From an uncultured Pseudomonadota bacterium (GTDB taxonomy: Bacteria > Pseudomonadota > Alphaproteobacteria > Rs-D84): a stretch of DNA of 64,000 nt. This document shows positions 1 through 64,000 of this stretch, one piece after another; position 1 is the first letter of the stretch; each line of letters begins with the position of its first letter. The notes beneath the pieces were generated by a model. That model was not told where the DNA came from, ran no database searches, and worked only from the letters and a program-made list of their open reading frames with translations. Where the stretch lies: assembly GCA_900320405.1 (NCBI GenBank), contig OOHM01000001.1:2843-66842 (forward strand). Reading direction: 5' to 3'. Made by a program: the position numbers and the translations under genes.

Positions 1-381
1 AACGGGTCTTCGTTTAATGTTAATGGTCGTATGATTGCGGACCGTGCAACCATAAACAATGTTGTAAATGTTGGACGGGATTTTAACCTGAAATCTACAT
101 CGTTGAAAACGATTAGCGGTTTTTCCGGTATTACGGTTGGTTCGGTTTATGCGCCGTATATTTTAACACGCCAGATAATTTTTCATGAAAATTTTGGTTT
201 GACCGTGTCGGGGGAATTATTGGTGTCTTCTAATTCGCCGATAAAGTTTGGCGCGTGGGCATTTCCATCAACAACGGCACCATCGTTTTCGTCTTTGACA
301 TTGACGCGTGCGCCGATACCGGCCGCACCGCGGGCGGATGAATTTGGCGCGATTATGACAAGTGGATGGCAAACAAAATGA
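1..381 (+). CDS. 5'-truncated hypothetical protein (beta-rich, likely secreted or pilin-adhesin-like C-terminus)
   Basis: Open frame from the window start, overlapping the start of the next gene; Ser/Thr/Gly/Val-rich like the C-terminal half of 366..1691. Confidence 0.6.
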   Translation, partial: NGSSFNVNGRMIADRATINNVVNVGRDFNLKSTSLKTISGFSGITVGSVYAPYILTRQIIFHENFGLTVSGELLVSSNSPIKFGAWAFPSTTAPSFSSLTLTRAPIPAAPRADEFGAIMTSGWQTK

Positions 382-1691
382 AAAGTATAATGCGAATCTT
401 TTTTCATAATAATGAACACCGCGGAACGGTGTTGATAGAATTTTTGTTGACTATCGCATTGGCGGGAACTTTGTTGCCATTTATATATGGTTATCAAAAT
501 CGTGCGGTGATTCGTGCAGAAAATGTGCGTATCACCCGTCAAATGCAAAAAATACAAACATTTTTGGAAAAATATATTGTCGAAAATAAAGACGCAATGT
601 TGACCACCGTTGGTCGCAACATCATAAAAGTAAAATTGTCGGATTTAATAGATTATGGTTTGGAAGAATCGTTTGTACAATCGGCCGGCGATAAATATCA
701 ATTGCGTGTGTTAAAGTCCAACGATTATGGTGACCAGGCATCACTTCAAGGTGTGATAGTTTTAACGGATTCTGAAATTACACCATTGCGTACGCGCGAA
801 ATTGTGTCGATGGGTGATGATAAAATAGGATTTGTTGATGGCACGCGCGCGTATGGTGGGTTTGGAACTTGGCGTGTCGATACGGCGGATTTGGGGGTGG
901 ACGCAACATCGGGTATTGTGCAAACAACATCAATAAAACGCGATAATTCTTTATATTTATGGCGCGTGCCGTCCGAAAATGTGTCGGATGCAACAATGTT
1001 GTCCGCATTGAATTTGGGTGGACGCGACATAATAAATTCTGTTTTTGTAAATACGGGTGGTTTGTCGTTGGATGAATCATTAGAGGTGAATAAGGTTGTC
1101 ACCAATGATTTGATATTTACAAATCGCACAACGATTGATACCAAATTTACAACCCAAACGGCGCTGGTTTCGGGTGCAATGTCGGGGGATTCAAAAAATA
1201 TCGCGGTCACGGGCACACTAAGTTTGGCAGAATCGGCCAAGGCATCTTCATTTACGGCGGATAATTTTTGGGTGAATAATTTAACATTGGGGGGATTATC
1301 TACGCCATCTGGGTCGGCGGCAACACTGCGTTCAAATGGTTCGCTTGATATGACCGAAGGTCGCGTAAGCGCAATGTTTGTATCTGTTGGATTTACGGGT
1401 TCAATAACATCGCGCCTGAATGTCAAAGAAAAAATAGTTGATTCTGTGAATTCAGATTACTATTGGGATGTTAAGTCCAAGGTCGCAAAATTGGTTGATA
1501 TAAATTCACCAACATTATCGGATATGGCGTCACGTGCGTTGCGTCGTGAATCTGTGTCGGGGTCGTCCGCAACACGGGTGTTTTCATCGGTTGCATCAAA
1601 CAAAAATGCAACGATGGGCGATTACCTGAACGCGATTCGTGAAATTGGGCAAAATGTCCGCGCCAAATATCAAATGTTGAATTTAGAATAA
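366..1691 (+). CDS. Type IV prepilin-like protein resembling shufflon PilV tip adhesin
   Basis: Class III signal HRG|TVLIE plus hydrophobic helix; YLWRVP..DATMLSALNLGGRDI resembles the end of the PilV N-terminal domain; true start may be 378. Confidence 0.65.
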   Translation: MANKMKSIMRIFFHNNEHRGTVLIEFLLTIALAGTLLPFIYGYQNRAVIRAENVRITRQMQKIQTFLEKYIVENKDAMLTTVGRNIIKVKLSDLIDYGLEESFVQSAGDKYQLRVLKSNDYGDQASLQGVIVLTDSEITPLRTREIVSMGDDKIGFVDGTRAYGGFGTWRVDTADLGVDATSGIVQTTSIKRDNSLYLWRVPSENVSDATMLSALNLGGRDIINSVFVNTGGLSLDESLEVNKVVTNDLIFTNRTTIDTKFTTQTALVSGAMSGDSKNIAVTGTLSLAESAKASSFTADNFWVNNLTLGGLSTPSGSAATLRSNGSLDMTEGRVSAMFVSVGFTGSITSRLNVKEKIVDSVNSDYYWDVKSKVAKLVDINSPTLSDMASRALRRESVSGSSATRVFSSVASNKNATMGDYLNAIREIGQNVRAKYQMLNLE

Positions 1692-1716
1692 ATTATGCTA
1701 TAAAGGGTACAAGCAA

Positions 1717-2238
1717 ATGAAAATTAAATGTGATGTTTGTAAAACAGAATATTCAATGCCGAACGCGCCGTCTGGTCGTGTGCGGTGTGCGGTATGTGGA
1801 AATGTATGGCATATTTCACGCAGTCCGCGTCGCAGTGGTTTATTGGTGTTTTTTGCATCATTGTGTGCGTTGCTTGCGGCGACGGTGTTTGCGGTTGCGG
1901 TTATTGTGTCTTCGCGGCACGACGACCCGGCAAAGCGTCCTTTGGTTGCGACAATTACGAATGTTTCCACTGTAAAAGATGATGGTGCCACACCCCGCAT
2001 AGTGGTTGATGGTACGGTCACCAATCGGTCTGATGATATATACGCGTTTCCCGATTTAATAATTGTTTTGTACGATGCAAATGGTGCACCAATTTCGCGT
2101 CAGAAGTTTATGCCGTCTGCGACATTGTTGGATGCGGGTCAATCGGTTCGTTTCTCGCATACTTTGTCGGGCAATATGGTTGGTGTAAAACGTGTCACGG
2201 TTGAATTATTGGATACAAATCCGGGGGGTAAGAAATGA
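1717..2238 (+). CDS. MJ0042-type zinc-ribbon membrane protein with DUF3426/FxLYD-like C-terminal domain
   Basis: CDVC..VRCAVCGNVW, one TM helix, IVLYDANG motif. Confidence 0.8.
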   Translation: MKIKCDVCKTEYSMPNAPSGRVRCAVCGNVWHISRSPRRSGLLVFFASLCALLAATVFAVAVIVSSRHDDPAKRPLVATITNVSTVKDDGATPRIVVDGTVTNRSDDIYAFPDLIIVLYDANGAPISRQKFMPSATLLDAGQSVRFSHTLSGNMVGVKRVTVELLDTNPGGKK

Positions 2239-2693
2239 GAAGAATAATTTTTGGAATTGTTTTTGCGATGGTGACTTGCATTGTGGCCGCGGCGGATAAT
2301 CCGCCGGCACCGCGCGTAAGCATTTTTTCGACCACAACCGATTGGGCGGCGTTAACCGGATTGCCATTGCGGCAATTTACAGGTGATTTCAAATGGTCAA
2401 ATGCGGATGTTGGTCGCGGTATGGTTATGTATTACCTGGATGCATTTCCCTGTTATGGCGAGGCCGACAGTGTTCGCATCTGGTTGGGCCCAAATAAACA
2501 GCGCGAAGGCAAATTGCGTCTGGTATGTGTTCACGCCCCAACCGAAATAAGTTTCACGTGGCGTGATGCCACCCGTGACGCAGACCAGGCCCAAAGTACA
2601 GGAATTTTGAAATGTCCGGTCACCGGTGATTATGAATTGACCATAGATATGTCGAAATGTGTCCGTGGCCCGGATTGGAAGGAATACAAATAA
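2235..2693 (+). CDS. Hypothetical secreted protein
   Basis: Signal peptide; ATGA overlap with upstream gene. Confidence 0.7.
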   Translation: MRRIIFGIVFAMVTCIVAAADNPPAPRVSIFSTTTDWAALTGLPLRQFTGDFKWSNADVGRGMVMYYLDAFPCYGEADSVRIWLGPNKQREGKLRLVCVHAPTEISFTWRDATRDADQAQSTGILKCPVTGDYELTIDMSKCVRGPDWKEYK

Positions 2694-2695
2694 AA

Positions 2696-3655
2696 ATGAC
2701 GGATGCGCGCGAATTTATTGTGACAAATGAATCCGCCGGCGTACGCGTGGATAGATTTCTTGTTTTACAAATGCCGGAATTTTCGCGCAGTGAAATTCAA
2801 CGTTTTTCAATTTTGCGCAACGGCGCGCCGGTAAAGTTGTCCGATAAAGTAAAACCGGATGATAAAATCACGGTTGAAATTCCCGATAGACAGACAGACA
2901 TTGCAACCGACAACATATCGAATGAACTGGATTTGGAAATTTTATACCAAGACGACGACATAATCGTCATAAACAAACCGCGTGGCGTTGTTATGTATCC
3001 ATCGGCGGGGAATAAAACGGGGACTTTGGTTCAAAATTTGTTGTCGGTGACACATCTGTCGACATTGGGGGGACCGACGCGCCCAGGCGTGGTTCATCGA
3101 TTGGACAAAGATACCAGTGGTGTTATGGTTTTCGCCAAATCGGATGCGGCATATCGCGGATTGGTCAAAATGTTCAGTGCGCACGATTTGACGCGTAAAT
3201 ATGTTGCCTTTGTATGGGGTGTGCCAAATTGGACCGGTGCAGATATAACCGGAAATATTGCGCGTTCTTCGCGCAACCGGCAAAAAATGACAATGGTAAA
3301 ATCGGGCGGCAAACCCGCGCATACATCGGTCGAAGTGTTAAATACGTGGCCGCGTGCGGGCGTGTCGGAATTTCGTTGCACACTGCTTACCGGGCGGACG
3401 CATCAAATTCGTGTTCATTTGTCGGCGCACGGGTTCCCGGTTTTATGTGACCCGGTCTATGGTCGTGGGGCAATGCGCCTGGGGTCGGTGCGCGACACCG
3501 ATTTATTGGAATTTATAAAAACGCACAGTGGTCAAATGTTGCACGCGGCGGTATTAGAATTCAATCACCCGGTGACCGGTGAAAAAATGCATTTCAAAAC
3601 CAATCTGCCGGACGATATGATGGAATTAAAATATATTCTGGACAGTGCGAATTAA
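2696..3655 (+). CDS. rluD: RluA-family 23S rRNA pseudouridine synthase (RluD-like)
   Basis: S4-like N-terminus, NKPRG, HRLDKDTSG, TGRTHQIRVH motifs. Confidence 0.9.
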   Translation: MTDAREFIVTNESAGVRVDRFLVLQMPEFSRSEIQRFSILRNGAPVKLSDKVKPDDKITVEIPDRQTDIATDNISNELDLEILYQDDDIIVINKPRGVVMYPSAGNKTGTLVQNLLSVTHLSTLGGPTRPGVVHRLDKDTSGVMVFAKSDAAYRGLVKMFSAHDLTRKYVAFVWGVPNWTGADITGNIARSSRNRQKMTMVKSGGKPAHTSVEVLNTWPRAGVSEFRCTLLTGRTHQIRVHLSAHGFPVLCDPVYGRGAMRLGSVRDTDLLEFIKTHSGQMLHAAVLEFNHPVTGEKMHFKTNLPDDMMELKYILDSAN

Positions 3656-3718
3656 CCACTAATTTTTGCTTTTCTTTTTTTTGCCCCTATGATATAATAA
3701 ATCGATACCAAAAGGGGA

Positions 3719-6700
3719 ATGGGAATGAAGATTCTTACAAATTGTATTGGGTTAATGGCGGTTTTCTGCGTTATTGGCGGTGCGGATGCGGCGTTGCGCG
3801 CGGGTGGTTCGCGTGTGTCATCGATACCGGTAAATGCGACAACTGCGGCGGCGCGTCGTTTGCCGACGATGATTTCGGCGAAAAATGTTGCGACAACGAC
3901 CACCACGACAACAACATCAACATCGTCTTTGATGGAAATGACAGAATGTGTCGAAAAGTATACTGAATGTATCAAAGATGCCGATGTTTGCGGTTTTGAT
4001 TTTGAAGAATGCACAACATCCGAATTGTTCTATGCGAAAAAGCCTCAATGTAATAACGTTTTGTTGCAATGTTCCGCGGCGGGTATCAACGCATTGTTTG
4101 GCACAACATCGACAACGAACCTTTCGGCCAAGAATTCTAATGATGAATATGTTTATCCAACCGCAGGCAGCATTCTGGGCCAGTTTATAGAGGCCGGCGC
4201 CATCAACAATCGTTTGGATAAATCATCGTGTGTTAAACGTTATACTTCGTGTTTGAAGAAAGAAAGTGTTTGTGGCGAAGATTTTGAACTTTGCACATCT
4301 AACAATGAATTCAAGAAACAAAAAATATTCTGCGAATCAACATTGGCGCGCTGTATGGATGACGGCAAAACCGAATTGTTTGGTTCGACAAATATCGATT
4401 CAAACCCGACGGCGACAAGTCGTTTGGGGATAATGATAAAAGAAGGTGCGGACCTTGCATCTGTGAATGCGGTATCTACTTGCTATAAGGTTGCAGACCA
4501 ATGCATCCTGTCCACATGCAAATCAAATCCGTATAAATGCATAACAGACAGCAGTGTGAATGTTATCAATATCACAGATGCGATTAATGCCGGTTTGGAT
4601 TTGACCTCTGACCAGGCTACATCTCTGTCTGAAATGTTGACTTCGGCCAAGGTGAACAGTTTTATTCGTGGCGCGTGCAAGGATACAATTGGTGGAAATA
4701 AATATTGCCATATGACCGTGAACGAAGGCAAGGTTCCAACCGCATCGCAATTGATTGACGAAGATGTTCGTGACGAAATCTATTCTGATATCTATGCATC
4801 GCGTATGAACGCCGTTATGCGTGGCAAGATTCAAGATTATGCAAACGATTTTGATAAAAAGACCAAGGACAAATGTGTAGAAACGATTATGGCGTGCACA
4901 ATGCGTTCCTGTGGTTCTGGTTTGGGTTCGTTGTGCTATAAAAAAGTATTTGGTGCGGGCAACAACGCGTCCGATTTCAAAAATTCTATCAATGGCGAAA
5001 ACACATATGCCGAAATTGAAAACGGTTGCGCGGCGATTGTGAACACCGATACAAACTGTCAATATGCGGCGGCGGTTTCGAATGCAACAACCGGTGGTTA
5101 TACATATGCATACAATGACAACAATGTGTTTGGTGTCTTGTTCCCAACGGCCGGTGGAAACGATGTGTTGGGTGCGGTTGAAAAATTGAATGCGGCGTTG
5201 GCGGAAAATTATAATGACGCGGCGATTGCGCAACTGGCAAAGCAATGCCGTGCCACCGCGGTCAGTTGTATTAAATCTATGTGTGGCACAGATTACACAA
5301 ATTGCTATCGCAACCGTACGGATATTATGTCCGATACATATGATACGGGCAATGCGGCGTTTGACCACAGTATGAACAAGGTTGGTGGTGTGTTGGATTT
5401 CAACATTATCCGTGGTTTGTGTGTTGAAACGGTCAAGAATGCAACCACATGTGATGAACATTTGAAGATTCAATCTGTGCGTTATATGTCCGATGATAAC
5501 GGGGCCGATGGTTGGGGCAACAATAATGTTCGCACCGCCTGGAATGATGCGGTCAAATCTGGATATAAACAGAGCAAATCTTACGATGTTGAGGTCTTGG
5601 TTGGTTGTATGGTCGGTGACAGCAGTACATCAGAAGCGTGCAAGGCAAAACAAGGCAATCCAAACTTGGTTGAAGATTGTGGATATATGGACGAAGATGG
5701 TTGTCTGTATGATAAAGAATATCGTATCACAGAAACCGATTACGCGTTCACTATGGCGTCCGATACATTGTTCCAAGAGGTCTTGGGTGATATAGAAAAA
5801 GAAGCCCAGGCAAAGTACAATGCGAAACTGACCGCGGAACAAAATATGTGCGTCGCCGCGAACAATGGCGGACTGATGGGGAATCGTGAAATGTCCGGCA
5901 CATACCAGTGGGTGAAATTGAAAAGCAAGCGCATCCCGAAAAATTACAGCACGGCCGGTTTGAAAGTGAACGACTTTGTGGCAAGCAACGATTTGTATGG
6001 TTCGTTCTGTCGCGCACGCGTCACAATCCAATCGGATGACCCGGATATCCAATCGGCATTGCAACAAAAGAACCAGAATTGGTCCACGGCATACTTTGCG
6101 GTTGGCGATGTGTTCACCTGTGGTTCTTGGATACCGCAAGATAAATTACAGGAAATCGCGGAAAAAGTTGCCGCCAAGAAATTGGGTAAATCTGTTGCCG
6201 ATGCACGCGATGGTAAAATGTCCACAGGTCAACAATGGGCAACCGCCGCGGCCACAATCGGTTCCGCCGGATTGGGCGTTGCAGGTATGGAATTGCTGCA
6301 AAGCAAGACCGGCCTTGGTGGGCTTATGAACACCAATGGTAATTCTGCACAGGCCTGTCACGACAAATTCGCTTTTGCACGTTTAGAAGCGCAAAATTGG
6401 ATACGTAATTCAACCAGCGGCAGTTGTGCAGGTGTAGAAGGCGGCGGATATGAAAACAGAGCGTTTGGTTCGGGCGAAACCATAAAGGTATCAAGTTTTG
6501 GTCAGTCTGTGACAACCAGAAAACTTTTAACAAAGCAAGGCGAATGTTTGGCGGCCGCAACAGTACAGAACTATATAGATACCGATTTGTCATTAGATAA
6601 AGAGGAAGCTGTCTGCGGCAGTGGCGCATCTGCCGGTTGGCGCATCGGGGCGGATGCCATTGGTGCAACCGCACTTGGTATAACCGGCGGTTTGGCAACC

Positions 6701-6847
6701 GGTCAAAACATCAAGGCGGCGAATCGTCAACGGTTTACCGAAGCCCAGCAAGAGTTTATGAATAACGTTGGTAATCATATCTATTGCTTTATCGGTGCAG
6801 ACGAAGCCGGCACCTATGGCGACCTGATTGAAATCAGCGTAGATTAG
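3719..6847 (+). CDS. Large cysteine-rich secreted/surface protein
   Basis: 1042 aa, signal peptide, Thr run, repeated CxxxYxxC..VCGxDFxxC motifs. Confidence 0.8.
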   Translation: MGMKILTNCIGLMAVFCVIGGADAALRAGGSRVSSIPVNATTAAARRLPTMISAKNVATTTTTTTTSTSSLMEMTECVEKYTECIKDADVCGFDFEECTTSELFYAKKPQCNNVLLQCSAAGINALFGTTSTTNLSAKNSNDEYVYPTAGSILGQFIEAGAINNRLDKSSCVKRYTSCLKKESVCGEDFELCTSNNEFKKQKIFCESTLARCMDDGKTELFGSTNIDSNPTATSRLGIMIKEGADLASVNAVSTCYKVADQCILSTCKSNPYKCITDSSVNVINITDAINAGLDLTSDQATSLSEMLTSAKVNSFIRGACKDTIGGNKYCHMTVNEGKVPTASQLIDEDVRDEIYSDIYASRMNAVMRGKIQDYANDFDKKTKDKCVETIMACTMRSCGSGLGSLCYKKVFGAGNNASDFKNSINGENTYAEIENGCAAIVNTDTNCQYAAAVSNATTGGYTYAYNDNNVFGVLFPTAGGNDVLGAVEKLNAALAENYNDAAIAQLAKQCRATAVSCIKSMCGTDYTNCYRNRTDIMSDTYDTGNAAFDHSMNKVGGVLDFNIIRGLCVETVKNATTCDEHLKIQSVRYMSDDNGADGWGNNNVRTAWNDAVKSGYKQSKSYDVEVLVGCMVGDSSTSEACKAKQGNPNLVEDCGYMDEDGCLYDKEYRITETDYAFTMASDTLFQEVLGDIEKEAQAKYNAKLTAEQNMCVAANNGGLMGNREMSGTYQWVKLKSKRIPKNYSTAGLKVNDFVASNDLYGSFCRARVTIQSDDPDIQSALQQKNQNWSTAYFAVGDVFTCGSWIPQDKLQEIAEKVAAKKLGKSVADARDGKMSTGQQWATAAATIGSAGLGVAGMELLQSKTGLGGLMNTNGNSAQACHDKFAFARLEAQNWIRNSTSGSCAGVEGGGYENRAFGSGETIKVSSFGQSVTTRKLLTKQGECLAAATVQNYIDTDLSLDKEEAVCGSGASAGWRIGADAIGATALGITGGLATGQNIKAANRQRFTEAQQEFMNNVGNHIYCFIGADEAGTYGDLIEISVD

Positions 6848-6934
6848 TGGTAGTGGTTAGTGTAAGTGGTTAGTACGGGTGCGAAAATCGCACCCGTGTT
6901 TTTTGCTTTTGGAAAAAAATTCCAGATAGCCAAG

Positions 6935-7080
6935 TTCCCCTCCATCAGGCCCCGCAAAATTTGAAAAATTTTGTGGGTGATAACCGGAGGGGTGGCGCCG
7001 AACGGCGACGGGGTGGGGGTATTAAATGTGCAATATGTTTTATTAACCCCCACCTCCCGGCCTACGCCGGGATGACGAAG
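6935..7080. repeat. REP/RPE-like palindromic element remnants
   Basis: CCCCTCC..GGAGGGGTGG and CCCGGCCTACGCCGGGATGAC motifs; the latter is related to the element at 51434. Confidence 0.5.
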
Positions 7081-7286
7081 TGCGCACCGCGGTCGGGACG
7101 GACTCTCTCCGATTCGGCAATGCGAATCGGTGACGAATCGGTTTTTTGCGTGTTTTGATGCGTTTTTTATTGTGCAAAACAAAAATATTAGAAAAATTGT
7201 AAAAATAAAAAATACCGGATTTCTGCCGGTTTTTGTCGAAACTGTCCGGTATAAAGAAAAAAAGAAAAATAATTTTGAAAAAATGC

Positions 7287-7315
7287 TTGACTTTTTCAAG
7301 ATATAGGGTCATAGT
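7287..7315 (+). promoter_or_regulatory. Putative sigma70 rrn promoter
   Basis: TTGACT-17 nt-CATAGT with A-rich upstream element. Confidence 0.55.
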
Positions 7316-7641
7316 ATACGGGCTTTCTAAGTTAGGACGCAAAAGAAATGTGAAATCTAACCTCTGGAACGCGGAAAAATCCGCATCATTGTGAATAAAA
7401 GCAGCTCATCAAATGATTTTTGATGCTTTTCAAAAATCTGTTCAAGAAGAGATATGCAGACAGTTGAATTTGGAAATATCCAAACTTTGACTAAGTCAAA
7501 TGTGCATATCCTAGACAGGTAGTAGGTTTACAAAGTAGACCTCGTTAAAAACTTGTCTTGCGAATATATAATATGTAAAGACGAACTGATATAAATGTCA
7601 GCTTTGTTTATATGCACAGGACTTAAACCACAGGTTTTTTA

Positions 7642-9145
<1,504 letters not shown>

Positions 9146-9264
9146 ATAGAGAATACCGTTTACACGAAAACGGTCAAATCCAAACGCGACTGTCTGAATA
9201 TCTCTTTTTCGAACAAATTCTGGTATCAGCGGAATTACTGCCTGTTTCAGAATTTATAACGATT

Positions 9265-9341
9265 GGGTCAGTAGTTCAGTTGGTTAGAATGTCGCTCTGA
9301 TACAGCGAAGGTCGAAGATTCGAGTTCTTCCTGACCCACCA
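9265..9341 (+). tRNA. tRNA-Ile(GAT)
   Basis: Cloverleaf GGGTCAG..CTGACCC-ACCA; anticodon stem TCGCT/AGCGA, loop CTGATAC. Confidence 0.95.
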
Positions 9342-9644
9342 TTTTTTTGATGAGGTTGGAATCAAAAACACATTTTTGTGTTTGTGATTCCAGATATTCT
9401 AACGATTATCGTCGGAATCTGCTTTTAATTGGCAAACATTGTAAATCGGTTTTTATGTCACGAATTAGATTTTCACAGAAATGTGATTGTTTGATTCGAT
9501 GAACATCGTAATCTCAAAAATCTTTCTAAAGAGTAATCACGAAAGTGATAATTCAATTTTAGATAGCAAGAATCAACTAATGCTTAAAAACTCATTTAAG
9601 TTATTTTTAAGTGCGTGAAGACATTCTCTTCAAGCATAAGATAA

Positions 9645-12385
<2,741 letters not shown>

Positions 12386-12470
12386 TTATCTTATCGTTTG
12401 ACTTGTTCAAACGATATGCTTGAAGAGAACGTTGAAGTTGATTCATTAACACGATGTTCGCTGGATTTAT

Positions 12471-12584
12471 TCTGGTGATTATAGAGCGGGAGTCACCCTC
12501 TGTTCCATTCCGAACCAGACAGGGAAACCCCGTATCGCCGATGGTACTTTGGCTTAAGCCACGGAAGAGTAGGTCGTCGCCAGA
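12471..12584 (+). rRNA. rrf: 5S rRNA
   Basis: CCATTCCGAAC, GATGGTACT, GAGTAGGTCGTCGCCAG; flanking stem CTGGATTTATTCTGG/CCAGAATAAATCCAG. Confidence 0.95.
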
Positions 12585-12614
12585 ATAAATCCAGTATGAT
12601 ATAAAAACCGTTTT

Positions 12615-12638
12615 AACCGCCCAAGTGGCGGTTTTTTT
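12615..12638 (+). terminator. rrn intrinsic terminator
   Basis: AACCGCC-caagt-GGCGGTT followed by T run. Confidence 0.7.
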
Positions 12639-12662
12639 AACCGTTAACCAAAGAGATAAAAA

Positions 12663-12911
12663 GTGAAAAAATGGTTTCAATTTACAACATCCGGATTGCA
12701 CAGAATAATAATTTCTGTGGAACAGACAGATAAAGGCGTAGAAACCAAACGATACAGCTCATTGGGCGAAATGCCGGATGGGGTTCGTATTGAATATATA
12801 ACAGATTCTATATCAAACGAACAGAAACCACTTACCATAGATGAAATTGCCGCCGTGCGCCGTGAATTACGGTTTATTATATCAAACGGTTTCCGCGCAA
12901 ATTCACATTAA
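12663..12911 (+). CDS. Small hypothetical protein (weak paralog of 14053..14238)
   Basis: 82 aa ORF, GTG start, shared HxI...Y.S...LP..LR-type pattern. Confidence 0.6.
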   Translation: MKKWFQFTTSGLHRIIISVEQTDKGVETKRYSSLGEMPDGVRIEYITDSISNEQKPLTIDEIAAVRRELRFIISNGFRANSH

Positions 12912-12993
12912 AATCACATTGCCCCTTTGTCCGGATGATTTTTTGTTGATATTTGCGCCGGGTGTGTTAAGTTTTAAGAAAAGGGGTTCATAA

Positions 12994-13449
12994 ATGGCAG
13001 ACAAAATCGCAGATATCAACCAGTTTGCACGCTATACATTCAATCAGAATAAGCGCCACATAAAAGGTCAAATATTGGGTGCAGACAATCGTGAATACGC
13101 ATTGCGTCTGTCTAAAAATTCCGGTTCTATGTATTTTCTGCCCGACACAAATCAGATTTTATCTTCGGATGGTGCGCGTTACGACATGGACGATGAAACA
13201 AAGCGTATTGTAAAGAAATATATTCGTGTGCGTCGCATACGTGATGGTGTATTGCTGTTAATGGTGACGGGCGCCGCCGGCGCGGTAATGGCCGGTATTG
13301 CCGCGATTGCCATTTATCCAACCGAACGCAAAAATATGGAAATAAAAGAAAAAGTCAGTGCGTACGAAAAAACTTTGCCGGGATATTTAGAACAAAAGCA
13401 TAAAGTAGAACGTTTTGCAGACAGTTTACGACGCGCCAAAGAGTATTAA
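12994..13449 (+). CDS. Hypothetical single-TM protein (paralog of 13464)
   Basis: AGGGG RBS; TM helix then AYEKTLPGY..FADSLRRAK. Confidence 0.75.
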   Translation: MADKIADINQFARYTFNQNKRHIKGQILGADNREYALRLSKNSGSMYFLPDTNQILSSDGARYDMDDETKRIVKKYIRVRRIRDGVLLLMVTGAAGAVMAGIAAIAIYPTERKNMEIKEKVSAYEKTLPGYLEQKHKVERFADSLRRAKEY

Positions 13450-13463
13450 AAAGGGAAAATACT

Positions 13464-14039
13464 ATGACAGATTCAAAAACACAAAAACCAATGACCGATG
13501 CAGATGCCAATAAAAAAGTTGTCGCGATGTTAAAACGTGGTCGCCACATGCGTTTGGGGGCAAGTCCACACGTATTGTCATTGGACGATAAAACTATGCT
13601 GTTTATTGATAATAAGGAGATTCATATTAGTGAAAATTCGGGCGATGTCTTTGCGTGGGTTTATCAAATGCAAGACGATACGGCAAAACTTGCATTGTCG
13701 GTATACGACAAAGTGAAGGTACAACAAGAGCAGAAAAAGAAAACTCGCGAAAAGACCAAAAAAACTATTCAAGGTGTATGGTTTGTCTGTTTACCTGTTG
13801 CGGTGGTTGGTGGTATCCTTGGCGCAGCAGTGTTGGGCCTCGTAAAAATTGACGCGGACAGAAAGAAAATATATAACAAAAAGGCCCAAATAGATGCCTA
13901 TGCCAAAAGTTTGCCGAATTATGATGATTCAATCCGTTTGGCGCGGACGGATGCAGAATTGCAAAATGCAATAAATCGTCGCGAACAGGTGCGCCTTAAA
14001 ATTGCGCACTTTGCGGACAGTCTGAACCGCGCAAAATAA
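13464..14039 (+). CDS. Hypothetical single-TM protein (paralog of 12994)
   Basis: TM helix then AYAKSLPNY..FADSLNRAK. Confidence 0.75.
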   Translation: MTDSKTQKPMTDADANKKVVAMLKRGRHMRLGASPHVLSLDDKTMLFIDNKEIHISENSGDVFAWVYQMQDDTAKLALSVYDKVKVQQEQKKKTREKTKKTIQGVWFVCLPVAVVGGILGAAVLGLVKIDADRKKIYNKKAQIDAYAKSLPNYDDSIRLARTDAELQNAINRREQVRLKIAHFADSLNRAK

Positions 14040-14052
14040 AAAAGGATTACAA

Positions 14053-14238
14053 ATGTTGGTAAAATTTATTCGGTATTCTGTTCATAAAATTCTTGTATTG
14101 CAAACGGATGCAAATAACAAAGTACACGCCACAACATATAATTCCAGTTCGGATTTACCCGAAGATTTGCGTGGTAAATATTTTGCACAAATGGTCGCCA
14201 AACGTATGAATTTAAGAAGAATAAAACGGTCCAGATAA
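14053..14238 (+). CDS. Small hypothetical protein
   Basis: AGGA RBS, downstream hairpin, similarity to 12663 ORF. Confidence 0.6.
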   Translation: MLVKFIRYSVHKILVLQTDANNKVHATTYNSSSDLPEDLRGKYFAQMVAKRMNLRRIKRSR

Positions 14239-14347
14239 CAAAACCGCCAGCGATGGCGGTTTTAATTTTATTTTTTATTTATAAAACTTGACAATGTAAA
14301 TGTTTGTGTTATGTTTTTGGTGTAAATCGAAACTAAGGGATAGAAAT

Positions 14348-14665
14348 ATGAAAAAAATAGTTTTGTTATCGTCGTTGCTTGCGATGGTGGGTGCGGCGGC
14401 AAATGCGGATTATCGCACTGTTTATACAGATAACTGTGATCCGGCCGCAATGCATGCATTGTTGGAACGTGAATCGCGTATTCATCGCGCCGTTATCACC
14501 GAAGTTATTTGCAGTGCGCAACGCGCAATTGTCGAACCGGTTATGGTGACCGAACCTGTGTATGAACCGGTCTATGTTGAACCGGCGTATGATTTAAGTA
14601 ATATTCCGGTTGTTGATTGCGTGCCGTATCCGACGCGTTGCGAATATTGTGGCGGTTTGCAGTAA
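14348..14665 (+). CDS. Small secreted hypothetical protein
   Basis: MKKIVLLSSLLAMVGAAANA signal peptide; EPVY repeats. Confidence 0.7.
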   Translation: MKKIVLLSSLLAMVGAAANADYRTVYTDNCDPAAMHALLERESRIHRAVITEVICSAQRAIVEPVMVTEPVYEPVYVEPAYDLSNIPVVDCVPYPTRCEYCGGLQ

Positions 14666-14780
14666 GTTTTATATCCCGTAGCATTTGAGGTGCAAAAAAA
14701 CAGGCATCGCGTATGTTGCGGGATTTTTTTACCCTTGCAAAGATAAAAGTGCGTGTTATTATCAATACGAAATAATTAAT

Positions 14781-15446
14781 ATGAAAATCTATTCTGATAA
14801 AGTTTTTTATTTAATTGGCGGTCCAAATGGTTCGGGCAAGACAACACTTGCGCGCGAACTGATTGGCGACAACCCAAAAATATCTTTTCTTAATGCCGAT
14901 GATATTCAACGCGAAAACAATGTTAATGCGGCACGTGCGGGGATGATGTTGTTGGGCAAAATGGAAGAAATTTTCTCTATGCACGCATCATTTGCGCTTG
15001 AAACAACACTGTCGGGGAAACTGCATAATAAATTTATAAAACGCGCCCGCGCAGACGGATATAAAATTGTATTTTTATATGTGATTTTGTCGTCGGTGGA
15101 ACAGAATTTGGCACGCGTGCGGCAACGGGTTGCACTGGGTGGACACGATGTCCCAGAATACATAATTCGTCGCCGTTATAATAAAAGTATTTTGAATTTT
15201 GAGCCGGTTGCAAATATGTCTGACCAATGGGAATTATATTACAATGGTGATAAAAAATATGAGTTGTTGGCGCGCGGAGTTCACGACAAAATTGATATAG
15301 TGAACAATCCAAAATACGCTTCTTTTGTTGAACGGCGTGCCCGTGCGTTGTCTGATCACCTGTTGAATTTGGCGCAACGGGGTTCGTCCCAGGCGCGCGA
15401 TATTGCATTAAGTGCTGGTGTGCCGGTTGTATCAATTTCTCGTTAG
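14781..15446 (+). CDS. Zeta-toxin/AAA_33-like P-loop ATPase
   Basis: GGPNGSGKTT, NADDI, FALETTLSG, RVALGGHDVP motifs. Confidence 0.88.
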   Translation: MKIYSDKVFYLIGGPNGSGKTTLARELIGDNPKISFLNADDIQRENNVNAARAGMMLLGKMEEIFSMHASFALETTLSGKLHNKFIKRARADGYKIVFLYVILSSVEQNLARVRQRVALGGHDVPEYIIRRRYNKSILNFEPVANMSDQWELYYNGDKKYELLARGVHDKIDIVNNPKYASFVERRARALSDHLLNLAQRGSSQARDIALSAGVPVVSISR

Positions 15447-15488
15447 TTCCAAGAAAGGGGCACAACGACAGTGGGGGTGGTTGTGAAA

Positions 15489-15520
15489 AACGGATGCGAA
15501 TGCATCCGTTATTTTTTTTA
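15489..15520 (+). terminator. Intrinsic terminator
   Basis: AACGGATGC-gaat-GCATCCGTT plus T run. Confidence 0.75.
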
Positions 15521-15522
15521 TT

Positions 15523-15645
15523 GGGTGGTCAATTTAATCGTACCTTTTTGTCCAGTACTTTTTTTGATAAATGCGATTCAGTAAAATCAATGACTTACAA
15601 AATCACGGGGGTGGTCAAAATAAAGGTACCTTTAATGCCATAATA
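15523..15645. promoter_or_regulatory. Putative invertible promoter (paired serine-recombinase sites), locus A
   Basis: GGTCAATTTAATCG-TA-CCTTTTTGTCCAGT and GGTCAAAATAAAGG-TA-CCTTTAATGCCAT, centres 86 bp apart; same half-sites as at 39557-39676; IHF consensus match at 15585-15597. Confidence 0.6.
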
Positions 15646-15679
15646 TATGTGTATAAAACAAGCACAAAAAGGAAGGGAT

Positions 15680-16186
15680 ATGAGGATTCCAATTTTAACA
15701 TTTGGTGCAATTGCATCAATATTAACAATCAATTCGGTTTTCGCAGATACAACCGTTACATCCAAACAATATGTTGATACCACGCGCCAGGCAACAATCC
15801 CGGCCGCGGGTACAAATTATGATGAAAACGGTGGTGGTGTGTCCGTTGTTACATATACCGAAGATGCTGGGGTACTCGGTGAACGCGGAATTTGTAATGA
15901 CCCTGATGAAGATGATTGTAATAATGGGGACCTGGTCACCAATTCCTTGTTAAACAGTGCAATGGATTGGGTCACAGGGGAATTAACCAACCTGCCGGTA
16001 ACAACGGTCACATATAAAACATGTTATCAGGAAGTAAATGGCGAATGCATCCTGTGGAATTTAACCGATAAATATGTTTATGGTAGATGTCGTAATGATA
16101 GTGATTGTGACTGGATGGATGCTCAGTGCGAGGGTGGACTGTCTGGTTCTTGCAGGGACGGGAAATGTGTTTGTAGTGCGCGGTAA
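15680..16186 (+). CDS. Secreted VTSxxYVD-family protein
   Basis: Signal peptide then ADTTVTSKQYVD; Cys-rich C-terminus with ECILWNL. Confidence 0.8.
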   Translation: MRIPILTFGAIASILTINSVFADTTVTSKQYVDTTRQATIPAAGTNYDENGGGVSVVTYTEDAGVLGERGICNDPDEDDCNNGDLVTNSLLNSAMDWVTGELTNLPVTTVTYKTCYQEVNGECILWNLTDKYVYGRCRNDSDCDWMDAQCEGGLSGSCRDGKCVCSAR

Positions 16187-16305
16187 AAAAACACCGGCGG
16201 TTGCCGGTTTTTTTTTACAGCCTACTAACCATAATACTAACCACTATTTTTCACTTGCGCCCGATTCGCATTTTGTTCTAAGATAAATTAAGGAAGGAAA
16301 GGAAC

Positions 16306-17640
16306 ATGAAACAAAAATTGGTTTCTGGGTTGGGAATTTTATTGGTTTTACCGGCGTTTGCGGGCGCGCGATTGCCCACGGTGAACACCGCACGGGCGGC
16401 GGTTTCGGCGCGTGCACAATATGGCGTGGTGCCCGTTGTCGCAAAAAATACAACCACACAACCGGTTGCGGTTGAATCTTTGTCGCGCACGGCGACAAAT
16501 AAAAAGCGCGTCGTTGCACGCACATCAAAACCCAAACCGGCGCCGAGTAAAAATATTTCTGTGGATACCGGTGAAAAAATCGCCGCGAACAGTGAATACC
16601 TGGTGCCGAATCGCCCAAGTTCTGATCTTTGGGCAAAAAACGATACACCGTTGCGTATGCCGCGCGCCAATGAATTTTCGGTGATTACTTCAAACGATGC
16701 GTTGCCCGAAGAACACATTGCCAATGCGTCCGGGACAAACACCGCGAACGAGATTACAGAATTGTCGGCAAAAACATCTTCGTTGGATGCGCAAATTGCG
16801 CGTTTGATGGAATTGCAGAAACGTGCCGATGCATCGGTCGCATCGCGTCACACACGCCATACCGAATTGGCGGATGAAAAAATCGCCTATACGCCGGAAT
16901 CCGCCGTATTGCCGATGCGTGAAGAAATTCCAGAAAATGTTATTAAACCAAATATCGCGAACGCCGATGATGGCGTGCATGTCGCGCGTGTCGTTGTTCC
17001 GCGTGACGATTTGATTGGTGGCGATGTTGTGCGTCGTGCCGTTAAAAAGGATAACGAAACCAAAATTCAAGAGGTTCGCGAAGATATGACAAAAATGTCC
17101 CCGGCGGAATTGCGTCGCGCGTTTCGCAAAACATTCTTGTCGGAAAATAAACACCTGTCGACATATCCAATTGATGATAGGTTCGATGTGGCCAGTGATA
17201 TAGGCACATTTACCGAAGGTTTTACATCGGCGCGTGACCTGTCCGAAGATGCGGAAAAAATAAGACCGTTGGAAATTAAAATCGGTTTCAAAAATTCTGA
17301 TTCGGCATTGTCACGTGAAAATTATAATTTATTGTCGGAATATGCGGGCATAGTTGTTGCAAATCCAAAACGTGCGATTCAGGTTGCAATTCCGGTTGCC
17401 GCAACACAAACATCAACTGCGCGCAAATTGGCGGCACGGCGATTGGCCATTGTTGAACAGGTTTTGCGTGATACCGGTGTTTCCGAACAACGCATTGTTC
17501 CCGTTTTGTCGCAACGCGATGAAGAAGGTTTTGTATTGCGTATAATTTCAAATGAACAATTTGAAACACTGACCAAACAAAAACGCAATATGTTCGGTGA
17601 TACCGTTGGTTCCAAGACATATAAAAGTATGAGTTGGTAA
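16306..17640 (+). CDS. Secreted protein with OmpA-like C-terminal domain
   Basis: Signal peptide; IGFKNSDSALS..RKLAARRLAIVEQVLRDTGVSEQRI resembles OmpA_C. Confidence 0.65.
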   Translation: MKQKLVSGLGILLVLPAFAGARLPTVNTARAAVSARAQYGVVPVVAKNTTTQPVAVESLSRTATNKKRVVARTSKPKPAPSKNISVDTGEKIAANSEYLVPNRPSSDLWAKNDTPLRMPRANEFSVITSNDALPEEHIANASGTNTANEITELSAKTSSLDAQIARLMELQKRADASVASRHTRHTELADEKIAYTPESAVLPMREEIPENVIKPNIANADDGVHVARVVVPRDDLIGGDVVRRAVKKDNETKIQEVREDMTKMSPAELRRAFRKTFLSENKHLSTYPIDDRFDVASDIGTFTEGFTSARDLSEDAEKIRPLEIKIGFKNSDSALSRENYNLLSEYAGIVVANPKRAIQVAIPVAATQTSTARKLAARRLAIVEQVLRDTGVSEQRIVPVLSQRDEEGFVLRIISNEQFETLTKQKRNMFGDTVGSKTYKSMSW

Positions 17641-18360
17641 TTGTCTGTTTTATCTCGTGTTGTTGAATTTTTATTTCCACCGGCGTGTCCAATATGTGGC
17701 GCGCCGGTTCAAACACACGGCGAATTATGTGGCGATTGTTGGGGTTGCTTTGATTGGATTGATGGACCGCATTGTGCGCGTTGCGGTTATCCGTTCCCCG
17801 ATGATTATGAACCCGATTCAAATGCAATGTGTCCAATATGTGCATCGGGTAAAAATGATTTAGAATATGTTCGCGCCGCGTGCATATACGACGATATGTC
17901 GCGCAGTGTTATGTTGCCGTTCAAACACGGTGGTCGCATAAAGTTTGCGCGTTTTATGTCGCGCGCAATGATTTGGGCAATGCGTGATATTAACATTAAA
18001 CCCGATTTGGTTATGCCGGTGCCTTTGGCGAATCGGCGTTTGTTTCAACGCGGTTATAACCAGGCGACGCTTCTGTCGCGTGAAATTGCACGTGTGTACG
18101 GTGCGCCAATTGACTTTGACAGTGTGTGCCGTAAATATCGCCCGAATATGGGACATAAAACGCACGCGCAACGTCGCGAGCATATTCGTGGTGTGTTCAA
18201 TGTTGCAAAACCGGAACGCATCCAAGGCAAAAAGATTTTACTGGTTGATGATGTTATGACATCGGGTGCAACATTTGATGAATTGGCGCGTGTTTTACGC
18301 CGTGCCGGTGCGACGGAAATATACGGTGTGGTATTTTGTCGTGTTGTCCGTGCGAATTGA
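17641..18360 (+). CDS. comF: ComF family protein
   Basis: Double zinc ribbon, RGYNQ, LLVDDVMTSGAT phosphoribosyltransferase motif; TTG start. Confidence 0.9.
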   Translation: MSVLSRVVEFLFPPACPICGAPVQTHGELCGDCWGCFDWIDGPHCARCGYPFPDDYEPDSNAMCPICASGKNDLEYVRAACIYDDMSRSVMLPFKHGGRIKFARFMSRAMIWAMRDINIKPDLVMPVPLANRRLFQRGYNQATLLSREIARVYGAPIDFDSVCRKYRPNMGHKTHAQRREHIRGVFNVAKPERIQGKKILLVDDVMTSGATFDELARVLRRAGATEIYGVVFCRVVRAN

Positions 18361-18425
18361 TATAGATGCTTGAAATTCATTTTCTATTTGGTATTATTCA
18401 ACGAAAATAACCAAGGATAAAACAG

Positions 18426-20825
18426 ATGAATATAGAATTGGGGAAAAATATATCGCCACGCGAAATTGAATCGCGGATTCAGAAATTTTGGGATGAAAAT
18501 AATTTCTGGGACAACGATGTAAATTCGCGGCAAACACCATTTTGTGTTATGATGCCCCCACCGAATGTCACAGGAAACCTGCATATGGGACATGCGTTGG
18601 ATAATGTTATGACCGACATTATTTGTCGTTATAAACGTATGTCTGGTTTTGATGTGTTGTGGCAACCGGGAACCGACCACGCATCTATTGCGACCCAGTT
18701 ATTGGTTGAACGCGACCTGTCGAAACGTGGCATAAATCCGCACAGTTTATCTTTGGATGAAAAATTAGATGCCGCATGGAAATGGAAGGCAGAAAAGGGC
18801 GGCCAGATTATGAACCAATTGCACACATTGGGTGTGACACCGGTATGGAAACGCGAACGGTTCACTATGGACGAAGGTTTGTCGCGCGCGGTCACAAAAC
18901 TGTTTGTGAAAATGTATAACGAAGGTTTGATATACCGTGAAAAACGTCTGGTAAATTGGTGCCCGAAACAGCAAACATCTGTGTCGGATTTAGAGGTTGA
19001 AACACGTGAAGAACACGGTAAATTTTATTACTTTAATTACCCATTGGCGGACGGCGGGTTTATCGAGATTGCAACTACGCGCCCCGAAACATTATTTGGT
19101 GACCAGGCGATTGCAATTCATCCCGAGAACGATAAATTAAAACACCTGATTGGGAAAAAGGCGATTATCCCATTGACCGATATTGAAATCCCAATTATTG
19201 GCGATGTTCACGCAGACCCCGAAAAGGGTACGGGTGCGGTGAAAATCACCCCGGCGCACGACTTTGATGATTACGAGGTTGGTTTGCGTCATAACCTTAA
19301 ACCCGTATGTATTTTAACGCCGGATGCAAAATTGATAAGTGCGGCACCGGTGCCGGAAAAATATTGGGGAATGGATCGGTATGCCGCGCGCAAGGCGGTT
19401 GTGGAAGACATCGAAGCCGCGGGTTTGATGACAAAAATTGAAGATAAAATTATTCCAACGCCGTATTCACAACGCGGTATGGTTCCGGTTGAACCAATGC
19501 TAACGATGCAGTGGTTTGTTGATGCCGAAAAATTGGCAAAGCCCGTTATCGCGGCGGTTGAAGAAGGCCGTGTTCAATTTTTGCCGGACCACAGATATAA
19601 TTTATTTATGTCTTGGATGAAAAATATTCGTCCGTGGACAATTTCGCGTCAACTGTGGTGGGGACACCATATACCGGCCTGGTATGATGCAGATGGCAAT
19701 GTATATGTTTCCGAAACCGAAGAAGATGCGGTTAAACAATCGGGTGGCAAAACGCTTACGCGCGACCCGGATGTTTTGGATACATGGTTTTCTTCCGGTT
19801 TGTGGCCATTTTCGACACTTGGGTGGCCGGATGAAACACCCGAATTAAAAAAATATTATCCGACGGATTTACTGTACACCGCGGCCGACATCATATTTTT
19901 CTGGGTTGCGCGTATGATGATGATGGGAATGTATGTTATGGGTGATATTCCAATCAAAACGGTGAATTTCCACGGTTTGGTCCGTGATGCCAAAGGTCAA
20001 AAGATGTCTAAAACCAAAGGCAACGGCGTTGACCCGTTGGATGCAGTGGAAAAGTTTGGTGCCGATGCGTTACGTTATTTTGTATCAACTGCACCAATTG
20101 GAACCGATATTCGTTACAGTGAAGATGAAGTGAAACGCGGTTCTAAATTGATGACAAAACTTTGGAATGCCGCCAAGTATGTTTTGATGAATTTGACAGA
20201 TTTCGAACCAACCGGCACCGTCCCGGCGGTGGCAACGCGGCCAATTGAAGACCGTTGGATTTTGTCTGAATTGAACAAAACGGTCGCCGAAGTTCGCAAA
20301 AATATGGATAAATACGATACGTTTAATGCGCGCGGTGCGATTGATACATTCTTTTATGATGTGTTCTGTGACCAATATTTGGAATTCATCAAAGACCGTT
20401 TTTGGTCGCCGGAAAAATATGGTCCGGAATCAAAACGCGCGGCACAATGGACACTGTGGACGGTGTTGCGTGCAATAATCGGTCTGTATGCGCCGTTTAT
20501 TCCGTTCCTGACCGAAGAATTGTGGCAACGGATATACCAACCCACCGAGGGTGGTAAAACGCTGCACAGAACCGAATATCCAACGGTAAATGCAGAATAT
20601 GATACGGATACATCCGATATGCAGTATGCAATTGATACGGTTCACGCGGTGCGTGGTTTGCGTACCGACCGTAAAATTGGAAATGGTGCAAAATTAGAAA
20701 CATTGACCGTGCCCGCAAATGTACCGGTGTCGCTGTATGAATTGATTAAATCTGCGGCGCGCGCGAATAACATTGTTGTTGGCGATTCGGTTGACTTTGT
20801 TGTTGCGACGACGGAGGCAAAATAA
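18426..20825 (+). CDS. valS: Valine--tRNA ligase
   Basis: PPPNVTGNLHMGH, WTISRQLWWGH, KMSKT; no C-terminal coiled coil. Confidence 0.95.
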   Translation: MNIELGKNISPREIESRIQKFWDENNFWDNDVNSRQTPFCVMMPPPNVTGNLHMGHALDNVMTDIICRYKRMSGFDVLWQPGTDHASIATQLLVERDLSKRGINPHSLSLDEKLDAAWKWKAEKGGQIMNQLHTLGVTPVWKRERFTMDEGLSRAVTKLFVKMYNEGLIYREKRLVNWCPKQQTSVSDLEVETREEHGKFYYFNYPLADGGFIEIATTRPETLFGDQAIAIHPENDKLKHLIGKKAIIPLTDIEIPIIGDVHADPEKGTGAVKITPAHDFDDYEVGLRHNLKPVCILTPDAKLISAAPVPEKYWGMDRYAARKAVVEDIEAAGLMTKIEDKIIPTPYSQRGMVPVEPMLTMQWFVDAEKLAKPVIAAVEEGRVQFLPDHRYNLFMSWMKNIRPWTISRQLWWGHHIPAWYDADGNVYVSETEEDAVKQSGGKTLTRDPDVLDTWFSSGLWPFSTLGWPDETPELKKYYPTDLLYTAADIIFFWVARMMMMGMYVMGDIPIKTVNFHGLVRDAKGQKMSKTKGNGVDPLDAVEKFGADALRYFVSTAPIGTDIRYSEDEVKRGSKLMTKLWNAAKYVLMNLTDFEPTGTVPAVATRPIEDRWILSELNKTVAEVRKNMDKYDTFNARGAIDTFFYDVFCDQYLEFIKDRFWSPEKYGPESKRAAQWTLWTVLRAIIGLYAPFIPFLTEELWQRIYQPTEGGKTLHRTEYPTVNAEYDTDTSDMQYAIDTVHAVRGLRTDRKIGNGAKLETLTVPANVPVSLYELIKSAARANNIVVGDSVDFVVATTEAK

Positions 20826-20827
20826 GT

Positions 20828-21571
20828 ATGGCCGATGCAAAATTGATTATCAAACGCGAATTGCAGACGTACCAATGTGACCGGTATGGTAATATGCGTC
20901 CCGGAATTTTGATGAATGAACTCCAGGGATTGGGTGATACGCACGCAGAAATGTTGGGTTGCGGTCGGACATTTATTCACGAAACCAATGTTGCGTGGGT
21001 TGTGACACATTACTTGGTCGATATTGTCAAAATGCCCCGTAATGGCGAAATGCTGGAATATTCTACGTGGCCGGCATCCCATGACAATTTGCGTGCATTG
21101 CGCGATTTTGAAATTCGCGATGAAAATGGCGAATTATTGGTTCGTGCGACATCGCAGTGGGTTTTGTTTGATTTAACGAATCGTCGACTGGTACGCATAG
21201 ACGATTGGGTGCGGCATAATCCGTGGCCGGCCGATATGGAACGCGCATATGACCGTAAATTTGAAAAGTTCCCGGGATTCGAATCAGAAAAAACACATAC
21301 ATTCAAGTGCCGATTCGATGACATAGACGAAAATCAGCATATAAATAATGCGGTATATGCCGTGTGGGCAACAGAAAGCGTGGGATACGCATATCGTGAT
21401 ACGCACGAATTGTGTGGTATAGAATTAAATTACAAACACGAAATTGCGCCCGACACACCACAGGTTAATATTGATGTTAAAATTGATGGGTTAAAGACAT
21501 ACCATCGTGTGCACACGGATGACAATACCGAAAATGCACAAATTGTATGTTATTGGCGGAAAAGAAAATAA
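20828..21571 (+). CDS. Acyl-ACP thioesterase (FatA/FatM-like)
   Basis: Double hot-dog pattern; DIDENQHINNAVY motif. Confidence 0.88.
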   Translation: MADAKLIIKRELQTYQCDRYGNMRPGILMNELQGLGDTHAEMLGCGRTFIHETNVAWVVTHYLVDIVKMPRNGEMLEYSTWPASHDNLRALRDFEIRDENGELLVRATSQWVLFDLTNRRLVRIDDWVRHNPWPADMERAYDRKFEKFPGFESEKTHTFKCRFDDIDENQHINNAVYAVWATESVGYAYRDTHELCGIELNYKHEIAPDTPQVNIDVKIDGLKTYHRVHTDDNTENAQIVCYWRKRK

Positions 21572-21597
21572 AAAATGCCGGCGATTCGCCGGCATTA
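21571..21597. terminator. Hairpin between convergent genes
   Basis: AATGCCGGCG-att-CGCCGGCATT with A run on one side. Confidence 0.6.
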
Positions 21598-21612
21598 AAT
21601 CTTTTATTTGCC

Positions 21613-22230
21613 CTATTGAACCCAAACTTCGGCAAATGCCGTTGGGGTGTTTGAACTGGGCGCCCCGGATGCAACCGGAACCTTGACCGTATCGCGTGTG
21701 ACCACAATGGTCTTGCCGTCGGTCGATGTCACAGATTTTACAACATACCCATCATTCGCGGTAATCGTATCCGTTGGCGCGTTAATTGCCTGCAATATAT
21801 TTGCCAACGCCAAATTACCAGATGCATTTACAACCAAACCTTTGCCGGTGTTAGCAGTGCCTTGGGCAACATCAACCTTGCCGTCCAACGCGGTCGCAAC
21901 ACCGCCCGATGTCACCGGCTGATTATGACCTGTGGTTGGGGTTGTATCAATATTTGTTGGTGTCCACGCGTTATTGGTATACTGTAAAACTTGATTTGCA
22001 GCAGTACCTGCGGGTAACGCGTCTATAGTGCCCGGTTCAACCACACCGCTGGCATTCACAACCAACGCCTTGCCTGCGTTCGCAGTACCCTGATCTTTAT
22101 CGACCTTTAAATTATCCTGCATATCAACATATGTTTGACTGGTCACAATAGTGTCTGCAAACGCCAAAGACGGCACCACCGCAAGCAGTGCAACCAGTGA
22201 AAATCCCCCAAGTTTTCGCAGATAATACAT
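21613..22230 (-). CDS. Secreted VTSxxYVD-family protein with fibre-like repeats
   Basis: ADTIVTSQTYVD; duplicated KVDxxQGTANxGKxLVVNASG; alternative start 22251. Confidence 0.8.
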   Translation of the reverse strand: MYYLRKLGGFSLVALLAVVPSLAFADTIVTSQTYVDMQDNLKVDKDQGTANAGKALVVNASGVVEPGTIDALPAGTAANQVLQYTNNAWTPTNIDTTPTTGHNQPVTSGGVATALDGKVDVAQGTANTGKGLVVNASGNLALANILQAINAPTDTITANDGYVVKSVTSTDGKTIVVTRDTVKVPVASGAPSSNTPTAFAEVWVQ

Positions 22231-22554
22231 GGCTTCCCTCTTACTTACCATATCAAAATCCTTTTACCTTCCTTGTCTTATGTTATCATTTTATGTGATA
22301 TTTGTAAACAACAAAATCACATAAAACAAATTTTTTTACGCGCATTTCGCGTGCCAATTAGAATCTATCAAATGTGGCACACGAAACGATGCATAAGTTT
22401 GTTTGTTGTGTTGTTATGCAACAATTGTACCACAAAAAAACACCTTTTCCAAATTCGAATCGAAAAATTATTTGAAAAAAATCTTTTTTTGTTTGCTTTT
22501 CTTACATTTTTTGTGAAAAATACTCGCGCAAAAAATAACAACAAAGGAGAAACT

Positions 22555-25212
22555 ATGAGCGATAAATGGGTATACACTTTCGGTAATGGTCACGCCGAAG
22601 GTCGTGCAGATATGCGTAACCTGTTGGGTGGCAAGGGGGCAAATTTGGCCGAAATGAATTTGGTTGGTTTGCCTGTGCCGGCGGGATTTACCGTCACGAC
22701 AGAGGTTTGTACGTATTATTATGAACACAACCAGACATATCCGTCTGATTTAATGGACCAGGTTCGCGCCGGTATCAATCATATCGAATCGATTATGGGC
22801 AAGAAATTTGCCGATATGGAAAATCCTTTGTTGGTGTCTGTGCGGTCGGGTGCGCGGGTTTCTATGCCGGGTATGATGGATACTGTTTTGAATTTGGGTT
22901 TGAATGATGAAACTGTCAAAGCGTTGGCACGCCATTCTGGCAATGAAAGATTTGCATACGATTCGTATCGCCGTTTCATTATGATGTTCAGTGATGTTGT
23001 GTTGGGTGCGGATATCGACCTGTTTGAACACACTTTGGAAAAAATGAAAGAATCCAAGGGGTACAAAGTTGATACCGAATTAACCGCAGATGATTTGAAA
23101 CAATTGGTTGAACAATTCAAGGAAATTGGTGTCAAAATCGGCAAAATTTTTCCCCAGGATCCATGGGAACAGTTGAAATTGGGTATTGGCGCAGTGTTCG
23201 GTTCGTGGATGAGCAAAAAGGCCATCACATATCGCAAATTGAACAATATTCCGGGCGATTGGGGTACCGCGGTTAATGTCCAGGCTATGGTGTTTGGAAA
23301 TTCTGGGGACGATTCGGCAACGGGCGTGTGTTTTTCGCGCGACCCGGCGACCGGTGAAAACAAATACTATGGTGAATATTTAATTAATGCCCAGGGCGAA
23401 GATGTTGTTGCGGGTATTCGCACGCCCCAACCAATGAGCAAAGATGATTCTGGTCGTGTATCTTTGGAAGAGGCGATGCCGGCGGTGTACAAAGAATTGT
23501 GCGATGTTCGCGAAAAATTGGAAAAACATTACAAAGATATGCAAGATATGGAATTTACCATTGAACACGGGAAACTGTGGATGTTGCAGTGTCGTAATGG
23601 TAAACGCACGGCGGCGGCGGCGGTTCGTATGGCGGTCGAAATGGTCGGCGAAGGTCTGCTGACCAAGGAAGAAGCCATTTTGCGTGTCGGTGCCGACCAA
23701 TTGAATCACTTGTTGCATCCTATGTTGGATCCCAAGGCCGAAAAGAAAGTTATTGCGACGGGTCTTCCGGCGTCCCCGGGTGCCGCGGTGGGTATGGCGG
23801 TGTTCAATGCCGAAGATGCGGAAAAATGGGCATCCGAAGGCAAGAAAGTTATGCTTATCCGTGTTGAAACATCGCCCGAAGATATTGCCGGTATGAACGC
23901 GGCCCAGGGTGTGATTACGGCCCGTGGTGGTATGACATCGCACGCGGCGGTGGTTGCACGCGGTATGGGAACACCGTGTGTTTCCGGTTCTGCGGATATC
24001 AAGATTGATTATGAAACCAAAACAATGAAAACAACATCTGGCGCGGTTATCCATGAAGGCGATTGGGTTTCGATTGATGGTGCGCGCGGTGAAATTATCG
24101 AAGGCGCGGTTCCAACGGTTTCCGTGGAATTGACGGGCAATTTTGGTACGCTTATGCAATGGGTTGACGAAATAAAAACTTTGACGGTCAAGGCAAATGC
24201 CGAAACACCAAAAGATGCAAAGCAGGCGCGCGATTTCGGTGCCGAAGGTATTGGTTTGGCCCGTACAGAACATATGTTCTTTGACCCGGCGCGAATCCAG
24301 GATATGCGCGAGATGATTTTGGCCGATGACGAGGCCGGTCGCCGTGCGGCATTGGCAAAATTGTTGCCGTACCAGAAAGCGGACTTTGTCGAATTGTTCA
24401 AGATTATGGATGGTCTGCCGGTCACAATTCGTTTAATTGACCCACCATTACACGAATTCTTGCCACATACCGATGCAGAAATTGCAGAATTGGCGGCACA
24501 CATTGGCAAAACGGTTGAATTTGTTAAATCGCGTGCAGATGCGTTGCACGAACAAAACCCGATGTTGGGTCATCGTGGATGCAGATTGGCCATTACATAT
24601 CCGGAAATATGCGAAATGCAAACGCGTGCAATTTTGTCCGCGGCGTTGGAATGCAAAAAATCAGGTGTTTCTGTTCATCCGGAAATCGAAGTTCCGTTGG
24701 TTGGTTCCAAGAAAGAGGTCGATATTGTTAAATCTGTTATCGACGCAACCGCGGCGGCGCTGTTCGCAGAATTAGGCGAATCGATTGAATACACGGTTGG
24801 TTCAATGATTGAATTGCCGCGTGCGGCCGTTTTGGCAAACGAAATCGCGGAAAGTTGCGAATTCTTTGAATTTGGAACAAACGATTTGACACAAACAACA
24901 TTGGGTATGTCGCGTGATGACACGGGTAAAATCTTGGATGAATACCGTGCGCGTGGCATCTATGTTGCCGACCCATTTGCGTCGGTTGACCAATTGGGTG
25001 TTGGTTTGTTGATAAAAGACGCGGTGCAAAAGGCCCGCGCGACCAAGGGTGACAAAATACACCTTGGGGTTTGTGGTGAACACGGTGGCGACCCAGAATC
25101 AATTGAATTCTTCCATAAATGCGGATTCAATTCTGTGTCGTGCAGTCCGTTCCGCGTGCCAATTGCACGCCTTGCCGCGGCCCAGGCAGCGGTTAAATTC
25201 CCGCGTAAATAA
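22555..25212 (+). CDS. ppdK: Pyruvate, phosphate dikinase
   Basis: LLGGKGANLAEM, GGMTSHAAVVARG, CGEHGG; AGGAG RBS. Confidence 0.97.
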   Translation: MSDKWVYTFGNGHAEGRADMRNLLGGKGANLAEMNLVGLPVPAGFTVTTEVCTYYYEHNQTYPSDLMDQVRAGINHIESIMGKKFADMENPLLVSVRSGARVSMPGMMDTVLNLGLNDETVKALARHSGNERFAYDSYRRFIMMFSDVVLGADIDLFEHTLEKMKESKGYKVDTELTADDLKQLVEQFKEIGVKIGKIFPQDPWEQLKLGIGAVFGSWMSKKAITYRKLNNIPGDWGTAVNVQAMVFGNSGDDSATGVCFSRDPATGENKYYGEYLINAQGEDVVAGIRTPQPMSKDDSGRVSLEEAMPAVYKELCDVREKLEKHYKDMQDMEFTIEHGKLWMLQCRNGKRTAAAAVRMAVEMVGEGLLTKEEAILRVGADQLNHLLHPMLDPKAEKKVIATGLPASPGAAVGMAVFNAEDAEKWASEGKKVMLIRVETSPEDIAGMNAAQGVITARGGMTSHAAVVARGMGTPCVSGSADIKIDYETKTMKTTSGAVIHEGDWVSIDGARGEIIEGAVPTVSVELTGNFGTLMQWVDEIKTLTVKANAETPKDAKQARDFGAEGIGLARTEHMFFDPARIQDMREMILADDEAGRRAALAKLLPYQKADFVELFKIMDGLPVTIRLIDPPLHEFLPHTDAEIAELAAHIGKTVEFVKSRADALHEQNPMLGHRGCRLAITYPEICEMQTRAILSAALECKKSGVSVHPEIEVPLVGSKKEVDIVKSVIDATAAALFAELGESIEYTVGSMIELPRAAVLANEIAESCEFFEFGTNDLTQTTLGMSRDDTGKILDEYRARGIYVADPFASVDQLGVGLLIKDAVQKARATKGDKIHLGVCGEHGGDPESIEFFHKCGFNSVSCSPFRVPIARLAAAQAAVKFPRK

Positions 25213-25226
25213 AAATGCACAGATAG

Positions 25227-25252
25227 AAAATGCCCCAAACGGGGCATTTTTT
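25227..25252. terminator. Bidirectional terminator
   Basis: AAAATGCCCC-aaac-GGGGCATTTT between convergent genes. Confidence 0.75.
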
Positions 25253-25264
25253 ATAATAAAAAAA

Positions 25265-25816
25265 TTAAAAACTGTAATTCACAGATAAACCCGTAAAATT
25301 AAATCCGCGGTTTGTTTCGGTTAAATCGCCATTCGAGAAATGCAATGTGAAAAATTCCATTCTTAAAGATTCTGTAATATTTTTCCCAATAAAGAATTTT
25401 TCACCAAATACCAAACGGCTTGATACCCAACGGTCGTGATTATCGCGATAATATGGACCCAATCCGCCACCAATATACCAACCGTGCCAATTAAATAATG
25501 CCACATCCCAAGACAGTCCCACACCAAAAAACGACAAACCATCTGCAGAATGATACGCGATGTTTTGAATAACACTTGCATTCATACGCGCCGGGATTTT
25601 AAAGATAGTCATCGGTTGACTGTATGTGCCCATCATCATTGTCATCGGCACAAATTCCCAATCGCCGGGATATATCAACTTTAACAATGAACCCGAACCG
25701 ATACCGGGACCGCCAGAAATCGAAATAGAATTTTCGTGTCCATCACCAAACATCGGGTTTGCGTATGTTGCGCCAATCGCCATAATTGATAAAAACGAAA
25801 CAATAAACTTTTTCAT
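25265..25816 (-). CDS. Acyloxyacyl hydrolase/PagL-like outer-membrane beta-barrel
   Basis: Signal peptide, HFSNG..NRG motif, terminal YSF. Confidence 0.8.
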   Translation of the reverse strand: MKKFIVSFLSIMAIGATYANPMFGDGHENSISISGGPGIGSGSLLKLIYPGDWEFVPMTMMMGTYSQPMTIFKIPARMNASVIQNIAYHSADGLSFFGVGLSWDVALFNWHGWYIGGGLGPYYRDNHDRWVSSRLVFGEKFFIGKNITESLRMEFFTLHFSNGDLTETNRGFNFTGLSVNYSF

Positions 25817-25917
25817 ACCACGAATTATACACCCGGGTCGGTATATTCGCAATAAAATGTTGACGGCAATGGGATAAAAATCTATTATGAAATTGTACAA
25901 AACCAAAGGGGAAAAAT

Positions 25918-26370
25918 ATGAAACGAATATTTTCATTTAGTTTAATTGCGGCGGTTGCCGTGACAACGGCGGCGAATGCGGGTTGGCGTGATATGTTTGG
26001 CCTGAATAAAACATCGGAACCGCAAACATTGGCCGATGCGTGCAATACCGATGAAATCACAACAATTTGCCCAGAAATGATTATGGGTTCGAAAACGATG
26101 ATGGAATGTTTATCTGAAAATATTTCGTCATTGTCTTCAAAATGTGCGGGATATGTAAAAAAACAAATCAATGCCCAGGTTGAAGGTGTCGCAAAATCCG
26201 TTGAAGACACCAAGGCCGAAGTTGCCAATACGGTGGATTCAGCCAAGGCGGATGCTGCGACGATACGTGCCGATGGCGAAAACACTGTGGCCACCGTTGA
26301 TGCGGCCGCAAAACAAACCGGTGAAGGTGTTAAAGAAACCGGTGGATGGTTCCGAAATTTATTCAAATAA
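25918..26370 (+). CDS. Secreted protein with a four-Cys helical repeat
   Basis: Signal peptide; C..EI...C...MECL..N...LS.KC. Confidence 0.7.
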   Translation: MKRIFSFSLIAAVAVTTAANAGWRDMFGLNKTSEPQTLADACNTDEITTICPEMIMGSKTMMECLSENISSLSSKCAGYVKKQINAQVEGVAKSVEDTKAEVANTVDSAKADAATIRADGENTVATVDAAAKQTGEGVKETGGWFRNLFK

Positions 26371-26517
26371 AAAAACAACCCGCCGCGTGGCGGGTTTTCT
26401 TGTTTACACGCGCGCGTAAAAATGTTATAATAAATAAAACTTGGGTGAAATTTAAGGTCGGATTTCGCCACGAATGTGGTGTGTTTCGGGCGTTTCCGAA
26501 TATAATGGAGAGTGTTT

Positions 26518-28608
26518 ATGAAAAAACGTTATGTCGCAAATATGTGTAAAAATGCACTGGGGGCGGTATTGTTGTTAATGGGTGCATTTTTCGTATGTTC
26601 AACATTGTTGTCTATGCGTGTTGTGTTCGCGGATCCAATCGCGCCGGCAATTGACCCGGCGGTCACAATGGAACAAAACCAGACATCGCCACGCACCGGT
26701 CGTGCAAGCCCACGTGGCACAAATGCAATATCTGTGGCGCGTCCTACAACGGCGGCAACGACAAACGCGGGTGCATCGCGTGGTGTCACCGCACGCAAGG
26801 TTGCATCCCGGACAAATTCTGGCGCATCTGATACGGTTGCCCGTACAACAACGCGTAATGTTGTTGCGCGCACCGCCCGTACAACGACCGCAAATCGGTC
26901 TACAACACGTAATGTTCGTGCCCGCACGGGTGCGACACAATCACGCGTTGCATTGGAAGGTGAACCGACGCGTGGCACAAAAACAAAAATCAACAGCAGT
27001 TATTACACATATCTTTCGGGCAAATTGTATTCCGGAAATTATTCCAATATTATCGATTCAACAACGGGATTGATTTCTGCCGAGGCATACAGCAATTGTT
27101 TGGAATCATACTATACATGTATGGATGAAATATGTACAGCGCGTAATGCGGCGCAACGCCGTTGTGCGTGTGCCGGTCGTGTCAAAGCCTTTGCCGAGGC
27201 CGAAGATGCATTGGAATCTGCCAACGAAGAATTGATTAAAATATCTGGTGAATTGGCATTGCTGATTGCAAACAAGGGTAAAGAAGTTAGTGCCGCGTTC
27301 AGTCTTACCGATGCAGAAAAGGTTATGAACTGCGCATCCTGGCGCGAAGTTTCGCATATGGATACATCGGGTGCCGCCGGTACGGGCTGTGATGCGGACG
27401 CAATGAAAACCTGGTGCGAAAGCCACGGTGAATATACAAATTGTTCTTGCTCGGTTGCACCGTCATATTGTACAAACGAAAGCGTTTACGGGTTCAAGGT
27501 TCAAGATCTTGATGGTGCGGGTTCCGATATTTTGGCGTCTTTGGCAAATTGGGCAGACACAGTCAAAACGAATGTTGATACAATCTTGACCAATAATGAT
27601 GATTCTGTGTTCAGTGCCATTTCAACATTGACCGGCGTAATAAATGGTATCACCGGTTCTGCGTCATCATTATATGCGGATGAAACCAAAGATACATTGG
27701 CGGAAACATGGGGGTACGATTTGTTCCGCTATGCGCATAATAATGTATGCGCACGCGTATTGGATTCGTGCTTTAATGGTATATATGAAGGTTGCGGTAC
27801 GCCACCGACCGGTGGACGCTGTGCGAACGGCGCAACATCGTCTTGTCCGTTTAATTATAACAGCAAGGTTGAAATATCATCCTCTGGTGATGTGACATTG
27901 AACGAACGCAGCACCGCCGGTGCGAATGCATCTGCATCGTGCTTTGGTTATTCGACATCTTCGGGTGACCCATATTCGTCTTTACGTGGCCCGGTTGCCG
28001 ATGCACGTCGGTCTGTGATGCAGAAATATTTGTTGGATGCGAACGCAGATTGCGACCTGTATGGCGAACAATTGAAAACAACCGCACAAAAGATTGCGTA
28101 TCAAAAGGTTGCCGCACAACAGGCGTTGCAACAGAAGCGTTTGGAATTCTATAACGAAGAACGCGATACGATTTTGAATAACGCGGTCGCCGCCGGTACG
28201 AACTTTAATGAATGTATCAGCGAATTGTGGGATTGTTATGAAACCCAGGCATCTGCGAACGAAACATGGTCAACGGCGCGTATTAAAACATATTGTGCCC
28301 AGATTGCAAATTCTCCGCATTGCTATCAAGATATGATTTGCACACCGTCTGTGGCCCAGTTCAAGGCGATTATTGACTTGGCAGATAGTACCTCTTGCCA
28401 ATGGCACGCCAGTGATTATACAAAAAATACTTGTCGCAACGTTGTGACACTTAATGAAATTTTAAGTTCTAATGGTGCAAGTTCCACGGCCACAAACCCA
28501 AGCGGGACCGAAACGACCGGTAATTCGGCGGCATTCCGTGAACAGTGTCTGCGTGATACTTTGGGTTGCCCAGGCGAGGGTTGTATTCGCGAATGGCGCC
28601 GCAACTAA
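26518..28608 (+). CDS. Large cysteine-rich secreted protein
   Basis: Arg/Thr-rich linker then CLESYYTCMDEIC..RRCAC; paralog of 30345. Confidence 0.8.
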   Translation: MKKRYVANMCKNALGAVLLLMGAFFVCSTLLSMRVVFADPIAPAIDPAVTMEQNQTSPRTGRASPRGTNAISVARPTTAATTNAGASRGVTARKVASRTNSGASDTVARTTTRNVVARTARTTTANRSTTRNVRARTGATQSRVALEGEPTRGTKTKINSSYYTYLSGKLYSGNYSNIIDSTTGLISAEAYSNCLESYYTCMDEICTARNAAQRRCACAGRVKAFAEAEDALESANEELIKISGELALLIANKGKEVSAAFSLTDAEKVMNCASWREVSHMDTSGAAGTGCDADAMKTWCESHGEYTNCSCSVAPSYCTNESVYGFKVQDLDGAGSDILASLANWADTVKTNVDTILTNNDDSVFSAISTLTGVINGITGSASSLYADETKDTLAETWGYDLFRYAHNNVCARVLDSCFNGIYEGCGTPPTGGRCANGATSSCPFNYNSKVEISSSGDVTLNERSTAGANASASCFGYSTSSGDPYSSLRGPVADARRSVMQKYLLDANADCDLYGEQLKTTAQKIAYQKVAAQQALQQKRLEFYNEERDTILNNAVAAGTNFNECISELWDCYETQASANETWSTARIKTYCAQIANSPHCYQDMICTPSVAQFKAIIDLADSTSCQWHASDYTKNTCRNVVTLNEILSSNGASSTATNPSGTETTGNSAAFREQCLRDTLGCPGEGCIREWRRN

Positions 28609-28774
28609 GCATTGGGTGCAAAAATTGAAATCGGGGTTCGCCCCGATTTTTTGTCTTTCGAATATGGTTCTGCATAAAATTTTATGCAAAATGCTTGACT
28701 TTTGATAAAAAAAGCATATTATTTGCATAAACTTTTGAACAAAAGTTAAAAAATAACCATAAAAGGATTTGAAT

Positions 28775-29074
28775 ATGAGCGACTTTGCAATCTTTCAAAC
28801 CGGCGGAAAGCAGTATCGTGTTAAAACCGGTGATGTTATCAAGGTTGAAAAACTGGATGCGGATGGCGACGTCACTTTTGACCATGTTTTGATGATTGGC
28901 GACCGCGTTGGTACGCCGACCATTGACGGGGCAAAAATTGTCGCGACTGTCGTTGAACAAAAACGCGGGGACAAGGTTTTGGTGTTCAAGAAAAAACGCC
29001 GTCAAAACTATCGTCGTACACGCGGTCATCGTCAGTTTATTACCGTGTTGAAAATCAAGGAAATCGTGGGTTAA
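28775..29074 (+). CDS. rplU: 50S ribosomal protein L21
   Basis: [24 protein letters not shown]. Confidence 0.97.
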
Positions 29075-29099
29075 TCCCCGGAATTAAAGGAGTTTAATT

Positions 29100-29366
29100 A
29101 TGGCACATAAGAAAGGTGGTGCGAGTACAGCAAATGGACGCGATTCTGCGGGACGCAGATTGGGCGTTAAAAAATCTGGTGGCGCACGCGTGATTCCGGG
29201 TAATATCATTATTCGTCAACGCGGAACCGCCGTTCATCCGGGCGAAAACGTTGGTATGGGCAAAGACCATACAATATTTGCGAAAATCGCCGGCGTGGTG
29301 AAATTCAAACGTGGATTCCGTGACCGCAAAACTGTTTCGGTTATTCCGGAAGAAACCGCAAAATAA
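29100..29366 (+). CDS. rpmA: 50S ribosomal protein L27
   Basis: [21 protein letters not shown]. Confidence 0.97.
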
Positions 29367-29473
29367 AAATGCCCTTTGGGGCATTTTTTTAGTGGCGAAT
29401 CTCCTTTTTGTGAAAGAATGGGGCAACGAAAGTTGGTGGGGTAGTTATAAAAAAGGCACATCGCGCCGTTTTT

Positions 29474-29932
29474 TTAATTTTTATTCCACAGCCAACAATT
29501 TTCATCGGTATGTGTTGCATTGTATGTTGTTGCTCCGTCTGGCCATCCGGCACAGGACATTTTATTTTCTGTCAGCTCAAGAGCTTCATTTATTTTATAA
29601 TCCACTAGGCCAAGTGTTGGAATGATCTTATCGTAATCGCTATCATTTACACCATTGATTGCTTGTTCTTCTGATGTTGCCCATACGCCAAAATAATTAC
29701 CTGTTATACCACCATTGTTTGAGTCATAACTGACCAAAGCAGGCAAACTTGCTACATTTGTTCCGCCATGTTTATCGGCAACTTCTATTTCCACCATATC
29801 GGTATCAATTAAATCTTGTTTCAATGCGTCCGCTGCATCCACATAGTCCCGCGATGTGACGGTCGCGCTTGTTGCGTATGCGCCGGTTGCCAAAACGGAT
29901 GCGATTACACTGAATAATAAAGTTTTGCTCAT
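29474..29932 (-). CDS. Secreted VTSxxYVD-family protein
   Basis: Signal peptide, ATVTSRDYVDAADALKQD, C-terminal CAGW..ENCWLW. Confidence 0.8.
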   Translation of the reverse strand: MSKTLLFSVIASVLATGAYATSATVTSRDYVDAADALKQDLIDTDMVEIEVADKHGGTNVASLPALVSYDSNNGGITGNYFGVWATSEEQAINGVNDSDYDKIIPTLGLVDYKINEALELTENKMSCAGWPDGATTYNATHTDENCWLWNKN

Positions 29933-29960
29933 AATATTCCCCTCTTTGTTTCAAATAAAT

Positions 29961-30171
29961 AACCGTCAATGAAAATGACGGTCGGGGTGTTAACAGAATC
30001 ATACGAAACAATGACCCATTGACCTTCAATATATAATCAATGGCACCCCGACCCGTGTCGGGGAACTAATCATCACGGCACAAAATATGCGAAACTTATG
30101 GATTACGACATATTCGTGCCGGTTTCGTACAAGGCCTGTTAAAGCCCCGAACCAAATTCCCATCTGGCTCA
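29961..30171 (-). ncRNA. Candidate structured leader RNA, copy 1, ending in a terminator-like hairpin
   Basis: Multistem fold conserved with covariation in 58645..58855; TTGTTT-17-TAGAAT promoter directly upstream. Confidence 0.65.
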
Positions 30172-30344
30172 CTTTATATTCTAATCAAAACCCGGTATTT
30201 AAACAAGTAAAAAAATTAATGGTTAGTGGTTTTTGGAATGTTTTATAATAGTTAAATTCATTTTTTACTAACCAGTACTCACTAACACTAACCACTAATT
30301 TCTCTTTTTTCTTGCGCATATTTATGATATAATTACCCCTAAGG

Positions 30345-32984
30345 ATGAAGGGTTTTAAATTTGGGTTTTTGGTTGCGTTAACTGCGCTGCCTGCTTTGGC
30401 GGCGGGTGGTGTGTCACGCATAATTCCCGGAACAGATATTGAAACCAAACCGACGGTGGATGCCACATTGCGCAACGATGTGGAAAATTCTACCGGTGCG
30501 GTGATACGGTCGACAACCGCGCGTGGTGCGCAGACGGAAAATCAGACGCGTACCGCGGTGACGCGTAATACTTCACGTACCGTGGCCCCAGAAATTCCGG
30601 AACAAACGCGCACTGCAAATCGTTCTGCGGCGGTGTCGCGTTCACAAACAAATACCGATGCGCGCAGCACCCTGGAATCCACTCTGCGCACCAGTGGCCG
30701 TTCAACCCGGACCGATGCCGCCAGTATAAATTCAAATCCGGCGGTTCGTCGTATGGGATTAACTTTGCGCCCCAGCACGGCCGAGGTTGGTGGTCGTGCA
30801 ACAATGGAATCTGGTGCCCAGACCGGTTCAAATATGGCGTCGGAAATTCGCAATTTGCAATCTTCACGTATCGCGACGATAAAAACGCGCGACAATACAA
30901 AATTGGACCCGGCCGCCATTGCCGATGCCAAAGATCGTTTAGAACAAACGGCGGCGTTGAATAAATCTTGCCAAGAACAATACAATGATTGTATGGATCA
31001 ATTCTGTGCCGTTATTGACGCAAACCAAAAACGTTGTTCTTGTTCATCTAATTTGTCCAAGTATGCCAAGGTTGAAAAGGCGGTAAAAGATGCCAACGCC
31101 GAATTAAATTCGGTTGCACAAAATATTCGATATGTCGGTTTGTCTGCGGATGAAATATCGGCAATTATGTCCGCGACCGAGGCCGAAGAGGCGATGACCG
31201 GCAAAACCGATACAACCGAAAATCGCACTTTGTTGGCACAAATCGAACAAATGATAAAGGATCCCACAACGACATCGTCTTCTTCGTTTTCGACCGATTC
31301 ATTTGGTTTGTTGGATATAGATTTGGATTTTTCGTCTTCGGAATTAAACGATTTGTTCACTTTGGATTTTCTGACAAATGGTAACAGCACATTTTCAAAC
31401 CTGCGTGGTGCGGATTTGTATAATGCCGCAAAAAAGCGTTGCAACACCATCATAACCCAATGCAAAGAGGTTGGTGCCACGGCGCAACAAATCACCGGGA
31501 ATTATGATTTGGCGATTGATAAAGATTGTATCGCATATGAACAGGGCCTGACCAAGATGAACGAAACATTGGTGTCCAATGTTCGCAGTGCCACGCGTAT
31601 GTTGCAAAAGGCGCGTCTTGCGGTGTTGCAAAACCAAAACACGTACGATGCGCGCGGTTGTGTTAGTGCACTGGAAACATGTATGACCGATGAAATGGTT
31701 TGCGGTGAAGATTATAAAAAATGCCTTGACCCGACCAAGAAATTCATTGATGAAAATGGTAATGTTGTGTTGGGTAAAAATGTAAATTATATCCAATTGT
31801 TTATGACTAAATATAGCAACGCCGGTGTTGACCGCACATATTTGTCGTCTGCATATAACACGGGAATATCGGACGCCGATTGTGCGGGTCGGTATAACGA
31901 TGGGCGTTGTGTTGTAAAATACTTGTTGACCAAAATTGGCACGGCACGAAAGGCGACCGATGAAGGTCTGTGTCGGCCTGTGTTGGATAAATGTCGCGCA
32001 TACACATACGATACGCGCGGAAATTACAATGCATATAACGATATTGTTGTGAACTATATTCAACGTGCGATGGTTAATATCAAGGCCGCCCAGTATCAAA
32101 TAGTTTCAGATTATGCATCAACGTGTTTAAGTGATATCGCCACATGTTATAATAACCAGGTTTCACAATTGACATCTTGGTCGGCAACCGCGGCGGCATC
32201 CAGTGTTTACAACATTATGCGTGGTGCGTGCCGCAATGTTGCGTTGACATGCGGATATGCGGTATTCGCCGCCGATCAAACCAGTTGCCCAACCGGCGAC
32301 AACACCGCCGATCAAAACAGCTGTATAGAAAGTATTTCCGAAATATTCTATCAATCGTTATTGTGCCCGGATAATTCGGTGTATGTTGGTGGAAATCATA
32401 CGATATCTGCAAATAACACTGTGGGTGGATATGTGAATCCTTTGTGTCAATGTAAAGATGACTTTACGGTGTTTAATGGTTCGTGCCTGGCGGTATGTGA
32501 TAACGGCGGTATATACCTGGCCAACGGCGCGTGCAGTACGGTTGCCTGTCCGGCCGATGCGGTCGAAGCCAGTGGCGACGAAGTCGAATTCTGGGGACAT
32601 TGCAAGTGCAGAAATACATCGTTCCATTGGTTCCCACTGTTACAGGCGTGCAAGACATGCCCAGATAATTCAGAATATATTGCCACCGCAACCAGTGGCA
32701 CACCAAATGCAATACGTTACTATAACTATCAATGCGTGTGTAACGATGGGGCTGAGGATAATCCGTTCTTTGTGCTTAATAATCGTTCGTGTGCCCAATG
32801 TCCGGACGGTTCAACCTATAACACAAATTACCCAACATCTGGGGCGCGTTGCAACTGTACTAACCCTGCGGCGCCATATTATTGCGCGACGAATAATCGT
32901 TGTTTGGCAAGTTCGGGTGCGTGCCCTGTTCCAATTGGTGGTGGTGGTACCGCGAATGAACAAACAAACGTCAATGACAGATAA
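30345..32984 (+). CDS. Large cysteine-rich secreted protein with EGF/furin-like C-terminal repeats
   Basis: Signal peptide, CQEQYNDCMDQFC..KRCSC, repeated CPDNS/CPDGS..CxC. Confidence 0.8.
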   Translation: MKGFKFGFLVALTALPALAAGGVSRIIPGTDIETKPTVDATLRNDVENSTGAVIRSTTARGAQTENQTRTAVTRNTSRTVAPEIPEQTRTANRSAAVSRSQTNTDARSTLESTLRTSGRSTRTDAASINSNPAVRRMGLTLRPSTAEVGGRATMESGAQTGSNMASEIRNLQSSRIATIKTRDNTKLDPAAIADAKDRLEQTAALNKSCQEQYNDCMDQFCAVIDANQKRCSCSSNLSKYAKVEKAVKDANAELNSVAQNIRYVGLSADEISAIMSATEAEEAMTGKTDTTENRTLLAQIEQMIKDPTTTSSSSFSTDSFGLLDIDLDFSSSELNDLFTLDFLTNGNSTFSNLRGADLYNAAKKRCNTIITQCKEVGATAQQITGNYDLAIDKDCIAYEQGLTKMNETLVSNVRSATRMLQKARLAVLQNQNTYDARGCVSALETCMTDEMVCGEDYKKCLDPTKKFIDENGNVVLGKNVNYIQLFMTKYSNAGVDRTYLSSAYNTGISDADCAGRYNDGRCVVKYLLTKIGTARKATDEGLCRPVLDKCRAYTYDTRGNYNAYNDIVVNYIQRAMVNIKAAQYQIVSDYASTCLSDIATCYNNQVSQLTSWSATAAASSVYNIMRGACRNVALTCGYAVFAADQTSCPTGDNTADQNSCIESISEIFYQSLLCPDNSVYVGGNHTISANNTVGGYVNPLCQCKDDFTVFNGSCLAVCDNGGIYLANGACSTVACPADAVEASGDEVEFWGHCKCRNTSFHWFPLLQACKTCPDNSEYIATATSGTPNAIRYYNYQCVCNDGAEDNPFFVLNNRSCAQCPDGSTYNTNYPTSGARCNCTNPAAPYYCATNNRCLASSGACPVPIGGGGTANEQTNVNDR

Positions 32985-33029
32985 AATTGTCCATTTGTTG
33001 GTGTTGGAAATTTTATAAATCCGGAATTA

Positions 33030-33275
33030 TTACCTTTTCTGTGAATTTGTGTCCGGCATGAATTTCACAAATTCACTCATCGTTGTTCCTGTGGCATTTA
33101 ATACTTTGGCAATGCTGTATGTAGATGGCCAACGCGGTTGGCCATATTTACTGAACCGTTTACTTTTATTAAATGTTGTTGCGTCCAGACCTGCAAACTT
33201 GGCCAATCCTGAACAAGACATATTTTTTGAAGCCGCCAATTTAACAATTGCCCGCCACAGTTCATCGTGTGTCAT
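33030..33275 (-). CDS. HTH regulator (N-terminal domain of alphaproteobacterial HTH-S24 repressors, no peptidase domain)
   Basis: H..LW.AI..LA..SGLAK.AGLD.TTFNKSKR..G..RWPST.SIAKVL. Confidence 0.85.
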   Translation of the reverse strand: MTHDELWRAIVKLAASKNMSCSGLAKFAGLDATTFNKSKRFSKYGQPRWPSTYSIAKVLNATGTTMSEFVKFMPDTNSQKR

Positions 33276-33659
33276 ACTTATTCCCGCCCCGGTGGCAAAA
33301 ACGAACTGTTGAAAAAATCCTAGAATATGGTATAATCACAATGCGTCAAAAAGGAGTTATATATGTTTACAATTATATTTTTAATCTTGAAATTAACAAA
33401 GACAGTCTCTTGGTCATGGTGGTGGATTGTATTAGCGTTGTTATTGGATGGTGGTTTCTTTGGTCGCATTTTGTAATAGCAATCAAAAAACAGAAACACG
33501 CACCCAATCGGGTGCGTGTTTTTATTTTGGTGGGAGTGGGTGCGCCTCGATACACAATAATCAAAATTAAAAAATTTATTTCTAATAAATTTTTAAAATT
33601 TTTCTAATTGTTTATCTGCGTATTCGCTCGGTACTGCGTGCCTGCGCGGCAACCGCAAC

Positions 33660-33911
33660 GATTCCAGTGCGCTGTCGTTTATAAATATGCCAATTTTACA
33701 GCGCGCAGATGAAATCCGCAGTCCTGTATTGGTGGTTCACGGGGAAATCGCGCACAGCCGGTATTTCAGTGAAGATGCATTCAAAAAATTAAAGGGCGAT
33801 AATAAAGAATTGATGATAATCCCGGGCGCGAATCATACAGACCTGTACGACAATATGACCAAGATACCATTTGATAAAATGGAACACTTCTTTAAGACGA
33901 ATTTGAGATAA
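33660..33911 (+). pseudogene. C-terminal fragment of an alpha/beta hydrolase
   Basis: SALSFINMPIL..VHGEIAHSRYFSE..PGANHTDLYD; N-terminal catalytic part absent. Confidence 0.75.
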
Positions 33912-33967
33912 TAGTTTGAAATAATAGTATTTTTGTGGTAAAATCGACCAATAAAAGGAGATAAAAA

Positions 33968-34936
33968 ATGGGCAAAAAAATACAAGATATAAAAAAATAT
34001 GTATCCGATTTACTTGCCAATGGAAAGCAAGTCGAATATTACGCTAAAACTGCGCGCATTTCTGCAAGACCCGGGGTTGTCGGTGAAAAAATTGTAACCA
34101 CATTGGCCAATGGCCATCAAGAAACGATTAATGTTGCCAAGGCTGGTGATATGGTTGCGACAAATCCTGGGGGCGAACAATATGTTATCAGTGCCGAAAC
34201 ATTCAAGAAAAAATATGAAATTGACCCAAATAATCCAAAGGTTTATCGACCAAAAGGTGGTGCCCAACAATTTTTAAGATTGGACGAAGATATTGATTTC
34301 GTTGCACCGTGGGGTGAAGATATGCATATGAAATCCGGCGACTTTATTAATGTGACAGACCGTGAAAAGGGTGATATTTACGGTATTGGTCAAAAAGAAT
34401 TTTTTGAAACATATGGTCAATGCAGCCCAGACGGCAAATTGTTACCAAAAACGAAAAACTTGCCAGGTATTAAATACAACGCACCAGCTGGCCCTATGTT
34501 AAATGCAATTACAAAAATGGTGGATATTGCAAACAAAGAAAATTCTTTTGTGTATGAATCACTTAATGATACATTGATTGTTGTGGAGCCAGGGATGTCC
34601 GTTGATGACGCAATGAACCTTTTGCATGAAATCCGCTCGGGTAAAAAGAAAATAATTTTCTATGATGCTATACTGGATTATCTAGCCGCGCGCGATGTGA
34701 GGTATGTAGCCAATATTATTGAAGGAATGGCCCAGGATAATGATATTGTCATATCAAAGTTACAGGGAACTGTTTTTAGGGCGTTTAAAGGTATGAGTGC
34801 CGAAGATGTGCTTAACGCATTTGAAGCTGTTAAAAAAATTGAAGAGTTAAGATTTGCATCACAAAAATTGCAAAAAGATCAAAAACCGGATGCACTGGCT
34901 GCGCAATATTTACAAAATCAAAATGATAACAGATAA
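33968..34936 (+). CDS. Hypothetical protein with PGDYG-like N-terminal domain
   Basis: AGDMVATNPGGEQYVI..F.KKY and APWGE..SGDFI..IYGI..FFETY duplicated pattern; AGGAG RBS. Confidence 0.7.
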   Translation: MGKKIQDIKKYVSDLLANGKQVEYYAKTARISARPGVVGEKIVTTLANGHQETINVAKAGDMVATNPGGEQYVISAETFKKKYEIDPNNPKVYRPKGGAQQFLRLDEDIDFVAPWGEDMHMKSGDFINVTDREKGDIYGIGQKEFFETYGQCSPDGKLLPKTKNLPGIKYNAPAGPMLNAITKMVDIANKENSFVYESLNDTLIVVEPGMSVDDAMNLLHEIRSGKKKIIFYDAILDYLAARDVRYVANIIEGMAQDNDIVISKLQGTVFRAFKGMSAEDVLNAFEAVKKIEELRFASQKLQKDQKPDALAAQYLQNQNDNR

Positions 34937-35038
34937 GACTGTATTGTTAAATCATTGTATGCAACAAAATCTTGCAAAACGCCCCCTTGTTTTTCGGTCT
35001 GGTTGTTGTATGTGTAAACCCAGAAAAGGAACCCGAAT

Positions 35039-36325
35039 ATGAAATTTAACCCGACAATGCATAAGTTATCAAACGGGATAACCGTAATATTGGACCCAAT
35101 GGATGTCGCCACCGTTGAATTGAATATTTGTTTCCGTACCGGCAGTGGTGATGAGCAACCGAACGAATACGGTATCACACATTTTTGTGAACATATGTTC
35201 GATAAAGGAACATCGAGTTTTCCGACTGTGCGTGCAGGTGATGATTATATTGCCGAACATGGTGGTTATACAAATGCGGCGACCGCGATAGATTATTTAA
35301 GATTTACCGGTCGTATAGTTGCAAAAAATTTGATGGTATTGTTGGATTTTTGGGCGGATAAATTAAAAAATGCGGTATTTGATGAAGATGTAATTGAAAA
35401 TGAACGCGGTGTTATTTTGGATGAATTGCGTCGTCGGTTGTCCGATAATGAAATCAAAGCCCAAAAGTTCACATATGAAAAATTACTTGGATTAAATGTG
35501 CCAAATGGTAAAGTCATACTTGGTTGTCCCGACACTATAAAACGTTTTAAACATGGTGATTTTGTGAATTTTGTATCAAAACGTTTGTCGGCAAAGAACT
35601 GTTTAATATGCATTTCTGGAAAAATTGAAAACAAAAAAAAGTTATTAAAAGATTTGGAGAAATTATTTGATTTTTTACCGACACATAATGTTAGAAATCA
35701 CAATCCTTTGAATTATAAACCAAGTTTTGCTCACAATTATATACCCGATACAGAAAACGTTGTTATTGAATTTCTGTTTCCGGTTTTGTGGAATTATCAA
35801 TCAGCGAATTTTTATAAAAAGGACTCGTGTGTAGCAAAATTTGAAAGTTATTTGCGTGAAAAACTGTTTGATATACTGCGAACCGAAAATGGTTTAACTT
35901 ACAGTGTTTATAAAACCGGACATGGTTATGGTAAAACACGGTTAAACGGTTTTGAAACAGAAACATCGCCGGAAAATGTTGCGCGTGTTGTTGAACTTGT
36001 TGCCCGGACCGCATTCAATGTTTATACCAAAGATTTGCCGACAGAAGATTATTTGCGCAGACATACAAAAAAATTACAACTGGGGCGGGCAAATTTCTTG
36101 GAATCTAATTTCAGTCGTTGCGACCAACTGGTTATGGATTGGTTGCATTTCAACAGTTTACATAACTTTTATGAACAATGCCGATTATCGGATTCTATCA
36201 CACAAAAAGATGTATTCAAATACACACGTGGATATTTTAATGGCCCAATGTCAATAATCACGCACGGACCAAAATTCAACGGCAATGTAAAACAAATTTG
36301 GAATAAGAATTTTATGATAAATTAA
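35039..36325 (+). CDS. M16 (pitrilysin) family metallopeptidase
   Basis: HFCEHM inverted zinc motif, NAAT, LRTENGLTYSV. Confidence 0.88.
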   Translation: MKFNPTMHKLSNGITVILDPMDVATVELNICFRTGSGDEQPNEYGITHFCEHMFDKGTSSFPTVRAGDDYIAEHGGYTNAATAIDYLRFTGRIVAKNLMVLLDFWADKLKNAVFDEDVIENERGVILDELRRRLSDNEIKAQKFTYEKLLGLNVPNGKVILGCPDTIKRFKHGDFVNFVSKRLSAKNCLICISGKIENKKKLLKDLEKLFDFLPTHNVRNHNPLNYKPSFAHNYIPDTENVVIEFLFPVLWNYQSANFYKKDSCVAKFESYLREKLFDILRTENGLTYSVYKTGHGYGKTRLNGFETETSPENVARVVELVARTAFNVYTKDLPTEDYLRRHTKKLQLGRANFLESNFSRCDQLVMDWLHFNSLHNFYEQCRLSDSITQKDVFKYTRGYFNGPMSIITHGPKFNGNVKQIWNKNFMIN

Positions 36326-36348
36326 CACATGTCATAAAGGGCGCGAAA

Positions 36349-36912
36349 ATGGAAAAATTCTTTGACTTGTTTAACCATAATTTAAAAACAGAACATTTGG
36401 AGTTGCGTATATTGAAACCAACACCAGAAAATGCAAAATTATTGTGGAATGCAGTAAAAAATGAAAACCCCGATGATTTTAAATATTCTCCGATTATACC
36501 CAAATCAGAACAAGAAGCATTAGAAACAATGCAAAAACAAGACAGTTATTGCCAAAATACGGGTGTTTGTTGGTACATTTTTCATAACAATAATTTGATA
36601 GGTTTTCAACGAATACACTATTGGGAAAGCAATAAAACTTTACAATTTTCCGAAGTCTGGTTGGTTCGGTCTGCATGGGGTAAGGGTTTTAATAAAGAAC
36701 TACATGATTTTATAGAAAAAATAGCATTTCAAGACCTGAAAGCACATCGTGCTACACGCCAATGTATGGCTGACAATGTTCGCAGCAAGAAATCCATTGA
36801 AAATTCAGGATATCATTTGGATGGGCGTATGCGTGATTTAAATTTAATGCCAGACGGAACATGGATGGACCATCTGAGTTTTTCAAAATTAGATACAGAA
36901 TACAAGGGGTAG
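36349..36912 (+). CDS. GNAT (RimJ/RimL) acetyltransferase
   Basis: TEHLELR, WGKGF, NVRSKKSIENSGY..GRMR. Confidence 0.85.
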   Translation: MEKFFDLFNHNLKTEHLELRILKPTPENAKLLWNAVKNENPDDFKYSPIIPKSEQEALETMQKQDSYCQNTGVCWYIFHNNNLIGFQRIHYWESNKTLQFSEVWLVRSAWGKGFNKELHDFIEKIAFQDLKAHRATRQCMADNVRSKKSIENSGYHLDGRMRDLNLMPDGTWMDHLSFSKLDTEYKG

Positions 36913-36959
36913 ATTATTTCCCTTGTTGATTCTGGAAAAGTGGTTCTGTGCTTTCGTGG

Positions 36960-37475
36960 TTATCGTTTACGAACATATTCGCGTTCATGTGACCGTGCGA
37001 GTTCCATATTCATTGCTATTACTTTTTGTGGCTTTCTTTCTGCATTTGTGACGGTACCAGAATTTAGGAAACCATTTATAACATCCATCCCAGATTTAAC
37101 CAAAGAATTTGCGTAATCAAGTAAATTTGTAAGTTCTTGACCAGACACGTTTGCCACAGAATTTCTTTCATTACTTTGTAATTCCTTTATATCCCACTTT
37201 TTGCGCAATTCAAAAACAGCGATGCGAAGATATTCAACAATAGGCATCGTATTTTTTATCTGAAAAATTTGGTCAAGCAGTTCCGTCATAGCCAATTTCC
37301 ACGCGACACTAAGTTTTCCACCACGTGCCCAGATTAATATACTTTTACCACGAAACACGGAATCCAACGCATCATTAATTTTGTTGCGCACGTCCAATGG
37401 AATAGAGTTTTCATCAAAGCAGTCCCGATTTTGACCGGCGGCCATCGCAATAAGTTTTTCTACTGTCTTGTCCAT
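36960..37475 (-). CDS. Hypothetical protein
   Basis: 171 aa ORF. Confidence 0.65.
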   Translation of the reverse strand: MDKTVEKLIAMAAGQNRDCFDENSIPLDVRNKINDALDSVFRGKSILIWARGGKLSVAWKLAMTELLDQIFQIKNTMPIVEYLRIAVFELRKKWDIKELQSNERNSVANVSGQELTNLLDYANSLVKSGMDVINGFLNSGTVTNAERKPQKVIAMNMELARSHEREYVRKR

Positions 37476-37587
37476 TTGATTCTTTTTATCACCTTTACGA
37501 TATAATAATGTTTTTTGTCTTGGGTTTCAAGTGGGCGCATAAAATAATCACACAAAAAGACCCTCGTGAAGAGGGTCTGTAATCATT

Positions 37588-38187
37588 TTAACGATGACGA
37601 TACCAAGATTCATAAATCAATGATTTATATTGGTTGCCTTCTAAATGGTTTAATTCTTCCGCGCAGTTCCACACTTGGTCTGTAAAACGCGCACCATGGG
37701 CGAACAATATAGTCGGAATATCTTGGTAGAAAAGTCGAGAAAAATTATCCTTGTTTTCTTCATCATCATCGGCGCACTCATAATTGTCCCAAGAACCCCA
37801 TCTTTGAGATAGCGAATATACCATCGCATCCTTGCCAGATTTATCGCGCAAGTTCACTTTTGCACCATGTGATACTACAAAGTCAATTGGTTCCAATAAC
37901 CAGTCTGTTGTTTCAAACAAATCGGTATCAATACAGTTGCTAAATCCGGCCATTTTCATAAGGACGGTCTTACCTTCCCAATCTTTGGCATTAAGATTTG
38001 CGCCGTTGTTATACAACAACTCTACCGCCGGCAAACCATAAATATCAATTTTACCACCTACATATGGCAACAAACTGTTTCTTACATGGCGATTCTTATC
38101 GGCACCTTTTGCCAATAAAGACTTTACACGTTTGGCATCAATGTCCAAAAACGCCTTTTCCAGTTCGTTATTCAGACTCTTTCTCAT
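37588..38187 (-). CDS. Ankyrin-repeat protein
   Basis: LLAKGADKN, GANLNAKDWEGKTVLM, GAKVNLRDKSGK. Confidence 0.8.
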   Translation of the reverse strand: MRKSLNNELEKAFLDIDAKRVKSLLAKGADKNRHVRNSLLPYVGGKIDIYGLPAVELLYNNGANLNAKDWEGKTVLMKMAGFSNCIDTDLFETTDWLLEPIDFVVSHGAKVNLRDKSGKDAMVYSLSQRWGSWDNYECADDDEENKDNFSRLFYQDIPTILFAHGARFTDQVWNCAEELNHLEGNQYKSLIYESWYRHR

Positions 38188-38375
38188 CAGAGACTCCTTT
38201 TGGTTCTATCTTCAAATAGATATATAATACAAAAAATAATCTTTGTCAAGTGGTGTGTAAAAATATTGTAATATTCGCTACGTTCCACTTGCCAAATCTA
38301 CTTGGTTTCGACCCTGTGGTTCTCATCTCATCACCCGCCAAAAATAAAAACGACCATAAAGGTCGTTGTTATTTT

Positions 38376-38462
38376 TGGTGGGAGTGGGTGGATTCGAACC
38401 ACCTCAGGCTTAAGCCAACAGATTTACAGTCTGCCCCGGCTCTCCAACTCCGGCGCACGCCC
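38376..38462 (-). tRNA. tRNA-Tyr(GTA)
   Basis: GCAGA-CTGTAAA-TCTGT anticodon arm, long variable arm, GGTTCGAATCC, CCA. Confidence 0.95.
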
Positions 38463-38508
38463 AGAACTTAACTTTTGTGGCCTGCCACACGCGGCCTTTG
38501 GCGAAGTG

Positions 38509-38583
38509 TGGTGCGGGCAGCGGGACTCGAACCCGCACATCAAGCTTGGAAGGCTTGCGTACTAGCCCTTGTACTATGCCCGC
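38509..38583 (-). tRNA. tRNA-Gly(TCC)
   Basis: GCGGGCA..CAAGC-CTTCCAA-GCTTG..TGCCCGC-A-CCA. Confidence 0.95.
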
Positions 38584-38787
38584 GATAAATTCAAAGGCAA
38601 ACCGATTATATACTAATTTATATCAAAATCAAGTTGAAATTATGGCGCATACGCAACTTTTTGTCATAAATACCGATCCAAATCATAGGAAAACAAACGT
38701 TTGTAAAAGACTTGTCCTAGGAAAACCTTTCAATTATAATAAGAATTGTTAAATTTGTTCTAGTTTTATATAAATAGGGGAATAAGT

Positions 38788-38915
38788 ATGACACACGATG
38801 AACTGTGGCGGGCAATTGTTAAATTGGCGGCTTCAAAAAATATGTCTTGTTCAGGATTGGCCAAGTTTGCAGGTCTGTGAAATTTATGCCGGACACAAAT
38901 CCACAGAAAAGGTAA
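38788..38915 (+). pseudogene. Internally deleted copy of the 33030..33275 HTH gene
   Basis: 100 bp identical (38778-38877), then a 118-nt deletion giving TGA after 30 codons; 3' 38 nt retained. Confidence 0.85.
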
Positions 38916-38926
38916 CGGCGGTCGTA

Positions 38927-39532
38927 TTACGCCCGCCATTCCATACGCCGTGCAAATCTGCGTATAGTTCCGCGCTGAACATGGAAATTTTGCGCGATAT
39001 ATGATATCGACAATCCCCTGTCCAACATTCTACGAAGAATCAATTTGTTTCGTGTCAATTTCAATTTCTTGGTCTGCGAGGAAAACGGTCGCCCCAGTTT
39101 TCGTCCACTGGCGCGCAGGTTGTCCAAAGACGCTTTGGTTCGTTGACTAATCAGGTTGCGTTCAATTTCCGCCGACAACCCAAATGCGAACGCCATAACC
39201 TTGCTTTGAATATCATTACCCAATCTATAGTTTTCTTTGATTGTCCAAACCTGGCAATCATTGTTCAGGCATCCTTCTAATATTCGCATTACCTCAAGCA
39301 TTGATCGCCCCAGTCGCGATATTTCACACGAAATTAAAATATCGTGCGGGTTCAATTCAGTTAGCAATTGCCCCAGCTTTCGCATATGCAAGGGTTTTCG
39401 TGAAGAAATAGTTTCTTCAACCCAACGGTCTATCTGAATTTTGTTTCGTTTTGCAAATTGTTTTATTTCATAGTGTTGATGTTCACAAGTCTGCTTGTTA
39501 GAACTGACACGAATGTATCCAATTACAGCCAT
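38927..39532 (-). CDS. Serine recombinase, Mpi-like master DNA invertase
   Basis: GYIRVSSNKQ catalytic Ser, EISRLGRS, VWTIKENYRLGNDIQSKVMAFAFGLSAEIERNLISQRTK, C-terminal GRP-HTH. Confidence 0.88.
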   Translation of the reverse strand: MAVIGYIRVSSNKQTCEHQHYEIKQFAKRNKIQIDRWVEETISSRKPLHMRKLGQLLTELNPHDILISCEISRLGRSMLEVMRILEGCLNNDCQVWTIKENYRLGNDIQSKVMAFAFGLSAEIERNLISQRTKASLDNLRASGRKLGRPFSSQTKKLKLTRNKLILRRMLDRGLSISYIAQNFHVQRGTIRRFARRMEWRA

Positions 39533-39556
39533 TTTATATCCCCTTTTTTGTTTATA

Positions 39557-39676
39557 ACTGGTCAAAATAAAGGTACCTTTTTGTCCAGTACTTTTTGCAG
39601 AAAAATTATCTAGTAATTTCAATGGTCAAATTTTTTACGGAAGCCCTGGATAAAAAGTTACCTTTAATGTCATCAT
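39557..39676. promoter_or_regulatory. Putative invertible segment (paired recombinase sites), locus B
   Basis: CTGGTCAAAATAAAGGTACCTTTTTGTCCAG and inverted partner CTGGATAAAAAGTTACCTTTAATG; centres 85 bp apart. Confidence 0.65.
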
Positions 39677-39708
39677 ATAAGGTGTACAAAAAAGGGAGAA
39701 AATCAAGT

Positions 39709-39939
39709 ATGAAACGCATATTTTTATTTGTCACCGCTGCATCAATTATCGGTATTCCGGCATTTGCAAATACAGTTGTCACCAGCCAAACATATGTTGA
39801 TAGCGCGGACGCATTAAAACAGGATAAAATCACCGCCGGTATTGTTTATGCCAAACAATCCAAAAAGGTCTGTGTGCGGTGGTTGGATAATGCCGAACAA
39901 ACCGATGCAAATTGTTTGTTATGGAATTTACCGGACTAG
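39709..39939 (+). CDS. Minimal secreted VTSxxYVD-family protein
   Basis: Signal peptide, NTVVTSQTYVDSADALKQD, CVRW..ANCLLW; 76 aa. Confidence 0.75.
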   Translation: MKRIFLFVTAASIIGIPAFANTVVTSQTYVDSADALKQDKITAGIVYAKQSKKVCVRWLDNAEQTDANCLLWNLPD

Positions 39940-40190
39940 CGTTTAATAGTCTTTTGTGGATTACTGTTTGGAACGAACTTTGCGAATTCACCCAATGTCA
40001 TATGTAATGCGTTCATCACGCACGCAATCGTATATGTTGACGGCCAATGTGGTGAACCATCGCGATTCGTGCGCTTGCTTTTGTTAAATGTTGTAGAATC
40101 CAACCCGGACAACCGTGCCAGGCCCGAACAAGACATATTCTTCCATCGTGCAATATTTGCAATTCCCACCCATAAATCATTATGTGTCAT
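39936..40190 (-). CDS. HTH regulator, paralog of 33030..33275
   Basis: MTHNDLW..SGLARLSGLDSTTFNKSKR..HWPSTY; GGGGG RBS. Confidence 0.85.
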   Translation of the reverse strand: MTHNDLWVGIANIARWKNMSCSGLARLSGLDSTTFNKSKRTNRDGSPHWPSTYTIACVMNALHMTLGEFAKFVPNSNPQKTIKR

Positions 40191-40336
40191 AATCCCCCCA
40201 TTTGTTATTATGAATATATTCTGCCACATTTTGGGGATTCGGTCAAATAATTCTAGTGTTATAAGAAATATGTCTTAAAAAATATGGCGCTATATGGTTT
40301 TTGCGTTTTTGAAACGAATCGTTTTTTGGACAATCG

Positions 40337-41017
40337 TTAACCACCAATCATTTTTGCCATAAATTCGGTGTGGATTTTATCTTCGGCATCAGACACCGGA
40401 AATTGGCGATATGGAAAATCGCCACCGATTTTTGGATGCTTCAAAAATGCGGCGTGTTGTTCGGCAACAATATCTGCGATTTCTGGTGCCGGTGCCGTGT
40501 TTTCTAATTCCAGGTACACTTTGGCCAAAATCTCGCTGTCTATCAATGCGCCGTGTGCGTCGGCACGTGCGGTTAACGATATGCCAAACCATTTCGCCAA
40601 CGCGTCCAGTGTATAACTTTTGGGGCCAAACACACGATTGCGCGCAATGACCAGAGTATCCTGCATTTGGTTGCGTGGAATTTGTGGCAATCCCAACATT
40701 TCTAATTCGTGATTTACAAATGGAAAATCAAAGTCCAACCCGTTATGTGCAACAATCGGCGAATCGCCAATAAATTCCAAGAATTTTGGTGCAACGACCG
40801 ACATTTTCGGTTTGTCATCCAAGAATGCATTTGAAATTTTATGAACCATATATGTTTCGGGCGGAATAATTTTGCCTTCGGGATTTATGTATTCGTGGAA
40901 AGTCTTATCGGTAATTTTACCATCCACCACCTCGACTGCGCCGATTTCGATGCACCGGTCACCCCGCAGGTATTCGAAACCTGTCGTTTCAATATCAAAA
41001 CAAATTACCCGTGTCAT
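40337..41017 (-). CDS. dnaQ: DNA polymerase III epsilon subunit
   Basis: FDIETTG, AHNGLDFD, HGALIDS (DEDDh exonuclease motifs). Confidence 0.9.
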   Translation of the reverse strand: MTRVICFDIETTGFEYLRGDRCIEIGAVEVVDGKITDKTFHEYINPEGKIIPPETYMVHKISNAFLDDKPKMSVVAPKFLEFIGDSPIVAHNGLDFDFPFVNHELEMLGLPQIPRNQMQDTLVIARNRVFGPKSYTLDALAKWFGISLTARADAHGALIDSEILAKVYLELENTAPAPEIADIVAEQHAAFLKHPKIGGDFPYRQFPVSDAEDKIHTEFMAKMIGG

Positions 41018-41062
41018 TTTTGCCCTTTCCCAAACCAAATTTTGTGATATTATAATGAAATA

Positions 41063-43138
41063 ATGAATTTAATGCTAGAAAATCTTAACCCCGAACAAAA
41101 AAAAGCGGTTGAAACAACCGAAGGGCCACTTTTGGTGCTGTCGGGCGCAGGAACCGGGAAAACATGCGTGTTGGTGACGCGTGTCGCATATATTTTGGCA
41201 AACCGATTGGCCGCGCCGTGGCAAATTTTGGCACTGACATTTACAAACAAGGCCGCAAATGAAATGAAAAATCGTATTGCGGATATGTTGTCGGGTGAAT
41301 TTTATGCGCGCGATATGTGGTGTGGAACATTTCATTCGATTTGTTTGCGTATTCTGCGCGCAAATGTTATGCACACAGAATTAAAACCGGACTTTATAAT
41401 TTTTGGTGAAGACGACCAACGCGCGGTTTTGAAAAATGTCTTTGCGGCGATGGGCGCGAATCCCAAAGAATTTGATGCCGCCGATTGGGTGGAAAAAATT
41501 TCAAATATCAAAGACCGTGGACGCGTGGAAAATTTGGATGTTGGTGCACGAACGAAACAAATTCTGGATGATTATAATGCGGAATTGCGGCGTGTGGGTG
41601 CGATTGATTTTGGTGATATTATTTTGTTGGTTTTGGAATTGTTCGAAAAAAATCCGGATGTACGCAAAAAATATGCCCAGCAATTCAAATACATTATGGT
41701 TGATGAATTCCAAGACACGAATGCCGCGCAAATGCAATTTTTGAAATTGTTAACGCGGGACGCAGAATCACCGAATATATGTTGTGTTGGCGATGATGAC
41801 CAATCTATTTATTCTTGGCGTGGGGCCGAGATAAAAAATATATTGGAATTCGAAAAAACTTTTCCGGGTGCGAAAATCATACGACTTGAAACAAATTACC
41901 GCAGCACCGGAAATATTCTTGGTGCGGCAAATTCATTGATACGACATAATGATGGGCGTTTGGGCAAAGATTTAAGACCGGTTGATGAAAAAAATATGGG
42001 TGAACCGGTGTATGTTTTAACGGTGCCATCAAATTCTGACGAAGTTAAATTGATTGCCGACACAATTTCACGGTATGCGAATGGGCGATATTCTGACTTT
42101 GCGGTTTTAATTCGCACAGGTGCGCTTTCGCGCGGATTCGAAGAAATATTTGCAGAATTGCATATACCATATCGTTTAATCGGTACGACAAAATTTTATG
42201 ACCGTATGGAAATACGTGATGTTATTGCATATATACGCCTGTTGGTGCACCCGGCGGATGATGTGTCTTTTGCGCGCGTGTTGACGCGGCCGCGTCGTGG
42301 GTTTGGTCCGTCGGCAATTGCAAAAATGCGCGCGGCGGGTGATAATTTAATGACCGGATTACGCAATGCCGGTTTCGGTGGCAAACAAGGTTTGGTTGCC
42401 AAAGAATTTTTATCAATTTTTGATTTTGATTGGGCGTCTATGTCACCCAAGGACGCAGTGACAAAATTATTGAACGATTCGGGGTATATGAAATATTGGT
42501 CAGAATCGAAAGATTTGGATGCGACGGAACGTGTATCAAATATTCGCGAATTGATAACGAATGTTATTACAAATTATGACACTTTACCGGAATTTTTGGA
42601 ACACGCCGCATTGATGACAACCGATGAAAACGATTACGAAATTGCCAAGGATGGCAGTGCGGTCAATGTGATGACAATCCACGCCGCCAAAGGTTTGGAA
42701 TTTGATACGGTGTTTTTGCCTGCGTGGGAAGATGGCATTTTCCCGAATGACAAATCAATCAAAGAAGGCGGTATGGAAGAAGAACGCCGTTTGGCGTATG
42801 TCGCAATTACGCGTGCACGCCGTCGTGTAATAATTACTAATACTATGTCGCGTTTTATGTTTGGTTCGCGGCAATTTTATCCGCCGGCACGTTTTATTGC
42901 GGAAATGGATTCGCAATTTTTAGATTTTGGTGGGCATACGCCACGATATACCCCTGCGCCACGCGCATATGTGTCGCGTGCAAAACCGGTTCGTACAACA
43001 ATAGTTGGGAAATTGGTCAATCACGTCGATATGGGACGCGGCGTTGTTATTGAAGAAAATGAAAATATTTTAACCGTCGCATTTAATAAAACCGGTATTA
43101 AAAAGGTCGCGCGTGATTTTATAGAAATTATCGGTTGA
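41063..43138 (+). CDS. uvrD: UvrD/PcrA ATP-dependent helicase
   Basis: GAGTGKT, VDEFQD, GDDDQSIY, TIHAAKGLEF, EEERRLAYVAITRA. Confidence 0.92.
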   Translation: MNLMLENLNPEQKKAVETTEGPLLVLSGAGTGKTCVLVTRVAYILANRLAAPWQILALTFTNKAANEMKNRIADMLSGEFYARDMWCGTFHSICLRILRANVMHTELKPDFIIFGEDDQRAVLKNVFAAMGANPKEFDAADWVEKISNIKDRGRVENLDVGARTKQILDDYNAELRRVGAIDFGDIILLVLELFEKNPDVRKKYAQQFKYIMVDEFQDTNAAQMQFLKLLTRDAESPNICCVGDDDQSIYSWRGAEIKNILEFEKTFPGAKIIRLETNYRSTGNILGAANSLIRHNDGRLGKDLRPVDEKNMGEPVYVLTVPSNSDEVKLIADTISRYANGRYSDFAVLIRTGALSRGFEEIFAELHIPYRLIGTTKFYDRMEIRDVIAYIRLLVHPADDVSFARVLTRPRRGFGPSAIAKMRAAGDNLMTGLRNAGFGGKQGLVAKEFLSIFDFDWASMSPKDAVTKLLNDSGYMKYWSESKDLDATERVSNIRELITNVITNYDTLPEFLEHAALMTTDENDYEIAKDGSAVNVMTIHAAKGLEFDTVFLPAWEDGIFPNDKSIKEGGMEEERRLAYVAITRARRRVIITNTMSRFMFGSRQFYPPARFIAEMDSQFLDFGGHTPRYTPAPRAYVSRAKPVRTTIVGKLVNHVDMGRGVVIEENENILTVAFNKTGIKKVARDFIEIIG

Positions 43139-43142
43139 TAAT

Positions 43143-44450
43143 TTATTTCTTGCTTTCTTTTAACGCCTTGATAAATGCTTCCGCTTTTTTCTTGGTGTCA
43201 TTATATACGGTTTTCAAATCTTTTTGTAAATCGGACCCAATTGCATAATCTATGGCGCCACCAATGGTTTTTGCGAATTCTTCGGCGTGTGCGGCGATGT
43301 ATGCAACCAAAGCCCCCGTCAATAATAATGTCACAACATCGACATTTAACACGGTTATTAAATGTGTTTGTGAATTTAATTGAACGGCCGATGCCAACAA
43401 CGCGCCGGCGATGGCGATTATAATAGATAAAGATATAAAATAAATTGCCGCATCAACAAACTTTTTAATTTGTGATGACAGGTTTGATGATTTGAATAAC
43501 CCCAAAAAACCGTTGTATATGTCGCCAGCGATACCTTTATAAGATGTTTTGTTTACGGTTTCTGCGATGGCGGTAAACGGCAACATAATTACTACTAAAA
43601 ATAAATCTGCAATAACACCAAACGCAACAAACAAAAATTTATACGCCGTGTATACGAACAAACACACCAATATTAAACCAATCAGTAATGTGAAAGTGCT
43701 GGCCCCAAGACCGGATAAAACCAGCCCCCAACCGAACTTTATTGCGCCATAGTAAAATCCCGACAATCGTGCCGGCACGCACATTATGTTTGCGGCAAAT
43801 TCCGGGGTAAATATTTGGTTGGTTCCAAGATGCGTTGTTGCGTACGCGTGAATCGCCGCGCAGTTATCTGCCAACGCATATCCACCGACATCGGTTGTCG
43901 CATTCAAAATCAAATTTGATACATATGAAGAAAACCCAAATATCGGTCCCATAATCGCACCGAAAAACCATTGGATTCCGCCACCCAGCAAAATCAACCA
44001 AATGGCAAGTATCGCGCCTTTCTTGGTAATTTCTTGAAATGCGTCCATTGGTTTTGTCTTGCCACCATCTGTAATCATTTGATATGCGTACAACATAATC
44101 CAAAACATAAACGCGATGACCAAAAATATATTTACAAAACGCACCAAAGAATTATCAAGAATTTTTGCCACATATGACAATGCGCGCACAAATACGATTC
44201 CCAAACGCGCCTCGATTGGAACACCGGTTTCTATATATTCGTGACCATAACTGGATTCAAATTCATTCAAATCATTTTGAACATTTTCCAACAATTCTGC
44301 GCGGTTATGTTCGGTTGCCCAGGTGCCATATTCGCCGATGTCACCGGTCGTCAAATTACTTGTGGTGTCCGCGATGCTTGATGTCGCAAACATCGTCATC
44401 ACGGATGTGATGCATATAATCGATAAAAATCTTTTTATAATTTTCTTCAT
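43143..44450 (-). CDS. Polytopic membrane protein, VirB6/TrbL-like
   Basis: Multi-TM protein; hydrophobic core ..LFLVVIMLPF.. shared with neighbours. Confidence 0.55.
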   Translation of the reverse strand: MKKIIKRFLSIICITSVMTMFATSSIADTTSNLTTGDIGEYGTWATEHNRAELLENVQNDLNEFESSYGHEYIETGVPIEARLGIVFVRALSYVAKILDNSLVRFVNIFLVIAFMFWIMLYAYQMITDGGKTKPMDAFQEITKKGAILAIWLILLGGGIQWFFGAIMGPIFGFSSYVSNLILNATTDVGGYALADNCAAIHAYATTHLGTNQIFTPEFAANIMCVPARLSGFYYGAIKFGWGLVLSGLGASTFTLLIGLILVCLFVYTAYKFLFVAFGVIADLFLVVIMLPFTAIAETVNKTSYKGIAGDIYNGFLGLFKSSNLSSQIKKFVDAAIYFISLSIIIAIAGALLASAVQLNSQTHLITVLNVDVVTLLLTGALVAYIAAHAEEFAKTIGGAIDYAIGSDLQKDLKTVYNDTKKKAEAFIKALKESKK

Positions 44451-45886
44451 TTTTTGTTTATCAATTTATCTGCCAATTCTTGTGGTTTTTGCCATGTCAT
44501 TTTTGCCATTTTTTTAAGGTCGCCCCCGAAATCGTCCACACCGCCTTTGCCGTCTGATTTATTAAATGGTTCAAACGGTGGGACACTGACCATCAATTTA
44601 TCGATGCGCGGACTTAATACATAGAAATAAATAAACACCAACCCCGCCATCAAAATCAAGAAACCAAATCCATCACGCATAAAATCGAATGCACCGGGAT
44701 ATCGTGCTTCAACGACGGTCTTGCGTGATTCAAAACATTTTTTGAATGTGTCTTTATCAATTTCACCGTTTGACTGGGTTGATTGTGCTTCGCATATTGC
44801 AAAAGTATTTTTTACAGAAAGTGTTTCATCGGTTGCGACACTTTCCGTCCCCAACAACGGTGGAAACAGACCGGCACCACGGAATATTTCGGAACCGGCA
44901 AATGATATAATCGCAAAGATAATAACAACTTTTAACGAAATGCCTATAACCTTAATTGCCGAATCGACCAACATAGTAATAGAATTCTTTAACGCACTGG
45001 ACGCAATTTTCCATGTTTTTTCAAATGCAGATGCCGCAACAATCAACGGCAAGAATATCACCAAAAACACCAATTTGAATATGACCGATAAAATTTGAAA
45101 GAACAAATCAAATCCCATTACAACAAACATTATTACAACCAATAACCCCGCAACCCATGTAAACACGCCGCCACCAATTCCCATCCATGCATAATTCATC
45201 AATGCGAATCCGCCGGCGGCACCCGCCAACATAACCGTATTTATATTTCCAACAATGCACATAAATGAATTTGCAACCGGTGCCATTGCATTTTCAGAAT
45301 CAAATTTTGTCGGCACGCATTTTGTTGAATCTGAAACATTTGTCGCCGCCATTGATAATTCTGTCCCAAGATACATAACCGGTGCAATCGTCACATTGGA
45401 AAGTGTTTTTATTGACGATACCCCACCCATACCAAATGCGCCAATCAATGCACCAACAATCATAACACGCACACCCTGACGCCAAACGGTATCGAACCAC
45501 GGTGCAAATTCTAATTTTTTTTCTTTTGTGTCCAATGCGGCGGTATCACTGGTCGCTTTGGCGATATATTTAATCGTATGAATAACAATAAATATGCCGA
45601 ACCCAAACACCATTATTATCCAAAGGTTTTCTAAAATCGCATTCCAGAATTTTTCTGCCGCCACACCCAACACAACAAATAAATCATTTACATATCCGCA
45701 CAGAAAACATCCATTTGCAGATGCGATGTTTCCATCCGTTGCACCAATAGATTTTAGAAAACTGTCCATACTGGTATATGTTATTGATGCATTGCCAATA
45801 GAAGAACTTACATACCAAATACCGACGCCCAACGCAATTGCGCCAATAAGAAACCGAACAAGATAACCCAATAATAATTTTTTCAT
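44447..45886 (-). CDS. Polytopic membrane protein, VirB6/TrbL-like
   Basis: CFLC motif; FLPLIVAASAFEKT core. Confidence 0.55.
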   Translation of the reverse strand: MKKLLLGYLVRFLIGAIALGVGIWYVSSSIGNASITYTSMDSFLKSIGATDGNIASANGCFLCGYVNDLFVVLGVAAEKFWNAILENLWIIMVFGFGIFIVIHTIKYIAKATSDTAALDTKEKKLEFAPWFDTVWRQGVRVMIVGALIGAFGMGGVSSIKTLSNVTIAPVMYLGTELSMAATNVSDSTKCVPTKFDSENAMAPVANSFMCIVGNINTVMLAGAAGGFALMNYAWMGIGGGVFTWVAGLLVVIMFVVMGFDLFFQILSVIFKLVFLVIFLPLIVAASAFEKTWKIASSALKNSITMLVDSAIKVIGISLKVVIIFAIISFAGSEIFRGAGLFPPLLGTESVATDETLSVKNTFAICEAQSTQSNGEIDKDTFKKCFESRKTVVEARYPGAFDFMRDGFGFLILMAGLVFIYFYVLSPRIDKLMVSVPPFEPFNKSDGKGGVDDFGGDLKKMAKMTWQKPQELADKLINKK

Positions 45887-47115
45887 TATTTTTTATCGTC
45901 GCCTTTCGTCGTTTTGTCACCCGATTCTTTTTTATCGCCGTTGTTTATTATTTTTTGACCAACGCTTTTAACACTGTTTGTAATCAATGCGACCAATTTT
46001 TCCGCATCATTCGCCATTTGTTCGCTCATCTTGTTTTCTTCTGAAACCCCGAATGTAGAAAGTATCATTTTTGATACATTTGGAACCTGTTTATAAATAT
46101 AATTCAAAACATACACCAAAACCACGATACCAATCAATGTAATTGATGCCAAATTGTCATCTGATAAATCAGACGCAAAAACTTCACCCGACATAATCGC
46201 ATTCATCAATTCATTAACCGATATTCCAGAATCAGTAAAGAACCGCGCAATAATCACCATAACAACAACATATGTTATAACCGCCGCGCCCAATGCGACA
46301 ATGGAATTTATAACCTTTTTTAATTGATTGGTACCCAAACCTTTGCCCAATGACGACATCCATTCCGGCATATCGCCGCCCCGGAAAGACATCATCATCA
46401 ACGCGATTGGAAACAGAAACGCGAACATTGCCATATTGATAATTACATCAACAAAATAAAAACAGAATCGTAAAAATAATTTTAGAAATCCCCAGAACAA
46501 ATAGATACCAATAAAGAAATAAAGTATGTGTCGGAAAATTGCACCGATTGTTGGCATCTCGGTCCAAGTGAAAGATTTATCAATAACCGCGATTCCCAAT
46601 TTCATATATGATTGAAACAGAACGATTGTCGTTTTCATAATATCTACAATTGTGTTACGCAGTTCCGGTCGATAAAACCCGTCGTCTGATATTTTCTGTA
46701 ACGGCGCACTTTTTACATGCTTATCTACAAATTCTGGGGTTGTCTTTAATATAGATTGTGTATAAATCAATGTTATATCCGCAACCGGTTCAAATGTTAT
46801 GCGCGTCACAAAACGCGGAACACCAACCCCCAACCCCAACAGTGTTAACGCAAACAAAGAATTTATAACAACGCGAACAACACTTTTTGTGTACATTGGG
46901 TCGGATGTATCCGGCTTTTTCGGGTTCAATGTCTTCCACACCGCCCATATAACATAGAACACAAACAACACCGCAAAAATCGCAAAGCATATATTGGCGA
47001 CTTTGGTATAAACAACCGCCCCCGCATTTGATACAACGCGGAACAAATTATCAAACACATCGCAACCCCAACATTGCGCGACTTTTTCGACAAAATTGTT
47101 TGCTATGTTGTTCAT
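45886..47115 (-). CDS. Polytopic membrane protein, VirB6/TrbL-like
   Basis: CWGC motif; LFPIALMMMSF core. Confidence 0.55.
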   Translation of the reverse strand: MNNIANNFVEKVAQCWGCDVFDNLFRVVSNAGAVVYTKVANICFAIFAVLFVFYVIWAVWKTLNPKKPDTSDPMYTKSVVRVVINSLFALTLLGLGVGVPRFVTRITFEPVADITLIYTQSILKTTPEFVDKHVKSAPLQKISDDGFYRPELRNTIVDIMKTTIVLFQSYMKLGIAVIDKSFTWTEMPTIGAIFRHILYFFIGIYLFWGFLKLFLRFCFYFVDVIINMAMFAFLFPIALMMMSFRGGDMPEWMSSLGKGLGTNQLKKVINSIVALGAAVITYVVVMVIIARFFTDSGISVNELMNAIMSGEVFASDLSDDNLASITLIGIVVLVYVLNYIYKQVPNVSKMILSTFGVSEENKMSEQMANDAEKLVALITNSVKSVGQKIINNGDKKESGDKTTKGDDKK

Positions 47116-48407
47116 TTCTTGATTAAACCTATTGCCTTTTTAATGGATGTATACGCGTTCTTGGTCCATGTTGTTGTTGCCTTGAAATCCGATTTAGTTT
47201 GATCGTATAACCAGGTATTGGTTGAAGAATAATCGGTCAATTTTTTGCGTGTCATATCGAAAATCGCGTTCATTAAAAAGAAGGTCAGCAATGCAGACAA
47301 CCACATTAATGAATGTCCGCCGAAATTCACCGCGGTGGCGGTCACTGTTCCGTTCATTAAATTTCCCGTCGCAACACCGTCTGCGGCAATATTCTGCACG
47401 CCACCCGATTGAAACAGTGCGCGCACCACGGCGATATTGATAATCAATATGAACGAACAGGCAATCATCGTTATAACTAATTTTTGCAGTGCCTTGATAA
47501 TTTCGCTGAATGGTGGCCAAATATCAAACCATTTATCACTGCGTTTTGCGACCCACGCAAGCACCCCAAACGGGTACAGTATCAATGCCATACCAAATTC
47601 AAATATACCCTGAATGATTAACAACGCCATAAACAAATTGCAACCAACAAATGTGAATATCAATAACACACCTGTTATAACACTCATAATGTTTTGACCA
47701 CCGTGCGGCATAAGTGTTATCAACCCGTGCAGTCCGCGCGATAAAAATTCAAATCCGCGTTTTATGATAACATTATTTGCACTGGATACCTTGGCAACCG
47801 GTTGTATCAAGAAATTGCAACTGCGTTTGCTTAACCAATCGCCAGCCAATACGGCATCGGGACATTTTATCTCTGGCGCATTTGCGCCATTTATGTTTGC
47901 GGTTTCAATAATAGATTTTGTATATATTGCACCAAATTCCAAGAATGGGTTTACCAACCATTCCGTCACATAAACCGGTTTTACCTGTAATAAAAATGTT
48001 GCCGCGATAACCGCACGCATAACACTTTTCAAAACGGTTTCCGACATTGCGAATCCCGATGTTTTGCCATTCCACATTTCACCACCACCGGAAAATCCCA
48101 AAAATTCAATCCACCGTTTTGGAAACCACATTAATGCCGCATACAACAAAATTGAAAATGCCAAGAATGTCCAAATTAAAATATAAATGATGCCGGTGCC
48201 GTTTCCAACAAAGTATTCATATGTTCCGCGTGCGACCGTCATAAATGCATCTAACACATGTGGTACAAACGGGGCAAGGTTCAATTTATCCACAACCGCC
48301 CAATTTGCGGCATACACCGTATGCGGAACAGACATAACCGCAATACAAACCATCGGCAAAATCAAACGCCGAAAAAATTGTTCAAAATGCGCCCGTTTGA
48401 AAAACAT
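47112..48407 (-). CDS. Polytopic membrane protein, VirB6/TrbL-like
   Basis: LYPFGVLAWV core, same topology as neighbours. Confidence 0.55.
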   Translation of the reverse strand: MFFKRAHFEQFFRRLILPMVCIAVMSVPHTVYAANWAVVDKLNLAPFVPHVLDAFMTVARGTYEYFVGNGTGIIYILIWTFLAFSILLYAALMWFPKRWIEFLGFSGGGEMWNGKTSGFAMSETVLKSVMRAVIAATFLLQVKPVYVTEWLVNPFLEFGAIYTKSIIETANINGANAPEIKCPDAVLAGDWLSKRSCNFLIQPVAKVSSANNVIIKRGFEFLSRGLHGLITLMPHGGQNIMSVITGVLLIFTFVGCNLFMALLIIQGIFEFGMALILYPFGVLAWVAKRSDKWFDIWPPFSEIIKALQKLVITMIACSFILIINIAVVRALFQSGGVQNIAADGVATGNLMNGTVTATAVNFGGHSLMWLSALLTFFLMNAIFDMTRKKLTDYSSTNTWLYDQTKSDFKATTTWTKNAYTSIKKAIGLIKK

Positions 48408-48468
48408 TATCCTACATTTTGTAATTTATTATATTACTTATTAAAGGATTGTGATATAATTACGTGAA

Positions 48469-49767
48469 ATGAGCAAGTTAAAAAAATTTTTAATTGTATT
48501 TTTATCTTTCTTTCCATTAACTGCGGCTGCGTTTTGGCCATGGGTGGTTGCGGGTGCGGCCGCCACAATCGCGGGTTTTTCAATATGGCGCAGTGTTGCA
48601 CCGGTTGATATGAACGACGCATTGCAATTTTTTTCTTCGTGTTGGACGTGCCAAATGTTCAGTGCGGTTATGGCAACAATGTCGACAATATTGCCGCGCA
48701 TATTTTCCGAGATTGGTCGCGCAGTAATTCCAATGGCGTTGATGTTGACCGCGGTTTATTTTACTTGGACAATCACATCTGGATTTTTCAATTCTAAAAT
48801 CGAAAGTGGATGGGCGATAACTTCTAAATTCACAACGCATATGATTAAATTGGCGGTGGTATGCGCGCTTTTGGTTTTGCCGTTGCCCCGATTGATAAGC
48901 AATGTTGTCATAGAACCGGTTTTCAATATCGGTATGTCGGTGAATCATATCGTTGGTGATTCCGATAAATTTGCAGAATGTATGGTTGCGACCACATTGA
49001 TGGATGATGCCGTGGATGCAAAGTCTTTACGAAACGACAATATGCCAACGGGCGCATTTCCGGTAAAGTTGCGCAGTGGATTGGCGTGTGAATTGGCAAA
49101 TGTTCACCAAGTGACAGGTTTGGGAATGACGGTTGGGTGGACTATGCTGAATATGGCGTTTAATTACGATTATATGCACAAGATTATGTGGGGTATCCCA
49201 ATTTTCCCGAATGTACCGATGTTTTTTGCGGGGCTGCTGGTTTTGGTTTTGTATTTTATGGCGGTGTTGCCGATACCATTATATTTCTTGGAAATCTTTG
49301 TTGGTTTGGCGTTAGATTTTATAATGTTGCCGTTAATGTTATTGGGTTGGTTGTTCAAAGATTGGAAAATTGCGGCCGCATTGAATGGCGGTAAAAATAT
49401 CCAAGGTATGATAGACGATGTGGTCAAAGGCACGGTCGGTATTGCCATGACGGTGGTGTTTTTAATATTTGGCATAATGTTTTTGGATGCAATTGTGGGA
49501 AATGTTGGGGGGCTGTCACGAATTGGCACGGCAATCGCCACGGGCGATTCGAAAATATTGATGGACGGCCTTTTGCTGCGTAACGACAGTCTTATTACAA
49601 TGATATTGCTGGGCGCGTTCTTTATGGTATTTATGACATCGATTCCGGCCCTGATTAAGACGATATTCAATGTTGGGGTTTCCAATAAATTCTATGAAAC
49701 GGCCAAAAAAGACTTTATTACGATTCGCTCGTTGGCCGGAAAATGGTGGAAAACATTGAAAAAATAA
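48469..49767 (+). CDS. Polytopic membrane protein, VirB6/TrbL-like
   Basis: CWTC motif; MLPLMLLGWLFKDW core. Confidence 0.55.
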   Translation: MSKLKKFLIVFLSFFPLTAAAFWPWVVAGAAATIAGFSIWRSVAPVDMNDALQFFSSCWTCQMFSAVMATMSTILPRIFSEIGRAVIPMALMLTAVYFTWTITSGFFNSKIESGWAITSKFTTHMIKLAVVCALLVLPLPRLISNVVIEPVFNIGMSVNHIVGDSDKFAECMVATTLMDDAVDAKSLRNDNMPTGAFPVKLRSGLACELANVHQVTGLGMTVGWTMLNMAFNYDYMHKIMWGIPIFPNVPMFFAGLLVLVLYFMAVLPIPLYFLEIFVGLALDFIMLPLMLLGWLFKDWKIAAALNGGKNIQGMIDDVVKGTVGIAMTVVFLIFGIMFLDAIVGNVGGLSRIGTAIATGDSKILMDGLLLRNDSLITMILLGAFFMVFMTSIPALIKTIFNVGVSNKFYETAKKDFITIRSLAGKWWKTLKK

Positions 49768-49835
49768 AAAATCAAGATATTTATTTTTCGTGGCCCCCTT
49801 TTTTATTTGCACCGAATCTGATATAATTCTTAGCA

Positions 49836-50351
49836 ATGAGTAGATTTCCGATTCTTTATTGGCCGCGCAGTACAAAGTCTGATACAGAATACCAGACTGC
49901 GCGCAAGGTCATAAATTCTACGATTGGGGCAATGCCCGATGTTATAACCGGCGATTTTAACGTCGGTGATATTTTTGCCGCGCGTCCCGATGCGGTGGTT
50001 TATTATCCTGTGTTCTATGGGTCGACCGGTTGGTGGGGTGAATTATTGGGGGCGAATGCCGTTGTGACCGACAAATTGATAATATCACCGGAATGTCAAT
50101 TGATGGTTATCGAAAGTGCGTCTGCGGCCAAAACACCGCGGCACGCCACGCATCAATTACTTGCCGCAGAAATATACCCGACCAGTGGATTTTTCAAGAA
50201 AATGAGTTCTGAAATCGCGACGGTTGCCGATATGTTGGCAACAGATGCGGGTACAATACTTGCATTGTTTGCGGGTCACGACAAAAATCGCTTTGTTCGT
50301 GTATTGGAATCGACCGGAAACGCGTATCTGGGTTGCATTGGGCAATATTAG
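49836..50351 (+). CDS. Hypothetical protein
   Basis: 171 aa ORF filling the gap between genes. Confidence 0.6.
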   Translation: MSRFPILYWPRSTKSDTEYQTARKVINSTIGAMPDVITGDFNVGDIFAARPDAVVYYPVFYGSTGWWGELLGANAVVTDKLIISPECQLMVIESASAAKTPRHATHQLLAAEIYPTSGFFKKMSSEIATVADMLATDAGTILALFAGHDKNRFVRVLESTGNAYLGCIGQY

Positions 50352-50433
50352 TGCGAAAATTGCATTATTACCTTGATTTTCCGAAAAAAGCCTGTATAAT
50401 TTCACGGCAAAAAAATACAAAAAGGGGTTTGTG

Positions 50434-50646
50434 ATGAAAAAAGGTATTCATCCGGAATATTTTGAAATCAACGTGACACGTACCGACGGTAAAACCGTTA
50501 AAATGTTTTCTTCGGTGAATAAAGATTTGGTTTTGTCTACCGACAATTTGAACCATTCTGCGTGGACGGGTCAACGTTCCAACGCCGGCGAAAAGGGTCG
50601 TCGTACCGCGGATTTCAAAAAGAAATTTGCCGGTTTCGGTTTTTAA
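50434..50646 (+). CDS. rpmE: 50S ribosomal protein L31 (Cys-free type)
   Basis: MKKGIHPEY..HSAWTG..GR...FKKKF. Confidence 0.93.
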   Translation: MKKGIHPEYFEINVTRTDGKTVKMFSSVNKDLVLSTDNLNHSAWTGQRSNAGEKGRRTADFKKKFAGFGF

Positions 50647-50673
50647 TCATTTGTGTAAATTGGGGGGCGCGTA

Positions 50674-51381
50674 ATGGATTTGTTGATTAAGGGTTCGCCG
50701 GAATTAAACAAGATGTTTATGGCGCTGCAACGGACCGCAACTGGTCTGCGCCACGATTTTGGCGAGGTTGAAAACCTGCAACAATCTCTACGTGGGGCGC
50801 GTGATTTTGTGCATCGTGCCGCCGCCCGTATTGAAGAAGAAATACTTTCCGATTTATCATTGGTGCGTCCGTCGGCGGGGTTGCTGACCCCGAATGTGAC
50901 GCGTGCGGGTGACGGGCGCGATGAATTTGTGTTGGCTCTGTCGGGGGCGGCAAATTTTGTTCGTGGAAACCCGCGTTTTGCGATATCTTTGGCATTGCGT
51001 TCAATGGATGAAACAAAAATTGCATTGGTTTATTCCCCGATTGACGAATATCTGTATTATGCCGAATCTGGCGATGGCGCATATGCATATTCCGCGTTTC
51101 ATTCGGCGCGTATACGTGTGTCAAATATCAAAGATTTGGCGGATATGACGGTTGCATATAACGGTATTGCGGGAAATCCGTTAAACGCGGGCAATGTTCG
51201 TACCACGGGTTGCCCGGCAATGGATTTGGCGTGGGTTGCCGCGGGTAAATTTGACGCATTTATGTCATCGAACCTGGATTTTGCAGAAATTGCCGCGGGT
51301 GATTTGATTGTGCGTGAATCGGGTGGTAAAATCGAAATTGGTGCGGATGTTATCGCCACAAATGGTAAAATCGGTGATTAG
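50674..51381 (+). CDS. suhB: Inositol monophosphatase/SuhB-like protein with degenerate active site
   Basis: HDFGEVENLQ, DLAWVAAGKFDA, AAGDLIVRESGG; DPLDGT motif lost. Confidence 0.75.
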   Translation: MDLLIKGSPELNKMFMALQRTATGLRHDFGEVENLQQSLRGARDFVHRAAARIEEEILSDLSLVRPSAGLLTPNVTRAGDGRDEFVLALSGAANFVRGNPRFAISLALRSMDETKIALVYSPIDEYLYYAESGDGAYAYSAFHSARIRVSNIKDLADMTVAYNGIAGNPLNAGNVRTTGCPAMDLAWVAAGKFDAFMSSNLDFAEIAAGDLIVRESGGKIEIGADVIATNGKIGD

Positions 51382-51433
51382 TGGTTAAGTGATTATTGAA
51401 AAACACCGGCATAATCGCCGGTGTTTTTTTATT

Positions 51434-51509
51434 CGTCATCCCGACGAAAGTCGGGATCTATTCGGCCCCGTCGTGAACCAAAGAGATACCGGCTTTCGCC
51501 GGTATGACG
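51434..51509. repeat. REP/RPE-like palindromic element
   Basis: CGTCATCCCGACGAAAGTCGGGATCT..AGATACCGGCTTTCGCCGGTATGACG. Confidence 0.7.
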
Positions 51510-51544
51510 TCAATCGTGAAATAACTATGCTAAAAATTAATCGC

Positions 51545-52750
51545 TTAATCGCATACTTTGCAATTGCCATCAATATAGCATGACTTTGTATCAGGACACC
51601 CATGCACGCATCCACCAAACCTTGCCGGGTCTGTTTCTGTCCAGCATTCTCGATTACTGTTCGGACCAGATTTCATTTGCATTTGTGAATACGTGTTCAT
51701 TCTGTCTTTGGGCAGGCACCCGTTACGATTACTGTTTGGATATTCGCCTTTTACACATTTGTCGCATACGCCATCTGCATTGACATACGCCAATGCCCCC
51801 CCGTCACATTCGACACAGGTTCTGTCATTTTGGCTTCTAAAGCCTTTGTTAGTTTGACATTGAAAATAATAGCAATTTTTGCCGCTGTCGTAATTAAGGC
51901 TATGTTCGGATGATGTATAATTGCTTTGATTAAAACCTGGGCACAGATTGTTCAACATAGTTTCCGTTGTCGCACAGGACGATGGGCCTGGAATACAATC
52001 TGTCTCGTCTGAATTCGCAACCCACCCCGCGGCACACAATACTTTCTGATTACCATTTCCTTTTACAGAAGAAATCCAAGATGAAGATGTAGAATGTGCT
52101 TTTCTGTTTGCGTGTATGTCCACCGGTCCAACAATTATTGCGTGTGGTTTCACCTCTAAAACACCTAACACAATAACTTGTGAAAATGTGCCGCTGTTCT
52201 GATTAAGTACAGCGTGTAAAACGGGTGTGTCGCTGGTTTTTATTTTGCTTTTATCATTACAGTATTTTGATGTTGTATCCAAAAATTTTGCATCGGCAAT
52301 ATTATCAAACCAACTTGTATAATCAGTATGATCACATTTCGGGGTGCCCGTGTTATCACATCTGGGACCGTAAAAACCCGACTTACAAAAAACGGCACAT
52401 TGATAATCTTTGGTGGCATAAAAATCAATCCACGATTTCCTGCCTGCGTTTGCAGACTGAATTTGTCTGGTGCAAAATTCGGCACCTTGCCCATTAGAAA
52501 ATATGTTGGTTGCAATAATCGCGACACCGGCGCCTTCGTCATTTGTGCCACATGCGCCGGATTGATGTGTTTCCCCAATCATCCACGATTGCATAAATTT
52601 GTTGGTCAGATCTCTATTAAACTCCCACGGTGAAATATACCAAGCATATTTTAGAGTGTCAGAAACTACAGACGGTGTTTGCAACTCTTTTGCCCCGAAC
52701 GCGTTTCCGGTCACCAACAGCCCACATAAAATTATGAAAAATTTTTTCAT
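51545..52750 (-). CDS. Cysteine-rich secreted protein
   Basis: MKKFFII signal peptide, GGAGG RBS, many CxxC/EGF-like motifs. Confidence 0.75.
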   Translation of the reverse strand: MKKFFIILCGLLVTGNAFGAKELQTPSVVSDTLKYAWYISPWEFNRDLTNKFMQSWMIGETHQSGACGTNDEGAGVAIIATNIFSNGQGAEFCTRQIQSANAGRKSWIDFYATKDYQCAVFCKSGFYGPRCDNTGTPKCDHTDYTSWFDNIADAKFLDTTSKYCNDKSKIKTSDTPVLHAVLNQNSGTFSQVIVLGVLEVKPHAIIVGPVDIHANRKAHSTSSSWISSVKGNGNQKVLCAAGWVANSDETDCIPGPSSCATTETMLNNLCPGFNQSNYTSSEHSLNYDSGKNCYYFQCQTNKGFRSQNDRTCVECDGGALAYVNADGVCDKCVKGEYPNSNRNGCLPKDRMNTYSQMQMKSGPNSNRECWTETDPARFGGCVHGCPDTKSCYIDGNCKVCD

Positions 52751-52843
52751 ATTTACCTCTCCATAAATATTCCTTTCAAATTTTAGTTTAACAACTTCAT
52801 ATCGTACTTGCAAATGAAAAGTTTTTGTCTTAAAATCATTTTT

Positions 52844-54886
52844 ATGAAATTCAAGAAAATTTTTCGTATCTTTTTACACATTATATTCTGGTGCGTTGTT
52901 GCGGTTGTTGCCGCGACTGCGACATTGTTTTTAATTTATGGTGGAAATTTGCCGGATTATCGTAAATTGGCAACATATGCGCCACCGGTTGCGACACGCC
53001 TTTATGCGGCGGACGGTTCATTGTTGATTGAATATGCCGAAGAACGTCGCGTCTTTATTGACTTTGAAGATATGCCACCACAATTGATAAATGCGTTCGT
53101 TGCCGCCGAAGACCAAAATTTCTGGACGCACCCGGGAATTGATGTCCAGGGTATTTTGCGCGCATCGATAAACAATGCAATGCGCGTATTCGGTTTTGAT
53201 AAAACATTTACCGGTGCATCAACCATCACTCAACAGGTTGCAAAAAATTTCTTTCTTTCATCCGACCGCACAATGTCGCGCAAGATAAAAGAGGCGATTT
53301 TGGCGTTGCGCCTGGAACGCGCATTTTCAAAAAAGCATATTATGACACTTTATTTGAATCAAATATTCCTTGGTGCGCGTGCGTACGGTGTGGGTTCGGC
53401 GGCATTAATGTATTTTAATAAACCGGTATCGCAATTGTCGTTGTCTGAATGCGCGTTCTTGGCATCCCTGCCCAAGGCACCAAATGACCGCGCACGTGCC
53501 GAAGAACGTCGAAACTATGTGTTGCGTCGTATGGCGGACGAAGGTTATATCACGCGTGATGAAGCCAATGCCGCCGCCGCCGAACCGTTAAATATCAACA
53601 GTGGTTTTACCGCCCAAATGGAAGATGATTTTCAATACTTTGCCGAAGATGTGCGCCGGCAATTGTTGGATAAATTGGGTCGCGAAACATTGTATAACCA
53701 GGGATTATATATAAAAACAACAATCAACCCGACCTATCAACGCGCGGCATCTGCGGCACTGAACAAGGCGCTGGATACATACAATAATGGCCGCAGTGAA
53801 AAATTACAGGGTGCAATTATTGTTATGAATCCGCACACGGGTCGCGTATTGGCGATGGCGGGCGGACGTTCATTCGCGGAAAGTTCTTTTAATCGCGCAA
53901 CCCAGGCATATCGCCAAATTGGCAGTACGATTAAACCGTTTGTATACTTGGCCGCGTTGGAACGTGATTTTTCGCCGGAATATTTGATTTCTGATACGCC
54001 GATTGTTGGTTGGCGCGAAAACAATATGCAATGGAAACCTGAAAATTATGACAAGAAATTCCTTGGTGATGTTCCGTTGCGTTTTGCGTTGGAGACTTCG
54101 CGTAATGTCCCCAGTGTTCGTATGGTTGAAAAAATCGGCGTAGAAAACGCGATAGAGGTTGCGCAACGTTTTGGTGTATATCCGGCGGATATGAACAATA
54201 TGAATTTGTCTTTGGCATTGGGGTCGGGCGAAACGACATTGGAAAATCTGGTGTTGGGTTATTCGGCATTTGTAAATGGTGGCCGCAAAATTGAACCGAA
54301 ATTGGTCGACTATATCGAAGACCGTTATGGAAATGTTATCGGCGGAAACAAAAACGAAATATTGGAATGGTCGTCCGATATGGAACCGGTTGAAGAAGAA
54401 GTGCAGGGCGAACCATTATCTGATTCCCAGAGTTTATATCAATTATTGTCGATATTACAGGGTGTTGTTGACCGCGGTACCGGCCGCCAGGCCGCGATTC
54501 CGGGACACACCATTGCGGGTAAAACCGGCACAACAAACGATGTCAAAGATGTTTGGTTTGTTGGGTTTACAAAAAACCTGATTGCGGGTGTGTATTTGGG
54601 TTATGATACGCCAAAACCGTTGGGCAAGGGCGCAGGCAGTCATATGGCCGCAACCGCATTTGCCGACTTTATGCGTGTTGCATTGGAAAAAGAAAAGAAT
54701 CAACCGTTTTCTGTGCCCGATGGATTGAACTTTGTTCGTGTGAATCGCCGCAGTGGTGCGTCCGCCGCCGAAGATCCCGAAGGCACGATTGTGATAGAGG
54801 CATTTAAGCCCGGTCAACATCCAAATCCGGTTGTTTATCAAAGTGGCGGCACGACGCCAAACGCGGTTGTCGGCGGTGTGTTCTAG
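52844..54886 (+). CDS. mrcA: Class A penicillin-binding protein 1A
   Basis: EDQNF, GASTITQQ, RKIKE; STIK, SRN, KTG motifs. Confidence 0.92.
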   Translation: MKFKKIFRIFLHIIFWCVVAVVAATATLFLIYGGNLPDYRKLATYAPPVATRLYAADGSLLIEYAEERRVFIDFEDMPPQLINAFVAAEDQNFWTHPGIDVQGILRASINNAMRVFGFDKTFTGASTITQQVAKNFFLSSDRTMSRKIKEAILALRLERAFSKKHIMTLYLNQIFLGARAYGVGSAALMYFNKPVSQLSLSECAFLASLPKAPNDRARAEERRNYVLRRMADEGYITRDEANAAAAEPLNINSGFTAQMEDDFQYFAEDVRRQLLDKLGRETLYNQGLYIKTTINPTYQRAASAALNKALDTYNNGRSEKLQGAIIVMNPHTGRVLAMAGGRSFAESSFNRATQAYRQIGSTIKPFVYLAALERDFSPEYLISDTPIVGWRENNMQWKPENYDKKFLGDVPLRFALETSRNVPSVRMVEKIGVENAIEVAQRFGVYPADMNNMNLSLALGSGETTLENLVLGYSAFVNGGRKIEPKLVDYIEDRYGNVIGGNKNEILEWSSDMEPVEEEVQGEPLSDSQSLYQLLSILQGVVDRGTGRQAAIPGHTIAGKTGTTNDVKDVWFVGFTKNLIAGVYLGYDTPKPLGKGAGSHMAATAFADFMRVALEKEKNQPFSVPDGLNFVRVNRRSGASAAEDPEGTIVIEAFKPGQHPNPVVYQSGGTTPNAVVGGVF

Positions 54887-54903
54887 AAGAAAAGGGGGTG
54901 GCT

Positions 54904-55191
54904 ATGAAGAAAATTTGTTTTGTTTTTGTTGGTTTGTTGGCTTTGGCGGCGTGTGACCGTGCGGATAATGTCTATGTTTGCGATAAATATACGGTTGAAA
55001 TAACCCTTGGGGATACCGGTGACACATTGACCGCAGATTTGAACGGGGATGTGGTTGAAATGAATATTGCGCCGTCTGGGGATGGCGCGCGGTATATTGC
55101 GAACCTGAATGATACGGAAATTACGCTTTGGAATCGGGGGCGCGATTGGACATTGATTATCGGTGATGAAGAACCGGTTCAGTGTAAATAA
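54904..55191 (+). CDS. MliC-like lipoprotein
   Basis: Lipobox LAAC; APSGDGARY..LWNRG. Confidence 0.75.
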   Translation: MKKICFVFVGLLALAACDRADNVYVCDKYTVEITLGDTGDTLTADLNGDVVEMNIAPSGDGARYIANLNDTEITLWNRGRDWTLIIGDEEPVQCK

Positions 55192-55257
55192 TTTTTTCTA
55201 AATAAGATTTCATTATTTTTGTGTTTGTGATAGAATAAAAGCATAAAAGGAGAATTT

Positions 55258-56346
55258 ATGCTTACGGATTATTTATTGTCACATGGGTATGGATTATTTT
55301 TTGGTGGTTGGACCCAATTTGGGGCGGCCTTTGGTACGGCGTTTTTGATAATGATGTTGTTTGGACGACCGTTTATCCGTGCAATGCACGCGTGGCAAAA
55401 AAAGGGTCAGCCAATCAGTGAAAATGTCCCCGAATCGCATCGCAAAAAGGCGGGTACACCAACAATGGGCGGCATATTGGTAATAATTGCGATTTTAATT
55501 GGCGCGATTGCGTTTATGCCGGTGGACAGTTTGACTGGTTGGATTGCGTTGACCTCGTTGGTTATGTTTGGTGCATTGGGATTTGTCGATGATTATAAAA
55601 AGGTGACCAGCGGGTCCAAAAAGGCATCGAACGGCCTGTCGCCACTGACACGTTTGATTGTCGAAGGTATTTTTGTTGTAATCTTGGCATATTTGATAAA
55701 TAAAACGATGCCGTCTTATGTTCCGGAATATTCATTGGCATTGCCGTTTGGAATAATATTCTCACTTGGCCTGTTTTATTATGTGTTTGCGTATTTTGTT
55801 ATATGTGGTGGTGCAAATGCAACAAATATCACAGACGGACTGGACGGGATGTTGGCAAAGTTATATATGCCGGTTTTGATAGTTTTGGTTGTGGCATTGT
55901 ATGGTGCGACCCGTATTGGATTTATGGACACGGTTTTGTTTATGCCGGCGACCAGTGGCCTGTACGCGGTGTTGGGCGCGGCATTTGGTGCGGTACTTGG
56001 GTTTTTGTGGTTTAACGCGCGGCCGGCATCGATATTTATGGGTGATGTTGGTTCACTTGCACTGGGCGGATTTATGGGAACGGTTGCAATGTTGTTGAAA
56101 TCCGAAGTTATTATGGGAATTGCGGCGGCGATGATGGTTTTGATATTGTTGTCTTCGTTTATTCAAACAATGTTTTTCAAAATTACGCGTCGCATATCGG
56201 GCACTGGGCGCAGGGTTTTCTTGCGCGCGCCATTGCATCATCATTTTGAAGAATTGGGATGGGACGAAACCAAAATCGTAGATAGATTTTTTGTGATGTC
56301 CATTCTGTTTTCTGGTCTGGCATTAATGTTGTTAAAATTCGCATAG
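55258..56346 (+). CDS. mraY: Phospho-N-acetylmuramoyl-pentapeptide transferase
   Basis: KAGTPTMGG, NITDGLDG, FMGDVGS, APLHHHFE. Confidence 0.96.
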   Translation: MLTDYLLSHGYGLFFGGWTQFGAAFGTAFLIMMLFGRPFIRAMHAWQKKGQPISENVPESHRKKAGTPTMGGILVIIAILIGAIAFMPVDSLTGWIALTSLVMFGALGFVDDYKKVTSGSKKASNGLSPLTRLIVEGIFVVILAYLINKTMPSYVPEYSLALPFGIIFSLGLFYYVFAYFVICGGANATNITDGLDGMLAKLYMPVLIVLVVALYGATRIGFMDTVLFMPATSGLYAVLGAAFGAVLGFLWFNARPASIFMGDVGSLALGGFMGTVAMLLKSEVIMGIAAAMMVLILLSSFIQTMFFKITRRISGTGRRVFLRAPLHHHFEELGWDETKIVDRFFVMSILFSGLALMLLKFA

Positions 56347-56358
56347 GGGGCAGGTTAA

Positions 56359-57498
56359 ATGTTCAAACGCACGGAAGAAAGCAAACTGACCAGTTGGTTT
56401 TTTGAAATCGACAGACGCCTTCTTTATGTGGTTCTGTTGATGATTGCGATTGGTATGTGTTTTGCCGTTTCCGCGGGCAGTGTCGCGGCCGAGCGTATAA
56501 ATCAACCGTGGTATTTCTTTATTGCCAAGGCGTTCCCGTTTTATATTATTGGTATTGCCACATTATTCGTGACCAGTTTGTTGAACAAGAAAGTTATTTT
56601 GGGAATTTCTATTGCAGATGTTGCGGTTGGTTTGGTCTTATTGATGATGACGGTTGTGTCACCACATATCATCAAGGGTTCTGCGCGATTTGTGTCTATG
56701 GGGCCGGTAAATATTTTGCCATCTGATATTATGAAGCCCGGTTTTATTATGTTGACCGCGTGGTTTTTGGCGGCGATGCGACATCGTTTTGGTGAAAAAA
56801 TGTTCGTGGTTCGCCCTGCGTGGAAAATTCGGTGGTTAAGTTGGTGGTCGTATATTGTATTGTTTGTACCGGTATTGGTGATTATTTTAAGACACCCTGA
56901 TGTGGGGACTTCATTATTATACCTTGGGGTATTGATGGCTATGTTGTTGATTGCTGGTCTGCCGTGGTATGTATTTGGTGGACTTGTTGCGGCGGGTGGC
57001 GGGATATTGGTATTTGCGTATCATACGATGTCGCACGTGCATAATCGTATTGATGCAATGTTGACCGGTACCGGCGACACATACCAGGTGACCCAGTCTG
57101 TCCAATCTATACAACACGGCGGTTTATTTGGTCGTGGTGATGACGCATTTATCAAACAATCGTTGCCCGATGCGCACACAGATTTTATTTACGCGGCAAT
57201 CGTTGAAGATTTGGGCGCGATAATGGCGTGTTTGTTGTTGGGGTTATTGGTGTATGTGTTAAAATTATTGGTGACCGATGCATTGAATGCGCGCGACCGT
57301 TTCGTGTTCTATGCGGTTGGTGGTACGGCGGCATTATTTGGAATTCAGGCGTGCATAAATTTAATATCTACATTGCATTTGTTTGCGCCAAAGGGTATGA
57401 CTTTGCCGTTTATATCGTACGGGGGCAGTTCACTGATTGGTTTTTGCCTGTTGTTCGGTATGGTATTGGCGATTGTGCGTGAAGATAAATGGAAATAG
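56359..57498 (+). CDS. ftsW: SEDS peptidoglycan polymerase FtsW
   Basis: LPDAHTDFI, KGMTLPFISYGGSS; located between mraY and murG. Confidence 0.92.
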   Translation: MFKRTEESKLTSWFFEIDRRLLYVVLLMIAIGMCFAVSAGSVAAERINQPWYFFIAKAFPFYIIGIATLFVTSLLNKKVILGISIADVAVGLVLLMMTVVSPHIIKGSARFVSMGPVNILPSDIMKPGFIMLTAWFLAAMRHRFGEKMFVVRPAWKIRWLSWWSYIVLFVPVLVIILRHPDVGTSLLYLGVLMAMLLIAGLPWYVFGGLVAAGGGILVFAYHTMSHVHNRIDAMLTGTGDTYQVTQSVQSIQHGGLFGRGDDAFIKQSLPDAHTDFIYAAIVEDLGAIMACLLLGLLVYVLKLLVTDALNARDRFVFYAVGGTAALFGIQACINLISTLHLFAPKGMTLPFISYGGSSLIGFCLLFGMVLAIVREDKWK

Positions 57499-57511
57499 CA
57501 AGGGGTTGAAT

Positions 57512-58558
57512 ATGAAAATATGGGTTGCAACGGGTGGAACGGGTGGACATGTTTTTCCGGCATTGGCGGTCGCGACCGAATTGGCGTCGCGTGGGCATAA
57601 AATAACCGTATCGTGCGATGGTCGCGTAAATAAAATGGTTGCCGATGGTGCACCAACGGGTGCGCGGCGCGTTCATATATGGGCATCCGGTGTCGGTGCA
57701 AAAAGTCGTATAAAACAGATGTGGGCGTTATTCAAAATAGGAATGTCTGCGATTGCGTTGATTTTACGATTTGTGTTTTCGCGTCCAAATCGTGTTGTCG
57801 CGTTTGGGGGATATGCGTCTGTGCCGGTTGTGTTCGCGGCACATATTTGGGGAATTCCAACATATCTGCACGAACAGAACGGTGCAATTGGTCGTGCAAA
57901 CCGGTTCGCGATGCGTTGGGTAAAAACATTGATGACCAGTTTTCATAATGTTTCCGGTATTCCGCAAAATTCTGGTGCACGCGTGGTATATACAGGTTTG
58001 CCGGTTCGTCGCGAATTTATTGAACACGCGGGCACGCCATTGCCGGGAAAAACCCATATACTGGTGACGGGCGGATCTTTGGGAGCGCAAATTTTGGATA
58101 CGGTTGTGCCAATTGCGGTGCGGGATATGAAAAATAAAAAGATTTTTATAACACACCAAACGCGCCCAGAAAATGTTGCGCGCCTGCAAAAATTCTATGC
58201 AGATAACAAAATACACGCAAATGTATTGTCTTTTATTCGCGATATGGCGGACGCAATTACGGATTCTGATTTGGTTATTGGTCGCAGCGGGGCCAGCACA
58301 GTTATAGAATTGACCACAATTGGGCGCCCGGCGATATTGGTTCCGTTGTCGATTAACCCAGACCAGGCCGCCAATGCCGCGAATTTTGAAAAATTGGGTG
58401 GCGGATTTTCGGTGCCCCAAGACAAATTTACCCCGAAATGGTTGACGGCAACATTGACCGAATTGTTTGAAAACCCGACGCGTTTGGAAAAAATGGCAAA
58501 GAAATCGTTGGTAAAAAATGATGCGGTTCAAATGATTGCCGATACGGTTACGGCATAA
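57512..58558 (+). CDS. murG: MurG glycosyltransferase
   Basis: GGTGGHVFPA, GGYAS, HEQN, GGSLGA, RSGAST. Confidence 0.95.
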   Translation: MKIWVATGGTGGHVFPALAVATELASRGHKITVSCDGRVNKMVADGAPTGARRVHIWASGVGAKSRIKQMWALFKIGMSAIALILRFVFSRPNRVVAFGGYASVPVVFAAHIWGIPTYLHEQNGAIGRANRFAMRWVKTLMTSFHNVSGIPQNSGARVVYTGLPVRREFIEHAGTPLPGKTHILVTGGSLGAQILDTVVPIAVRDMKNKKIFITHQTRPENVARLQKFYADNKIHANVLSFIRDMADAITDSDLVIGRSGASTVIELTTIGRPAILVPLSINPDQAANAANFEKLGGGFSVPQDKFTPKWLTATLTELFENPTRLEKMAKKSLVKNDAVQMIADTVTA

Positions 58559-58610
58559 TATCCCAAAATACCGGCAAATATTGCCGGTGTTTATTTTTGT
58601 AAAATAATAC

Positions 58611-58639
58611 TTGTGTTATTTTTTCAAACCTGTTATGAT
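58611..58639 (+). promoter_or_regulatory. Putative sigma70 promoter of leader copy 2
   Basis: TTGTGT-17 nt-TATGAT. Confidence 0.5.
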
Positions 58640-58644
58640 AGGTA

Positions 58645-58855
58645 TGAATCCAATTGAAGTTGTTGGGTTTGGGATTGTGAAGGGGTTCCAAACAGGCATG
58701 GCACAACGCATACAACAATTTCTGTTTGTATGGTGTGTCGCCCGATTTTCCCCGTTATGGGGTCGGGGTGCCGAATGTGTATATCTGAAGACATTCGGAG
58801 TCATTTGCTTGTATGATTCCTCAACGCCCCGACACACACTTCCAAATTTGATTCA
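58645..58855 (+). ncRNA. Candidate structured leader RNA, copy 2
   Basis: Same motif blocks and covarying stems as 29980..30150 on the minus strand. Confidence 0.65.
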
Positions 58856-58894
58856 CGCACAACAACAGATTCCATAGGAAGGGGGAAAATCATC

Positions 58895-59470
58895 ATGAAA
58901 AAATTGGCATTTATATCGTTGGCGGCGATAATGGCGTCGTTTGCCGCGTCCGCAGACACAATCGTTACATCAAAGACATATGTTGATTCCAAAGATAATT
59001 TAAAACAAAATGCAATTACCGCCGGTGCGGCAAACAGTGTTGCGTTATATACTGGCACAACCACGACAAATGGTGGTGCAGATTTTACATCAAGAAATTT
59101 GTACAGCGATACCACCGCATCCAACTATGTCGCGAATACTCACTCAACTTATATTCCAACAATGGGTGCGGTTATGGCCCAGATTACAAGCAGTGTTCCG
59201 TCAGGGACGGCAAATAATGTTGCAACATACGATGCCCAGGGTAAATTAAGTGCGACCGGTCGCGGTGTTTACAGTGATGCATCGTCATACACGGCGGCCA
59301 ACGATGCGGATAAATTGGTCGCGGCATCCGCATTGAATACGGTTAAAACGGCGGTTGATACATTACAAAATTGCACGCATACATGTGCATCCAGTGACCC
59401 AACCAATGCGCCAAATGCATGTGATTTGATAACAATCAATTGTGTCCAAACGGCATCGCAGGGTGGTTAG
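58895..59470 (+). CDS. Secreted VTSxxYVD-family protein
   Basis: Signal peptide, ADTIVTSKTYVDSKDNLKQN; internal duplication GxANxVAxY..RxxYSD..xY. Confidence 0.8.
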   Translation: MKKLAFISLAAIMASFAASADTIVTSKTYVDSKDNLKQNAITAGAANSVALYTGTTTTNGGADFTSRNLYSDTTASNYVANTHSTYIPTMGAVMAQITSSVPSGTANNVATYDAQGKLSATGRGVYSDASSYTAANDADKLVAASALNTVKTAVDTLQNCTHTCASSDPTNAPNACDLITINCVQTASQGG

Positions 59471-59571
59471 GGCGTATGCTGATATAACATTTGCCGTGCA
59501 TTCCTCCGCACGGCATTTTTTATCCTGTGATTGATATTACGGAAATAAAAAAATCGCCATTTGGCGATTTT

Positions 59572-59724
59572 TTAATTTGCCGCGGTGACCGCAATACGTT
59601 TGCGACCCGATGCCCTGCGACGATTCAAAACGTCGCGACCGCCCTTGGTTGCCATACGCGCGCGAAAACCGTGCGTGCGAATACGACGTGTTTTTGACGG
59701 TTGATAAGTTCTCTTTGTTGCCAT
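59572..59724 (-). CDS. rpmH: 50S ribosomal protein L34 (absent from the ORF track)
   Basis: Hand translation [50 protein letters not shown]. Confidence 0.95.
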
Positions 59725-60068
59725 GTCAAATCCTTTTGTGCCATATATTTAATCATAAGTTTTTCAAAAACGCAACTATTTTATTTACTTTTTACCAAAC
59801 CCAGTTTTTGCAGTGCCAATAATATCAAATGATATATAAATAATGCCGCAAAAATGTTCCAAAATGGTAAAAATAATTTTGATGTTTTTTCCACCGGATA
59901 TTCCTATGTTTTTTTGTGTTGTTTTCGTGGCTTATTGTATTACCAATAAAATTGTTTGTCAATGTTTTTGTGTCACATTTTTTTGCTGAATTTTTTGGTT
60001 TATTTCTTGACCGCGCGACTAAAAATTTGCTATCTTTTATATACCATAAAACAAGGGAAAGTGAAGTT

Positions 60069-62813
60069 ATGTCAGAAATTGAAAACACAAACGAAATAAA
60101 CACGATAAAGGTTCCACAATCTTCAATTGAACACGAAATGCGTACGTCTTTTTTGGACTATGCTATGTCCGTTATTGTGGACCGTGCGTTGCCCGATGTG
60201 CGTGACGGTTGTAAACCGGTACATCGCCGCATTTTATATGTTATGAACGATGTTGCACCGGCGACCAAACCGACGGTAAAATCTGCGCGTATTGTTGGTG
60301 ATGTTATGGGTAAATATCACCCCCACGGCGACAGTTCTATTTACGAGGCAATGGTTCGTATGGGCCAAGATTTTTCTATGGGCGAAATGTTGGTCCAAGG
60401 TCAGGGTAATTTTGGTTCACGCGACGGCGATAAAGCCGCGGCCATGCGTTATACCGAGGCGCGACTTTCCAAACTGGGTGCGTCGTTGATGGAAGATATG
60501 GACAAAGACACGGTTGATTGGCAACCGAACTTTGACGGCACTTTGCAAGAACCGGTTGTGTTGCCGACCAAGTTTCCAAATTTCTTGGTGAACGGGGGGT
60601 CGGGTATTGCGGTTGGTATGGCGACCAATGTCCCGACATATAATCTGGGCGAAATTTGCAATGGTATTTTGGCGGTATTGGATAATCGGGAATTGACCGA
60701 TGATGAATTGTTCCAAATTATTCCGGGGCCGGATTTCCCGACGGGTGCGGTTATTATGGGGCGTGCCGGTGCGTATAAAGCGCACACAACCGGTCGCGGT
60801 TCGATAATTGTGCGTGCGAAAACGCATATGGAAAAATTCCACGATCACGATGCAATTATCGTAGACGAAATCCCGTACCAGGTGAACAAGGCCCAGTTGA
60901 TTATCAAAATCGCAGAATTGGCCAAGGATAAAAAGATAGAGGGTATAAGTGAAATTCGCGATGAATCGTCCAAGGAAGGTCTGCGCATTGTTATTGAGTT
61001 GAAACGTGATGCGATATCTGATGTGGTTCTGAATCATTTATTCCAATACACGGAAATGCAGACGAATTTCCCGGTGAATATGATGGCATTGAATCGTGGT
61101 CGTCCAATGTTGTTCAATGTTCGTGGCGTGTTGGATGCGTTTATTGAATTCCGTGAAGAGGTTATTCGTCGTCGCACAATATTTGATTTGAACAAGGCGC
61201 GTAATCGTGCACACACTTTGTTGGGATTGTCGGTTGCGGTTGGTAATTTGGACGAAGTAATCGAATTGATAAAATCATCTGCAAATCCGGAAGAGGCGCG
61301 CGTCGCATTGGTTTCGCGTGGATGGCGGGCATCGGATATTGAAAACTATATCAAATTGATTGATGACCCGAACACAGAATACAAAGATGGTATGTTCTAT
61401 ATGTCCGAAGACCAGGCGCGTGCGATTTTGGAATTGCAATTGCATCGTTTGACCGGTTTGGAACGTGATAAACTGCATGCCGATTTGGTGGAATTGGGCG
61501 CAACGATTCGTGACTTGCTGGATATATTGGCATCACACGAACGCATAATTCAAATTATTCGCGAAGAAACAACCGCGGTGCGTGATAATTGGGCGTCTCC
61601 GCGTCGCACGGAAATTTCTGATGCGGAAATCGATATTGATATCGAAGATTTAATCGCACGTGAAGATATGGTTGTGACAGTTTCTAACACCGGTTATATC
61701 AAACGGGTTGCGCTGGATACATATCGTGCGCAAAAACGTGGGGGCAAGGGCCGTAATGCAATGACAACCAAAGACGACGACTATGTGGTCCAGGTTTTTG
61801 TTGCAAACACACATACGCCGTTGCTGTTCTTCTCGTCCCGCGGTCTGTGTTATAAATTAAAAACATATAAATTACCCGAAGCGGCGGCCGCGGCCAAGGG
61901 GCGTCCGTTGGTAAACCTGTTGCCGTTGGAAAATGGTGAAACGATTACCGCGATTTTGCCGGTACCCGAAGAAGGTGTTGCGGCAATTCAAAATTCCGGT
62001 ATGGAACATTTCTTGATGTTTGTGACTGCGTCGGGAACCGTGCGTCGTAATCGTATGTCGGATTTTGATTCAATTCGTGCCAACGGAAAAATTGCAATGA
62101 AACTGGACGAAGGTGACAGTTTGGTTTCTGTTCTGCCTTGTAACGAAAACCAAGATGTGTTCTTGGCAACATATCGTGGCCGTGCAATACGTTTCCCGGT
62201 TCCGGAAATTCGTGTCTTTGCGGGGCGTAATTCGACCGGTGTGCGTGGTATCACACTATCCAAAGATGACCGTATTATTGGTATGTCCATGTTGAATCGT
62301 GGGGAATCTGATTCTGCGGTTCGTGCCGCATATGTGAAACAATCGCGTGCCGCGCGCCGTGCTGCAACCGGCATCGAAGAAGAGGCGGACACGACCGAAG
62401 AAGAAACCACAGATTTGGTTCTGGATGATGCGAAAATGGCGGAAATGGCGAAAAAAGAAGAATTTATCTTGACCATTTCTGAAAATGGATTTGGTAAACG
62501 GACATCTTCGTATGAATATCGTTTGACCCATCGTGGTGGTGGTGGATTTACCAACATTAAACTTGGTGGAAAAAATACTGCGGTTGCGGGGTCTTTCCCG
62601 GTGAATGCGGAAAACGATATTATTATGGTGACGAATGGTGGAAAAATTATTCGCACACCTGCATCAGACATCCGTATTGCGGGACGCAGTACCGCCGGCG
62701 TGACATTATTCCGCACGGCGGAAAATGAAAAGGTTATGTCTGCAATATCTATTGAATCGGACGGCACAGGCGAATCCGAATCTGAAATATCAGAACAGGT
62801 GACAAATGGATAA
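60069..62813 (+). CDS. gyrA: DNA gyrase subunit A
   Basis: YHPHGDS, AAMRYTE, GyrA-box QKRGGKG. Confidence 0.96.
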
Positions 62814-63207
62814 AGAATACTTTGCATCAATAAACGAAGTATCGCGCGAATTGGGGTTGCCGGCGCACACATTGCGGTATTGGGAAAAACAATTTCCAAC
62901 CGTGGTGCGCCCAATCGCCGGTGCGGGCGGACGGCGGTATTATCGTCCGGAAACGGTTGCGCGCCTGAAAACCATTCAAGATTTATTGTACAATCGTGGT
63001 ATGACCATCGCCGGTGTTAAAAAGTTGATTCATAATGGTGATTTTTCTGCGATGGATATGTCAACGCCGATGCATGAAATCCCCCGCGCCACGACGCATC
63101 ACGATGCATATGAAAATAATTCTGCGCCGATTGCGTCATCATTTGATACAACAAAAATAGATTTGGCGATTGGCCTGCTGACCCAGGCACGCGAACTGTT
63201 GCAATAA
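62806..63207 (+). CDS. MerR-family transcriptional regulator
   Basis: [30 protein letters not shown]. Confidence 0.88.
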
Positions 63208-63273
63208 AAAATATATTTAATTCCCTGTACACCAGAAAAAACAAACCGCGCCAAATGGCGCGCTTTATTTTTT

Positions 63274-63348
63274 TGGCAGTCCCAATGGGAATCGAACCCA
63301 TGTTACCGGAATGAGAATCCGATGTCCTGACCGCTAGACGATGGGACC
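63274..63348 (-). tRNA. tRNA-Glu(CTC)
   Basis: GGTCCCA..TCGGA-TTCTCAT-TCCGG..GGTTCGATTCC..TGGGACT-G-CCA. Confidence 0.93.
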
Positions 63349-63447
63349 AGCGAAGTATGGTCCCATTGTCGTTTTGTCATTCCGATGTATATCGGAACGA
63401 TGGGACCAGCGAAGTATGCGACCATTTTAACGGTTTAATTTTATTTT

Positions 63448-63981
63448 TCAATAATTTTTGTCGCTCAATTTTTTATGCCAGAATTGTTCAACAACCCCGC
63501 GCCAACGGTTTAAGCGGCTTTTATATATTTTATAATCATTTTTTTGCAACATTCCGCGTGATGGCCAATTTCCGTATTCTACGCGCGTGCAGATTTTTTT
63601 AATAGATTTTTGTGTTGCGTATTCTTCGACTAATTTAATCGCCTGCGATGCGATATTTTGTCCTGTACATTCACGCGTCACAAAAATCCACAGTTCTGTT
63701 CGTGGCGAATTTTGTGACATGTCGTCCAATCCAACCACGCCTGCAAATTTACCATCTTGCCGAATTATAAACTTTTTATTGTATGGCAAATCGTGCGCAA
63801 TTTGCGACAATTTTTCCGCCAATATACCCGACATTATAAACACAATGTGTGTAATGGCGGTTGCACGCGCCCACCAAAAATACGGTTCCAATCGTGTTCG
63901 GTTTTCTTTCGTCACAGAATTAAACTCACGAAATTGTGGAATAAAATGGCGCAGTGAAAATTCTTCTAATTCGACACTCAT
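63448..63981 (-). CDS. GNAT (RimL-like) acetyltransferase
   Basis: ENRTRLEPYFWW, FAGVVGL, TGQNIAS, N.PSR. Confidence 0.75.
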   Translation of the reverse strand: MSVELEEFSLRHFIPQFREFNSVTKENRTRLEPYFWWARATAITHIVFIMSGILAEKLSQIAHDLPYNKKFIIRQDGKFAGVVGLDDMSQNSPRTELWIFVTRECTGQNIASQAIKLVEEYATQKSIKKICTRVEYGNWPSRGMLQKNDYKIYKSRLNRWRGVVEQFWHKKLSDKNY

Positions 63982-64000
63982 AACACGCGCATTATAAAAA

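What the first reader, a model, noticed from the sequence alone, without database searches (positions are those of the whole stretch)
15523..15679. Orphan copy of the recombinase site pair 24 kb away: a promoter that inversion could assemble
Seen: TACCTTTTTGTCCAGTACTTTTT, TGGTCAAAATAAAGGTACCTTT and TACCTTTAATG(C/T)CAT(A/C)ATATA all recur from the invertase locus. Centre spacing is 86 bp (85 at locus B), and an IHF consensus (AATCAATGACTTA, 15585-15597) lies between the sites. The downstream gene is again a VTSxxYVD paralog. Inverting at the TA centres would place TGGACA 18 nt upstream of an extended -10 (TG-C-CATAAT); as assembled no comparable -35 is in register. Inference: a trans-controlled ON/OFF switch assembled here in the OFF state.
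Basis: partly seen in the sequence, partly recalled or inferred. Interest (0 to 1): 0.8.

Follow-up and report, generated by a model that had tools for sequence, protein, structure and literature searches.

The report
One of 23 tiny flip-switch promoters
The element is one of about 23 near-identical 86-base DNA segments in a small gut bacterium that a single enzyme can probably flip to turn genes for small secreted proteins on or off, a known kind of switch in an unusually small and numerous form.

Summary
In detail: both long strings recur exactly at 39.5 kb, site centres are 86 and 85 bp apart, and both downstream genes carry VTSxxYVD. The copy is not an orphan. The 914-kb genome holds 23 such cassettes, each before a paralog. 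It has one small serine recombinase, which scores just under the NCBIfam cut-off for the Mpi master invertase (260.7 vs 272 bits).

Two of the 23 cassettes have the inner segment inverted between unchanged flanks, giving TGGACA or TAGACA, 18 nt, then TG-n-CATAAT. Two sister species add 3 inverted of 43. Two of those loci are orthologous to uninverted ones here. In related genomes the recombinase-adjacent segment occurs exactly flipped between two assemblies.

Flipping was not seen at this locus: the assembly, contigs of three public runs and both orthologs show one orientation.

Verdict: very probably an Mpi-type invertible promoter, assembled OFF; a new variant of a known kind. The scan met this system before (e1-1254033 in this genome, e1-4898588 in another).

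The parts
15489..15520 (+). Intrinsic terminator of the upstream gene (stem-loop plus T run). It insulates the cassette from read-through.
   Evidence: 9-pair stem, T-rich tail. Equivalent terminators precede the cassette copies printed and the orthologs aligned.
15527..15558 (+). Left recombination site: outer half GGTCAATTTAATCG (15527-15540), central TA (15541-15542), inner half CCTTTTTGTCCAGTAC (15543-15558).
   Evidence: Read. The inner half is exact in 22 genome copies. The outer half varies as GGTC(G/A)AWWWAAWSG.
15549..15565 (-). Movable promoter part, read on the minus strand as assembled: an A7 tract (15559-15565) and TGGACA (15549-15554). After inversion they would sit upstream of the fixed -10.
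   Evidence: The natural inverted copies give TGGACA or TAGACA, 18 nt, CATAAT with TG. The A-run, 3-4 nt, TGGACA pattern is kept in G150 and G128. That it acts as an UP element is recalled knowledge, not tested.
15543..15626 (.). Invertible segment (type 1) between the two TA centres, which are 86 bp apart.
   Evidence: Census: 21 cassettes in this orientation and 2 inverted. Inverted copies in relatives.
15576..15598 (+). Conserved central block ATTCAGTAAAATCAATGACTTAC, which holds the IHF-like match (15585-15597) near the segment's midpoint.
   Evidence: TTCAGTAAAATCAA is identical in all three species in alignment A3. The IHF pattern alone is not significant. IHF-alpha-like and IHF-beta-like genes are present but score under their cut-offs.
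15612..15644 (+). Right recombination site and fixed promoter part: inner half TGGTCAAAATAAAGG (15612-15626), central TA (15627-15628), outer half CCTTTAATGCC, with TG (15636-15637) and the -10-like CATAAT (15639-15644).
   Evidence: A second -10-like TATAAA lies at 15652-15657 (read).
15670..16186 (+). Ribosome-binding site AGGAAGGG (15670-15677) and the monocistronic gene 15680-16186. The product is 168 aa: signal peptide, TVTSKQYVD, Cys-rich C-terminus.
   Evidence: terminator right after the stop; no Pfam match; 189 relatives, all unnamed; invariant VTS..YVD and eight invariant or nearly invariant Cys columns.
38927..39533 (-). Gene of the only small serine recombinase (201 aa, Mpi-like). 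It is the proposed enzyme acting in trans.
39559..39679 (+). Recombinase-adjacent cassette (locus B). Sites are centred at 39574-5 and 39659-60, followed by a 76-aa paralog gene (39709-39939).
   Evidence: The same layout lies next to the recombinase ortholog L110.

Best explanation
The element is one of 23 dispersed miniature invertons of an Mpi-type system in an uncultured, small-genome gut alphaproteobacterium (Candidatus Enterousia group). Each cassette follows a terminator and has two imperfectly palindromic sites, with half-sites ending in AA(A/T)(C/G)G around a central TA, 85-86 bp apart.

The single small serine recombinase encoded at 38927-39533 is inferred to bind both sites, cut at the central dinucleotide and invert the segment. 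The segment carries, at one end only, an A-tract and a TGGACA hexamer. The TG-n-CATAAT element, ribosome-binding site and gene lie outside it.

As assembled, that end points away from the gene and G-rich DNA with no -35 match faces the -10, so the gene is OFF or weak. After inversion the A-tract and TGGACA sit 18 nt upstream of the extended -10, so the gene is ON. The gene is a monocistronic member of a family of about 32 small secreted VTSxxYVD proteins.

Shown:
- the repeat family and the site anatomy;
- the recombinase's family;
- both orientations at paralogous and orthologous loci.

Inferred:
- that this recombinase does the inversion;
- that this particular copy still flips;
- that orientation sets transcription;
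- that a DNA-bending protein helps to close the 86-bp loop.
For: 1. Repeat family. There are 23 cassettes in 914 kb, all in front of family genes. The internal segment is exact-pattern-matched 21 times.

2. Enzyme. Only 2 Resolvase-domain genes exist in the genome: this 201-aa one and a 535-aa large serine recombinase. The small one matches the Resolvase domain at E 7.9e-31. It matches the NCBIfam Mpi-family model at E 8.5e-78 over model positions 2-197 of 203. It has the YIRVSS and RLGRS motifs, aligned to Gin.

3. Both orientations exist.
- In G000, 2 of 23 cassettes are inverted between unchanged flanks.
- In G150, 1 of 21 examined is inverted; in G128, 2 of 22.
- G128 L083 (inverted) has both flanks orthologous to G000 C2:36.5 kb (not inverted) (alignment).
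- G150 L091 (inverted) has both flanks orthologous to G000 C3:409 kb.

4. Core polarity. In G128 the central dinucleotides of the two sites are complementary (AA and TT) in 22 of 22 cassettes, as inversion by a serine recombinase requires.

5. Same enzyme family seen flipping. Next to recombinase orthologs, L117 and L118 (two assemblies) share flanks, and their 139-bp segments are exact reverse complements. Both orientation classes occur among 74 such loci: 31, 5 (a sixth hit, L176, looks mis-assigned), and 37 unclassified.

6. Promoter. The scan finds nothing toward the gene here. It finds TGGACA-18-CATAAT and TAGACA-18-CATAAT, each 10 of 12 with TG, at the two natural inverted copies.

7. 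Insulation. Terminators lie on both sides of the unit.
Against: At this locus only one orientation was seen:
- the assembly;
- the Logan contigs of runs X1, X2 and X7, which carry the assembled left junction to 15555, 15555 and 15552, with no inverted junction among the rows shown;
- the orthologs in G150 and G128.
Contigs drop rare variants, and the one raw-read run (X24) laid 0 reads, so this is a weak negative.

Other points against:
- 61 of 66 cassettes share one orientation, which also fits rare, ancient inversions.
- Type 2 cassettes (13 of 23) keep TGGTCA, TGGATA or TGAACA at the same 18-nt spacing when unflipped (9 of 12 with TG). For them the -35 differs by one base only.
- A second -10-like TATAAA lies in the fixed part.
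- The Mpi model score is 11 bits under its cut-off.
- TA is self-complementary, so in this genome the core gives no direction.
- From recall, I know of no serine-invertase substrate as short as 86 bp.
- The IHF match is not significant alone.
Confidence: 0.65

Rival explanations
1. Fossil switch. The cassette family arose from a working inverton system and spread with the gene family, but this copy, and perhaps most copies, no longer flips at a useful rate. The gene is then simply silent, or is driven constitutively by the fixed TGnCATAAT or TATAAA elements.
For: One orientation at this locus in the assembly, in three runs' contigs and in two orthologs. 61 of 66 cassettes are in the same state. 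Several copies are decayed by deletions of the right site, promoter or start codon: C3:175891, 320386, 325769, 409175. One inverted copy has a mutated core, TG against TA.
Against: Both sites here are intact and identical to the consensus. The recombinase gene is intact and keeps its catalytic motifs. States differ between species at orthologous loci, so inversion has gone on after speciation. A consensus assembly shows only the majority state.
Confidence: 0.2
2. Strength or regulator-access switch rather than -35 assembly. The true promoter is the fixed part, and inversion only changes what lies upstream of about -35 (an A-tract against G-rich DNA, or a factor-binding site), so expression is tuned rather than gated.
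For: Type 2 cassettes have near-equal -35 hexamers in both states. A fixed TATAAA and an extended -10 are present in every copy with a complete outer right half. The A-run next to TGGACA is kept in three species.
Against: For type 1 cassettes such as this one, the unflipped state offers no -35 match at 16-18 nt. Both natural inverted copies have 5 of 6 in the -35.
Confidence: 0.1
3. Not a recombination substrate: either a duplicated promoter-operator region whose palindromes bind a transcription factor, or a small TA-duplicating mobile element (MITE) that landed in either orientation.
For: The sites are palindromic like operators. The type 2 segment ends are 15-of-16 inverted repeats flanked by TA, as in a MITE with a TA target duplication.
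Against: Inverted copies keep both conserved flanks exactly at the same TA pair. Three different inner segment types sit between the same flanks. A cassette abuts the recombinase gene here and in the ortholog L110. Core dinucleotides are complementary in 22 of 22 G128 cassettes. No empty left-outer to right-outer junction occurs among the 19 TACCTTTAATG sites of the genome.
Confidence: 0.05

Closest known systems
Mpi master DNA invertase and its dispersed promoter invertons in Bacteroides fragilis
   Same: One small serine recombinase and many dispersed invertible promoter regions in front of surface-related genes. [quoted passage not shown] The recombinase here matches the NCBIfam Mpi-family model at E 8.5e-78. 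B. fragilis has a promoter locked ON (passage). Here one inverted copy has a mismatched core.
   Different: - Host is a reduced-genome alphaproteobacterium, not Bacteroidota (record titles).
- The model score is under its cut-off.
- Sites are GGTACC-centred here. The sister species G128 has ACGAACG and ACGTTCG, which resemble the Mpi repeat consensus as I recall it; a search for that consensus string found 0 papers, and Coyne 2003 was not held.
- The segment is 85-86 bp against well over 150 bp in B. fragilis (recalled).
- The promoter seems split across the crossover site instead of lying wholly inside (inference).
- The targets are genes for small secreted proteins, not polysaccharide operons.
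Mycoplasma penetrans mpl (P35) lipoprotein family
   Same: A large paralogous family of secreted or surface proteins in a small genome, in which most genes have their own adjacent invertible promoter and switch independently (38 mpl genes; passage read in PMC2268961).
   Different: The candidate enzymes there are tyrosine recombinases (same passage). The enzyme here is a serine recombinase. There is no sequence relation between the sites or the proteins.
Hin/Gin/Cin/Pin invertases (hix and gix sites)
   Same: Small serine recombinase with a C-terminal helix-turn-helix. Sites are imperfect palindromes with an A/T-rich half-site around a 2-bp core. The closest solved structure by sequence is Gin (4m6f, E 4.3e-7). 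As with gin, the recombinase gene lies just outside one cassette.
   Different: The similarity is distant. Those systems act on one local segment of about 1-3 kb and need Fis and an enhancer (recalled). No enhancer or Fis was tested here. Those enzymes do not serve 23 dispersed targets.

Membership tests
Serine recombinase (resolvase/invertase) superfamily | N-terminal Resolvase catalytic domain with the serine nucleophile and the RLGR motif, plus a C-terminal helix-turn-helix | tested here: met
   Pfam PF00239 at E 7.9e-31 over residues 3-144, with weak HTH_38 and HTH_28 matches at 165-197. The alignment to Gin shows GYIRVSS and RLGRSM.
Mpi family master DNA invertase (NCBIfam NF009949) | Whole-protein score over the curated equivalog cut-off | tested here: not met
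   260.7 bits against a cut-off of 272, at E 8.5e-78 and full length (2-197 of 203). This is a close relative, not a certified equivalog.
Mpi-type system | One recombinase and many dispersed target regions with shared repeats | tested here: met
   23 cassettes on 4 contigs. Only one small serine recombinase gene. That it is the acting enzyme is inferred.
Mpi-type system | Target regions are found in both orientations | tested here: met
   2 of 23 (G000), 1 of 21 (G150) and 2 of 22 (G128) are inverted. Two are orthologous to uninverted loci. This is not met for the finding's own locus.
Mpi-type system | The promoter lies within the invertible region and orientation sets expression | tested here: inconclusive
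   Consensus scans place the -35 inside and the -10 outside. Type 2 cassettes score 9 of 12 even when unflipped. No transcript data were obtained.
Mpi-type system | Inversion depends on the recombinase | not testable with these tools
   This needs genetics or a heterologous assay.
Hin/Gin-type invertase switch | Fis-bound enhancer and a single local invertible segment | not tested
   No enhancer search was made. The multi-target layout argues against it.
IHF-assisted recombination | A functional IHF site between the crossover sites, and IHF encoded in the genome | tested here: inconclusive
   The pattern is present at 15585-15597 but is not enriched (12 against 6.6 expected). The TCAA block is conserved while TTR is lost in G128. 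The IHF-alpha-like and IHF-beta-like genes score 97.5 (cut-off 111) and 72 (cut-off 115) bits.

The most novel reading that the evidence does not exclude
These are the smallest natural serine-recombinase invertons described so far. The loops come in 85-86, 107 and 135-140 bp classes, about 8, 10 and 13 helical turns, closed with the help of a bending protein bound at the conserved central block. The promoter is cut in two by the crossover site: A-tract and -35 inside, extended -10 outside. With 23 copies in 0.9 Mb, one enzyme would give this reduced-genome symbiont millions of combinations of secreted Cys-rich proteins. The self-complementary TA core would also let any two cassettes recombine, so the same enzyme could reshuffle the chromosome.
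Probability: 0.35. Interest if true: 0.7.

Novelty: new variant of a known kind. Interest (0 to 1): 0.55.

Why it matters
Multi-locus promoter inversion by a master serine invertase is textbook for Bacteroides. Here the same logic appears in an uncultured alphaproteobacterial lineage with genomes under 1 Mb. The only paper on Enterousia genomes that I opened has no occurrence of recombinase, invert or phase variation (PMC12306168, passages). The listing of 16 papers naming Enterousia shows none on this topic by title.

About one switch per 40 kb is a very high density. The 86-bp size and the apparent split of the promoter at the crossover point would test how short a serine-recombinase inversion loop can be. 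They would also give a compact natural design for recombinase switches. The regulated family (189 unnamed relatives, no Pfam) is probably what this organism shows to its host, to phages or to its neighbours.

Tried and rejected
- Exact right-junction pattern in 200 other species genomes of the family: 0 matches outside G000. The sites diverge too fast for exact patterns.
- Metagenome scan with the 18-mer of the left site: 20 hits, 0 of 20 with a cassette, all chance.
- Read laying: X24 (raw reads) laid 0 reads, so it is no test. Logan contigs break inside the repeat. Depth in the cassette bins is about 35 times that of the flanks, which fits a multi-copy repeat.
- The groES-side locus as a synteny anchor: the upstream gene end and groES are apart in most relatives, so it was not usable for orthology.
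- Protein Atlas look-up for the 168-aa product: no usable hit.
- Structure of the product: mean pLDDT 62.9 and pTM 0.25, with only residues 70-168 moderately confident. The Foldseek PDB search gave no match at E <= 0.001. The best rows (E 1.3 and weaker) are about 35-residue cystine-stabilised mini-proteins, too weak to use.
- Flank BLAST often paired the gene-side flank with a different G000 cassette. Those hits are multi-copy paralog matches (3-7 hits each) and were not read as rearrangements.
- Papers: Coyne 2003 (PMC193581) and Johnson 2015 (PMC4384473) are not held. 'Split promoter' with 'phase variation' and 'invertible': 0 papers.
- Sigma-54 and recombinase-directed promoter readings of the left site were considered by eye and dropped for lack of a fitting second element.

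Full report
**Observation.** TGGTCAAAATAAAGGTACCTTT lies at 15612-15633 and 39559-39580. TACCTTTTTGTCCAGTACTTTTT lies at 15541-15563 and 39574-39596. Both are exact, and for each string none of 100 shuffles gave any match. The palindromic core GGTACCTTT occurs 4 times against 0.19 expected. Reading the sequence puts the TA centres at 15541-2 and 15627-8 (86 bp apart) and at 39574-5 and 39659-60 (85 bp apart). The IHF-like string sits at 15585-15597, but the consensus has 12 matches in the window against 6.6 expected, so it carries no weight alone. The downstream genes encode MRIPILTFGA...TVTSKQYVD... (168 aa) and MKRIFLF...VVTSQTYVD... (76 aa).

**Not an orphan.** The window is part of a 914-kb, 4-contig genome. 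A census anchored on the inner segment finds 23 cassettes.
- Nine are of type 1 (as here), 13 of type 2 (a different inner sequence with nearly symmetric ends), and one is the recombinase-adjacent type.
- All 23 precede members of the VTSxxYVD family, which has 32 open frames with the motif.
- In 17 the ribosome-binding site and start codon are intact.
- Four carry deletions that remove the right site, promoter or start codon.
- Two have an extra palindromic insert before the gene.
- Upstream terminators are usual. The gene here is followed by its own terminator, so it is monocistronic.

**The enzyme.** The minus-strand gene at 38927-39533 encodes a 201-aa serine recombinase, with Pfam Resolvase at E 7.9e-31. 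Its best NCBIfam match is the Mpi-family master DNA invertase model, at E 8.5e-78, 260.7 bits and full length, but 11 bits under the curated cut-off of 272. The nearest solved structures are Gin, Bin3 and gamma-delta resolvase at E about 1e-6 to 1e-7, and the catalytic motifs align. The genome has only one other Resolvase-domain gene, a 535-aa large serine recombinase. Relatives of the small recombinase (140 found, the best 80 at 66-79% identity) lie in assemblies titled Candidatus Enterousia or Alphaproteobacteria from ruminant, horse and other guts.

**Does the segment invert?**

Within this genome, 21 cassettes have the arrangement of the finding and 2 have the inner segment reversed between the same flanks.
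- C3:371.9 kb lies next to groES. Its right core is TG instead of TA.
- C3:265.7 kb has TA at both cores.

The exact cassette pattern occurs in 4 of 151 genomes of the genus: G000 21 times, G150 30, G128 18 and G245 once. Of the cassettes I read in the two sister species, 1 of 21 in G150 (L091) and 2 of 22 in G128 (L083, L085) are inverted.

Flank BLAST ties inverted and uninverted copies to the same chromosomal positions.
- Both flanks of L083 match G000 C2:35.5-36.3 kb and 36.6-37.4 kb, where the G000 cassette is not inverted. Alignment A1 shows the flanks aligned and the marker block TTCAGTAAWWTCAA on opposite strands.
- L091 is likewise orthologous on both sides to the uninverted G000 C3:409 kb cassette.
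- The uninverted G150 L060 shares its upstream flank with the inverted G000 C3:371.9 kb copy.

In G128 the central dinucleotide is asymmetric. The two sites of a cassette carry complementary cores (AA with TT) in 22 of 22 cases, the geometry that gives inversion rather than deletion with a serine recombinase. These copies are paralogs, so they are not 22 independent trials.

Next to recombinase orthologs in more distant Enterousia genomes lies a 135-140-bp segment between related sites. L117 and L118, from two assemblies, share flanks, and their inner 139 bp are exact reverse complements. A crude classifier finds both orientation classes among 74 loci: 31, 5 (a sixth hit, L176, looks mis-assigned), and 37 unclassified.

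**This locus itself.** I found no inverted form. Logan contigs of runs X1, X2 and X7 (three studies) carry the assembled left junction up to 15555, 15555 and 15552. No inverted junction appears among the rows shown. The raw-read run X24 laid no read, so it is no test. Contigs drop rare variants and depth was only 16-34, so a minority state would be missed. The orthologs in G150 (L082, both flanks) and G128 (L073, upstream flank) are in the same state.

**What inversion would do.** The consensus scan finds no promoter-like site upstream of the start codon pointing at the gene in the finding's locus. At the two natural inverted copies it finds TGGACA-18-CATAAT and TAGACA-18-CATAAT, each 10 of 12 and preceded by TG.

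The end of the segment that carries TGGACA also carries an A6-7 run 3-4 nt further out, in all three species. From recalled knowledge this resembles a proximal UP-element subsite; I did not test that.

Against a simple ON/OFF, type 2 cassettes keep TGGTCA, TGGATA or TGAACA at the same spacing when unflipped (9 of 12 with TG). A second TATAAA also lies in the fixed part. For type 1 cassettes such as this one, the unflipped side is G-rich and offers no match.

**Loop size and bending.** Centre-to-centre distances fall in classes of 85-86 bp (all three species), 107 bp (a third segment type in G128) and 135-140 bp (the recombinase-adjacent segments of other species). These are about 8, 10 and 13 helical turns, which would suit tight, phased looping. 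That reading is inference from few classes.

The central block TTCAGTAAAATCAA is identical in the three orthologs, while its surroundings vary. The genome encodes one HU-like protein and two IHF-like proteins whose best matches are IHF alpha and beta, under their cut-offs. A role for IHF is possible but unproven.

**The regulated protein.** It has no Pfam or NCBIfam match. It has 189 relatives, all unnamed and where named by a source from Alphaproteobacteria assemblies. The VTS..YVD motif is invariant, and eight cysteine columns are invariant or nearly so. The model is poor (pLDDT 62.9) and has no significant fold match.

**Comparison with known systems.**
- It works like the Bacteroides fragilis Mpi regulon, where one serine invertase inverts 13 regions, seven of them polysaccharide promoters (passages in PMC4747536 and PMC10403206).
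- It also works like the Mycoplasma penetrans mpl family, where 38 genes each have an adjacent invertible promoter and the candidate enzymes are tyrosine recombinases (passage in PMC2268961).
- It differs in host lineage, site sequence, the very short segment, the apparent split of the promoter at the crossover site, and the kind of genes controlled.
- Broad inverton surveys exist (PMC11602134, passages).
- I found no paper on such switches in Enterousia. The listing of 16 papers shows none by title, and PMC12306168 has no occurrence of recombinase, invert or phase variation. Supplements were not opened.
- This scan had already called the same cassette family an invertible promoter switch on another contig of this genome (e1-1254033), and a similar 107-bp switch in another genome (e1-4898588). 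I treated both as leads and tested the claim independently here.

**Verdict.** It is a new variant of a known kind.

Noticed in passing
G000 C3:371905-372400 (locus L030 1663-2160): The inverted cassette next to groES has TA at its left core but TG at its right core, which should block further exchange. It may be a locked-ON family member, like the locked polysaccharide C promoter of B. fragilis. Its protein has a degenerate motif (VVANRTHVN).
   Followed up: partly
G000 C4:211006 and C4:80160 (outside the window); G128 loci L073, L075, L077, L079, L087: Between the cassette's ribosome-binding-site region and the family gene lies an extra GC-rich palindromic insert, repeated in several loci and in two species. 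It could be a small mobile or structured 5'-leader element.
   Followed up: no
G150 loci L076 and L092: Two cassettes stand back to back and share one middle site made of two TGGACA-bearing halves, driving divergent family genes. This three-site layout could swap one promoter end between two genes.
   Followed up: no
G128 loci L075, L077, L095-L099, L101, L104: A third, 107-bp inner segment type carries a terminator-like hairpin with a T run and a TTGACA hexamer, so orientation might also control read-through there.
   Followed up: no
G000 C3:175891, 320386, 325769, 409175: Four cassettes have deletions that remove the outer right half-site, promoter and/or start codon, leaving start-less family genes.
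   Followed up: partly
locus L154 (record titled Bacteroides fragilis): A 70%-identical recombinase with AAACGAACG and AAACGTTCG sites sits on a contig labelled B. fragilis. This is either a mis-binned Enterousia contig or a sign of transfer between the two lineages.
   Followed up: no
contig ends: G000 C1 end, C2 start, C3 start; many G150 and G128 contig ends: Assemblies often break within about 300 bp of a cassette. The repeat alone explains this, but cassette-to-cassette recombination was not excluded.
   Followed up: no
window 14685-15446 (+): The gene just upstream of the cassette encodes a 253-aa P-loop protein with weak AAA_33 and Zeta-toxin matches (E 5e-7 and 1e-6).
   Followed up: no
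window 39936-40229 (-): A 97-aa protein with a weak Cro/C1-type helix-turn-helix match (E 0.0046) converges on the small paralog gene beside the recombinase locus.
   Followed up: no
window 15751-15878: In all three contig runs one contig skips 126 bases inside the gene. This is probably a paralog or allele lacking 42 codons, not a change at this locus.
   Followed up: no

Follow-up and report, generated by a model that had tools for sequence, protein, structure and literature searches.

A large, previously uncatalogued family of leader RNAs in small-genome proteobacteria and its candidate role as a conditional terminator

Layout of the leader unit

The DNA analysed here is a stretch of 64,000 nucleotides, referred to over its whole length as the window, and it carries two copies of a structured leader RNA, copy 1 on the minus strand and copy 2 on the plus strand (Table 1). 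Both copies lie where the original prediction had placed them, and the ordered sequence blocks that they were said to share do align. The leader unit is arranged in the order of a sigma-70-type promoter, an RNA of about 190 nt with multiple helices, an intrinsic terminator, a ribosome-binding site (RBS) and a gene, and the RNA comprises about 225 bases. The promoter proposed for copy 1 is retained among its homologs: a pattern of a TTG-type −35 element and a TAnnnT −10 element with a spacing of 16–18 nt is found at a fixed distance in 77 of 101 homologs, and upstream of the model start 84 of the 101 copies have a T at −30, while positions −8 to −3 form an A/T-rich hexamer. Transcription of copy 1 probably starts a few nucleotides before P1. 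An inverted repeat, TGGTTAGTG...CCACTAACCA, and repeated GGTTAGT words lie just upstream of the copy-1 promoter, and a SNORD70 match at this inverted repeat is at chance level.

The 5′ GGGGC segment (Z) is able to pair either with the nearby GGCCTT segment (LOC) or with the 3′ CCCC, and the last bases of segment C double as the base of the terminator stem. This stem has 8 pairs, which are 96.3% paired and all compensatory in the 101-sequence alignment, and 84 of the 101 copies have at least five U residues in the 8 columns past the stem. The hairpin with a U-rich tract that had been noticed from the sequence is present in copy 1 (window 29983-29953) but absent from copy 2, which has the same helices as copy 1 and is missing the terminator hairpin. 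Since the RBS is located about 5–20 nt past the U tract, behind the terminator, the downstream gene would be expressible by read-through only. Elsewhere, the window contains a complete rRNA operon and further tRNA genes, and tRNA genes lie directly upstream of two RNA copies.

Table 1. Positions of the leader copies, of the segments of copy 1 and of neighbouring features. Coordinates without a contig or locus label are window positions.
Feature	Position	Strand	Description
Copy 1	29950-30175	(-)	Covariance-model match
Copy-1 promoter	30178..30206	(-)	−35 TTGTTT (30201-30206), 17-nt spacer, −10 TAGAAT (30178-30183)
Upstream inverted repeat and GGTTAGT words	30215-30310	(-)
P1 hairpin	30149..30170	(-)	GAGCCAGAT / ATTTGGTTC, GGGA loop; 9/9 pairs compensatory
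Z, P2b 5′ strand, LOC	30131..30148	(-)	GGGGC 30144-30148; TTAACAG 30136-30142; GGCCTT 30131-30136; P2b 7/7 pairs compensatory
P3 5′ strand	30122..30130	(-)	GTACGAAAC; partner 30002-30009; all four Watson-Crick pair types at nearly every position
P4 hairpin	30076..30121	(-)	Variable length, CGGCAC ... GTGCCG; fold and covariation, helices 8-10
Segments A and B	30044..30065	(-)	A TTCCCCGAC (30057-30065), B GGTCGGGGTG (30044-30053); A:B local hairpin, or B with C
P6 hairpin	30016..30043	(-)	CCATTGAT / GTCAATGG, TATAT..TGAAG loop; 9/9 pairs compensatory
P7 and 3′ strands of P3 and P2b	29990..30015	(-)	P7 5′ GTCAT (30011-30015); P3 3′ (30002-30009); P7 3′ TGATT (29997-30001); P2b 3′ CTGTTAA (29990-29996)
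Segment C	29980..29989	(-)	CACCCCGACC; pairs with B (9-12 bp), or with Z through CCCC only
Intrinsic terminator	29953..29983	(-)	GACCGTCA / TGACGGTT, then ATTTATTT; 8/8 stem pairs compensatory
Copy-1 RBS and gene	29474..29945	(-)	RBS AGAGGGG (29939-29945), start codon 29932; gene 29474-29932; 152-aa protein, signal-peptide-like N-terminus, no Pfam family
Copy 2	58641-58861	(+)	Covariance-model match, 76.9 bits with model R2
Copy-2 gene	58895-59470	(+)	Start 58895; 191-aa secreted-type protein
Complete rRNA operon	7642-12585		16S, tRNA at 9265-9338, 23S, 5S
More tRNAs in the window	38379-38583 and 63277-63348
Own-genome copy	C4:232589-232809	(+)	Covariance model
Own-genome copy, best-scoring	C4:265008-265247 (= L045:1501-1740)	(+)	Covariance model
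Own-genome copy	C4:117097-117324	(+)	Covariance model
Own-genome copy	C4:331558-331761	(+)	Covariance model
Own-genome copy, weak	C3:327196-327429	(-)	Covariance model
tRNA gene directly upstream of an RNA copy	L046:1348-1421	(-)
tRNA gene directly upstream of an RNA copy	L045:660-733	(+)
Related small secreted-type protein	L002:1727-2437
Related small secreted-type protein	L050:1719-2300
Opposite-strand model match	L155:1488-1692	(-)	25.5 bits; overlaps a strong match on the other strand
Opposite-strand model match	L157:1507-1726	(+)	18.8 bits; overlaps a strong match on the other strand

Distribution of the leader RNA and its downstream genes

A BLAST search followed by a covariance model has shown that copy 1 is one of seven copies in its own genome (0.914 Mb, four contigs, 93.6% complete). 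Model R1, built on a four-copy RNAalifold structure without P2b and P3, finds the RNA in 59 of 61 genomes of the genus with at least 542 matches, at least 36 of them in one genome of about 1 Mb. RNAalifold with 49 and then 30 sequences gave a closed fold, and model R2, built on this closed fold, finds the RNA in 111 of 121 genomes of the order with at least 1019 matches, a total that is a lower bound because at most 18 candidates were scored per genome. All 81 genomes of the window's own genus are positive in this order search, and the tallies with model R2 for the families within the order are 89/91 for f1, 16/19 for f3, 3/4 for f2, 2/3 for f6, 0/1 for f4 and 0/2 for f5. In a class-wide draw, the RNA is present in 18 of 151 genomes and 17 of 150 genera, corresponding to about one in nine of the other genera sampled, and the positives include genomes of 1.2–3.5 Mb with one to nine copies; relatives with larger genomes have fewer copies. 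In a phylum-wide draw, 6 of 151 genomes are positive, and all six are labelled as belonging to the same class. DNA of the stretch is present in bovine gut metagenomes from 10 studies.

Many copies in relatives lie 80–400 nt from a contig end with the downstream gene cut off (for example G019:C3:120-383, G019:C6:120-387, G060:C2:240-469 and G044:C12:81-310). This pattern points to assembly breaks within downstream gene families that are repeated or variable.

Comparison with Rfam 15 at gathering thresholds has shown that only rRNA and tRNA reach threshold in the whole window and that only tRNAs do so in 40 homolog-bearing loci. Neither window copy matches a known family, and this check does not refute the proposed new class. 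When both window copies were scanned at a permissive E-value, the top match was sRNA-Xcc1 on the opposite strand, with 21.3 bits against a threshold of 53 and E = 0.3; this weak match and one to MicF are at chance level. In the part of the literature open to full-text search, no description of this RNA was found, which is weak evidence that it is unpublished. The leader RNA is a large, previously uncatalogued family that is unmatched in Rfam 15, and it is essentially certain that the family and its core fold, described below, exist.

The copies are not placed at random relative to genes. In 64 of the 94 evaluable copies, a same-strand open reading frame (ORF) of at least 60 amino acids with a Shine-Dalgarno (SD)-like motif starts no more than 45 nt from the model end, whereas the control direction yields 5 of 94, and further ORFs start equally close without a matching SD pattern. 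Outside the order, an ORF starts within 7–71 nt in 24 of 25 copies, the remaining one starting at +258. The leader is also kept by orthologous genes across species, as seen for four EcoRI-type methylases from four genomes and for four related small proteins.

Among the seven copies of the own genome, four precede small signal-peptide-like proteins without a Pfam family, one precedes a GT8 glycosyltransferase (1.9e-32) and two have no same-strand gene. Searches of Pfam and PHROGs returned nothing significant for these four small secreted proteins, and a related-locus search with one of them returned a single locus. A family of small secreted-type proteins of 152–236 amino acids comprises the two window genes and two proteins at other loci (Table 1); they have a V-T-x-x-x-Y-V-D motif after the signal peptide, and three of the four have a C-terminal Cys...Cys-(L/W)-L-W-N. 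The best-scoring copy has a promoter and a strong terminator and faces a convergent gene of 595 amino acids, and so it appears to be a stand-alone RNA gene.

Among the 94 downstream ORFs of the order, a crude test assigns a signal- or transmembrane-like N-terminus to 59, and 77 are without a Pfam family at E ≤ 1e-4. Of the 17 Pfam-assigned ORFs, four encode EcoRI-type adenine methylases and six encode glycosyl or capsule transferases (GT8, two GT2, GT-D, GT92 and Stealth), and the remaining ones include Mrr_cat, ResIII, ankyrin, Chlam_PMP, an Ephrin-receptor-like Cys-rich protein and HTH_3. Genes outside the order include two outer-membrane beta-barrels, an autotransporter, a Chlam_PMP protein and an FkbM methyltransferase. 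The downstream theme is one of envelope, surface-glycan, defence and orphan accessory genes. The original prediction of a leader for secreted fibre-like genes fits four of the seven own-genome copies but is too narrow for the family, whose genes are very diverse.

Core fold and a second covarying helix set

Copy 1 has a minimum free energy of −91.1 kcal/mol (z = −7.2), which none of 200 shuffles equals, and the folding z of the copy at C4:265008 is −6.0. When more sequences are given to RNAalifold, a single architecture emerges, with which nearly every single-sequence minimum-energy fold agrees. This core fold (conformer I) consists of P1 with its GGGA loop, a 5′ GGGG:3′ CCCC helix, P2b and P3, which close a junction, and the terminator as the last element. 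Inside the junction are P4, a CCCCGAC/GUCGGGG hairpin formed by segments A and B (A:B), and P6.

Covariation was assessed in an alignment of 101 sequences, 76 from the order and 25 from other orders, out of more than 1000 matches. The core fold is paired in 95.1% of cells compared with 72.6% in shuffled alignments, and 62 of its 65 pairs show compensatory changes, with similar figures for the order alone. Doubly changed cells number 1220, against 315 in shuffled alignments and at most 228 in slid controls, and since the sequences are paralogs and relatives, such cell counts overstate the number of independent events. P2b displays all four Watson-Crick pair types at almost every position, as does P3. 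The covariation of the stems seen in the two window copies is thus massive across the family, and CCATTGAT/GTCAATGG (P6), TACGAAAC/GTTTCGTA (P3) and CGGCAC/GTGCCG (P4) are real helices. The 5′ GGGG:3′ CCCC closing helix and the A:B hairpin together show 31 doubly changed cells compared with up to 39 in slid controls, and so covariation supports these two elements of conformer I only weakly. G-U pairs occupy 717 cells and A-C mismatches only 69, indicating that the constraint acts on the RNA of this strand.

An unbiased mutual-information scan of all column pairs has found strongly covarying pairs outside the core fold. They form a second helix set (conformer II) with 137 doubly changed cells in the 101 sequences, compared with 45.9 ± 5.1 in shuffled alignments, none of 500 of which reaches this value, and at most 31 in slid ones. 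The first helix, B:C, pairs GUCGGGGWG with CW′CCCCGAC; its central six pairs are 99.0% paired, and its pair 383:523 occurs as AU58/UA24/GU12 with 3 unpaired. The second helix, Z:LOC, pairs GGGGC with GCCCU (59:75, GC62/AU18; 58:76, GC71/GU22/AU8). The third helix, P7, pairs GUCA with UGA..U (486:508, UA74/CG14; 488:505, AU75/UA8). Within the order, position 425:439 of P7 is unpaired in 46 sequences and the other positions are nearly invariant, so that P7 gained covariation support only when the 25 homologs from outside the order were added; a fifth pair, 489:503, is unsupported, with 48 unpaired. The set also includes a lone covarying pair, 62:482 (UA49/CG27/UG8). On a FastTree tree, columns 345, 457, 52, 418, 49 and 66 (A5 numbering) changed 23, 11, 24, 23, 12 and 19 times, respectively. 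In a tree-aware test of independent pairs, none went the opposite way, and only two to six pairs fell on supported branches, a number too small for significance.

The idea that the leader has two folds is borne out to the extent that a second covarying helix set incompatible with the first has been found. The 3′ CACCCCGACC had been given two partners, of which the internal GGTCGGGGTG is backed by covariation and the one at the 5′ end is weakly supported. P7 encloses the 3′ strand of P3 with a linker of 0–1 nt, and by the established stereochemistry of H-type pseudoknots P7 and P3 should therefore be unable to form together. If Z:LOC and B:C form as pseudoknots, they could be present at the same time as P2b and P3 and need not replace them. 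Two covarying and mutually exclusive helix sets together would be a rare and clean comparative signature of an RNA switch.

The second helix set is linked to the terminator. B:C is contiguous over 9–12 bp in 77 of 100 sequences, and so it covers the first 3–6 nt (GAC, GACC or GACCG) of the 5′ arm of the terminator. The median free energy of the terminator is −11.6 kcal/mol, and it becomes −6.2 once GAC is removed. Taken as duplexes on their own, B:C and A:B have median free energies of −18.4 and −11.8 kcal/mol, respectively, and B:C is the stronger in 100 of 101 sequences. A nested fold forced to contain B:C reproduces Z:LOC and P7 exactly, at a median cost of 11.8 kcal/mol for the full length and 9.1 up to segment C (n = 99), a possible pseudoknotted P2b being left out of the count. 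At the shared GAC positions, the pairs of the terminator are better compensated than those of B:C.

Conditional termination, rival readings and known systems

The leader has the generic features of terminator-type riboswitches and attenuators, namely a covarying, structured 5′ UTR domain with an intrinsic terminator directly after it and, by computation, a competing pairing, B:C, which is conserved, covaries and uses 3–6 nt of the terminator arm. A cis-regulatory role of the leader is likely. More specifically, we think it reasonably probable that the leader acts in cis as a riboswitch-like conditional terminator. Comparative analysis thus supports the originally proposed new attenuator- or riboswitch-like leader class, in which ligand binding is a candidate property only.

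A plausible mechanism is as follows. Transcription from the sigma-70-type promoter would begin a few nucleotides before P1, and the following stretch of about 190 nt would fold as a multi-helix domain. In conformer I, P2b and P3 would close the junction that holds P4, the A:B hairpin and P6, and the 3′ CCCC may pair with the 5′ GGGG; GAC(CG) would then be free, allowing the full terminator stem to form and transcription to end. In conformer II, the 5′ GGGGC would pair locally with GCCCU in Z:LOC, P7 would exclude P3, and the internal GUCGGGGWG would pair with the 3′ CW′CCCCGAC over 9–12 bp. B:C would thereby take the first 3–6 nt of the terminator 5′ arm and halve its predicted stability, so that read-through would be favoured. 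A:B with the terminator would thus mean stop and B:C read-through, as in the 1:2 / 2:3 / 3:4 layout of an attenuator. Whether a small ligand, a protein or the kinetics of transcription, some input could bias the choice of conformer. That the leader switches, which conformer is the 'on' state and that a signal exists are suggestions drawn from these modelled structures. Several points weigh against a conditional terminator: B:C overlaps the terminator by only 3–6 nt, where the terminator pairs are the better compensated; in nearest-neighbour energies, nested conformer II is predicted to be less stable than conformer I by a median of 9–12 kcal/mol; part of the second helix set may be compatible with P2b and P3 through pseudoknots; the cell counts overstate independent events; and some copies lack a terminator, as does copy 2 of the window, or a downstream gene, as does the best-scoring own copy.

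The strongest rival reading is that the RNA is a stable, stand-alone small RNA that acts in trans or sequesters a protein and that the downstream genes are expressed by leakage through the terminator. The unit does have a promoter of its own as well as a strong terminator, the closing helix of the terminated RNA lies between P1 and the terminator so that both RNA ends are protected, and the shape is conserved while the helix sequences vary, as expected of an RNA that is recognized by a protein. Moreover, the best-scoring own copy has no same-strand gene downstream, and 4 of 101 loci with ample flank had no ORF within 250 nt. However, this reading leaves the tight, oriented coupling to an RBS and ORF (64/94 against 5/94) unexplained, an RNA acting in trans would hardly require the 7 to at least 36 divergent copies seen per genome, no Hfq was found in the own genome and no CsrA above the cut-off, and it is not obvious what purpose a second helix set that covaries and overlaps the terminator would serve in a small RNA. 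We therefore consider it rather unlikely.

A static, pseudoknotted leader would account for Z:LOC and B:C without any switching, as a constitutive 5′ UTR module for mRNA stability, translation or membrane targeting whose final hairpin is a stabilizer only. Z:LOC with P2b would be a sterically ordinary H-type pseudoknot with a first loop of 2 nt and a second loop of 0 nt, B:C could stack on P2b, the lone pair 62:482 fits a compact junction, and many of the downstream proteins are exported (59/94 by the crude test). Nevertheless, P7 and P3 appear to exclude each other and yet both covary, a hairpin followed by at least five U residues in 84 of 101 copies is a canonical terminator, and A stays complementary to B although B:C is stronger, all of which makes a static fold improbable.

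Some ribozyme classes are large, multicopy and pseudoknotted and contain invariant single-stranded bases, and because the leader is likewise large, multicopy and probably pseudoknotted with invariant single-stranded bases, it might process the 5′ UTR as a catalytic RNA, by self-cleavage or otherwise. This is very improbable, since no Rfam ribozyme family matches the RNA even at E values up to 10, an intrinsic terminator with alternative pairings is typical of attenuators, and a cleavage site cannot be inferred. A repeat at the level of DNA, for instance a MITE, REP-like element or recombination site, is the least credible reading of all: it would suit the high copy number, the many copies of relatives near contig ends and the weak opposite-strand matches at two loci, which are expected anyway of a hairpin-rich element, but the excess of G-U over A-C cells shows selection on one transcribed strand, the orientation and ORF distance are fixed, the promoter and terminator hold fixed positions, and the leader stays with orthologous genes across species.

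For the conditional terminator that we favour, the proteins encoded by the own genome (93.6% complete) bear on the possible inputs. It has no match to GGDEF, DAC or Hfq, its best CsrA match, within a 599-aa frame, reaches 20 bits where the cut-off is 27, it has a single gene of the NusG family (C4:80755-81066), and Rho is present, and so its repertoire of regulatory proteins seems sparse. Several known types of control were set aside. A c-di-GMP or c-di-AMP riboswitch was rejected because there is no Rfam match and no GGDEF or DAC in the own genome; antitermination by a NusG paralog (RfaH, LoaP, UpxY) because a second, specialized protein of the NusG family was not found; a small RNA linked to Hfq or CsrA because in the own genome Hfq is absent and CsrA is under the cut-off; and leader-peptide attenuation because the first 30 nt contain no ATG in 35 of the 101 copies, the ORFs that begin at this ATG in the other 66 ranging from 1 to 80 codons.

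A bolder interpretation, possible but doubtful, is that the leader represents a new riboswitch class, a bistable and partly pseudoknotted aptamer that senses a cellular or host signal and gates a 'variable shell' regulon. Such a regulon would consist of outer-membrane and secreted proteins, surface glycosyltransferases and restriction-modification genes and would amount to up to several per cent of all genes in genomes of about 1 Mb with few protein regulators, making RNA-based attenuation a dominant regulatory system of the lineage. If the favoured reading is right, an order of uncultured, small-genome proteobacteria of gut and rumen subjects 7 to at least 36 genes in each genome to a single shared leader, and, measured against the genome, few cis-regulatory RNA regulons would be larger. 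The genes concerned, for envelope proteins, surface glycans and restriction-modification systems, determine the appearance that a cell presents to hosts and phages, and the leader family gives access to the gene regulation of bacteria that still resist cultivation. More than 1000 natural variants of an orphan riboswitch or attenuator class would be ideal for structure determination and ligand hunting.

Among known systems, c-di-GMP-I (GEMM) riboswitches occur in many copies per genome before varied surface, secreted and uncharacterized proteins, and the leader family is similar in this respect; however, it has no Rfam match, no GGDEF was found, and this RNA is larger with a different architecture. 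RfaH/ops-JUMPStart, LoaP leaders and EAR RNA act on similar gene classes (surface polysaccharide, secreted or envelope, accessory). These systems use a specialized NusG paralog or are processive, whereas there is one NusG here and the Rfam families JUMPstart and EAR are unmatched. T-box leaders can reach tens of copies per genome and, like the present leader, exceed 200 nt, have multiple helices and choose between a terminator and an antiterminator, but the T-box models of Rfam do not match this RNA, and the genes downstream here are not aminoacyl-tRNA or amino-acid genes. The leader differs from the riboswitches of Rfam in having no sequence or model similarity to them, and from trp-type attenuators in having no conserved leader peptide, a terminator overlap of only 3–6 nt and a long-range swap of P3 against P7. 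Its likeness to terminator-type riboswitches and trp-type attenuators lies in the plan of the whole: a structured 5′ leader precedes an intrinsic terminator, the middle one of the segments A, B and C can take either neighbour as its partner, and some bases of C also belong to the terminator stem.

Follow-up and report, generated by a model that had tools for sequence, protein, structure and literature searches.

A DNA-inversion (phase-variation) regulon of the Mpi type, in which one recombinase serves many loci, probably exists outside the Bacteroidales and would act on protein genes via unusually short invertible segments. In the 64,000-nucleotide stretch of DNA analysed here (the window), the gene of an Mpi-like serine recombinase lies beside one candidate switch, and the genome to which the window belongs (G000; 914 kb in 4 contigs, 93.6% complete) carries the same paired-site module at 24 loci. 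The anatomy of the module, its copy number and the single recombinase gene are directly seen, and both orientations of the segment exist among paralogous and related loci. A preliminary description of the recombinase locus alone had guessed at a master invertase with dispersed targets before protein genes. The 24 loci, the one Mpi-like gene and the occurrence of both orientations support this guess, and the proposed host, a gut alphaproteobacterium, fits the gut origin of the relatives and the bovine gut metagenome runs that carry the stretch.

In the mechanism that we propose, the one Mpi-like recombinase would recognise a hix-like site, composed of a central TA flanked by two ~12-nt half-sites (TGGNCAWWAAGG), one of which may be extended by 3 nt. 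Two such sites, in inverted order and 85-86 bp apart, are present at each of the 24 loci; the upstream gene's terminator precedes them, and a conserved leader with a family gene follows. Strand exchange at both TA centres, which we infer to be performed by the recombinase itself, would flip the short segment. As the segment is asymmetric, with TTGACC as one inner half-site, TTGTCC as the other and a -10-like TAACAT after TTGACC, the flip would reorient a promoter or promoter element so that it either faces the gene or points the other way, and the set of family members expressed would differ from cell to cell.

An Mpi-like recombinase at the edge of the family model

The recombinase gene is located at 38927..39532 on the minus strand, within an open reading frame spanning 38927-39622; translation from the ATG at 39532 gives a protein of 201 amino acids that starts with MAVIGYIRVSS. 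It was compared with the NCBIfam profile NF009949 ('master DNA invertase Mpi family serine-type recombinase') and with Pfam Resolvase. NF009949 matches over profile positions 2-197 of 203 with 260.7 bits (E 8.5e-78), which is 11 bits below its curated cut-off of 272 bits for the whole-protein score, while the second-best NCBIfam family reaches only 26 bits. Since the match extends from end to end and is far ahead of the next family, the likeness to Mpi, which had been put forward in the preliminary description, is real. Scores of eight related recombinases range from 247.5 to 296.3 bits, with two above the cut-off (273.3 and 296.3) and six at 247-270; judged by its score, the recombinase is placed at the edge of this equivalog model.

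The architecture is that of a small serine recombinase, with an N-terminal catalytic domain containing a predicted nucleophilic serine and a C-terminal HTH. Pfam Resolvase covers residues 3-144 (107.5 bits), and the C-terminal HTH is weakly matched by HTH_38 and HTH_28 over residues 165-197. Residues R8-V9-S10 align with the catalytic RVS motif of Gin and of the gamma-delta resolvase, and SRLGRS is found at the position of DRLGRS in these two enzymes. Similarity to relatives of solved structure, namely Gin, Sin and the gamma-delta and Tn3 resolvases, amounts to just 25-33 bits.

NF009949 has a single match in the genome, the recombinase described here. None of the five other recombinases of the genome, one large serine recombinase (535 aa) and four tyrosine recombinases, adjoins a switch. 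The neighbourhood of the gene comprises two tRNA genes, a Cro/C1-type HTH gene on one side with a degraded copy of that gene on the other, and genes for a DnaQ-like exonuclease and a UvrD helicase, with no adjoining transposase. Rfam reported the two tRNAs and no further family over 15000-41000. The open reading frames at 43143-45886 were considered as VirB6-like, a candidate assignment dropped for want of Pfam support.

The recombinase-adjacent switch

Divergent from the recombinase gene lies an open reading frame of 76 amino acids (39709..39939, plus strand) that encodes a short member of a predicted secreted-protein family characterized by the motif VTSxxYVD, in the arrangement and at the positions given by the preliminary description. 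Its hydrophobic N-terminus is followed by NTVVTSQTYVD. By BLASTP against P0001, a full-length member of the family, the N-terminus shows 40% identity over 55 aa (E 2e-05), and the C..LWNL.D motif was matched with E 0.001; no Pfam or NCBIfam family was found for the 76-aa product.

Two sites are located between the two genes. Site 1, the left arm of an inverted repeat, covers 29 bp (39559..39587) and reads TGGTCAAAATAAAGG-TA-CCTTTTTGTCCA, with the central TA at 39574-39575. Site 2, recognised from the sequence and by a repeat search, covers 26 bp (39647..39672) and reads TGGATAAAAAGT-TA-CCTTTAATGTCA, with the central TA at 39659-39660; its core differs from the family consensus by one change, G to T. 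The candidate invertible segment between the central TAs (39576..39658) is rich in A/T tracts and is of the type and orientation that we call B-type 'forward'. The cores, AAAGGTACCTTT at 39569-39580 and AAAGTTACCTTT at 39654-39665, are 85 bp apart, in agreement with the distance between centres first reported, and inspection by eye confirmed the 21-nt partner sequence with its two mismatches to the reverse complement of the first site. Both of the quasi-palindromic sites claimed at the outset are thus present, but their bounds had to be revised, as they form a 29-bp and a 26-bp site and are not simple palindromes. The repeat search returned inverted arms of 35 nt at 39559-39593 and 39641-39675 that are 77% complementary, and the pattern AAAGKTACCTTT has three matches in the window, including one at 15622 in addition to the two sites here, compared with 0.01 expected from 100 shuffles.

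The segment is homologous to the B-type segments at 13 other loci of the genome, two of which are exact reverse complements. The recombinase-adjacent switch is a diverged B-type. Since only 27 nt separate the beginning of site 1 from the start codon of the recombinase gene, the promoter of this gene must be located in or beyond the segment, an arrangement with room for autoregulation of the recombinase.

A paired-site module precedes 24 paralogous genes

The exact core occurs in 21 copies in the genome, or 25 if up to one mismatch is allowed. As all of them but one (C4 319028) are embedded in conserved flanks, this copy number is far beyond chance. The sites are paired at 24 loci distributed over the 4 contigs, each pair upstream of a member of a single family of paralogous genes, so a single recombinase gene is accompanied by many dispersed inverted-repeat pairs. 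The order of elements in the module is a terminator-like hairpin of the upstream gene, site 1 (TGGTCGAWWTAATCG-TA-CCTTTTTGTCCA), a short segment rich in A/T, then site 2, which reads TGGTCAAAAAGG-TA-CCTTTAATGCCA, and lastly a conserved leader (...CATAATATATGTGTATAAAACAAGC...AAGGAAGGGATATG) ahead of the family gene, which begins MRIPILTFGAIASILTINSV.A-DTT.VTSxxYVD. Four of the 24 loci are without leader and start codon.

The sites have the shape of crossover sites of small serine recombinases, in that two half-sites of ~12 nt with an A-tract surround the central dinucleotide TA; the left half of site 1 is 3 nt longer, which extends this site to 29 bp. Two types of segment can be distinguished by site 2, which in the B-type is the symmetric 26-bp form and in the A-type has its left half in the long form as well. 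The window contains a second switch, of the A-type (locus C4 18382), with site 1 at 15526..15554 (TGGTCAATTTAATCG-TA-CCTTTTTGTCCA) and site 2 in its 29-bp form at 15612..15640 (TGGTCAAAATAAAGG-TA-CCTTTAATGCCA); their centres are 86 bp apart, and a terminator-like hairpin precedes the switch at 15489-15510.

In all modules, the site centres are separated by 85-86 bp. This spacing is very short for the synapse of a serine recombinase, and with a palindromic TA at their centres the sites lack polarity of their own; both features count against inversion.

Both orientations of the segment occur in the genome

In this genome, 12 loci are B-forward, 2 are B-reverse and 10 are A-forward. At the two B-reverse loci, C3 265670 and C3 371921, the sequence from one core to the other is precisely that of the B-forward segment in reverse complement. 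The half-site beside site 1 is TTGTCC in 12 of 12 B-forward loci, while the one beside site 2, read as the reverse complement, is TTGACC in six, TTATCC in five and TTGTTC in one of them and never TTGTCC. At C3 371921 this TTGTCC/TTGACC marker is found on swapped sides, as predicted for a crossover inside the core, while at C3 265670 the marker is uninformative. Both loci have mutated sites, one with the core AAAAGTACC and a changed site 1, the other with the central TA changed to TG, and they may represent old, locked events. The A-type loci all share one orientation (10 of 10), and the long and short halves of their site 2 are arranged in the same order as in site 1; both points speak against inversion.

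The stretch is present in 20 bovine gut metagenome runs, nearly all as Logan contigs, and no RNA run is listed among those that contain it. No joint with a change of strand is listed among these contigs, which end at the repeated switches (e.g. at 977 and 1015 of L024), and in the one run examined as raw reads (X24) 0 reads mapped. A search of the metagenomes with a degenerate 21-mer, which proved too loose, gave at least 120 stretches; none of the 80 among the matches listed (L056-L135) contains the site motif, and these are chance hits.

Reversed segments in related species

The relatives originate from ruminant, horse and human guts and are represented by MAGs classified as Candidatus Enterousia or Alphaproteobacteria. 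In G063, a sister species of the same genus, at least 10 sites with the core AACGTT were found, and one of ten loci (L037) is flipped relative to the nine others. Here the central dinucleotide is AA in site 1 and TT in site 2, which shows the sites to be in inverted orientation and is a signature of recombination sites. In another species, G085, the only homologue of the recombinase is 79% identical to that of G000, and 24 distinct loci with the core GGTACC comprise 19 A-forward, 1 A-reverse (L277) and 4 B-forward segments. L277 is a near-perfect reverse complement of the A segment, and hence A-type segments, too, occur in both orientations.

The switch adjacent to the recombinase gene was compared among 80 related loci from species-representative genomes, of which 69 have at least 200 nt of upstream sequence and were counted, the other 11 being left out. 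As a finder of exact inverted repeats was too noisy in the AT-rich DNA of the relatives, the count is based on the marker GAACGATWAAATCAA; a locus was classed as unflipped with the marker beside the recombinase gene and as flipped with its reverse complement beside the downstream gene. Of the 69 loci, 34 are unflipped, 9 are flipped and 26 fit neither pattern. The nine flipped segments align better to unflipped ones as reverse complements, e.g. L205 against L218 with 60 versus 19.

Does the module still invert?

The paired sites could instead be a fixed regulatory module, such as an operator or binding sites of the recombinase or of a different protein. Duplication and gene conversion would have spread this module along with the gene family, and the few reversed copies would be rare accidents of the past, with no flipping today. 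This is the strongest of the alternatives, and we regard it as unlikely. It would account for the skewed orientation, with 22 of the 24 loci in G000 forward, for the mutated cores at both reversed loci of this genome and for the metagenome contigs, in which mixed orientation is not seen and which break at repeats; site 1 beside the start of the recombinase gene could likewise serve autoregulation. However, an assembly displays only the majority orientation, and therefore the same skew is also expected from a biased switch. A fixed module is also difficult to reconcile with independent reversals that are bounded exactly by the cores in three species and affect both segment types, with the 34:9 ratio of the recombinase-adjacent switch in the relatives and with the recombinase-type dyad geometry that both sites have kept at 24 loci. 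The central AA and TT of G063 are as expected of recombination sites, not of operators. In our reading, flipping would be ongoing today.

A second alternative is that the recombinase mainly joins sites of different loci, giving rise to large inversions of the chromosome or to shufflon- or cassette-like swaps in which family genes trade upstream contexts and switch segments, with the local flip as a side reaction. As all sites have one core and a palindromic TA in common, any pair of them could recombine. Several findings point in this direction. The genes at C1_58171 (B-type) and C3_260 (A-type) encode proteins that are 100% identical over 63 aa behind different switch types, the gene body at the end of contig C3 overlaps three switch-bearing contig ends by 76-99 identical bases, a B-reverse locus of G000 has an A-forward segment at its orthologous position in G085, four loci are devoid of leader and start codon, and G085 has divergent double switches with a common middle site. 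However, the contig ends are accounted for just as well by collapsed repeats in a MAG built from short reads, and the different switch types before near-identical genes by gene conversion. Among the contigs listed there is no inverted-order joint of distant loci; one long skip, from 5778 to 16866 in X4, involves direct-order repeats in a strain with 25 differences. Exchange between loci as the main reaction is very unlikely on this evidence.

A more far-reaching version of the inversion regulon would combine the two activities. The 24 switches under one recombinase, about 26 per Mb and with segments of only about 85 bp, may make it the densest inversion regulon known, and recombination between loci would move switch types and promoters among genes and invert large stretches of the chromosome, with the copies lacking a start codon as a silent reservoir. 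A single engine would then drive both phase variation and antigenic variation in this reduced genome. We put this version forward tentatively and consider it rather doubtful.

That the recombinase is the resolvase of a mobile element, with the sites as res subsites or as the ends of a small mobile repeat, is hardly credible: the two adjoining tRNA genes, the position between the Cro/C1-type HTH gene and its degraded copy and the unequal half-site spacing, which recalls res subsites, would fit, but a DnaQ-like exonuclease and a UvrD helicase are found in place of an adjoining transposase, the sites are two and in inverted order rather than three, the module precedes 24 paralogous genes and is not at element ends, and the similarity to the Tn3 and gamma-delta resolvases is 25-32 bits versus 260 for Mpi.

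Possible promoter elements in the switch

As a terminator precedes most modules, transcription of the family genes must start in or after the switch, and we suggest that inversion of the segment would control it. Two promoter designs were noticed in B-type switches. In a consensus scan, TTGACC-18-TAACAT lies within the B segment and points toward the gene in the B-reverse and away from it in the B-forward orientation. Across site 2, the B-reverse orientation reads TGGACA-18-CATAAT (10/12, with TG), whereas the B-forward orientation has TGGTCA (9/12). Both designs would make the 'reverse' orientation the ON state, which would fit an assembly with most loci in an OFF majority. Our confidence in this reading is low, because the B-type promoter matches are at chance level for AT-rich DNA (shuffle means of 0.7-1.4 per region) and because the spacer is not conserved; the 18-nt spacer of the hybrid -35/-10 design in G000 would, as judged by eye, be 21 nt in G063 and G085 unless another -10 is used. 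The scan of the A-type switch gave no sigma-70-like match.

The target protein family

The full-length family member in the window, P0001, has 168 amino acids by translation (15680..16186, plus strand). It consists of a signal-peptide-like N-terminus, the sequence DTTVTSKQYVD, a variable middle part and a Cys-rich C-terminus. Its 189 homologues are all from Alphaproteobacteria MAGs and all unnamed or annotated as 'hypothetical'; invariant columns are V26, T27, S28, Y31, V32, D33, R69 and four cysteines. The signal-peptide-like N-terminus suggests that the family proteins are secreted or located at the surface.

A Pfam search of the family protein found no family. BRANT, its only NCBIfam match, was rejected, as the 17 bits (E 0.008) compare with a cut-off of 44. 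A search of the ESM Atlas gave no usable match. The AlphaFold2 model is weak (mean pLDDT 67, pTM 0.28), and Foldseek returned 0 matches of this model in the PDB at E <= 0.001. In the modelled structure, the C-terminal ~35 residues weakly resemble cystine-dense peptides, but with E of about 1 this was not taken as evidence.

Relation to known inversion systems

To our knowledge, textbooks describe global 'master' invertases from gut Bacteroidales only. The system described here resembles that of Bacteroides fragilis Mpi in the NCBIfam family that its small serine recombinase matches best, in the position of the recombinase gene next to one of its proposed targets and in the apparent use of one gene for many dispersed short invertible regions, which are enclosed by inverted repeats upstream of surface-related genes. 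It differs in its host, which belongs to another phylum as an alphaproteobacterium with a reduced 0.9-Mb genome, and in its targets, which are 24 paralogous genes for small, putatively secreted proteins instead of polysaccharide operons. Bacteroides segments measure roughly 170-230 bp, while here the centres are 85-86 bp apart; the core is GGTACC, and the recombinase scores 11 bits below the family cut-off.

With the invertases Hin, Gin, Cin and Pin the system has in common the serine chemistry, half-sites of ~12 bp with an A-tract around a 2-bp centre and the location of the invertase gene beside the segment; presumably, TGGTCAAAAAGG resembles a hix half-site. Yet the similarity of the proteins is only about 33 bits (Gin 4m6f, 33.4 bits, E 4e-07), their single target contrasts with many here, the segment of 83 bp is far too short for a gene or a Fis-bound enhancer, and the centre in G000 is a palindromic TA. 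We therefore rejected an enhancer-dependent invertase of the Hin/Gin type on account of the weak similarity and the lack of room for an enhancer in the segment. A Tn3/gamma-delta resolvase with its res site was rejected as well, given two inverted sites, the absence of transposon genes and a similarity of 25-32 bits.

RecV of Clostridioides difficile and the vsa/vsp switches of Mycoplasma are multi-target inversion systems, too. The recombinases of these systems, like Tsr0667 and Tsr19 of B. fragilis, are of the tyrosine type and have fewer targets per megabase. In all of them, as proposed here, one recombinase serves several dispersed switches for surface components. Tsr0667 and Tsr19 are described as multi-target invertases in one report (PMC4747536). 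In the core dataset of a large survey, over 75% of the 10,983 inverton sequences from PhaseFinder are reported to be under 300 bases (PMC11602134). We found no paper on Enterousia or Rs-D84/RF32 that makes a link to DNA inversion; the inverton catalogues of large surveys (e.g. the supplement of PMC11602134) might list such loci.

It appears that an alphaproteobacterium of animal guts with a reduced genome, from a lineage without a cultured member, independently recruited the Mpi enzyme family. The system would diversify a family of small, presumably secreted Cys-rich proteins, which would mark variation of the surface or secretome as a central property of such minimal gut bacteria and may provide a lead on their lifestyle, be it attachment to hosts, to other microbes or life in phage-exposed niches. 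An invertible segment of 85 bp would test the lower size limit of serine-recombinase synapsis, and compact, orthogonal pairs of invertase and site could be of interest as genetic switches.

From local to many-target switches within one genus

The cores of the sites were compared with the recombinases of the same genomes. The core is GGTACC in G000 and G085 and AACGTT in G063, AAAGGAACGATT or AGAACGAT/ATCGTTGG (GAACGAT/ATCGTT) in a group of ~70%-identical recombinases and CCAAGG or CCTAGG in a group of ~53%-identical recombinases. At the sequence level, site cores co-vary with the recombinase lineage. The G000-type site is found in just 3 of 61 genomes of the genus (33 matches in G000, 10 in G063 and 1 in G011), and hence the arrangement with many targets is a clade-specific expansion. 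Other site types have 0-3 copies per genome across the 61 genomes, and 10-24 or more targets were found only in G000, G063 and G085.

Candidatus Enterousia has been placed in the order Rs-D84, with the genomes described there being under 1 Mb, in a paper that contains no mention of recombinases, inversion or phase variation. The local invertases of Enterousia resemble the system of G000 in their orthologous recombinase (50-79% identity), in one adjacent inverted-repeat pair and in the signal-peptide gene that comes next. This one genus would thus offer a natural series from a local invertase with 1 switch to a master with 10-24 or more, useful for following a change in specificity. The local switches differ in size from the 85-86 bp of G000; they measure about 130 bp, as in L186, where exact arms of 12 nt are 120 nt apart.

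Switch loci in related species

The switches, each consisting of two inverted sites followed by a leader and a gene for a small secreted VTSxxYVD protein (family gene), were compared between the genome containing this stretch (G000) and two related species with the same switch layout, G085 and G063. The regions aligned were L024:820-1100 with records L294 and L295, and L025:7000-7350 with L296 and L297, both L024 and L025 being from G000. Behind a shared upstream gene, 82-89% identical at the DNA level, a B-type segment in reverse orientation is present in G000, an A-type segment in forward orientation in G085, and no switch in G063. For the second B-reverse locus of G000, a counterpart was found in neither G085 nor G063. 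Judged from these alignments, switch loci are gained, lost or re-typed from species to species. G085 also contains, at L278 and L283, a double switch with three sites that is common to two divergent family genes, in the order A-type segment, perfectly palindromic middle site and B-type segment.

Deletions, leader inserts and contig ends

Outside the window, four switch loci of G000 carry a deletion (C3 175890, C3 320385, C3 325768 and C3 409174), which in each case starts inside or directly beside the core of site 2. The leader is gone at all four, and three of them also lack the start codon together with some of the signal peptide. Failed recombination may have left these loci as scars, or they may be silent copies of the gene.

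At two other positions in G000, C4 80068 and C4 211087, the leader contains a GC-rich insert of ~90 bp (..CCCGGCC..GGGACCCGG..) between the switch and the start codon. Similar GC-rich pieces are found in many leaders of G063 and G085, and the insert has the appearance of a small repeat element, or else of a structured leader.

The G000 contig ends examined were the end of C1, the start of C2, the start and end of C3, and both ends of C4. Three of these run from a switch into near-identical 5' parts of genes, and all three overlap with one and the same sequence, the end of C3, by 76-99 identical bases. The two C4 ends are 163-nt inverted copies of one another (98%) and match a family gene. The overlaps reflect either repeat collapse or alternative joins. 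In the bovine gut metagenome run X4, a contig of 710 nt from another sample joins L024 position 5778 to 16866 with 25 differences, connecting the front of an A-type switch and its leader to the gene that lies behind a B-type switch in G000. The contig may represent a paralogue; alternatively, switch and gene may be paired differently in that strain.

The recombinase and its surroundings

L221, a record titled with a Bacteroides species, encodes a recombinase 70% identical to the G000 enzyme, and its upstream region has the same layout as L014, a locus from the genus of G000. The record is probably a mislabelled bin and was left out as a Bacteroides reference.

In the window, the recombinase module is flanked by copies of a Cro/C1-type HTH gene that are inverted to each other. 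The right copy lies at 39936-40229 on the reverse strand and the left one at 38788-38880 on the forward strand, just downstream of two tRNA genes (Tyr and Gly, 38376-38583). The left copy is reduced to a remnant, in which the 30 N-terminal codons share 60% identity with the N-terminus of the right copy. It is followed by a short stretch, out of frame, that on visual inspection is similar to the right copy's C-terminus.

Follow-up and report, generated by a model that had tools for sequence, protein, structure and literature searches.

Within the window (the whole stretch of 64,000 nucleotides that was analysed), the ORF at 57437-58558 is murG, as judged by Pfam matches to the N- and C-terminal Glyco_transf_28 domains. 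This bears out the housekeeping context which an earlier note, made from the letters of the DNA, had assigned to the region. murG is followed by an intrinsic terminator (58566-58592), consisting of 12 pairs and a T-run, beyond which an independent transcription unit begins. The unit has a predicted sigma-70-like promoter (58612-58639), whose -35 element TTGTGT (58612-58617) and -10 element TATGAT (58634-58639) are separated by a 16-nt spacer, and its predicted transcription start is G58646. A stricter promoter scan omitted this site because the -35 element matches at only three of six positions. Downstream of the promoter we find a structured leader of approximately 190 nt (58646-58833), termed copy A, then a 61-nt platform with a Shine-Dalgarno sequence and finally a gene (58895-59470) which starts with an ATG at 58895. 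The terminator and all features beyond it are on the forward strand. The gene encodes a protein of 191 aa with a signal-peptide-like N-terminus and a VTSxxYVD motif. The protein matches no Pfam family, and its 50 relatives are all unnamed or annotated as 'hypothetical'. It also weakly resembles phage tail-fibre proteins, but this similarity is below threshold and serves as a lead only.

RNA libraries from two ruminant-gut studies yielded contigs that span 58662-59026 and 58674-58885. Their first nucleotides lie 16-28 nt downstream of the predicted +1 and none enters murG; being contigs and not reads, they do not give strand, ends or abundance, may include DNA carry-over and are uninformative for the parts that they leave uncovered. 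When 65 copies of the leader are aligned on the first G of their 5'-end hairpin (P0), T is over-represented around -35, as is TA around -12/-11, and every copy begins at its own predicted sigma-70-like promoter.

The earlier note had described 58611-58894 as containing the second copy of a leader RNA found elsewhere in the window, and the features that it described there are all present in the sequence. The other copy, copy B, is on the reverse strand and runs from 30170 down to 29980. It carries a fused intrinsic terminator (29983 down to 29961) and precedes a paralogue of the downstream gene (29474-29932, reverse strand). Direct alignment of the two copies by MAFFT gives 75% column identity and confirms that the two leaders are homologous, with blocks of identity at the junctions. 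The 5' register that had been proposed for this comparison (AACAGG on AACAGG) was wrong, as the segment in copy A forms the 5' strand of a long-range helix (helix c, see below) and its match in copy B is a loop.

Copies of the leader and their distribution

The leader is a multi-genome family and not a private duplicate of one pair. A simple pattern search of the 914-kb source genome found five copies on contig 4. A covariance model built on these five copies added one more, located ahead of a family-8 glycosyltransferase, which brings the total to six. The covariance model matches 47 of 61 related genomes, with the source genome counted. By family, these are 33 of 36 genomes of the source genus (f1), 11 of 14 of f3 and two of four of f2; none of the six genomes of f4-f6 has a match. 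Copy numbers in genomes of the genus range from roughly one to at least 40, the latter in a genome of ~1 Mb in which all 40 scored candidates matched. An even draw across the class gave matches in nine of 151 genomes, which belong to eight families and include some genomes of 1.4-3 Mb, and these matches keep the diagnostic strands in the alignment. Moreover, an exact-pattern scan of named records detected at least 120 loci. Among the approximately 80 matches listed, all are from uncultured MAGs, mostly labelled Alphaproteobacteria and several of them Candidatus Enterousia. Most of the listed matches come from ruminant, horse or human gut; a few bear other labels, one of them Myxococcota.

Searches of the whole window with Rfam 15 (4227 models) at gathering thresholds returned rRNA and tRNA matches only. 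When copies A and B were compared to Rfam at E values of up to 10, the best match reached 21.3 bits, compared to a threshold of 53, and was on the opposite strand. The matches to sRNA-Xcc1 (E 0.33, opposite strand) and MicF (E 5.9) are at chance level and were rejected. A full-text literature search did not find a description of the motif. In the accessible part of an mSphere paper on Ca. Enterousia, RNA is not mentioned as a word (PMC12306168). A catalogue of the human microbiome, as far as its accessible text goes, holds thousands of unnamed models in its supplements, and the leader motif may sit among these without a name (PMC8040213). Having been compared with the described families and found to belong to none of them, the leader is a previously undescribed family.

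Fold of the leader and its competing strands

The leader is a strongly conserved, double-pseudoknotted folded RNA of ~190 nt. Compared to shuffled sequences, copy A folds with a z-score of -3.35 and copy B with one of -5.33, and none of 200 shuffles was as good. For the covariation analysis, 80 copies, from an input of 78 loci, were aligned to the covariance model and the structure was refined by hand; two truncated copies, one weak match, two weak matches from the source genome and the GGDEF loci were left out. The structure comprises 52 pairs in eight helices, in which 95.9% of the cells are paired compared to 70.8% in column shuffles, a percentage that is inflated in favour of the model because the alignment was fitted to it. 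If the partners are slid by 1-3 columns, only 38-46% of the cells are paired. Double-sided changes are found in 956 cells compared to 245 ± 15 in shuffles, none of 500 shuffles reaches 956, and such changes are present at 47 of the 52 pairs. Moreover, RNAalifold recovered P0, P1', P2, AT, P5 and P6 from a plain MAFFT alignment of 23 copies that had not been fitted to the model. Across the helices there are 481 G-U pairs versus 28 A-C mismatches, and in AT 57 versus 16, an excess which indicates that the pairing occurs in an RNA read on the plus strand of the leader and not in DNA. Together with the compensatory changes seen in every helix, this supports the proposal that the two leaders have been under selection for their RNA structure and are not the outcome of a recent duplication.

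Copy A illustrates the arrangement of the helices, all coordinates being on the forward strand. The 5'-end hairpin P0 (helix 1, 58646-58670) is rich in G-U and pairs 58646-58654 with 58662-58670. Double-sided changes occur at all nine of its pairs and 97.1% of its cells are paired. In most other copies, not in copy A, P0 is capped by a four-base G..A loop. CsrA-type binding to this loop was considered and rejected, as some loops hold a GGA and those of other clades do not. P0 is followed by hairpin P1' (helix 2, 58671-58689), in which 58671-58676 pairs with 58684-58689, an assignment made by hand in copy A. P1' is paired in 88.4% of the cells, and one of its pairs is GC in 45, AU in 19 and GU in nine copies. 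Its loop contains strand b5' (58678-58682), which pairs with b3' (58819-58823) to form pseudoknot b (helix 3). In this helix 99.8% of the cells are paired and three of the five pairs occur as four different pair types; copy A has one A-C mismatch here. The other pseudoknot is the long-range helix c (helix 4), formed by c5' (58692-58698) and 58806-58812. It has eight pairs, each of them found as all four Watson-Crick types, and is 97.7% paired; in copy A seven pairs, one of them G-U, were assigned by hand. P2 (helix 5, 58700-58739) is a hairpin of variable length that is 91.8% paired and is seen in the fold of copy A as well as in the RNAalifold prediction. P5 (helix 7, 58771-58798), which pairs 58771-58778 with 58791-58798 and has a conserved loop or internal loop, is 97.3% paired and shows double-sided changes at eight of nine pairs. 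Finally, P6 (helix 8, 58799-58818) pairs 58799-58804 with 58813-58818 and presents c3' (58806-58812) in its loop. P6 is invariant in the close genus and compensated in distant homologues; moreover, 14 of the 17 copies that lack its usual 3' arm have a matching 5' arm.

Two elements considered for the fold were given up. A helix 'a' between strand (i), which is the first G-run, and the C-run at the 3' end, strand (iv), was dropped because it does not covary, one position staying C when its partner becomes A (16 A-C cells), and because the same nucleotides of (i) covary inside P1'. Docking of the P0 loop into the conserved internal loop of P5, which we take to be tetraloop-receptor-like, was an idea only and was rejected, since copies with a plain P5 keep the P0 loop. 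Invariant positions lie mostly inside helices P1', P3/AT and P6, and universally conserved unpaired nucleotides are few. Such a scarcity would be unusual for a small-molecule pocket and counts against one.

The centre of the fold contains a strand with two possible partners. In copy A, a junction together with strand (ii) occupies 58744-58754, and its CCCCG (58750-58754) pairs with the G-rich switching strand (iii) (58761-58770) to form P3 (helix 6). Strand (iii) can instead pair with the C-rich strand (iv) (58825-58833), the 3' strand of helix AT, which forms nine pairs with 58762-58770. Thus, (iii) has its partner either in P3 or in AT, and the two helices are mutually exclusive. P3 is 95.2% paired, and one of its pairs is GC in 62, GU in nine and AU in five of the 80 copies. 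AT, which is part of the minimum-free-energy fold of copy A, is 92.2% paired; its pair 238/383 (numbering of alignment A5) is AU in 43, UA in 18 and GU in eight copies, and its double-sided changes number 40 compared to 11 in shuffles. Where (iii) has changed, both (ii) and (iv) have followed, and in one genome (ii) and (iv) are nearly identical 10-mers. The compensatory changes in P3 as well as in AT indicate that both pairings are selected. In all 80 copies the AT duplex is stronger than P3, with medians of -18.1 and -13.0 kcal/mol, respectively.

Expression platforms and downstream genes

Most copies have a terminator stem whose first nt are the final 3-4 nt of strand (iv). Of the 80 copies, 47 have a stem that opens with the G or A of the GACC at the end of (iv), and with stems starting within 5 nt the number rises to 54. 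By the rule used, 26 of the 80 copies, copy A among them, have no terminator. AT and the terminator have no more than 3-4 nt in common and could therefore form side by side to some extent. In terminator-less copies a few tens of nt separate the anti-Shine-Dalgarno-like strand (iv) from the ribosome-binding site (RBS). Thirteen copies that lack a canonical fused terminator were examined, and in 12 of them (iv) is paired with the RBS in the local minimum-energy fold; such pairing is to some degree a matter of composition, given the C-richness of (iv). The idea of a constant core with variable expression platforms, which had been inferred from copies A and B, is thus supported for the family.

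The platform of copy A (58834-58894, forward strand) has no terminator. This is in line with the earlier observation that copy A lacks a U-tailed terminator: there is no terminator-like site within 58593-59000, whereas copy B has one (29983-29961). Instead, the Shine-Dalgarno region GGAAGGGGG (58877-58885) has two possible pairing partners, CUUCC (58839-58843) and strand (iv). The extra outer helix ascribed to copy A is also there, formed by 58645-58650 with 58850-58855 and by 58656-58660 with 58838-58842, and it competes with the family-wide P0 hairpin. A search of 100 genus genomes found the orthologous platform in two of them, neither with a terminator; both orthologues keep the outer helix, with wobble-compatible changes only. 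Two of the metatranscriptome contigs carry the substitution T58840C, by which one pair is lost in the outer helix and one in the CUUCC/GGAAG pairing. Moreover, 58744-58753 is a perfect 10-nt complement of the ribosome-binding region 58882-58891, and copy A contains the inverted repeat 58744-58756/58879-58891. The 10-nt complement is kept in the two orthologues with one U-A to G-C change. The best complement of the RBS in copy A is strand (ii) and not strand (iv).

The genes behind the leader are a cell-surface and accessory set. For 51 of the 66 copies of a first set (67 matches minus one reverse-strand artefact) a downstream ORF was found, and ten of the other 15 had less than 200 nt of downstream sequence. 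No Pfam family was detected in 38 of the 51 ORFs. The others comprise two EcoRI-type adenine methyltransferases, two family-2, one family-8 and one GT-D glycosyltransferase, one protein with a YadA anchor, one Chlamydia-PMP autotransporter, one PLD-type nuclease, one helix-turn-helix protein and three matches below curated cut-offs. Among 16 downstream ORFs from distant genomes, 12 have no Pfam family and four have one, namely an Opa-like outer-membrane beta-barrel, acyltransferase-3, FkbM methyltransferase and polysaccharide pyruvyl transferase. Judged by eye, many of the unnamed downstream proteins have a signal-peptide-like start. Surface and accessory genes of this kind are often phase-variable in other host-adapted bacteria.

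The earlier note had tied the leader to the VTSxxYVD paralogues. In this it was too narrow, since only four of the approximately 22 paralogue starts in the source genome carry the leader, which is also found ahead of glycosyltransferases, DNA methyltransferases, autotransporters and outer-membrane proteins. Approximately 16 of the paralogue starts carry a different, inverton-like and near-identical cassette with 20-bp inverted repeats, in one case with the middle in the opposite orientation, and two starts carry neither leader nor cassette.

Proposed mechanism, rival explanations and known systems

On balance, we favour the view that the ~190-nt 5' leaders of this family switch between two states and thereby control, in cis, the gene that follows. 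The leader has two of the generic features of a riboswitch, a covarying 5'-UTR domain and mutually exclusive structures tied to a terminator or RBS, whose regulatory consequence we infer, and we interpret it as an attenuator acting in cis that is probably an orphan riboswitch. As strand (iv) is the base of the terminator or the partner of the RBS, AT should prevent termination or unmask the RBS. With (iii) holding (iv) in AT, the terminator base or anti-Shine-Dalgarno strand would be tied up and the gene expressed. With (iii) held by (ii) in P3, (iv) would be free, and transcription would stop or the RBS would be masked. The balance between AT and P3 would be shifted by an effector, most likely a small molecule or ion. 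We lean slightly towards an ON switch, in which the effector may stabilise the pseudoknotted, AT-containing fold, because AT can form together with every other conserved helix. For copy A we would expect translational control, and the platform would add the (ii)-to-Shine-Dalgarno complement and the outer helix. Since (ii) is the best complement of the RBS in this copy, the switch logic would be inverted there, and the polarity of copy A is uncertain.

Gene context, in the form of the 51 plus 16 downstream ORFs, points to no ligand. We ran profiles for GGDEF, DAC, RelA_SpoT and NusG on the same 61 genomes. GGDEF is found in none of the 37 genomes of the motif-rich genus, source genome included, and in 13 of 14 genomes of f3. 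DAC is present in 24 of 36 genus genomes, absent from the source genome (93.6% complete) and found in none of the 14 genomes of f3. RelA_SpoT matches none of the 37 genus genomes, again with the source genome included, and all 14 of f3. Cyclic di-GMP, c-di-AMP and (p)ppGpp are therefore each unlikely as the common ligand, because the synthase is missing from one motif-carrying clade; absence from incomplete genomes is not proof, but the counts of 0/37 and 0/14 are consistent. The word 'sensor', used for the constant domain in the earlier note, is thus unproven: no ligand or binding partner has been identified and the three obvious messengers are unlikely. The N-terminal domain of NusG has exactly one match in 59 of the 61 genomes and none in two. 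Antitermination by a NusG paralogue (RfaH, LoaP or UpxY) was rejected as a candidate, as no specialised paralogue was found in the 61 genomes. A more specific version of the proposal, in which the leader would be an orphan riboswitch class that senses a core, host- or partner-derived metabolite or ion and governs a whole variable surface programme of reduced-genome gut Alphaproteobacteria gene by gene, is put forward tentatively and is somewhat improbable as it stands.

The alternative that fares best keeps the same AT/P3 attenuator in cis and lets a protein or transcription kinetics (RNA polymerase speed, NTP pools, Mg2+) set the balance. We consider this unlikely. The conserved positions, mostly in helices and with the G4/C4 tracts kept, could reflect a protein site or constraints imposed by multiple partners, and the regulon resembles a global surface programme and not a metabolic pathway. 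However, there is no candidate protein, the single NusG domain of 59 of 61 genomes leaves no RfaH/LoaP/UpxY-like paralogue, and the double-pseudoknot core is more elaborate than most protein-dependent attenuators need.

Less probable is a constitutive structural leader, a 5'-end stabiliser, a processing site or an insulator that passes transcripts of its own promoter only and does not switch. Such a role would suit a hairpin that in all 80 copies begins precisely at the predicted +1, and the terminator just behind the leader could insulate the gene from upstream read-through. It would not account for the maintenance, by compensatory change, of two helices that exclude each other, nor for the mimicry of (iv) by (ii) or the fusion of the terminator to (iv) in 47 of 80 copies.

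Attenuation in cis would also be the wrong description if the functional product were the terminated leader of ~230 nt, as a small RNA that acts in trans or sequesters a protein, and if expression of the gene behind it were leakage. This reading has little probability in our view, even though it draws on copy D (contig 4, 265013-265216), an intact orphan with two terminators and without a downstream gene, which faces a convergent penicillin-binding-protein gene. A purely cis role does not explain copy D, which points to a possible stand-alone RNA role, and the RNA-library contig at 58674-58885 spans just the leader. In contrast, all but one of the 66 copies of the first set are immediately followed by an ORF or located at the end of a contig, a distance of 20-70 nt between leader and gene is too short to accommodate another promoter, a terminator is absent from 26 of 80 copies, and helices b and c vary between copies and hence offer no common seed.

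A self-cleaving or otherwise catalytic 5'-UTR RNA is very improbable. The double-pseudoknot architecture, the many copies and the varied neighbouring genes would be compatible with it, but no Rfam ribozyme matches even at E values of up to 10, the position between promoter and terminator is fixed, and conserved unpaired nucleotides are few. We see still less reason to invoke a DNA-level element in which inverted repeats only mimic RNA helices, be it a segment that inverts, a recombination site or a miniature mobile repeat. Strands (iii) and (iv) do form inverted repeats of 9-10 bp, 55-65 bp apart, the VTSxxYVD family of the source genome has a true inverton-like cassette elsewhere, and the chance-level Rfam match on the opposite strand (E 0.33) is to the model of an integron-derived sRNA. 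However, the prevalence of G-U over A-C, in AT as in the helices overall, reveals RNA pairing that is specific to one strand, the copies of a single genome are not near-identical but have diverged by compensated changes, and the 5' and 3' domains have the identical order in 80 of 80 matches, with a rearranged 3' domain in none. Moreover, four of the six source-genome copies were scanned for inverted repeats flanking the promoter, and none of the four has them. Finally, a small protein-coding gene, suggested by an 88-codon ORF in copy A (58611-58877) and a slight depletion of stop triplets (7.9 versus 10.1 per leader), is rejected, as only 5, 9 and 9 of 80 leaders are stop-free throughout in the three anchored frames and no frame is conserved, length changes in P2 and P5 are not multiples of three, and substitutions are pairwise and not codon-wise.

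We therefore return to the two-state switch in cis and to its significance. The leader would represent a large, well-supported new class of structured regulatory RNA from uncultured bacteria, with hundreds of natural copies that provide enough variation to define its fold in detail, and the three-way strand competition fused to a terminator makes the mechanism directly testable in vitro. It marks a ready-made surface regulon in very poorly understood gut bacteria, the Ca. Enterousia-like and related Alphaproteobacteria, and the identity of the effector would reveal what these reduced-genome gut bacteria sense. As members of one paralogue family have either the leader or an invertible promoter, they offer a natural comparison of RNA- and DNA-level control of surface variation. 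If the proposal is true, an orphan riboswitch regulon would span fibre-like secreted proteins, autotransporters, Opa-like porins, surface-glycan transferases and orphan DNA methylases, and the leader would be a second, RNA-level on/off control of contingency-type genes beside DNA inversion. With 5 to at least 40 copies per genome of ~1 Mb, such a regulon would to our knowledge be among the densest of any riboswitch.

Among known systems, the leader can be compared to transcriptional riboswitches in which the 3' strand of a pseudoknot or closing helix overlaps the base of the terminator (see PMC8752731). It resembles these in acting from within the transcript, in its pseudoknotted core and in the few nt that are common to a long-range helix and the terminator stem, and in both cases some members have translational platforms. 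An example of such terminator-overlapping transcriptional riboswitches is the fluoride/crcB class. Unlike the latter, the leader is approximately four times larger, has two pseudoknots plus the internal competitor strand (ii), has no Rfam match and precedes surface and accessory genes. As in the case of the c-di-GMP-I (GEMM) riboswitches, there are many copies per genome, located before adhesins, secreted proteins and surface-modifying enzymes, and most leader copies have a terminal four-base G..A loop. Unlike second-messenger riboswitches, however, the leader does not match their Rfam models, GGDEF is absent from all 37 genus genomes and the DAC and RelA/SpoT profiles do not fit.

The three-way competition of (ii):(iii), (iii):(iv) and (iv):terminator is reminiscent of trp-type (1:2/2:3/3:4) and T-box attenuators. 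The leader differs from the former in having no conserved leader-peptide frame and from the latter in having no match to the T-box model, and in contrast to classical attenuators the competing strands are part of a large tertiary scaffold that is itself conserved. With the leader RNAs of processive antitermination, such as the phage put RNAs and the EAR of Bacillus exopolysaccharide operons, the leader shares the position of a structured RNA near the start of surface-polysaccharide or surface-protein units, followed by terminators; it differs in that the terminator is fused to its 3' strand, in that the alternative pairings are conserved and in that there is no family similarity. Finally, the leader and the invertible-promoter cassettes serve the same paralogue family in the source genome, with one unit per gene. 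However, whereas the cassettes are near-identical DNA with 20-bp repeats and occur in both orientations, the leader copies are diverged, covarying and fixed in orientation.

Leader copies in the source genome and its relatives

Copy D, one of the six copies of the structured 5' leader RNA in the source genome of the window, lies on contig 4 at positions 265013-265286 (L005:2514-2787). Its leader structure is intact and it carries both the fused terminator and a second terminator. No gene was found downstream of it at this locus, and the nearest gene beyond it is a convergently oriented PBP1A-like ORF. The leader copies of the related genus g3 (e.g., L061, L067, L068 and L073) show a variant layout, in which the -10 box is situated approximately 35 nt farther upstream and an additional conserved hairpin precedes P0, the hairpin at the predicted transcription start. 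Their 3' platform, the region following the leader core, is a hairpin of another type, likewise conserved, that lacks a U-tail. Moreover, numerous leader copies in relatives (e.g., G019, G054 and G058) are found 40-270 nt from a contig end, towards which they point. The assemblies seem to break within the conserved 5' part of the paralogues downstream of the leader, and leader copy numbers in fragmented genomes are therefore underestimates.

Proteins encoded near copies A and B

The gene downstream of copy A (58895-59470, +) encodes a 191-aa protein whose only look-alikes, weak and below threshold, are phage tail-fibre families. The 50 detectable relatives of its family are all hypothetical or unnamed. 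Two large secreted proteins, of 698 aa (26512-28608, +) and 879 aa (30345-32984, +), have in common a low-complexity N-terminal part rich in Arg, Thr and Ala and a large number of conserved cysteine motifs. Copy B and the gene of the 879-aa protein are divergently transcribed.

Second-messenger enzymes

Domain profile searches of the relatives' genomes show that second-messenger enzymes are divided by clade. In the window's genus, DAC is present in 24 of 36 genomes, and neither GGDEF nor RelA/SpoT was found in the genomes searched. In the related family f3 no DAC was found (n = 14); GGDEF occurs in 13 and RelA/SpoT in all 14 of its genomes.

An inverted-repeat cassette upstream of the paralogues

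In the source genome, a near-identical cassette of ~130 bp, flanked by inverted repeats of ~20 bp, lies upstream of about 16 of the 22 VTSxxYVD paralogue starts. Examples are found on contig 3 (at ~97.6, 187.7, 211.6, 259.4 and 265.6 kb) and on contig 4 (at ~42.3 kb, corresponding to ~39.4 kb of the window). In one copy, upstream of position 265817 on contig 3, the ~70-bp middle of the cassette is reversed. This arrangement fits an invertible promoter.
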